Part shown: positions 1 through 13,934 of the stretch, piece after piece
Layout of the letters: each line of letters opens with the position of its first letter
Numbering within the stretch: position 1 is the stretch's first letter
Assembly: GCA_019057795.1 (NCBI GenBank)
Contig: JAHLWS010000027.1
Span: forward strand, 1 to 13,934
Direction: 5' to 3'
DNA: 13,934 nt
Origin: Promethearchaeota archaeon
Lineage (GTDB): Archaea > Asgardarchaeota > Lokiarchaeia > Sigyniarchaeales > SOKP01
Program-made: the position numbers and the translations under genes
Notes under the pieces: generated by a model
Seen by the model: only the letters and a program-made list of their open reading frames with translations
Told to the model about the DNA's origin: nothing
Databases searched by the model: none

Positions 1-118
1 TCTTTTATTTAGATCTTCTCTTAACCTAACCCATTTATTTCAATTTCGATTATCTTTAAAGAAACCAAGAGATCTTTATCGAATAAATCTAACCACCTAC
101 AAAAAAAGAATTATCAAG

Positions 119-1276
119 TTGTTATCACTTATATATTTAATAATATTTTCGTTATGTTTTATTATTCCTATCTATGCTTTGGTAAATACAGATACCTCAA
201 CTGATTCTAATTCTATTAATATTCATAATTCTTTTAAATCAGTTGGATATACAAAAATAAATGACACATTGTATATGATATGGATTACTGACAACAATAT
301 AAAATTAGGAAGTTATTCATATATAGATGAAATAAGTAACAGTCAAATTCTAATTGAAGCAATTTCTGATACACATTTTTCGACTCCTTATATAGAATAT
401 GACAATAACTCAAAGACTTTTCTTTGGACATATATCTTAGAAAGTTATTATGATAAAATTATAATAAATCAAACTGAAATCTCAGCAATTTTTCAATTAA
501 ATATAGCATCAGTACCTCCGTTAATTTTTAGATCTATTAATGAATATTATTTTACTTTAGATAGAAATCAAGAACCGATTTTTATTTTCAGTCATTTAGA
601 TTTAAATGATATTACAAATGTATCTTCAGCAGGAACCGAGATAGTTTTTTCATATAATTTATCAGACTCGGAAACTTTCCTAAATCAGAGTTCAAATAAT
701 TATAGGATTTGTAGAAATAATTTGGATGAAATATTTTTTCTTTTTAAAAGTAACAATACTTTTTACTATTCTTTAATTAAAGATAAGAACTTTAGTAATC
801 CTCAAACTCTGAGTAATATAATTGCTATACCTGATAATATTGAAAATTTAAATGTCTTTTGTGATTTTTCAAACAATTTTTATTTCTCTTGGATAAAAAA
901 TGAAACAAATATTTATATTACATCTAATAAGACTGGCATTTTTGAAACGCCTATATCATTATTTAATTCAACCATTCCTATTTCTAATCCTATTATTAAA
1001 TATTACAATAATACTAAAGGATTTATGACTTTTTGCGATGAAAATTATCAAATATATTTTTTTGAATTAAATAATTTCAGTATTGAACATAATCGAATTT
1101 TTTCAAATAGTCCTTATGTTTTTCCAAACTTTGAAATTAATAATGATTCTTCAGTAACTTTATTTTGGCAAGAAATATTAAATATGGAGAATACAATTGA
1201 AAAATCTGAGAATAATGTTGTTTTAATTAATTATTTAGGTAATGGGCTATACTCCGATTTATTTTATATTTATTAA
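119..1276 (+). CDS. Hypothetical secreted/cell-surface protein, Asn/Ile/Ser-rich, predicted beta-rich; start uncertain and 3' end possibly disrupted
   Basis: 385-aa ORF with an N-terminal hydrophobic stretch (LSLIYLIIFSLCFIIPIYAL) and many N-x-S/T sequons. The frame is open back to the window start, and a basic n-region (YKKRIIK) lies just upstream of the called TTG, so the true start is probably earlier. Very AT-rich. Confidence 0.65.
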   Translation: MLSLIYLIIFSLCFIIPIYALVNTDTSTDSNSINIHNSFKSVGYTKINDTLYMIWITDNNIKLGSYSYIDEISNSQILIEAISDTHFSTPYIEYDNNSKTFLWTYILESYYDKIIINQTEISAIFQLNIASVPPLIFRSINEYYFTLDRNQEPIFIFSHLDLNDITNVSSAGTEIVFSYNLSDSETFLNQSSNNYRICRNNLDEIFFLFKSNNTFYYSLIKDKNFSNPQTLSNIIAIPDNIENLNVFCDFSNNFYFSWIKNETNIYITSNKTGIFETPISLFNSTIPISNPIIKYYNNTKGFMTFCDENYQIYFFELNNFSIEHNRIFSNSPYVFPNFEINNDSSVTLFWQEILNMENTIEKSENNVVLINYLGNGLYSDLFYIY

Positions 1277-1416
1277 TTATTTAGTTATGATAGCTTCTAA
1301 ATTATGCTTAAAGATATAGCAGAGCAGAGCCGCCTCATTAGATAAAGTAGGAGAAAGTGTATTTAAAGCTCTTTTTAACTATCTTGGATGGAATATAATT
1401 TATCCAAAGTAAAGAT

Positions 1417-2499
1417 TTATTTTTTTCTTTTTATTTTCAAATCTTTTTCAAAAAAGCCGGATGATATTAAATTCTTTTTTTGTTCGTCAAAATGAGTATA
1501 AATTTCAATTGGCTCAATCTTTTTTACTGGGTCAATTATATCTTTTCTATAATTAAGTAATCTCTTGCGAGTTAGATAAATTGAGTATTCGGATATGTCG
1601 CTTCCGATCCATCTTCTATTTAATTTATCGGCAACTAATAAAGTGGTTCCTGAACCACAAAAAAAGTCAGCTACTAAATCACCTTCATTGCTTCCAATTT
1701 TAATTATTCTTTCAAGCAAGTCGTGGTGCTTTTGTGTGGGAAACCCTGTCCACTCCTTAGAAGCAGGTTGCATACATGGTATTTTCCACACATCATCCAT
1801 TTTTTTATCTTTTACAACCCTATAAATAACATGCCCACTTATGTCTTTTGCATTTTTTAAAACGCCATCAACCATTACCCTTTTTAGCTGCTTTATTGGC
1901 TTTTTACGGAGAACTCTGAGCACATTGAAAGTATAATTAGCAGATTTAGAATAAACTAGAATATCATCGTGAGCCCTCGGCAAGTTCTTCTTCCCTGCTG
2001 AATACTTATTGTAGTAATACCAAACTATACTATTGACAAATCGGTTTGCTCCGAAAATTTCGTCTAACAAAACTCGAACGTAATGACTTGCGTGCCAATC
2101 TAAGTGAATAAATAACAACCCATTTATTGATAACAATTCTCTAAATAAAACAATCCTATCACGAAGCATTTGTAAGTAAGAATCAATATCTTTGTCCCAA
2201 TGATCAAAATACGCAATTGAATCGTATTGATTGCCATTTTCTTCGATTTTGATTCTGTAATTCGTTCCTGAAAAAAAGGGGGGATCAACATAAATTAAAT
2301 CGATCTTTCCAGAGAAAACATTCGTTAAATAGTGAAGCACATTGAGGTTTTCCCCCCAAAATAGCATGTTTTTCCAATTATTACCTCGAAAATCTCCAAT
2401 TCCCAAGTCCACGGTTTCAAAATAGTTGAGATATCTTATTTTTAAATCCTTGATATTTTCAGAAATATTTGACTTATTTTCCCAAGTTAGTTTAACCAT
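1417..2499 (-). CDS. Site-specific DNA methyltransferase (N6-A/N4-C, beta class, Mod-like)
   Basis: Catalytic motif IV 'IDLIYVDPPF' precedes SAM-binding motif I 'VADFFCGSGTT' (beta order). Also 'GENL', 'LDEIFG..F.NSIVW', 'FPTQK..LLERII', and a Mod-like N-terminal 'LTWENK'. Confidence 0.93.
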   Translation of the reverse strand: MVKLTWENKSNISENIKDLKIRYLNYFETVDLGIGDFRGNNWKNMLFWGENLNVLHYLTNVFSGKIDLIYVDPPFFSGTNYRIKIEENGNQYDSIAYFDHWDKDIDSYLQMLRDRIVLFRELLSINGLLFIHLDWHASHYVRVLLDEIFGANRFVNSIVWYYYNKYSAGKKNLPRAHDDILVYSKSANYTFNVLRVLRKKPIKQLKRVMVDGVLKNAKDISGHVIYRVVKDKKMDDVWKIPCMQPASKEWTGFPTQKHHDLLERIIKIGSNEGDLVADFFCGSGTTLLVADKLNRRWIGSDISEYSIYLTRKRLLNYRKDIIDPVKKIEPIEIYTHFDEQKKNLISSGFFEKDLKIKRKK

Positions 2500-2529
2500 T
2501 ATCTAATCATTTGACAATTATCTTTCTCT

Positions 2530-3813
2530 TCAGAAGATTGAGAGATTGGATGTAATTATTGTTAAAAAGGTCATCGTGATTAACAGAAAAATAGTTATGA
2601 TGATGTAAAAGACGAGATGAATGACATATACTTTTTTATTTTTATCTTCATTCAATGCTTGAGTTGAATAGAAGATCTTATTTATTATCGCAGCCGATAA
2701 ACCGATGGTTAACATCACTAGTGCATTCCCTTCGTTAATTAAGGATTTAACAAATGCTGTTGCTACAAACAGAGAGGACGCACCGCCGGAAAGAAGCCCG
2801 ATCACAAACACTATAATGTAATAAGCAAGAATATTTATTTCAAAAAAACTTAAAACGATCGATATTATTAAACCAATTAAATAAGTTCCCGAAAAGATTA
2901 AAGCGCTTTTAATTGAGAGGGGGTTTTTGATTTTATCTAAAGTTAATTGAGTTTCTTTTTTTCTTAATACTAAAAATGACCCGATTAACCCAATAGAAGA
3001 TGTAATGAGAATTGGGAACAAGGCATAAAAAAGTAAAGTAGGAGTAATCATTAAAACGATTATCATTCTAATTAGCATAGTCTGAATTACGAGCCAAACA
3101 GCTGAGGATGACGCGCCAGCTTCAGCTAATTCTACAGTTGTAGCTTCACTATGAGCAAAGCCTCCTAAAAAAGAAATATAATATAGATTTTTCTCAGATG
3201 TGCTCCTTAGTATAAAGTAACTAAAATATTTTACAGCTAAAATTATAATGAAAACTAATACTATTGGCTTAATATAAATTTCAAAAACCAGAAAATCGTC
3301 TGGAATTAAAATGTAAAGCAAGACTACGATTGCTATAAATTGAACTGTTCCTGTCCATTCAATATCTTTTAATTTCCTTATTTTATGAAATTGCTTTTTT
3401 GTAGAAAGAATAATTAAGAATATTACGGAAATGGCAATGGCAAGGAGTTCATTGTAATAACACATCGTTCCAACGATCATCGCTAATATCATTGACAGAG
3501 TAGTAGTATAACCCGGATCGTTTTCGCGAAACAATCTATAAACGCTTCCGATCAATAGAAAAACTATCATTCCTCCAAAAAACATTATAATTAACGTAAA
3601 ACCTTCTGATACAGGGAGAAACTTGTCGTGTAATATAATTAAAGATGTAGAAATCATAGAAAAAAAGATGTGATCCCGGGCACCATATTGTGCGCTGACT
3701 CTTGTGCGCTCGATCCCTATAAGAAAACCACAGAAAAAAGATACGATTATTTTAAAAAATAAGATGTAAAATTCATCTGTTGATATTGTTTGTAATAAGA
3801 CTAAGTAAACCAT
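2530..3813 (-). CDS. MgtC/SapB-family membrane protein with DUF4010-like C-terminal region
   Basis: MgtC-type motifs 'GFLIGIER...G.R', 'PGYTT', 'ILSTK..FH', then 'LGGFAHSEATT' and 'NPLSIKSALIF'; multiple TM helices; SD-like GAGGAG upstream. Confidence 0.85.
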   Translation of the reverse strand: MVYLVLLQTISTDEFYILFFKIIVSFFCGFLIGIERTRVSAQYGARDHIFFSMISTSLIILHDKFLPVSEGFTLIIMFFGGMIVFLLIGSVYRLFRENDPGYTTTLSMILAMIVGTMCYYNELLAIAISVIFLIILSTKKQFHKIRKLKDIEWTGTVQFIAIVVLLYILIPDDFLVFEIYIKPIVLVFIIILAVKYFSYFILRSTSEKNLYYISFLGGFAHSEATTVELAEAGASSSAVWLVIQTMLIRMIIVLMITPTLLFYALFPILITSSIGLIGSFLVLRKKETQLTLDKIKNPLSIKSALIFSGTYLIGLIISIVLSFFEINILAYYIIVFVIGLLSGGASSLFVATAFVKSLINEGNALVMLTIGLSAAIINKIFYSTQALNEDKNKKVYVIHLVFYIIITIFLLITMTFLTIITSNLSIF

Positions 3814-3934
3814 TTTTATGATATCTCCTCGAGAATTGATGAAGTAATTACGATTGTTTTAACAATTTCTTGCGAAAATGAATTTTCACAGAGATTATTT
3901 ACCAGAAAAATTAATTGATAAAAGAGATTAGTTT

Positions 3935-4696
3935 TTATTCCTGATGTTTATTTATAATATCTTCTAACTCTTTGTCGGAAAGGAAGCCTTTGAGAGACAT
4001 AAGTTCTTTGATTCCCTCAATAACCTGGGGAGCACCTTTTGATTCTTCAATATAATCCTCTAAAGATTTTACTTTGAGTTCAATCGCCTCTATTTCTTTG
4101 TTTTTTGCTTCAAGTTCATTTTTAGCTTCTATTATTTGATTTTCCTTACTGTTAATCTGGTCTGTCAATTCGTTTTTCAAACTTTCAATCTCAATATATT
4201 TATCTGAAATTGTTTGCTGTAGATCTTTTTTAACGCCCTCGATCTCTCTTTCTTTTTGTTCGTAGTCTTCCTTTAGACTCCCGACTTGCGGTTCTAATTC
4301 CTCTAATTTCTTCGCGGTTGTATCTAATTTGCTTTCGATTTCTCTTATCTTTTCTTTATCAGTTTCTAAATTTTTCTCTAAGCTTGATTTGTTTGATTTC
4401 AAATTATCAATTTCTGTTTTAAGATTGATTTTTTCTTCTTTTATTGCGCCTATTTCGCTTTTAGTTGTAGATAATTCTTGATTTTTTTCAGTTAAACTTT
4501 TTTCTTTTTCTGATAATTTTTCCTTGGTATCATTTATTTCCTTAGATAACTTCTCTATTTTTTGTTGCCTTTGTTTTAGTTTCTGTTCTAAATCATCAAT
4601 TTTTGACCTAAGATCTAATAAAAAACGCCCATCTACGGGTTGCTTCTTATCAGGTTTTTCTTCTGCTTTGACCCAGTCTATTGTAATACTTCTCAC
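3935..4696 (-). CDS. Long coiled-coil protein, paralogue 1 (start is GTG 4696 or more likely ATT 4687)
   Basis: Heptad E/K/L/I-rich body. The N-cap TIDWVKAEEKPDKKQPVDGRFLLDLRSK and C-cap APQVIEGIKELMSLKGFLSDKELE are shared with the adjacent gene. Confidence 0.88.
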   Translation of the reverse strand: MRSITIDWVKAEEKPDKKQPVDGRFLLDLRSKIDDLEQKLKQRQQKIEKLSKEINDTKEKLSEKEKSLTEKNQELSTTKSEIGAIKEEKINLKTEIDNLKSNKSSLEKNLETDKEKIREIESKLDTTAKKLEELEPQVGSLKEDYEQKEREIEGVKKDLQQTISDKYIEIESLKNELTDQINSKENQIIEAKNELEAKNKEIEAIELKVKSLEDYIEESKGAPQVIEGIKELMSLKGFLSDKELEDIINKHQE

Positions 4697-4842
4697 GCCT
4701 TTTTTAATTTTTTTTATTGTATTATTTTATATTAATATTTTTATACTACAAGATATTTAATCTTTTCAAGTTAATATTTTAATCGTATAAATACAACTTT
4801 AAAATAGATTTCAAATTAAAATATTTATAAATTATCAAGGTA

Positions 4843-5505
4843 TTACTCAAATTCTTTAAATATAAGTTCGAGCTCCCTATCAGCAAGAAAGCCTTTGTGC
4901 CTCATTACCTCTCTTATTCGCTCCAAAATTATAGGTGCTGCTTTAACTTCTGCAAGCTGAGTTTCGATCGATTTTATTTTTTTAATCAATTCCTCTGTTT
5001 CTTCTCGATTCTCCTTAATTATTCCTTTTAGGATATCAATTTCGTTCTTTTTTTTTTCCATTTCGGTTTTATGGTTTTCTATCTCTTTATTTTTGAAATT
5101 TAAATTTTGTTCCATATCAGCTACTTTTTCTGACGAAAACCTCAACTCACTTTCTAATCTTACAATATTTTCATTTGCTCTTAACTCTTTTTTTTTAAGT
5201 TCTTCAAGTTCTGGCTTTAATCGTGTTAATTCTATATCAACATTTAATTTATCCTCAGAAACACTGTCTAAATTCTTTTTAGCTGATGAAAACTTTTCAC
5301 TAATTTTAACAAGGCTTTTTTCTCTACCAGTTAATTTATTTTGAGTTTCTTTTAAAATCTCTTTTGTATTTCTTAGATCTTCTTTGTACTTAACTAAGTC
5401 TCTTTCTAATTCATTCATTTTAGCGCGTAAATCTAATAAGACGCTACCTTCTACCTTCTGACCTTTTTGCGGCGCTAATTCAGCACGCTCCCAATCTATG
5501 CTAAC
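4843..5505 (-). CDS. Long coiled-coil protein, paralogue 2 (extended 29 codons beyond the track's ATG 5418; proposed GTT start, 220 aa)
   Basis: In-frame upstream translation (V)SIDWERAELAPQKGQKVEGSVLLDLRAK-MNELE aligns without gaps to the N-cap of paralogue 1. In-frame TAA at 5523-5521; AGGTG at 5517-5513. C-cap APIILERIREVMRHKGFLADRELE. Confidence 0.82.
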   Translation of the reverse strand, partial: VSIDWERAELAPQKGQKVEGSVLLDLRAKMNELERDLVKYKEDLRNTKEILKETQNKLTGREKSLVKISEKFSSAKKNLDSVSEDKLNVDIELTRLKPELEELKKKELRANENIVRLESELRFSSEKVADMEQNLNFKNKEIENHKTEMEKKKNEIDILKGIIKENREETEELIKKIKSIETQLAEVKAAPIILERIREVMRHKGFLADRELELIFKEFE

Positions 5506-5512
5506 TTCCGCC

Positions 5513-5517
5513 CACCT
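5513..5517 (-). promoter_or_regulatory. Shine-Dalgarno-like AGGTG preceding GTT
   Basis: Minus strand AAAAGGTG-GGCGGAA-GTT AGC ATA GAT TGG. Confidence 0.6.
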
Positions 5518-5752
5518 TTTTTATATTTAAAATGTAAATTTTTTTAAGTTTACTTATTCGTATCTTAAGTTTTTAATAAGATTTTTTCTTAATTATTGCG
5601 ACCTTATATATTGTAACTCTCTTTTTCTTTTATAAAACTTTACTATAAATATTAATTATTTATAAAGGTAATTTATCTAATCAATTGGTATTACGATCTA
5701 TTTGAAGTAATAAGGTTTAGAAGTTATTATATAAGTGTACCTGTGAATATTA

Positions 5753-6553
5753 ATGGTAAAAATTAACATTGGCTGTGCTGGTTGGGATTATAAGGACTGG
5801 GTGGATTCTTTTTATCCTAAATCGCTTGAGAAATATAACCGCTTGAAATATTACTCAAAATTTTTCGATTTAATCGAAATAAATACAACTTTTTACAATG
5901 TTCCTAAATATTCGACAGTAAAGAAGTGGAACGGTCGAGTACCAGAAAAATTTAAGTATGTAATAAAAGTATGGCAGAAAATTACTCACGATTTAAAAGT
6001 TCCAAATCTTGCTTCTTTAATTTCTCAATTTTTTTATCAATTATCACCGATACAAGAAAAAACCGTTGCTTATTTATTACAATTTCCACCGTGGTTTAAA
6101 TTTACGGAAAAACACCTCAAACAACTAAATTTTTTAACCAACGAGCTTCCTTCGGGAAATATGTATATCTTTGAATTTCGCGATAATTCGTGGTTCAAAA
6201 AAGAAATAATTACAGAGTTTATAGACGGTACTAAATTTATCTTAGGAACAACGTATAAACCAGGGTTAAAAGCCTACTATTTACCTAACCAGGATAGATA
6301 CTATATTCGCCTCATAGGTGACCGCGAATTAACGGTGTTTAGCCACATTCAGAGAAACCAAGAGGAAAATTTAAGCGATCTTATACAAAAGGTTAACTAT
6401 CTTGAGAAATCGCCTGATATTCGTGAAATCCTCATAATAGTCAATAATCACTTTATGGGGTTTGCCCCTAAATCCGTAAACTTGTTGAAAAAGAGATTTA
6501 ATCTCCCTTTTTATCAATTTAATCAACAAAAAAGATTATCAGATTACTTTTAA
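5753..6553 (+). CDS. DUF72 (YecE-like) domain protein with C-terminal PIP-box-like motif
   Basis: Family motifs IGCAGWDYKDW..FYP, F..IEINTTFY..P, K....ITH, LLQFPPWF, EFR..SW, YIRL.G, NNH..G.AP; ends QKRLSDYF. Confidence 0.93.
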   Translation: MVKINIGCAGWDYKDWVDSFYPKSLEKYNRLKYYSKFFDLIEINTTFYNVPKYSTVKKWNGRVPEKFKYVIKVWQKITHDLKVPNLASLISQFFYQLSPIQEKTVAYLLQFPPWFKFTEKHLKQLNFLTNELPSGNMYIFEFRDNSWFKKEIITEFIDGTKFILGTTYKPGLKAYYLPNQDRYYIRLIGDRELTVFSHIQRNQEENLSDLIQKVNYLEKSPDIREILIIVNNHFMGFAPKSVNLLKKRFNLPFYQFNQQKRLSDYF

Positions 6554-6858
6554 AGTGTATGTAAGGACGATTAAAATAAAATAAAAAATTTTAAAGTAAA
6601 TTCATGAATATACTTAAACCAAATCCCCAGAGTAGAATTCCTTGGACAAAAATTTTTGATGAATATATTTAAAGGTTCTCAATATTTCATCGTTCAGCTG
6701 AACAAAATAAATCCCTGAATTCGATAGTCTTAGAGGCTCTTATCTTCAAAGTTGAGAGAAATTTGCTCTAATCAGTTTCTTTTAAATACTCTCGATTTTT
6801 TAGGTTTTTTTTTTTTCTTAATCTTAAAAAAAATAGCCAACAAACTACTAATACTAAT

Positions 6859-7788
6859 CTATAAAACTTTCAAAGTAGAGTTCTTAGTAAAGACCAACTC
6901 TTTTTCGGAAGTATAGGAGTTTTCCTTGACGACTAAATTGGTTATCGAAACACTGTCCCCGTCGCTTACCAACTTCAAGCACTCGATCGCTTCCATGCCC
7001 CAGATTTTAACCCGTATCGCAAAAGACTCGACTTCTAAAAGTAAAGAGAGTAAGAACGATTTCTCGCCCGATTTTAGCTCCAACTCTTTAAAGTCTTCTA
7101 TTTTAACGGTTCCATTTACCGAACTGACGAACTTGTTTTGCAGGATAAGTTCTTTTAAGCTTTCTTTCGGAACCGTTTTATGACTTCTTTCGCTGGTTTG
7201 CTCGATATTTACTGACTTAAGCTTATCTCTCGTCCTCTGGCTAAGGTTTTTAGGGGAGAGAACTAACTTTCCTTTCCTTCCGAGGTGAACTTCGAGCTCA
7301 TCGGTTTTCCCAGTTTTAGAATAACCCCCAATTACGCGAACGAGTTCGTTTACCCGAAAATACTCGTTTTTCCCCGCCTTCGCGTGGTCGTCCCATAGGA
7401 CTATTTTAACGCTCTCGGTTGAGTCGCCTAACAAGAAAGAGAAAACCGCGCCCATAGAATCGTCTTTTCTCGTAAACTCTCGGCTTTGGAAAACTTCAAG
7501 AATTTTACCTAACAACACAATGTTGGTCATACCTTCTTTAAGTTCCGATGCATCGATCGTGAAATCGTCGTAGTCGATCTCTTCCTCTAGCGCTTCGTAC
7601 AAATGTGGATCGATGTCAGGCGAACGGAGTTGAATACCTTTTTCCTTGGCAATAACGAACAAAATCCCTTGCTTTGACATGAATCCACCGAACTCTTCGG
7701 CTTTGTTTTGAACTTGCTTTTCTAATTCGGCTTCCGAAAAACCAGAATCTAACAATTTTTGGTACAACTCTTCTACTGAATCGCTCAT
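6859..7788 (-). CDS. Replication protein A / ssDNA-binding OB-fold protein with DUF2240-like N-terminal domain
   Basis: N-terminal 'EFGGFMSKQGILFVIAKEKGI'; OB fold 'LKEGMTNIVLLGKIL...REFTRKD...G.V....LGDST..VKIVLWD'; second OB fold with 'IRVKIWG...GDSVSITNL.VKEN.Y..EKEL'. Confidence 0.88.
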   Translation of the reverse strand: MSDSVEELYQKLLDSGFSEAELEKQVQNKAEEFGGFMSKQGILFVIAKEKGIQLRSPDIDPHLYEALEEEIDYDDFTIDASELKEGMTNIVLLGKILEVFQSREFTRKDDSMGAVFSFLLGDSTESVKIVLWDDHAKAGKNEYFRVNELVRVIGGYSKTGKTDELEVHLGRKGKLVLSPKNLSQRTRDKLKSVNIEQTSERSHKTVPKESLKELILQNKFVSSVNGTVKIEDFKELELKSGEKSFLLSLLLEVESFAIRVKIWGMEAIECLKLVSDGDSVSITNLVVKENSYTSEKELVFTKNSTLKVL

Positions 7789-7943
7789 TATCCTGCTACA
7801 AACAATTTTTAACTATTAAGTAAGAAAATAGACTTCGAATATTTAAAGAAAAAATTTTTACATTTGAAAGTTATCGCGAAAAGTGAAGAGATATATATCT
7901 GATGCTTGCATTATTCAACATAAAAATCTCCAAGGTAAAGATC

Positions 7944-9047
7944 ATGTTTGAAAAGGTATTCACGTCAATCAATGACTTTTTTGATCCAAAATACGTTGAT
8001 ACCACTCCGATACCAAAACGAGAAAACCATCCTGATGAATTAAAGCAGAAAGTTAAAAAAACAATTCTGGACAGTGGAATGTTTGAATACGCCAAAAATT
8101 ATAAAAAAATCCCAATAGTTAAGACCATTCCTTCAGTAGTGAAGTTATTTGGCGATTTAACCAAAGACGAGGAATATCTCCAACACCTTCTAAGGAATCT
8201 GAAATTTTTGGCAGAAAATGAAGATTTTTGGATTAAGAAAAAACCATATTTCAATTATTTGTTGTTTTCAAGCGTTAATCAGCCGTTTAATTCGCTCGCA
8301 AAAAACTTCCTAAGTCTCACATTTTTCACGGAATATCTTAATTTCATCGAAGAAAAAATTAGCGTTAACGAAATAATTAGTTCTCTTAACTTCATTAACG
8401 AAGAGAAAGATAAAATGAAAGAAGTTTGGTTGAGAAAACCAATGAGTGAATTAATGAAGCTTCAAAAATGGATGTTTTTCGAAAAGGTCAAGAAAAGTTC
8501 TAAGGGCCAGTTTAGAATGTACTTTAACGATTGGGCGCTAAAGAATTCGCAAATTATCGAATACACCGTTAAAGCGATCTTTAAATTGTTCTTACAGTTG
8601 GATTTACTAAGCAAAGGCGTGAGGGAAGAAGATATCAAGGAGTTGCTTAAAACGAATTATACTTTTGGAAAAATGATACAATCCTTCGATCCGGATAGTA
8701 AATTAAAGAATGTAGCGAGGTTACGAATTTATCGAAACGCAGCATTTCATCCTGGGGTAGAGTTCGTTTACAACCAAAGAGAAAACACGAGAAAACTAGT
8801 ATTTGAAGATTATTACGGCAAAATTGAAGTGGATATCGAGGGATTTATCGCGGATTTTAGAAAATTAATGGTTTTCATCGCAACAATCAACTATCTGGTG
8901 GCAAATACGCTCTTTAAAGCGGAACACGATGGACAAAACGTATTTCAAGTGAACTATGAATACGCAAAGATTAACGGGATGAGAAAATTTTGGACTTGGC
9001 ATATGAGAGAAAGGGAAACAAATGGATATATTAAATATTTTCTTTAA
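7944..9047 (+). CDS. Hypothetical helical protein with HEPN-like Rx4H motif
   Basis: Long ORF (track start 7902); ATG 7944 is preferred because AGGTA lies 6 nt upstream. Contains 'LRIYRNAAFH' in the C-terminal third. Confidence 0.7.
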   Translation: MFEKVFTSINDFFDPKYVDTTPIPKRENHPDELKQKVKKTILDSGMFEYAKNYKKIPIVKTIPSVVKLFGDLTKDEEYLQHLLRNLKFLAENEDFWIKKKPYFNYLLFSSVNQPFNSLAKNFLSLTFFTEYLNFIEEKISVNEIISSLNFINEEKDKMKEVWLRKPMSELMKLQKWMFFEKVKKSSKGQFRMYFNDWALKNSQIIEYTVKAIFKLFLQLDLLSKGVREEDIKELLKTNYTFGKMIQSFDPDSKLKNVARLRIYRNAAFHPGVEFVYNQRENTRKLVFEDYYGKIEVDIEGFIADFRKLMVFIATINYLVANTLFKAEHDGQNVFQVNYEYAKINGMRKFWTWHMRERETNGYIKYFL

Positions 9048-9548
9048 GAGGAAATCTCTTACTCACGCGCTATTTATTGTATCTTTTGTCCATTTCAAAA
9101 ATGAAGAAATCAAATTTAACGATATCTTCGGTATATGTTTGCTGGAACTTTTTCATGATTGTCCGAAGTCTGCGTTTCTTTCGCGATATTTTCCACGAGA
9201 AAGTAGCTTAACTTTACAAGCTTACCGCTGTTATCTAACAAGCTCTCGCACCTAAAAAAATATTCCAAAATCTCTTTTTTTACTAAAAAGCTCTCGGAAA
9301 GACCGCTCTGGAGGCCTGTCCCTCGTACCAGAGCTACCGCTTGATTAACAGTTCCAGCCATTGATAGTTGTCCTTACAATTTTTTTTTATGATCAAAAGA
9401 AATAAACCGCTGTTAGTTTATAAAGAAAAATTAGTGGTTGGGTACAAAATTCAGTGATAATGAGTATTGTTAAGCGTTGTTATTTCCACCTTAATCTTTT
9501 ATGTAAAATAGTTTCGAATTTATAGTCAAAAATAAATCTAAGATGAAT

Positions 9549-10520
9549 TTATAAGAAAAAGCACTTTCGTTCAATATCTCGTAAGGAACTTGTAGGAAAG
9601 TAATAGAAATCTTCTTCTGCCTTTAGTAAATTTGATATCTCTTTATATCGTGTTCGTAGTGTTGCTTCAGTTATTTTTGCAATTTTTGATATTTCTTTCT
9701 GACTTCTCGACTCACCCTGTATTTTACATGCAACATATAACGCCCCTGATGCAAATCCTAAAGGACTTTTTCCTATCATCATTCCTTTCTTTTGTGCTAA
9801 TTCAATTATTTTTATTGCAAGTGATTGAACCTCACCTGAAAGTTTTAACTCTGAACAAAAATAAGAAATAAAATCTTTTGGAGATGATGGGTGTAATTTA
9901 ATATTAAGCTCATATTGGATTAACCTAATATATCGTGCAATTGTTTTCTTTTTAATTGTAATAATTCCATTAAAGGACTCTAGAGTTATAGGAATTTTAT
10001 TCGTTCTACACGCAATAAAAATGGAAGCAATAATTATTCCCTTTATTGTTCTTCCTTTTGAAAGTCCCTTTGAGAGCGTTTTTCTATAAATATATGCTGC
10101 GGATTCCTTTAAGGCCTTAGATAAACCAAGTTGAGAAGTAATTTGGTCTAACTCAATCATAGCAATATTTAAATTACGATCATTTGATTTAGTTGTTTTC
10201 GTTCTTTCTTGCCATTTTCTTAATCGATAAATGTCAGCTCTCATATTTGGAGTTAATGAAATTCCAAAAGCATCTTTGTTTTCTTTTGCAATTACCGTTG
10301 TCAACCCTTTATCAAAGTGATCTAATCTTGATCTCGGTCCAACCCTAGTCCGTTTTTTATATTCTTCTGGGGAAAACGAACGCCATTCCGCACGGGAATC
10401 AATGATATTTTGCTCTACAACAATACCACATTTCTTACAAATAGTTTCTCCACGGGTGCTATCTGTTATTAAAAATCCTTTTCCGCAATTAGGGCAAATT
10501 TCGTCTCTATTTTGAATCAT
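9549..10520 (-). CDS. tfb: Transcription initiation factor IIB (TFB) paralogue
   Basis: Zn ribbon CPNC...GETICKKCG, B-reader 'EWRSF...RTRVG', 'DKGLTT.I', 'RLRKWQ', two cyclin repeats (KGRTI; GKSP.G.A..ALY.AC; SQKEI......TEATLR.RYKEI). Confidence 0.96.
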   Translation of the reverse strand: MIQNRDEICPNCGKGFLITDSTRGETICKKCGIVVEQNIIDSRAEWRSFSPEEYKKRTRVGPRSRLDHFDKGLTTVIAKENKDAFGISLTPNMRADIYRLRKWQERTKTTKSNDRNLNIAMIELDQITSQLGLSKALKESAAYIYRKTLSKGLSKGRTIKGIIIASIFIACRTNKIPITLESFNGIITIKKKTIARYIRLIQYELNIKLHPSSPKDFISYFCSELKLSGEVQSLAIKIIELAQKKGMMIGKSPLGFASGALYVACKIQGESRSQKEISKIAKITEATLRTRYKEISNLLKAEEDFYYFPTSSLRDIERKCFFL

Positions 10521-10727
10521 CTTCTTAAGTACTAAGCTAAATCTAATACCATAATGTTTGAAAAACGAGACTTAAGAAATGGTTTATAATTTTGTATAAA
10601 AAGTCCGAAATTTTATAGATATATTATGTTTTTTATTTATTTTTGTTCTAAAGGTTATTTTTAATTTCCCTTCATGGAAATAAAATTTGTTCCAAAACAA
10701 AAAAAAGTTAGGTAATATAATTCTAAT

Positions 10728-11141
10728 CTAAATCTCTATATTGCAATCCCTTTTCCAGTCGCCCCAGAATTGTTCTAACTTCTGAAGCCCGATTTTGCTA
10801 ATCGAGGCTAAGTCGTGAAAGAATTCGACTAAAACTTTGTTGGATATCTTATTATATTTAGTAAAAACTTCAAATATCTGCTTATAGATCTTCAGATAAC
10901 GCCAAAATGTTTCTTTGTCAAGTTTTTCGTGTTTTGTTAGTTTTTGGATAGATTTACATTTAAATAAATTAACCCCTTTCAATGAATCCCAAGTATCAGA
11001 TTGAGGATTATAGGTAAAAAGAGAATCGATACTCCCATCAGAATTAATTTCACCAATTTCAATTATCCTTCTCGCACTGGAGTTAGAATCTTTTCTCATT
11101 AGGATTACTAAGTCTAAATCGTTAAAGCAAGAAGGATCAAT
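10728..11141 (-). pseudogene. C-terminal remnant of a CpaF/TadA/VirB11-like secretion or pilus ATPase
   Basis: In-frame 'IDPSCFNDLDLVILMRK...RRIIEIGEI....IDSLFTYNPQSDTW' resembles the post-Walker-B tail of these ATPases (DLVI...RRV.EI.E...LF.Y). No Walker A/B is present, and the frame closes at TAA 11183-11181. Confidence 0.6.
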
Positions 11142-11175
11142 TTTAACTAATTTTTGTAAAAAAAGAAAAAATAGA

Positions 11176-11559
11176 TTATTTTAAAGAATTATTAATTTCA
11201 TCCAAGAGAGAATCAAAATCTACTAATTTATTTTTTAACTCGTTAAGACTTAATTGAAAATCTCCTATAGCTTTTTTAACCTGCTCATTTAAATATTCTT
11301 CCCTTTTTAATAAATCTCTTAGCATTTTGTTTGAATTTTCTAAGTATGATTCGAAATCTTTTTGACGAAGAGCTTTTTTCATTAATAAATTTATATCTTC
11401 AGTTATTTTTTTCAATCTTTCTCCTTGATAGAGAATTCTATTCATCATAAATATTGATCGAACATCTAGGTACTCCCCAAATGTTTTATTATGGTTAATT
11501 ATTATATTTTTTAGCGTTTTCAAGGCATTGATTAGAGATAAAACAATTTCTTTATTCAT
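11176..11559 (-). CDS. Hypothetical alpha-helical/coiled-coil protein
   Basis: ORF from the track (11565). AGGAG lies 6 nt before the second ATG (11559), which is the more likely start. Amphipathic helical pattern. Confidence 0.75.
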   Translation of the reverse strand: MNKEIVLSLINALKTLKNIIINHNKTFGEYLDVRSIFMMNRILYQGERLKKITEDINLLMKKALRQKDFESYLENSNKMLRDLLKREEYLNEQVKKAIGDFQLSLNELKNKLVDFDSLLDEINNSLK

Positions 11560-11584
11560 TTTCATCTCCTTTTTCTTCTTATTT

Positions 11585-11755
11585 TTATAAAAAAGGTTTC
11601 CACTCTCCTATATTCATTATTTCTTCTTTATTTACAATCTGAACAGGATGACCAGAATGTAATGAATCGAATTTATCCAATTTTTCTTTATTGATATAAT
11701 TATCCTCAAGAATAGGTACATATTCATGACATTTGAAACATACTTTTAGCCTTAT
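11585..11755 (-). CDS. Small putative zinc-binding protein (CxxC...HxxH), 56 aa, proposed ATA start; absent from the ORF track
   Basis: (I)RLKVCFKCHEYVPILEDNYINKEKLDKFDSLHSGHPVQIVNKEEIMNIGEWKPFL*. SD-like GGAAGTGA at 11768-11761; in-frame TAA directly before ATA; stop lies about 25 nt before the next gene's start. Confidence 0.78.
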   Translation of the reverse strand: MRLKVCFKCHEYVPILEDNYINKEKLDKFDSLHSGHPVQIVNKEEIMNIGEWKPFL

Positions 11756-11760
11756 TTAAG

Positions 11761-11768
11761 TCACTTCC
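11761..11768 (-). promoter_or_regulatory. Shine-Dalgarno-like GGAAGTGA preceding ATA
   Basis: Minus strand GGAAGTGA-CTTAA-ATA; 7/8 match to GGAGGTGA. Confidence 0.7.
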
Positions 11769-11953
11769 TTTCCTTATGTTAACACCTGTTAAAAAAATCC
11801 TTTTTAAATCTATAACATATTTTTAAATAATTACTATTCTCCTTTCCCTTCTTCCTTTTCTTCCTCTTTCTTAAATATTTTTAATCACCTTTATTTCTAA
11901 TTTTTTTAATAAATTTGATAACTTCTTTTTTAATGATTCAAAAATTTTTTCTA

Positions 11954-13072
11954 TCAATTTTCAATTTCTTCAATAAATTTAAAGAATAAACCGATTCCTA
12001 CAATTTTAAATGTATCTTGCACATTAATATTGCGTAATGCAGAAATTTCAATAAAAGAACATCTAAGTTCTTCTGCTTTTTTTAAACCTTCTTCTTTTAA
12101 AACTTCTCTTTTATCCGCTAGATCAATTTTATTTCCAATAAGAACGAATGGAATATTTCCTAACTCCTTTCGAGCATCTTTAAACCAAAAATTAATCGCG
12201 TCATCAAATGTATCCCTCTTAGTAACGTCATAAACTATAAATGTACAATTAGCTCCTTTATAATAATTATGTCTAAAACGTTTGAAAAATTTTTGACCTG
12301 CTAAATCATATATTAGAAACTTTATTATATCATCTTTAAAACCTAGGACATAATATTGTTGTGTAGAAATTGATATTCCTAATGTGGAACGATAATCTAT
12401 GGTTTGTTCTTTTTTTAAAAAGCGATTCACTAAAGTAGTTTTTCCTACTGTTGCTGAGCCTAAAATAATTAATTTAAATTGTTTTTGTATTTTTTTGCAT
12501 CTTTTAATTTGATATTTTGTCGTTACACCCTCAATTATTTGATTTGATTCATTTATGGAATAATTATCTAATCCTAATGAAATATCATCATAAATACTTA
12601 AATCTGGAACGTCTAAAGAATTATATTTGAAATCAAAACTCTCTTCAAGCAATTGAGCGATTTTTTCACAAATTAAATAAGCTACTGGAAATAATTTATT
12701 TAAATTGGTCTCATAATTACAAACCAATAGTAAGATTGCTTCAGAACCCACTTCAAGATAAATTAATCTATGATCTAAAGTTTCAAAAGACCCACTTCCG
12801 AAATGTCCTATTTTATATTCTAACCTAATTTTATCCAGTAAATTTTCGACAAGAGTTGTGAGAGCTCCATATACATCATCAATTTCTTCTCTATCACTAC
12901 TTTTATTTTCTAACCTACCATATTTTGATATTAATAGTCCTTGATTCGAATATAAAAAGGCTATTTCTATATCCTCTCGTGATTCTGCAAAATTTTTTAG
13001 TAGAATTCGAATATTTTCTTCTTTCAACATAATTTTGGATAATTTAAGGATAAAATTAATCTTTATTTCCAT
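11954..13072 (-). CDS. Roadblock/LC7 (MglB-like) domain fused to a Rab-like small GTPase
   Basis: N-terminal roadblock pattern (DIEIAFLYSNQGLLIS...GALTT..E.LL.KI..EY..G.FG.G.FE...HRLIYLEVG..AILLLV). C-terminal G1 GSATVGKTT, G2 STLG, G3 DLAGQ, YYKGA, G4 NKID, G5 SAL. Alternative start at ATG 13030. Confidence 0.92.
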   Translation of the reverse strand: MEIKINFILKLSKIMLKEENIRILLKNFAESREDIEIAFLYSNQGLLISKYGRLENKSSDREEIDDVYGALTTLVENLLDKIRLEYKIGHFGSGSFETLDHRLIYLEVGSEAILLLVCNYETNLNKLFPVAYLICEKIAQLLEESFDFKYNSLDVPDLSIYDDISLGLDNYSINESNQIIEGVTTKYQIKRCKKIQKQFKLIILGSATVGKTTLVNRFLKKEQTIDYRSTLGISISTQQYYVLGFKDDIIKFLIYDLAGQKFFKRFRHNYYKGANCTFIVYDVTKRDTFDDAINFWFKDARKELGNIPFVLIGNKIDLADKREVLKEEGLKKAEELRCSFIEISALRNINVQDTFKIVGIGLFFKFIEEIEN

Positions 13073-13083
13073 TTCTTTTTTGT

Positions 13084-13659
13084 TTACCTTAATTTTTTTG
13101 ATTTTTTCTTTAAAATATTTTGTTTAGTTTTATTAAAATAATCTTCATGTTTCATTATGGATCTCGTTAAAAATTCAAAAATCTTATCGACATTTTCTCC
13201 AGTTTTAGAGGAGCATTCGAAATTCTTAACGATTTTATATTTTTTTGAGATTTTCTTAGCGTATTTTCTGGATATCATTCGTTCTTTATGGAGGTCTAAC
13301 TTTCCACCAACCATTAATAGAGGAACTTTCTTCTTATCGTTAGATAAACTGTCATTGAATAATGTTAACCATTTTTCTCCGTTATTTATACTGGAATAAT
13401 TAGTGATATCATACATAAAAATACCTCCTGATACGTCCCTCATAAAAATGGGGAAAATAAATTGAAATTGAGGATCACTTCTAAGATTCCAAATTTGAAG
13501 TATAATTTTAGAAGAATTTATTGTTAAATTTTTTATCGCAATATCTATGCATACTGGTGGCTTTGCTTTCTTTTTTTGAATACCTGCTTGGGGTAACGAA
13601 GTTTTTCCAACATTTCTATCTCCAAAAAGACATATTTTGTAGATTAACTCCTTGCTCGT
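13084..13659 (-). CDS. Atypical Rab/Ras-like small GTPase, 191 aa (extended 72 codons beyond the track's ATG 13443; proposed ACG start)
   Basis: In-frame upstream translation (T)SKELIYKICLFGDRNVGKTSL...CIDIAIKNLTINSSKIILQIWNLRSDPQFQFIFPIF-MRDVSGGIFMYDIT supplies the missing beta1/P-loop half. G4 GGKLD, G5 ECSSK. AGGTG at 13670-13666; in-frame TAA at 13665-13663. Confidence 0.87.
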   Translation of the reverse strand, partial: TSKELIYKICLFGDRNVGKTSLPQAGIQKKKAKPPVCIDIAIKNLTINSSKIILQIWNLRSDPQFQFIFPIFMRDVSGGIFMYDITNYSSINNGEKWLTLFNDSLSNDKKKVPLLMVGGKLDLHKERMISRKYAKKISKKYKIVKNFECSSKTGENVDKIFEFLTRSIMKHEDYFNKTKQNILKKKSKKLR

Positions 13660-13665
13660 TTCTTA

Positions 13666-13670
13666 CACCT
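13666..13670 (-). promoter_or_regulatory. Shine-Dalgarno-like AGGTG preceding ACG
   Basis: Minus strand AAAAGGTG-TAAGAA-ACG matches the archaeal anti-SD complement GGAGGTGA, with the same 6-nt spacing as the ATG genes at 11559 and 7944. Confidence 0.7.
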
Positions 13671-13798
13671 TTTGTTTTGAGTGCATTCAGTAATTTAGCT
13701 AAAATTTATTATTCGTATAGAGCTTTCTATAAACTCATCGATATAATAATCATACCGACAAAATTTTTAATTTTTAATTTTTAATTGAGGAAATTTAT

Positions 13799-13831
13799 AT
13801 TGTTCCTTATAAAACTCCTTATAAGGACAAT
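13799..13831. repeat. Imperfect inverted repeat containing a perfect 12-bp palindrome and a 9-bp direct repeat
   Basis: ATTGTTCCTTATAA-AACTCC-TTATAAGGACAAT; palindrome TCCTTATAAGGA at 13816-13827; TCCTTATAA at 13804 and 13816. Confidence 0.6.
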
Positions 13832-13934
13832 AAAATAGTTTTACTAATCTAATTTAAATCTTCATTTTTTAGTCTTTTTCTTTAAATAATCGTATAAATC
13901 TTAGAATAGAGCAGCAACTTTATTTTTTTTTGAA

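Follow-up and report, generated by a model that had tools for sequence, protein, structure and literature searches.

Genes of the Lokiarchaeia genome studied here are very probably translated from near-cognate start codons placed by GGUG-type Shine-Dalgarno (SD) sequences, and this would be a habit of the whole genome, found also in its Lokiarchaeia relatives, rather than a defect of the studied locus. Initiation at these codons is inferred, in the absence of RNA or protein data, no RNA sequencing run being listed as containing the stretch. In the proposed mechanism, the near-cognate codons AUA, AUU, ACG and, in one family, GUU would be used for translation: a GGUG-type SD located 6-8 nt upstream would pair with the 3' end of the 16S rRNA and set the codon in the P site, where two of its three bases would be matched by the CAU anticodon of the initiator tRNA. 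Methionine as the first residue is likewise an inference.

Start regions of four genes and their orthologues

The window analyzed is a stretch of 13,934 nt (contig JAHLWS010000027.1), and the four genes of interest lie on its minus strand (Table 1). An initial annotation, made from the sequence alone, had claimed that the Rab-like, Zn-finger and coiled-coil 2 genes have no in-frame ATG, GTG or TTG at their conserved N-termini and a stop codon upstream, and that an SD precedes each non-canonical codon by 6-7 nt, as at ATG starts. Both claims held, the spacing being also the genome-wide optimum. In all four gene families, ATG, TTG or GTG occupies the homologous codon in several species.

Table 1. 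Genes with proposed near-cognate starts and their Shine-Dalgarno sequences.
Feature	Position	Strand	Remarks
Shine-Dalgarno AGGTG of Rab-like gene	13666..13670	-	Sequence reading; 6 nt spacing to ACG
Rab/Ras-like small GTPase gene	13084..13659	-	Proposed start ACG 13659-13657; 191 codons + stop
Shine-Dalgarno GGAAGTGA of Zn-finger gene	11761..11768	-	One mismatch to GGAGGTGA; 6 nt to ATA
Small CxxC...HxxH Zn-finger-like protein gene	11585..11755	-	56 codons; proposed start ATA 11755-11753
Shine-Dalgarno AGGTG of coiled-coil 2	5513..5517	-	Sequence reading; 7 nt before GTT (GGTG at 5516-5513)
Coiled-coil protein 2 gene	4843..5505	-	Proposed start GTT 5505-5503; 220 codons + stop
Degraded Shine-Dalgarno GGCGTGA of coiled-coil 1	4693..4699	-	GGTGTGA or GGTGTAA in relatives
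Coiled-coil protein 1 gene (tandem paralogue)	3935..4687	-	Proposed start ATT 4687-4685; alternative start GTG 4696

The stop-to-stop ORF of the Rab-like gene spans 13662..13084, with an in-frame TAA (13665-13663) just 5' of the ACG; the GTG inside AGGTG is in frame, but this TAA comes next. The Pfam Ras profile (PF00071) matches the ORF with E=1e-27 (profile 1-161 on residues 9-170), and a G1 P-loop of the form GxxxxGK[ST] is present near the N-terminus (GDRNVGKT), before any canonical start is reached (the first is ATG 13443). The G3 (DxxGQ) and G4 (NKxD) motifs deviate from the consensus in this protein, reading WNLRSDPQ and GGKLD, and these degenerate forms are kept in the orthologues of genomes G005, G052 and G045. 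The protein works like a Ras-family fold or derives from one, but it may not be a regular GTPase. Within flanks that are 98% identical, G005 and G052 have ATG as the start codon and an unchanged AGGTG, G045 has ATT and the studied genome (G000) has ACG.

The Zn-finger gene, which ends with a stop codon at 11587-11585, has an in-frame TAA (11758-11756) between its SD and the ATA, and the sole canonical codon in its ORF is a TTG located after the CxxC motif. Ten species of the genus share the SD motif. The start position is occupied by ATA in 10 species, by ATT in one (G017) and by ATG in three (G005, G043 and G023), and in nine genomes the ATA directly follows an in-frame stop (G042, G011, G044, G047, G045, G018, G010, G019 and G053). 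The G010 copy has no ATG, GTG or TTG anywhere in the gene. Given that the ORF is intact and that dN/dS values of 0.1-0.3 point to purifying selection, the gene is not a pseudogene.

In the coiled-coil 2 gene an in-frame stop lies just upstream of the GTT, no ATG, GTG or TTG occurs ahead of the conserved N-terminus, and the GTG of the SD is out of frame and reaches a TAG after 4 codons. The first canonical start, ATG 5418, is found 29 codons past the GTT, 3' of the most conserved motif of the protein, and several orthologues reach their first canonical codon only after more than 100 codons. GGTG is kept 6-8 nt ahead of the start position in ~26 orthologues. In an otherwise identical context (AGG TGG GCG GAA), 6 other species start with GTT, 11 with ATT, 2 with ATA and G015 with ATG, and TTG is present in 6 more distant orthologues with different flanking sequence. 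N-terminal dN/dS is 0.2-0.35 in 4/5 pairs, indicating purifying selection, and since the ORF is also intact, this gene is not a pseudogene either. Public gene calls for coiled-coil 2 are cut short at the N-terminus.

The initial annotation had also proposed that the ATT of its tandem paralogue, coiled-coil 1, is homologous to the GTT of coiled-coil 2. This held, the homologous codon of the paralogue being GTT, ATT, ATG or TTG, but inside GGCGTGA, three codons 5' of the ATT, there is a GTG (4696-4694) that is both canonical and in frame, so that a non-canonical start is not forced for this gene in the studied genome. Relatives have GGT GTA instead and lack this GTG, an in-frame TGA separates the SD motif from the ATT in G049, and distant orthologues carry TTG or GTG at the homologous position. 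Upstream regions are AT-rich with TATA-like boxes, and the 5' ends of the mRNAs are therefore not fixed by sequence.

Genome-wide extent of the proposed SD-led near-cognate starts

The 3' end of the 16S rRNA, GGATCACCTCCT, is canonical and complementary to the SDs at the studied sites. Genome-wide, unambiguous ATG starts have their SD optimum, GGTGAT, at -11..-6, which the 6-7 nt spacing of the four sites matches. At the in-frame position 7 nt after GGTG (n=168), 60 codons are canonical, 26 are ATT, 19 ATA and 6 ATC (51/168 for the latter three), against only 0-3 occurrences per codon of ATT, ATA and ATC in out-of-frame controls. The strict set of 67 cases includes ATT (22), ATA (14), ACG (5, a codon enriched 4.2-fold at SD-defined starts), ATC (4) and CTG (3), and yields 49 near-cognate ORFs, at least ~1.2% of long ORFs. 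In the strict scan the abundant codons AAA and AAT occur at the start position in just 2/55 and 3/23 cases, and across the genome the in-frame excess is confined to one-base neighbours of ATG. Among SD-led starts, ATH codons equal TTG in frequency and exceed GTG. The stretch of SD complementarity ahead of ATH starts shows no significant gain in length over that ahead of ATG, and thus no sign that stronger SDs compensate.

These spacings bear on two other readings. In the first, translation would start at the GTG of the SD and continue by stop read-through or frameshift, or RNA editing would restore an AUG. The GTG is indeed in frame at 6-nt spacing (GTG TAA GAA ACG; GTG ACT TAA ATA), and ACG-to-AUG editing is known in plant organelles. 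Recoding of this kind can nevertheless be practically discarded: a spacing of 7 nt, the most frequent one, puts the GTG out of frame and makes the TGA within GGTGA an in-frame stop; no slippery site is common to G000 and G005; a GTG paired to the 16S tail cannot also be SD-positioned in the P site; and no one type of editing turns ACG, AUA, AUU and GUU all into AUG. In the second, transcripts would be leaderless, starting at or near the near-cognate codon, and GGTG would have some other role. Leaderless mRNAs are common in archaea (PMC12993045), and AT-rich upstream sequence with TATA-like boxes ~20-30 nt before the codon, as in coiled-coil 2, is compatible with this. It remains very unlikely, given that GGTG at a fixed 6-8 nt matches both the canonical ATG spacing and the 16S tail. 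Leaderless initiation is also strongly dependent on a 5'-terminal AUG.

Near-cognate starts, the preferred reading, are further supported by domain coverage. In many near-cognate ORFs, Pfam domains begin at most 22 residues from the proposed start and far 5' of the first canonical codon, examples being a TFB Zn ribbon, folE2, PFL, the IF-2B family, JAB, altronate dehydratase, DAO (CTG) and Creatinase_N (ACG). A clean independent ACG example is an M24 peptidase, with its Creatinase_N domain from residue 10. The gene for aIF1, the start-codon proofreading factor, shows a conserved ATT or ATC after an in-frame stop throughout its family; in 42/50 genomes of the class its Zn knuckle is not preceded by any canonical codon, and alignment to the M. 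jannaschii aIF1 agrees with the ATT/ATC start.

A referee could hold that initiation occurs at the first downstream ATG, GTG or TTG and that the upstream in-frame stretch is an untranslated leader. Gene callers assume as much, and ~14/95 loose candidates, in which a canonical codon is at most 3 codons away, probably start there. As a general explanation it is virtually ruled out, with the P-loop, the CxxC motif, the top coiled-coil motif, the aIF1 Zn knuckle and many Pfam domain starts all lying 5' of the first canonical codon, one Zn-finger copy lacking any such codon and several coiled-coil 2 orthologues having theirs so far inside the gene.

The weakest individual cases are the ACG of the Rab-like gene and the GTT of coiled-coil 2, for which start-codon loss could be invoked, with both genes recently silenced or decaying and only the ATA and ATT cases real. 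In favour of this, ACG is found at the Rab-like start in the studied species only, its closest relatives carrying ATG; the G3 and G4 motifs are degenerate; dN/dS of this gene is ~0.5-1 in close pairs, on few substitutions and also between ATG-bearing species; and GTT, two positions off AUG, is represented in the strict genome-wide set by coiled-coil 2 alone. Against it, all ORFs are intact, that of the Rab-like gene in a genome of 31% GC and with its odd motifs kept down to a 61%-identical orthologue with an ATT start; ACG is enriched at SD-defined starts and has the M24 peptidase example; and at least 7 species or samples retain GTT, the N-terminal codons being under constraint. Start-codon loss is thus an unlikely account of the two cases together, although a recent loss in the weakly constrained Rab-like gene remains possible.

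The broader claim of the initial annotation, that SD-positioned near-cognate initiation is recurrent and leaves N-termini mis-annotated, is supported by the orthologue series, by the genome-wide in-frame excess together with Pfam N-terminal coverage and by truncated gene calls, initiation itself being inferred. Its phrase "relaxed codon checking" fits less well: few codons are admitted (ATH, ACG, CTG), and codon-anticodon checking is therefore clearly still at work. Its suggestion that start choice serves expression tuning stays conjecture, any regulatory role being inferred.

Comparison with known systems and the aIF1 gene

In Escherichia coli, infC and pcnB start at AUU, and the initiators of NCBI table 11 include ATT, ATC, ATA and CTG. 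The bacterial cases resemble those described here in having SD-led mRNAs, start codons one base off AUG and a fidelity-factor gene on a weak codon (IF3/infC there, aIF1 here). They differ in extent, a handful per genome against the share of long ORFs found here, and GUU is not among the recognised initiators. Also, aIF1 belongs to the SUI1 family and is unrelated to IF3, and its autoregulation has not been shown.

Eukaryotic near-cognate initiation, which eIF1 polices, shares with the present case the SUI1/eIF1 factor family and the tolerated codons CUG, ACG, AUU, AUA and AUC, but relies on scanning and Kozak context where SD pairing is found here. A clade sister to eukaryotes would combine a eukaryote-like near-cognate spectrum with positioning by SD pairing. 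As in eIF1 autoregulation, the factor's own gene has a weak start; the weak feature is here the codon itself rather than a poor start context, and no functional data are available for it. Plant-organelle C-to-U editing also presents a genomic ACG where a start codon is expected, yet neither an editing machinery nor RNA data point to such a change here, and most cases are ATT or ATA, which C-to-U cannot convert to AUG.

Among Asgard archaea, a single "rare ATT start codon" has been described, in a methods section, for the AtubA gene of a Kari metagenome-assembled genome (PMC13394414, Sci Adv 2026). There too the deposited protein is N-terminally truncated, and an ATT behind a plausible RBS restores the conserved first beta strand. 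That report concerns one gene in another Asgard lineage; the present data show recurrence, cross-species conservation and genome-wide extent of the near-cognate starts, from which initiation is inferred.

A bolder reading, which we find clearly easier to doubt than to accept, is that Lokiarchaeia initiate at a stringency lowered across the lineage, with AUU, AUA, AUC, ACG, CUG and exceptionally GUU being regular and interchangeable behind an SD, and with the stringency set by the AUU-starting aIF1 gene. If true, Archaea would have their own equivalent of the infC loop of bacteria and of the autoregulation of eIF1 in eukaryotes, and non-AUG initiation and eIF1-based control would predate the origin of eukaryotes. 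With aIF1 itself on a weak codon, experiments in cultured Lokiarchaeia could test how start-codon stringency and eIF1-type autoregulation evolved.

Sequence reliability and public gene calls

These are metagenome-assembled genomes, in which single-base errors occur, and the true codons could in principle be ATG or GTG. This leaves almost no room as an explanation: the same non-canonical codons recur in many species, in assemblies from different studies; the excess is seen only in frame and at the SD spacing; and positions 4500-13823 of the window came out without differences in an independent assembly of what is probably the source run (Logan contigs), a match established on contigs and not on raw reads.

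With gene finders limited to ATG, GTG and TTG, at least 1% of the proteins of these Asgard genomes come out truncated or are missed, and small GTPases, a TFB paralogue, aIF1 and metabolic enzymes are among those affected. The truncated entries are already in public databases, with effects on structure prediction, on domain inventories of eukaryotic signature proteins (ESPs) and on phylogenies. In NCBI and JGI records from other samples the same ATT or GTT is present, and the annotated genes begin at internal codons, which costs them 83-88 open codons.

Putative start codons at Shine-Dalgarno-defined positions

As a sequence pattern, near-cognate codons at positions defined by a Shine-Dalgarno (SD) sequence are real and recurrent in the genome under study (G000, 4.95 Mb, 31% GC, with the window as its contig C27); initiation at them is inferred, in the absence of RNA or protein data, and near-cognate prokaryotic starts as such are already known. 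The positions and motifs proposed in the initial annotation for four genes, all on the minus strand, proved correct (Table). Assembly error as their source was checked against Logan contigs of the probable source run, which are identical to the window over 4500-13823, with zero differences; contigs from the independent runs X3, X7 and X10 represent mostly related species at the window. The window ends in a repeat.

Features of the window and of associated loci, with putative start codons
Feature	Location	Strand	Putative start	Remarks
Rab-like gene	13084-13659	minus	ACG 13659	P-loop near N-terminus
Roadblock-plus-Ras fusion gene	11954-13123	minus		between Rab-like and Zn-finger genes
Zn-finger gene		minus	ATA 11755	56 codons; ATA directly after TAA
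Coiled-coil 2		minus	GTT 5505	7 bases after GGTG; first ATG 29 codons downstream
Coiled-coil 1		minus	ATT 4687	homologous codon; in-frame GTG also present at 4696
Tandem coiled-coil paralogues	3935-5520	minus		common N-terminal I-D/N-W...VEGR.LLDLR motif and conserved C-terminal block
Contig-end repeat	13793-13934			92% match to G000 C52:96054-96194; reads marked cut there
aIF1 (SUI1) gene	G000 C70:199626-199979, locus L082 1444..1800	minus	ATT	outside window
Initiator-tRNA-like gene	G000 C70 ~174350-174440	plus		canonical A1 start; GGG/CCC anticodon stem
Second CxxC...HxxH paralogue	G005 locus L002 553..804		ATG	more distant, just downstream; longer N-terminus

Unambiguous ATG starts of the genome are preceded by GGTGAT at -11..-6. 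The recurrence of SD-led near-cognate starts, anticipated in the initial annotation, was assessed genome-wide in 4128 long ORFs by scoring, ahead of the first canonical codon (ATG, GTG or TTG), which codon lay in frame 7 nt downstream of GGTG, and an in-frame excess was found: the 168 codons recovered included 60 canonical, 26 ATT, 19 ATA and 6 ATC, against 0-3 per codon in out-of-frame controls. Under a broader SD definition ATT, ATA, CTG and ACG were enriched 1.7- to 5.8-fold relative to off-spacing controls. A strict set (n=67), limited to candidates with an upstream stop no more than 5 codons away and a first canonical codon 15 or more codons further on, contained ATT (22), ATA (14), ACG (5), ATC (4), CTG (3) and a single GTT, that of the coiled-coil 2 gene, along with AAA (2 of 55 occurrences) and AAT (3 of 23). 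It yields 49 ORFs, or at least 1.2%, only SD-led genes being counted. Nearly all codons tolerated at SD-defined starts are one-base neighbours of ATG.

In many candidates Pfam domains begin no more than 22 residues from the proposed start, long before any canonical codon is reached. These include altronate dehydratase, a TFB paralogue (Zn ribbon), a JAB protein, an IF-2B-family protein, folE2, a PFL-like enzyme, two hydrolases, a DAO oxidoreductase (CTG) and an M24 peptidase (ACG). The AOR gene, initially counted as an ACG example, is ambiguous because an in-frame ATA adjoins the ACG. Compensation of ATT, ATA and ATC starts by extra-strong SDs is unsupported, as the length of SD complementarity ahead of them did not significantly exceed that ahead of ATG (mean 5.55-5.70 versus 5.50, p=0.06-0.18). 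When the consensus GGTGA (e.g. 5513-5517-type motifs) stands at its optimal distance of 7 nt, its TGA invariably shares the reading frame of the start codon, and most SD-led starts therefore have a stop two codons upstream; 29 of 95 candidates lie at ORF codon index 2.

Start positions of the window genes in related species

The coiled-coil paralogues, retained together as a pair across the genus, have start codons that form a natural allelic series over about 30 loci. After an identical AGG TGG GCG GAA context, coiled-coil 2 carries GTT (in G000 and six other genomes), ATT, ATA or ATG; in species further removed, TTG or GTG takes its place. Many loci show a stop just one or two codons upstream of the start position, with the first canonical codon often more than 100 codons downstream. 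The initial annotation's placement of ATT in coiled-coil 1, homologous to the GTT of its paralogue, held, and the in-frame GTG was additionally found. Because GTA replaces this GTG in many relatives, and an in-frame TGA separates the SD from the ATT in one of them (G049), ATT is very probably the ancestral coiled-coil 1 start of the clade, initiation itself being inferred. Non-conserved N-terminal extensions would have argued against such starts; instead, no part of these proteins is better conserved than the N-terminal motif that canonical starts would remove, for which four of the five pairs compared give dN/dS of 0.2-0.35. For coiled-coil 2, a programmed +1 frameshift beginning at its out-of-frame GTG was rejected, since the putative shift site differs between G000 and its closest species (G005) and the frame meets a TAG after 4 codons. 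SD-positioned initiation at GTT remains the putative reading, its weak point being that GTT deviates from AUG twice and occurs only this once in the strict set. No Pfam family matched the paralogues above cut-off, only generic coiled-coil matches being obtained.

The sole canonical codon of the Zn-finger gene sits behind its CxxC motif. Within the genus, 10 species show ATA immediately after an in-frame stop and the conserved GGAAGTGA; other species have ATT (one) or ATG (three, G005 among them), and the copy in one relative (G010) contains no ATG, GTG or TTG anywhere in the ORF. Relaxed selection is not borne out for this gene (dN/dS 0.1-0.3). A second paralogue occurs in G005 (Table).

The Rab-like gene, in which a TAA (13665-13663) is followed by GAA ACG and a typical small-GTPase N-terminus, has its first ATG at 13443, 72 codons downstream; residues 9-170 of the ORF are covered by positions 1-161 of the Pfam Ras profile. 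Its ACG is specific to the species of the window: G005 has ATG at this position, within flanks 98% identical, G052 has ATG and G045 has ATT. Relaxed selection, as in a pseudogene, cannot be dismissed as readily here, as dN/dS in close pairs is 0.5-1.0, on few substitutions; two ATG-bearing species compared with each other give the same ratio, and the ORF is retained in an orthologue of 61% identity, with ATT at its start. The G3 and G4 motifs are degenerate (NLRS for DxxG, GGKLD for NKxD) and conserved as such in orthologues; judged from sequence alone, the protein might be a pseudo-GTPase or have altered nucleotide handling. Given its species specificity, degenerate motifs and high dN/dS, and without RNA or protein data, this ACG is a weak point of the case.

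The neighbouring Roadblock-plus-Ras fusion gene is missing from the syntenic G005 locus, where the Rab-like and Zn-finger genes abut, and contigs of other runs contain joints that skip it, which likely reflects an insertion/deletion polymorphism among close relatives.

Breadth and annotation

Two records derived from other samples, an NCBI MAG and a JGI metagenome contig, carry the same ATT or GTT, and their gene calls begin at internal GTG or TTG with the loss of 83-88 open codons; near-cognate starts have practical consequences for annotation. In samples (275-400 kb) taken from three further genomes of the class, ATT or ATA accounted for 2 of 3 (G038), 2 of 5 (G113) and 4 of 6 (G067) strict hits; these similar rates are consistent with a class-wide habit, the numbers being too small to claim one. 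A literature search recovered no systematic report of such starts for Asgard archaea, the only find being a 'rare ATT start codon' remarked for one tubulin gene, AtubA (PMC13394414). SD sequences are described as rare in Lokiarchaea in a review.

aIF1 and the initiator tRNA

Inspection of aIF1, suggested in the initial annotation, revealed that the gene itself lacks a canonical start: an in-frame TGA is followed by three codons and ATT, with no ATG, GTG or TTG before the Zn knuckle. This ATT is very likely the start, although initiation is again inferred. Of 50 genomes spanning the class, 42 likewise have no canonical codon ahead of the knuckle. The whole family retains ATT or ATC, the stop lying merely one codon upstream in G113; TTG, ATG or ATA occurs in some other families. 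When the solved M. jannaschii aIF1 is aligned, its Met falls two residues after the ATT. The weak start resembles that of bacterial infC in its codon, any regulation of aIF1 being conjectural. The near-cognate starts as a whole open a possible link with eIF1-type control of start-codon stringency to testing.

The 16S 3' end and the initiator-tRNA anticodon arm, located by its signature and also singled out for inspection in the initial annotation, are both canonical. ARAGORN recovered just 14-18 tRNAs in this genome and no tRNA-Met, missing most of its tRNAs. The initiator-tRNA-like gene ceases to resemble a tRNA beyond the start of the T-loop, and its 3' half looks interrupted, possibly by an intron or through a split 3' half.

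Follow-up and report, generated by a model that had tools for sequence, protein, structure and literature searches.

How is the front half of a small GTPase translated when the reading frame that encodes it contains no ATG, GTG or TTG codon? The question is raised by a Rab-like gene in a 13,934-nt stretch of DNA from an uncultured member of the Lokiarchaeia (hereafter the window), which is the whole of a 13.9-kb contig from a 4.95-Mb, 87-contig assembly containing 52-53 Ras-family reading frames. The preliminary description of this DNA, made from the sequence alone, had proposed that the 119-aa open reading frame called at this locus (13443-13084, minus strand, beginning with ATG) is only half of a G domain. 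The Pfam comparison bears this out, as the called frame matches the Ras profile (PF00071) only at profile positions 69-161. The frame is open for 73 codons further upstream and the P-loop lies in this upstream half. Translation of the minus strand from 13084-13722 gives ...KV*ETSKELIYKICLFGDRNVGKTS...LQIW...M(73)RDVSGG..., a single open frame without a frameshift, and the long product aligns with positions 1-161 of the 162 in the profile (E-value: 1e-27, 97 bits against a cut-off of 21.6). The 72 in-frame upstream codons were correctly read, then, as the uninterrupted front half of the domain, P-loop included.

Between the TAA at 13665-13663 and Met73, the minus-strand translation contains no ATG, GTG or TTG, and the first canonical start is codon 73 (Table 1). 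From base composition we estimate that 72 successive codons would be free of both stops and starts by chance with a probability of approximately 1e-4 in this A+T-rich DNA; homology settles that the upstream stretch is coding regardless of this estimate. The GTG that overlaps the Shine-Dalgarno (SD) sequence had been taken for the only canonical codon nearby. It does run straight into TAA (GTG at 13668-13666), but an in-frame ATG at 13686-13684, which opens a 7-codon mini-ORF, had been overlooked.

Table 1. Positions of features at the Rab-like GTPase locus of the window
Feature	Position	Strand	Details and support
Downstream neighbour, 372-aa protein	11954..13072	-	Unassigned N-terminal part, then canonical Ras-family G domain at residues 200-357; same arrangement in L049
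Full frame, Rab-like small GTPase	13084..13659	-	ACG to TAA, 191 codons plus stop; Pfam Ras 1e-27; about 75 orthologs
TTA in place of ancestral stop TAA	13111..13113	-	TAA in the two closest relatives; frame gains 9 codons (A-rich spacer) up to TAA 13086-13084
GAC (Asp75), private to the window	13435..13437	-	Gly in 30/30 other close orthologs; G78D in alignment numbering
ATG of the called 119-aa ORF	13441..13443	-	Internal Met73 of the real protein; frame translation, Pfam match
CCC (Pro23), private to the window	13591..13593	-	Helix after the P-loop; Thr is commonest (24/30 other TAA-clade copies)
P-loop (G1) GDRNVGKT	13597..13620	-	Codons 14-21, upstream of every canonical start; translation, ortholog alignment
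ACG at the ortholog-defined start	13657..13659	-	Relatives have ATG (most), ACG, ATA or ATT
Closing in-frame TAA	13663..13665	-	One codon ahead of ACG; shared by every "TAA clade" ortholog
Mini-ORF, 7 codons (ATG ... GTG TAA)	13663..13686	-	In frame with the gene; in conserved leader
Shine-Dalgarno AGGTG	13666..13670	-	6 nt before the start; hardly varies among 31 orthologs; complementary to the 3' end of this genome's own 16S rRNA (...GGATCACCTCCT)
Two TATA-like boxes, putative promoter	13716..13733	-	Sequence; conserved 75-nt upstream region

Some homologs of the long product are named Rab family GTPases of Promethearchaeota (i.e. Lokiarchaeia), and the ortholog group comprises about 75 proteins. 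Identity to paralogs encoded elsewhere in the genome is only about 40%. By sequence comparison, the gene belongs to a Rab-like family specific to Lokiarchaeia and is complete, with 191 codons. Among solved structures, the best sequence match is the Asgard Rab from Thorarchaeota (PDB 7EZB; E-value: 6.7e-33), followed by eukaryotic Rab7, Rab12 and Ypt7. Like the Asgard and eukaryotic Rabs (Rab7, Rab8 and Rab12), the window protein has a full-domain Pfam Ras match, a G5-like SSK motif and the P-loop GxxxxGK[ST], in which G14, G19 and K20 are invariant in 38 sequences. Unlike those Rabs, the ortholog group as a whole has NLRS at G3, aligned with the DLAG of 7EZB (DxxG), Val throughout in place of the switch I Thr and GKLD in place of NKxD at G4. 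In this last motif Asn is replaced and Lys and Asp are kept; canonical paralogs in the same genome also depart from it, with AKID. The window protein further differs in having no C-terminal prenylation Cys. Because NLRS stands in place of DxxG and Val in place of the switch I Thr, we regard this protein as a divergent, pseudo-GTPase-like member of the family; given its intact P-loop and degenerate switch motifs, it probably binds nucleotide without normal switching.

In four other contigs (L049, at 2961-3320, L056, L060 and L136), a second Rab-like copy lies directly after a gene of the 372-aa GTPase type. In these tandem copies the 3' end of the upstream gene runs into the conserved leader, and the family can be seen to duplicate in tandem.

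The claim that the whole domain can be translated only from the ACG at 13659-13657 is strengthened by the orthologs, which start at this position (ATG, MSKELIYK...), and by the AGGTG 6 nt upstream; in confident genes, spacers between GGTG and the start peak at 7 nt. G005, a genome of the same genus whose DNA is 93% identical here and in the upstream region, carries ATG at precisely the position of the window's ACG, as do G052 and G020. The two closest public sequences, P0003 (96% protein identity) and P0004 (93%), likewise have ATG and begin MSKELIYK. Pairwise comparison with G005 alone could not polarise the changes, both copies having many amino acid changes, and closer relatives were added. 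Because the closest relatives and most of the others have ATG, ACG is the derived state and arose by a T>C transition. The suggested comparison of first codons among relatives thus had a mixed outcome: the start position matches, but ACG is not conserved and represents a recent change from ATG. A nonsense mutation in a longer gene beginning at ATG 13686 was considered and rejected, as all close orthologs share the TAA and show no conservation of the mini-ORF peptide.

ACG at this position is not confined to the window. Two scans that were independent of gene calls recovered about 34 distinct loci with an identical context (GGTG TAA GAA, then the start). Metagenomic alleles of the family number in the hundreds, with 373 candidate loci. 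In the 31-34 closely related genes, about 18-20 copies start with ATG, 5 have ACG at this position, 6 have ATA and 2-3 have ATT, the ACG carriers being the window and four other independent contigs or assemblies (L050, L061, L067 and the second copy in L049). Several database orthologs whose calls are N-terminally truncated although they lie inside contigs hide the same architecture, with ACG (L050), ATA (L052) or ATT (L053) at the start. In L139 (NJBH01000001.1, Loki_b32), the protein CEE43_00005 (175 aa, P0025) is annotated as beginning MSKELIYK where the DNA codon is ATA; at least one deposited annotation therefore already uses a near-cognate start. Ortholog frames are intact at about 175 codons where the contig allows, except in L072 and in L049 copy 2, which has ACG and is truncated at 119 codons. 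A further ortholog copy, L051, is frameshifted.

To place these codons on a phylogeny, a tree of the 31 ortholog genes was used from which the start codon had been left out. A single clade of the five ACG rows was rejected (AU p=0.0012), placing ACG on at least three backgrounds, and a single clade of all non-ATG rows was rejected at p of about 1e-5. The state of the start codon changes at least 12 times on this tree. Given the weak resolution of this tree and the likelihood of recombination, the background counts are minima and not exact numbers of events. No codon within positions -29 to +92 of the 31 orthologs varies more than the start codon, with 5 changes at base 2 and 7 at base 3. Its base 1 is constant, and in the 11 bases immediately before it changes occur only at -9 and -8. 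Only ATG, ACG, ATA and ATT occur at the start site of these orthologs, with no Val or Leu codons.

Near-cognate starts are also found in other genes of this lineage. Three of 52 Ras-family frames in the genome have no canonical start before the P-loop: the window gene, C14:15605 and C31:8537. The latter two belong to families of canonical GTPases represented in about 30 species of the genus, and in most of these the aligned start is ATT or ATA, with ATG, GTG or TTG in some orthologs. Members of both families have GGTG 6-7 nt upstream, a stop 0-15 codons upstream and only exceptionally a canonical start before the P-loop; their frames are intact at 175-200 codons and their N-termini are 83-100% identical. 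From this sequence evidence, the ATT and ATA starts of the two families are conserved and under selection.

A genome-wide census was made of frames with 25 or more codons ahead of the first canonical start, counting codons with an SD motif 5-8 nt before them. Such SD-led codons made up 27/558 of ATT (4.8%), 18/373 of ATA (4.8%) and 4.3% of ACG (n=3) as against 2.1% of all codons; by the same measure, the values for first canonical codons were 8.7% (ATG), 6.0% (TTG) and 4.4% (GTG). N-termini from the census that were read by eye include those of PheRS-beta, TFIIB, an FAD oxidoreductase (GxGxxG motif), UxaA, a class I aldolase and a glycyl-radical enzyme. In a cruder SD-anchored census of all ORF heads, ACG stood at 11.2% versus 8.0%, which was not significant. 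Of 5253 stop-to-stop frames of at least 100 codons, 416 have at least 40 codons before the first ATG, GTG or TTG, where approximately 25 are expected from composition. Part of this excess comes from ATT, ATA and ATC starts, and the remainder may include antisense frames and frameshifts.

The gene for aIF1 (SUI1 domain; G000:C70:199979-199623, minus strand) has a conserved N-terminal zinc knuckle encoded upstream of any ATG, GTG or TTG, with an ATT four codons after an in-frame TGA. This factor, which governs start codon fidelity, itself seems to use a near-cognate start. Taken together, in this organism and its genus, ATT, ATA or ATC behind an SD sequence appears to serve as the start codon of several percent of genes. 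Non-AUG initiation as put forward in the preliminary description is well supported for the lineage, with respect to ATT and ATA; for the ACG of the window it is plausible, but unproven. No special initiator tRNA was seen among the 27-29 tRNAs recovered in the assembly (ARAGORN and Rfam), an incomplete set in which the initiator-like gene found by pattern search has a normal CAU anticodon and GGG/CCC stem. Our literature search found no paper reporting that Asgard archaea use ATT, ATA or ACG as primary starts. The start codons given for archaea in a 2020 review of translation are AUG, GUG and UUG only (PMC7531240), and a Haloferax ribosome-profiling study set near-cognate sites aside.

Elsewhere in the window, a 56-aa CxxC...HxxH zinc-finger gene (11585-11755, minus strand) has ATA at 11755-11753 directly after an in-frame TAA, a further near-cognate start; its ortholog in G005 (L009:1496-1326) has ATG.

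The genome contains a second gene with ACG at an ortholog-defined start. This gene (C52:86064-87194 of G000, plus strand) has 377 codons, is an M24 peptidase or creatinase as judged by eye and has its first canonical start 60 codons in. In the nearest species, G050, the codon is ATA, and in every other species it is ATG or GTG. On its own branch the ratio of private non-synonymous to synonymous changes (N:S) is 4:9, like those of its ATG-bearing sisters. Judging from these substitutions, this second ACG-for-ATG gene is under purifying selection. Two additional candidates were not retained. An AOR-like gene (identified by eye) appeared to have a conserved ACG start in 10 species, but the preceding codon is ATA, or ATG in three species, and its start is better read as ATA/ATG with ACG as codon 2. 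At the neighbouring 372-aa GTPase gene, L049 has ACG for ATG (1831-1833, corresponding to 13070-13072 in the window); this was not decisive, as L054 disrupts the N-terminal extension, and the true start of the gene may be the internal Met15. With regard to gene order, a 377-aa gene lies just upstream of the Rab-like ortholog in G005. The last 142 bases of the window contig (13793-13934) match C52:96054-96194 of the same genome at 92%, and this repeat probably ended the contig.

We consider weak initiation at ACG to be the best reading of these data, and judge it slightly better than an even proposition that the gene is translated weakly and is not dead. This reading is favoured because of the conserved ATT and ATA starts in two GTPase families, the genome-wide enrichment of SD sequences before such codons and the purifying selection on C52:86064. 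The gene is probably still translated because its lineage routinely starts genes at ATT or ATA behind a ribosome-binding site. Under the proposed mechanism, the AGGTG SD sequence 6 nt upstream would set the site of initiation. The start codon, recently changed from ATG to ACG in this genome, would still be used by the SD-placed ribosome with initiator Met-tRNA, both the decoding and its reduced efficiency being our supposition. The result would be a low-expression allele on which purifying selection is weakened.

The strongest rival is loss of the start. On this view the T>C change would have abolished initiation, and the gene would be a silent, early pseudogene of a dispensable, multi-copy, fast-evolving paralog, with a frame that is still open for lack of time. 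We hold this to be a serious contender, though rather less probable than its opposite. That the closest relatives have ATG is in keeping with it, as is the nature of the private coding changes of the window copy (ATG>ACG at the start, Thr23Pro, Gly75Asp at a column invariant in 30/30 other orthologs, and TAA>TTA at the stop), all four of which are disruptive or radical. On the window branch itself there are 2 private non-synonymous and 0 synonymous changes in addition to those at the start and stop, numbers that are too small alone. When copies are pooled by start codon, private N:S is 15:1 for ACG, 70:45 for ATG and 34:17 for ATA (Fisher p=0.012), so that ATA copies resemble ATG copies; the ACG excess is at p=0.057 without the long-branch row L142 in the ATG class. 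The second L049 copy combines ACG with truncation, and the family is tandemly duplicated and weakly constrained overall (N:S about 2:1). The window copy has neither a premature stop nor a frameshift in its 191 open codons, the ancestral stop having been lost instead, but an intact frame says little where there are only 1-5 private changes per copy.

Against loss of the start, ACG occurs on at least three backgrounds, while nonsense and frameshift lesions are present in only about 3 copies despite offering a target that is roughly tenfold larger. Random loss of function is disfavoured because it would mostly yield stops and frameshifts, which are rare here. In addition, every near-cognate at the start site begins with A, the genus demonstrably conserves near-cognate starts, and the other ACG-for-ATG gene of the genome is under purifying selection. 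The preliminary description had named two findings that would count against its proposal: a miscalled base at 13658, or relatives that all have ATG together with accelerated protein change in this copy. The former is unlikely in view of the four other assemblies. The latter is partly borne out, since the closest relatives have ATG, ACG carriers show 15 non-synonymous changes to 1 synonymous and the stop has been lost. These findings are most simply reconciled if initiation at ACG is much weaker than at ATA or ATT, and ACG alleles are hypomorphs under relaxed selection. In annotation, the gene should be given its full length of 191 aa and a non-canonical start, with a flag for possible decay.

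Initiation elsewhere than at ACG is improbable. It could occur through reinitiation or readthrough at the mini-ORF (ATG 13686 ... TAA 13663), at ATC (codon 7), or at ATA (codon 10), which has AAGGAG 12 nt before it. In its favour, conservation of the leader is high and extends to the mini-ORF ATG, from which point on the leader is shared by tandem copies; moreover, Met, Thr and Ile would form an ordinary conservative series if the "start" codon were internal. However, the mini-ORF peptide is not conserved. It is shortened by stops in L061 and L142, and its own ATG is lost in L050 (ACG) and L127 (ATA). Other clades (L151, L078, L155 and L083) have a stop directly before ATT or ATA and no upstream ATG. 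There are no Val or Leu codons at the start site, and codons 2-9 are conserved as protein (K9 is invariant; L6 and I10 are conserved in at least 90%), so that translation must begin upstream of them. Least likely of all is an error in the consensus or sequencing at base 13658 with ATG as the true codon: the contig is short (13.9 kb), the genome is metagenome-assembled with 7.5% estimated contamination and the closest relatives have ATG, but we give this very little credence because the identical ACG allele is found in an identical context in four other independent public assemblies, and the same genome contains a second ACG-for-ATG case as well as ATA-for-ATG cases.

Weak initiation at ACG can be taken one step further. 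It is conceivable, although we are doubtful, that the start codon of this pseudo-GTPase family serves as an evolutionary dosage dial, toggling among AUG, AUA, AUU and ACG behind an invariant SD sequence under selection on expression level. Such toggling might be made possible by a relaxed, aIF1-dependent check of the start codon in Lokiarchaeia, in which the aIF1 gene itself would be near-cognate-started. If this is so, ACG is genuinely decoded in an Asgard archaeon, which would then combine a eukaryote-like repertoire of near-cognates with prokaryote-style placement by the SD sequence.

If SD-led ACG, ATA and ATT starts are real in Lokiarchaeia, gene callers shorten or miss a few percent of Asgard proteins. 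At this locus, gene calling costs a GTPase its nucleotide-binding half, and the same truncation affects several public ortholog entries; inventories of "eukaryotic signature" GTPases are distorted as a result. Start codon stringency would also be relaxed in the archaea most closely related to eukaryotes, a point that bears on the evolution of near-cognate initiation and of eIF1-type proofreading. The natural allelic series at this start site (ATG, ATA, ATT and ACG in one invariant context) is a ready test set for start codon strength.

These starts can be compared with three known situations. With start-codon-loss pseudogenes, the window gene shares a derived single-base change of ATG and relaxed constraint on the carriers of the change. 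Unlike such pseudogenes, it retains an intact frame, the change has arisen on several backgrounds and to near-cognates only, and the lineage uses such codons.

The second comparison is with bacterial starts that are non-canonical and SD-directed, such as the AUU codons of E. coli infC and pcnB; ATT, ATC and ATA are listed as alternative initiators in NCBI table 11. The window lineage similarly places near-cognates at the proper distance from an SD sequence, and the conserved gene set includes aIF1 here. Unlike the E. coli cases, the host is an archaeon with the eukaryote-type factors aIF1, aIF1A and aIF2, and the codon ACG has a second-position mismatch; in E. coli, an ACG start is very weak. 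The share of genes affected in this lineage (a few percent) also appears to be far higher than in bacteria.

The third is eukaryotic near-cognate initiation (ACG, CUG and AUU), in which the initiator tRNA decodes a codon with one mismatch, ACG is usable and stringency is set by eIF1, the homolog of aIF1. In contrast to eukaryotes, the codon in the window would be chosen by SD pairing and not by scanning and Kozak context, and the first-position variants CUG, GUG and UUG are absent at its start site.
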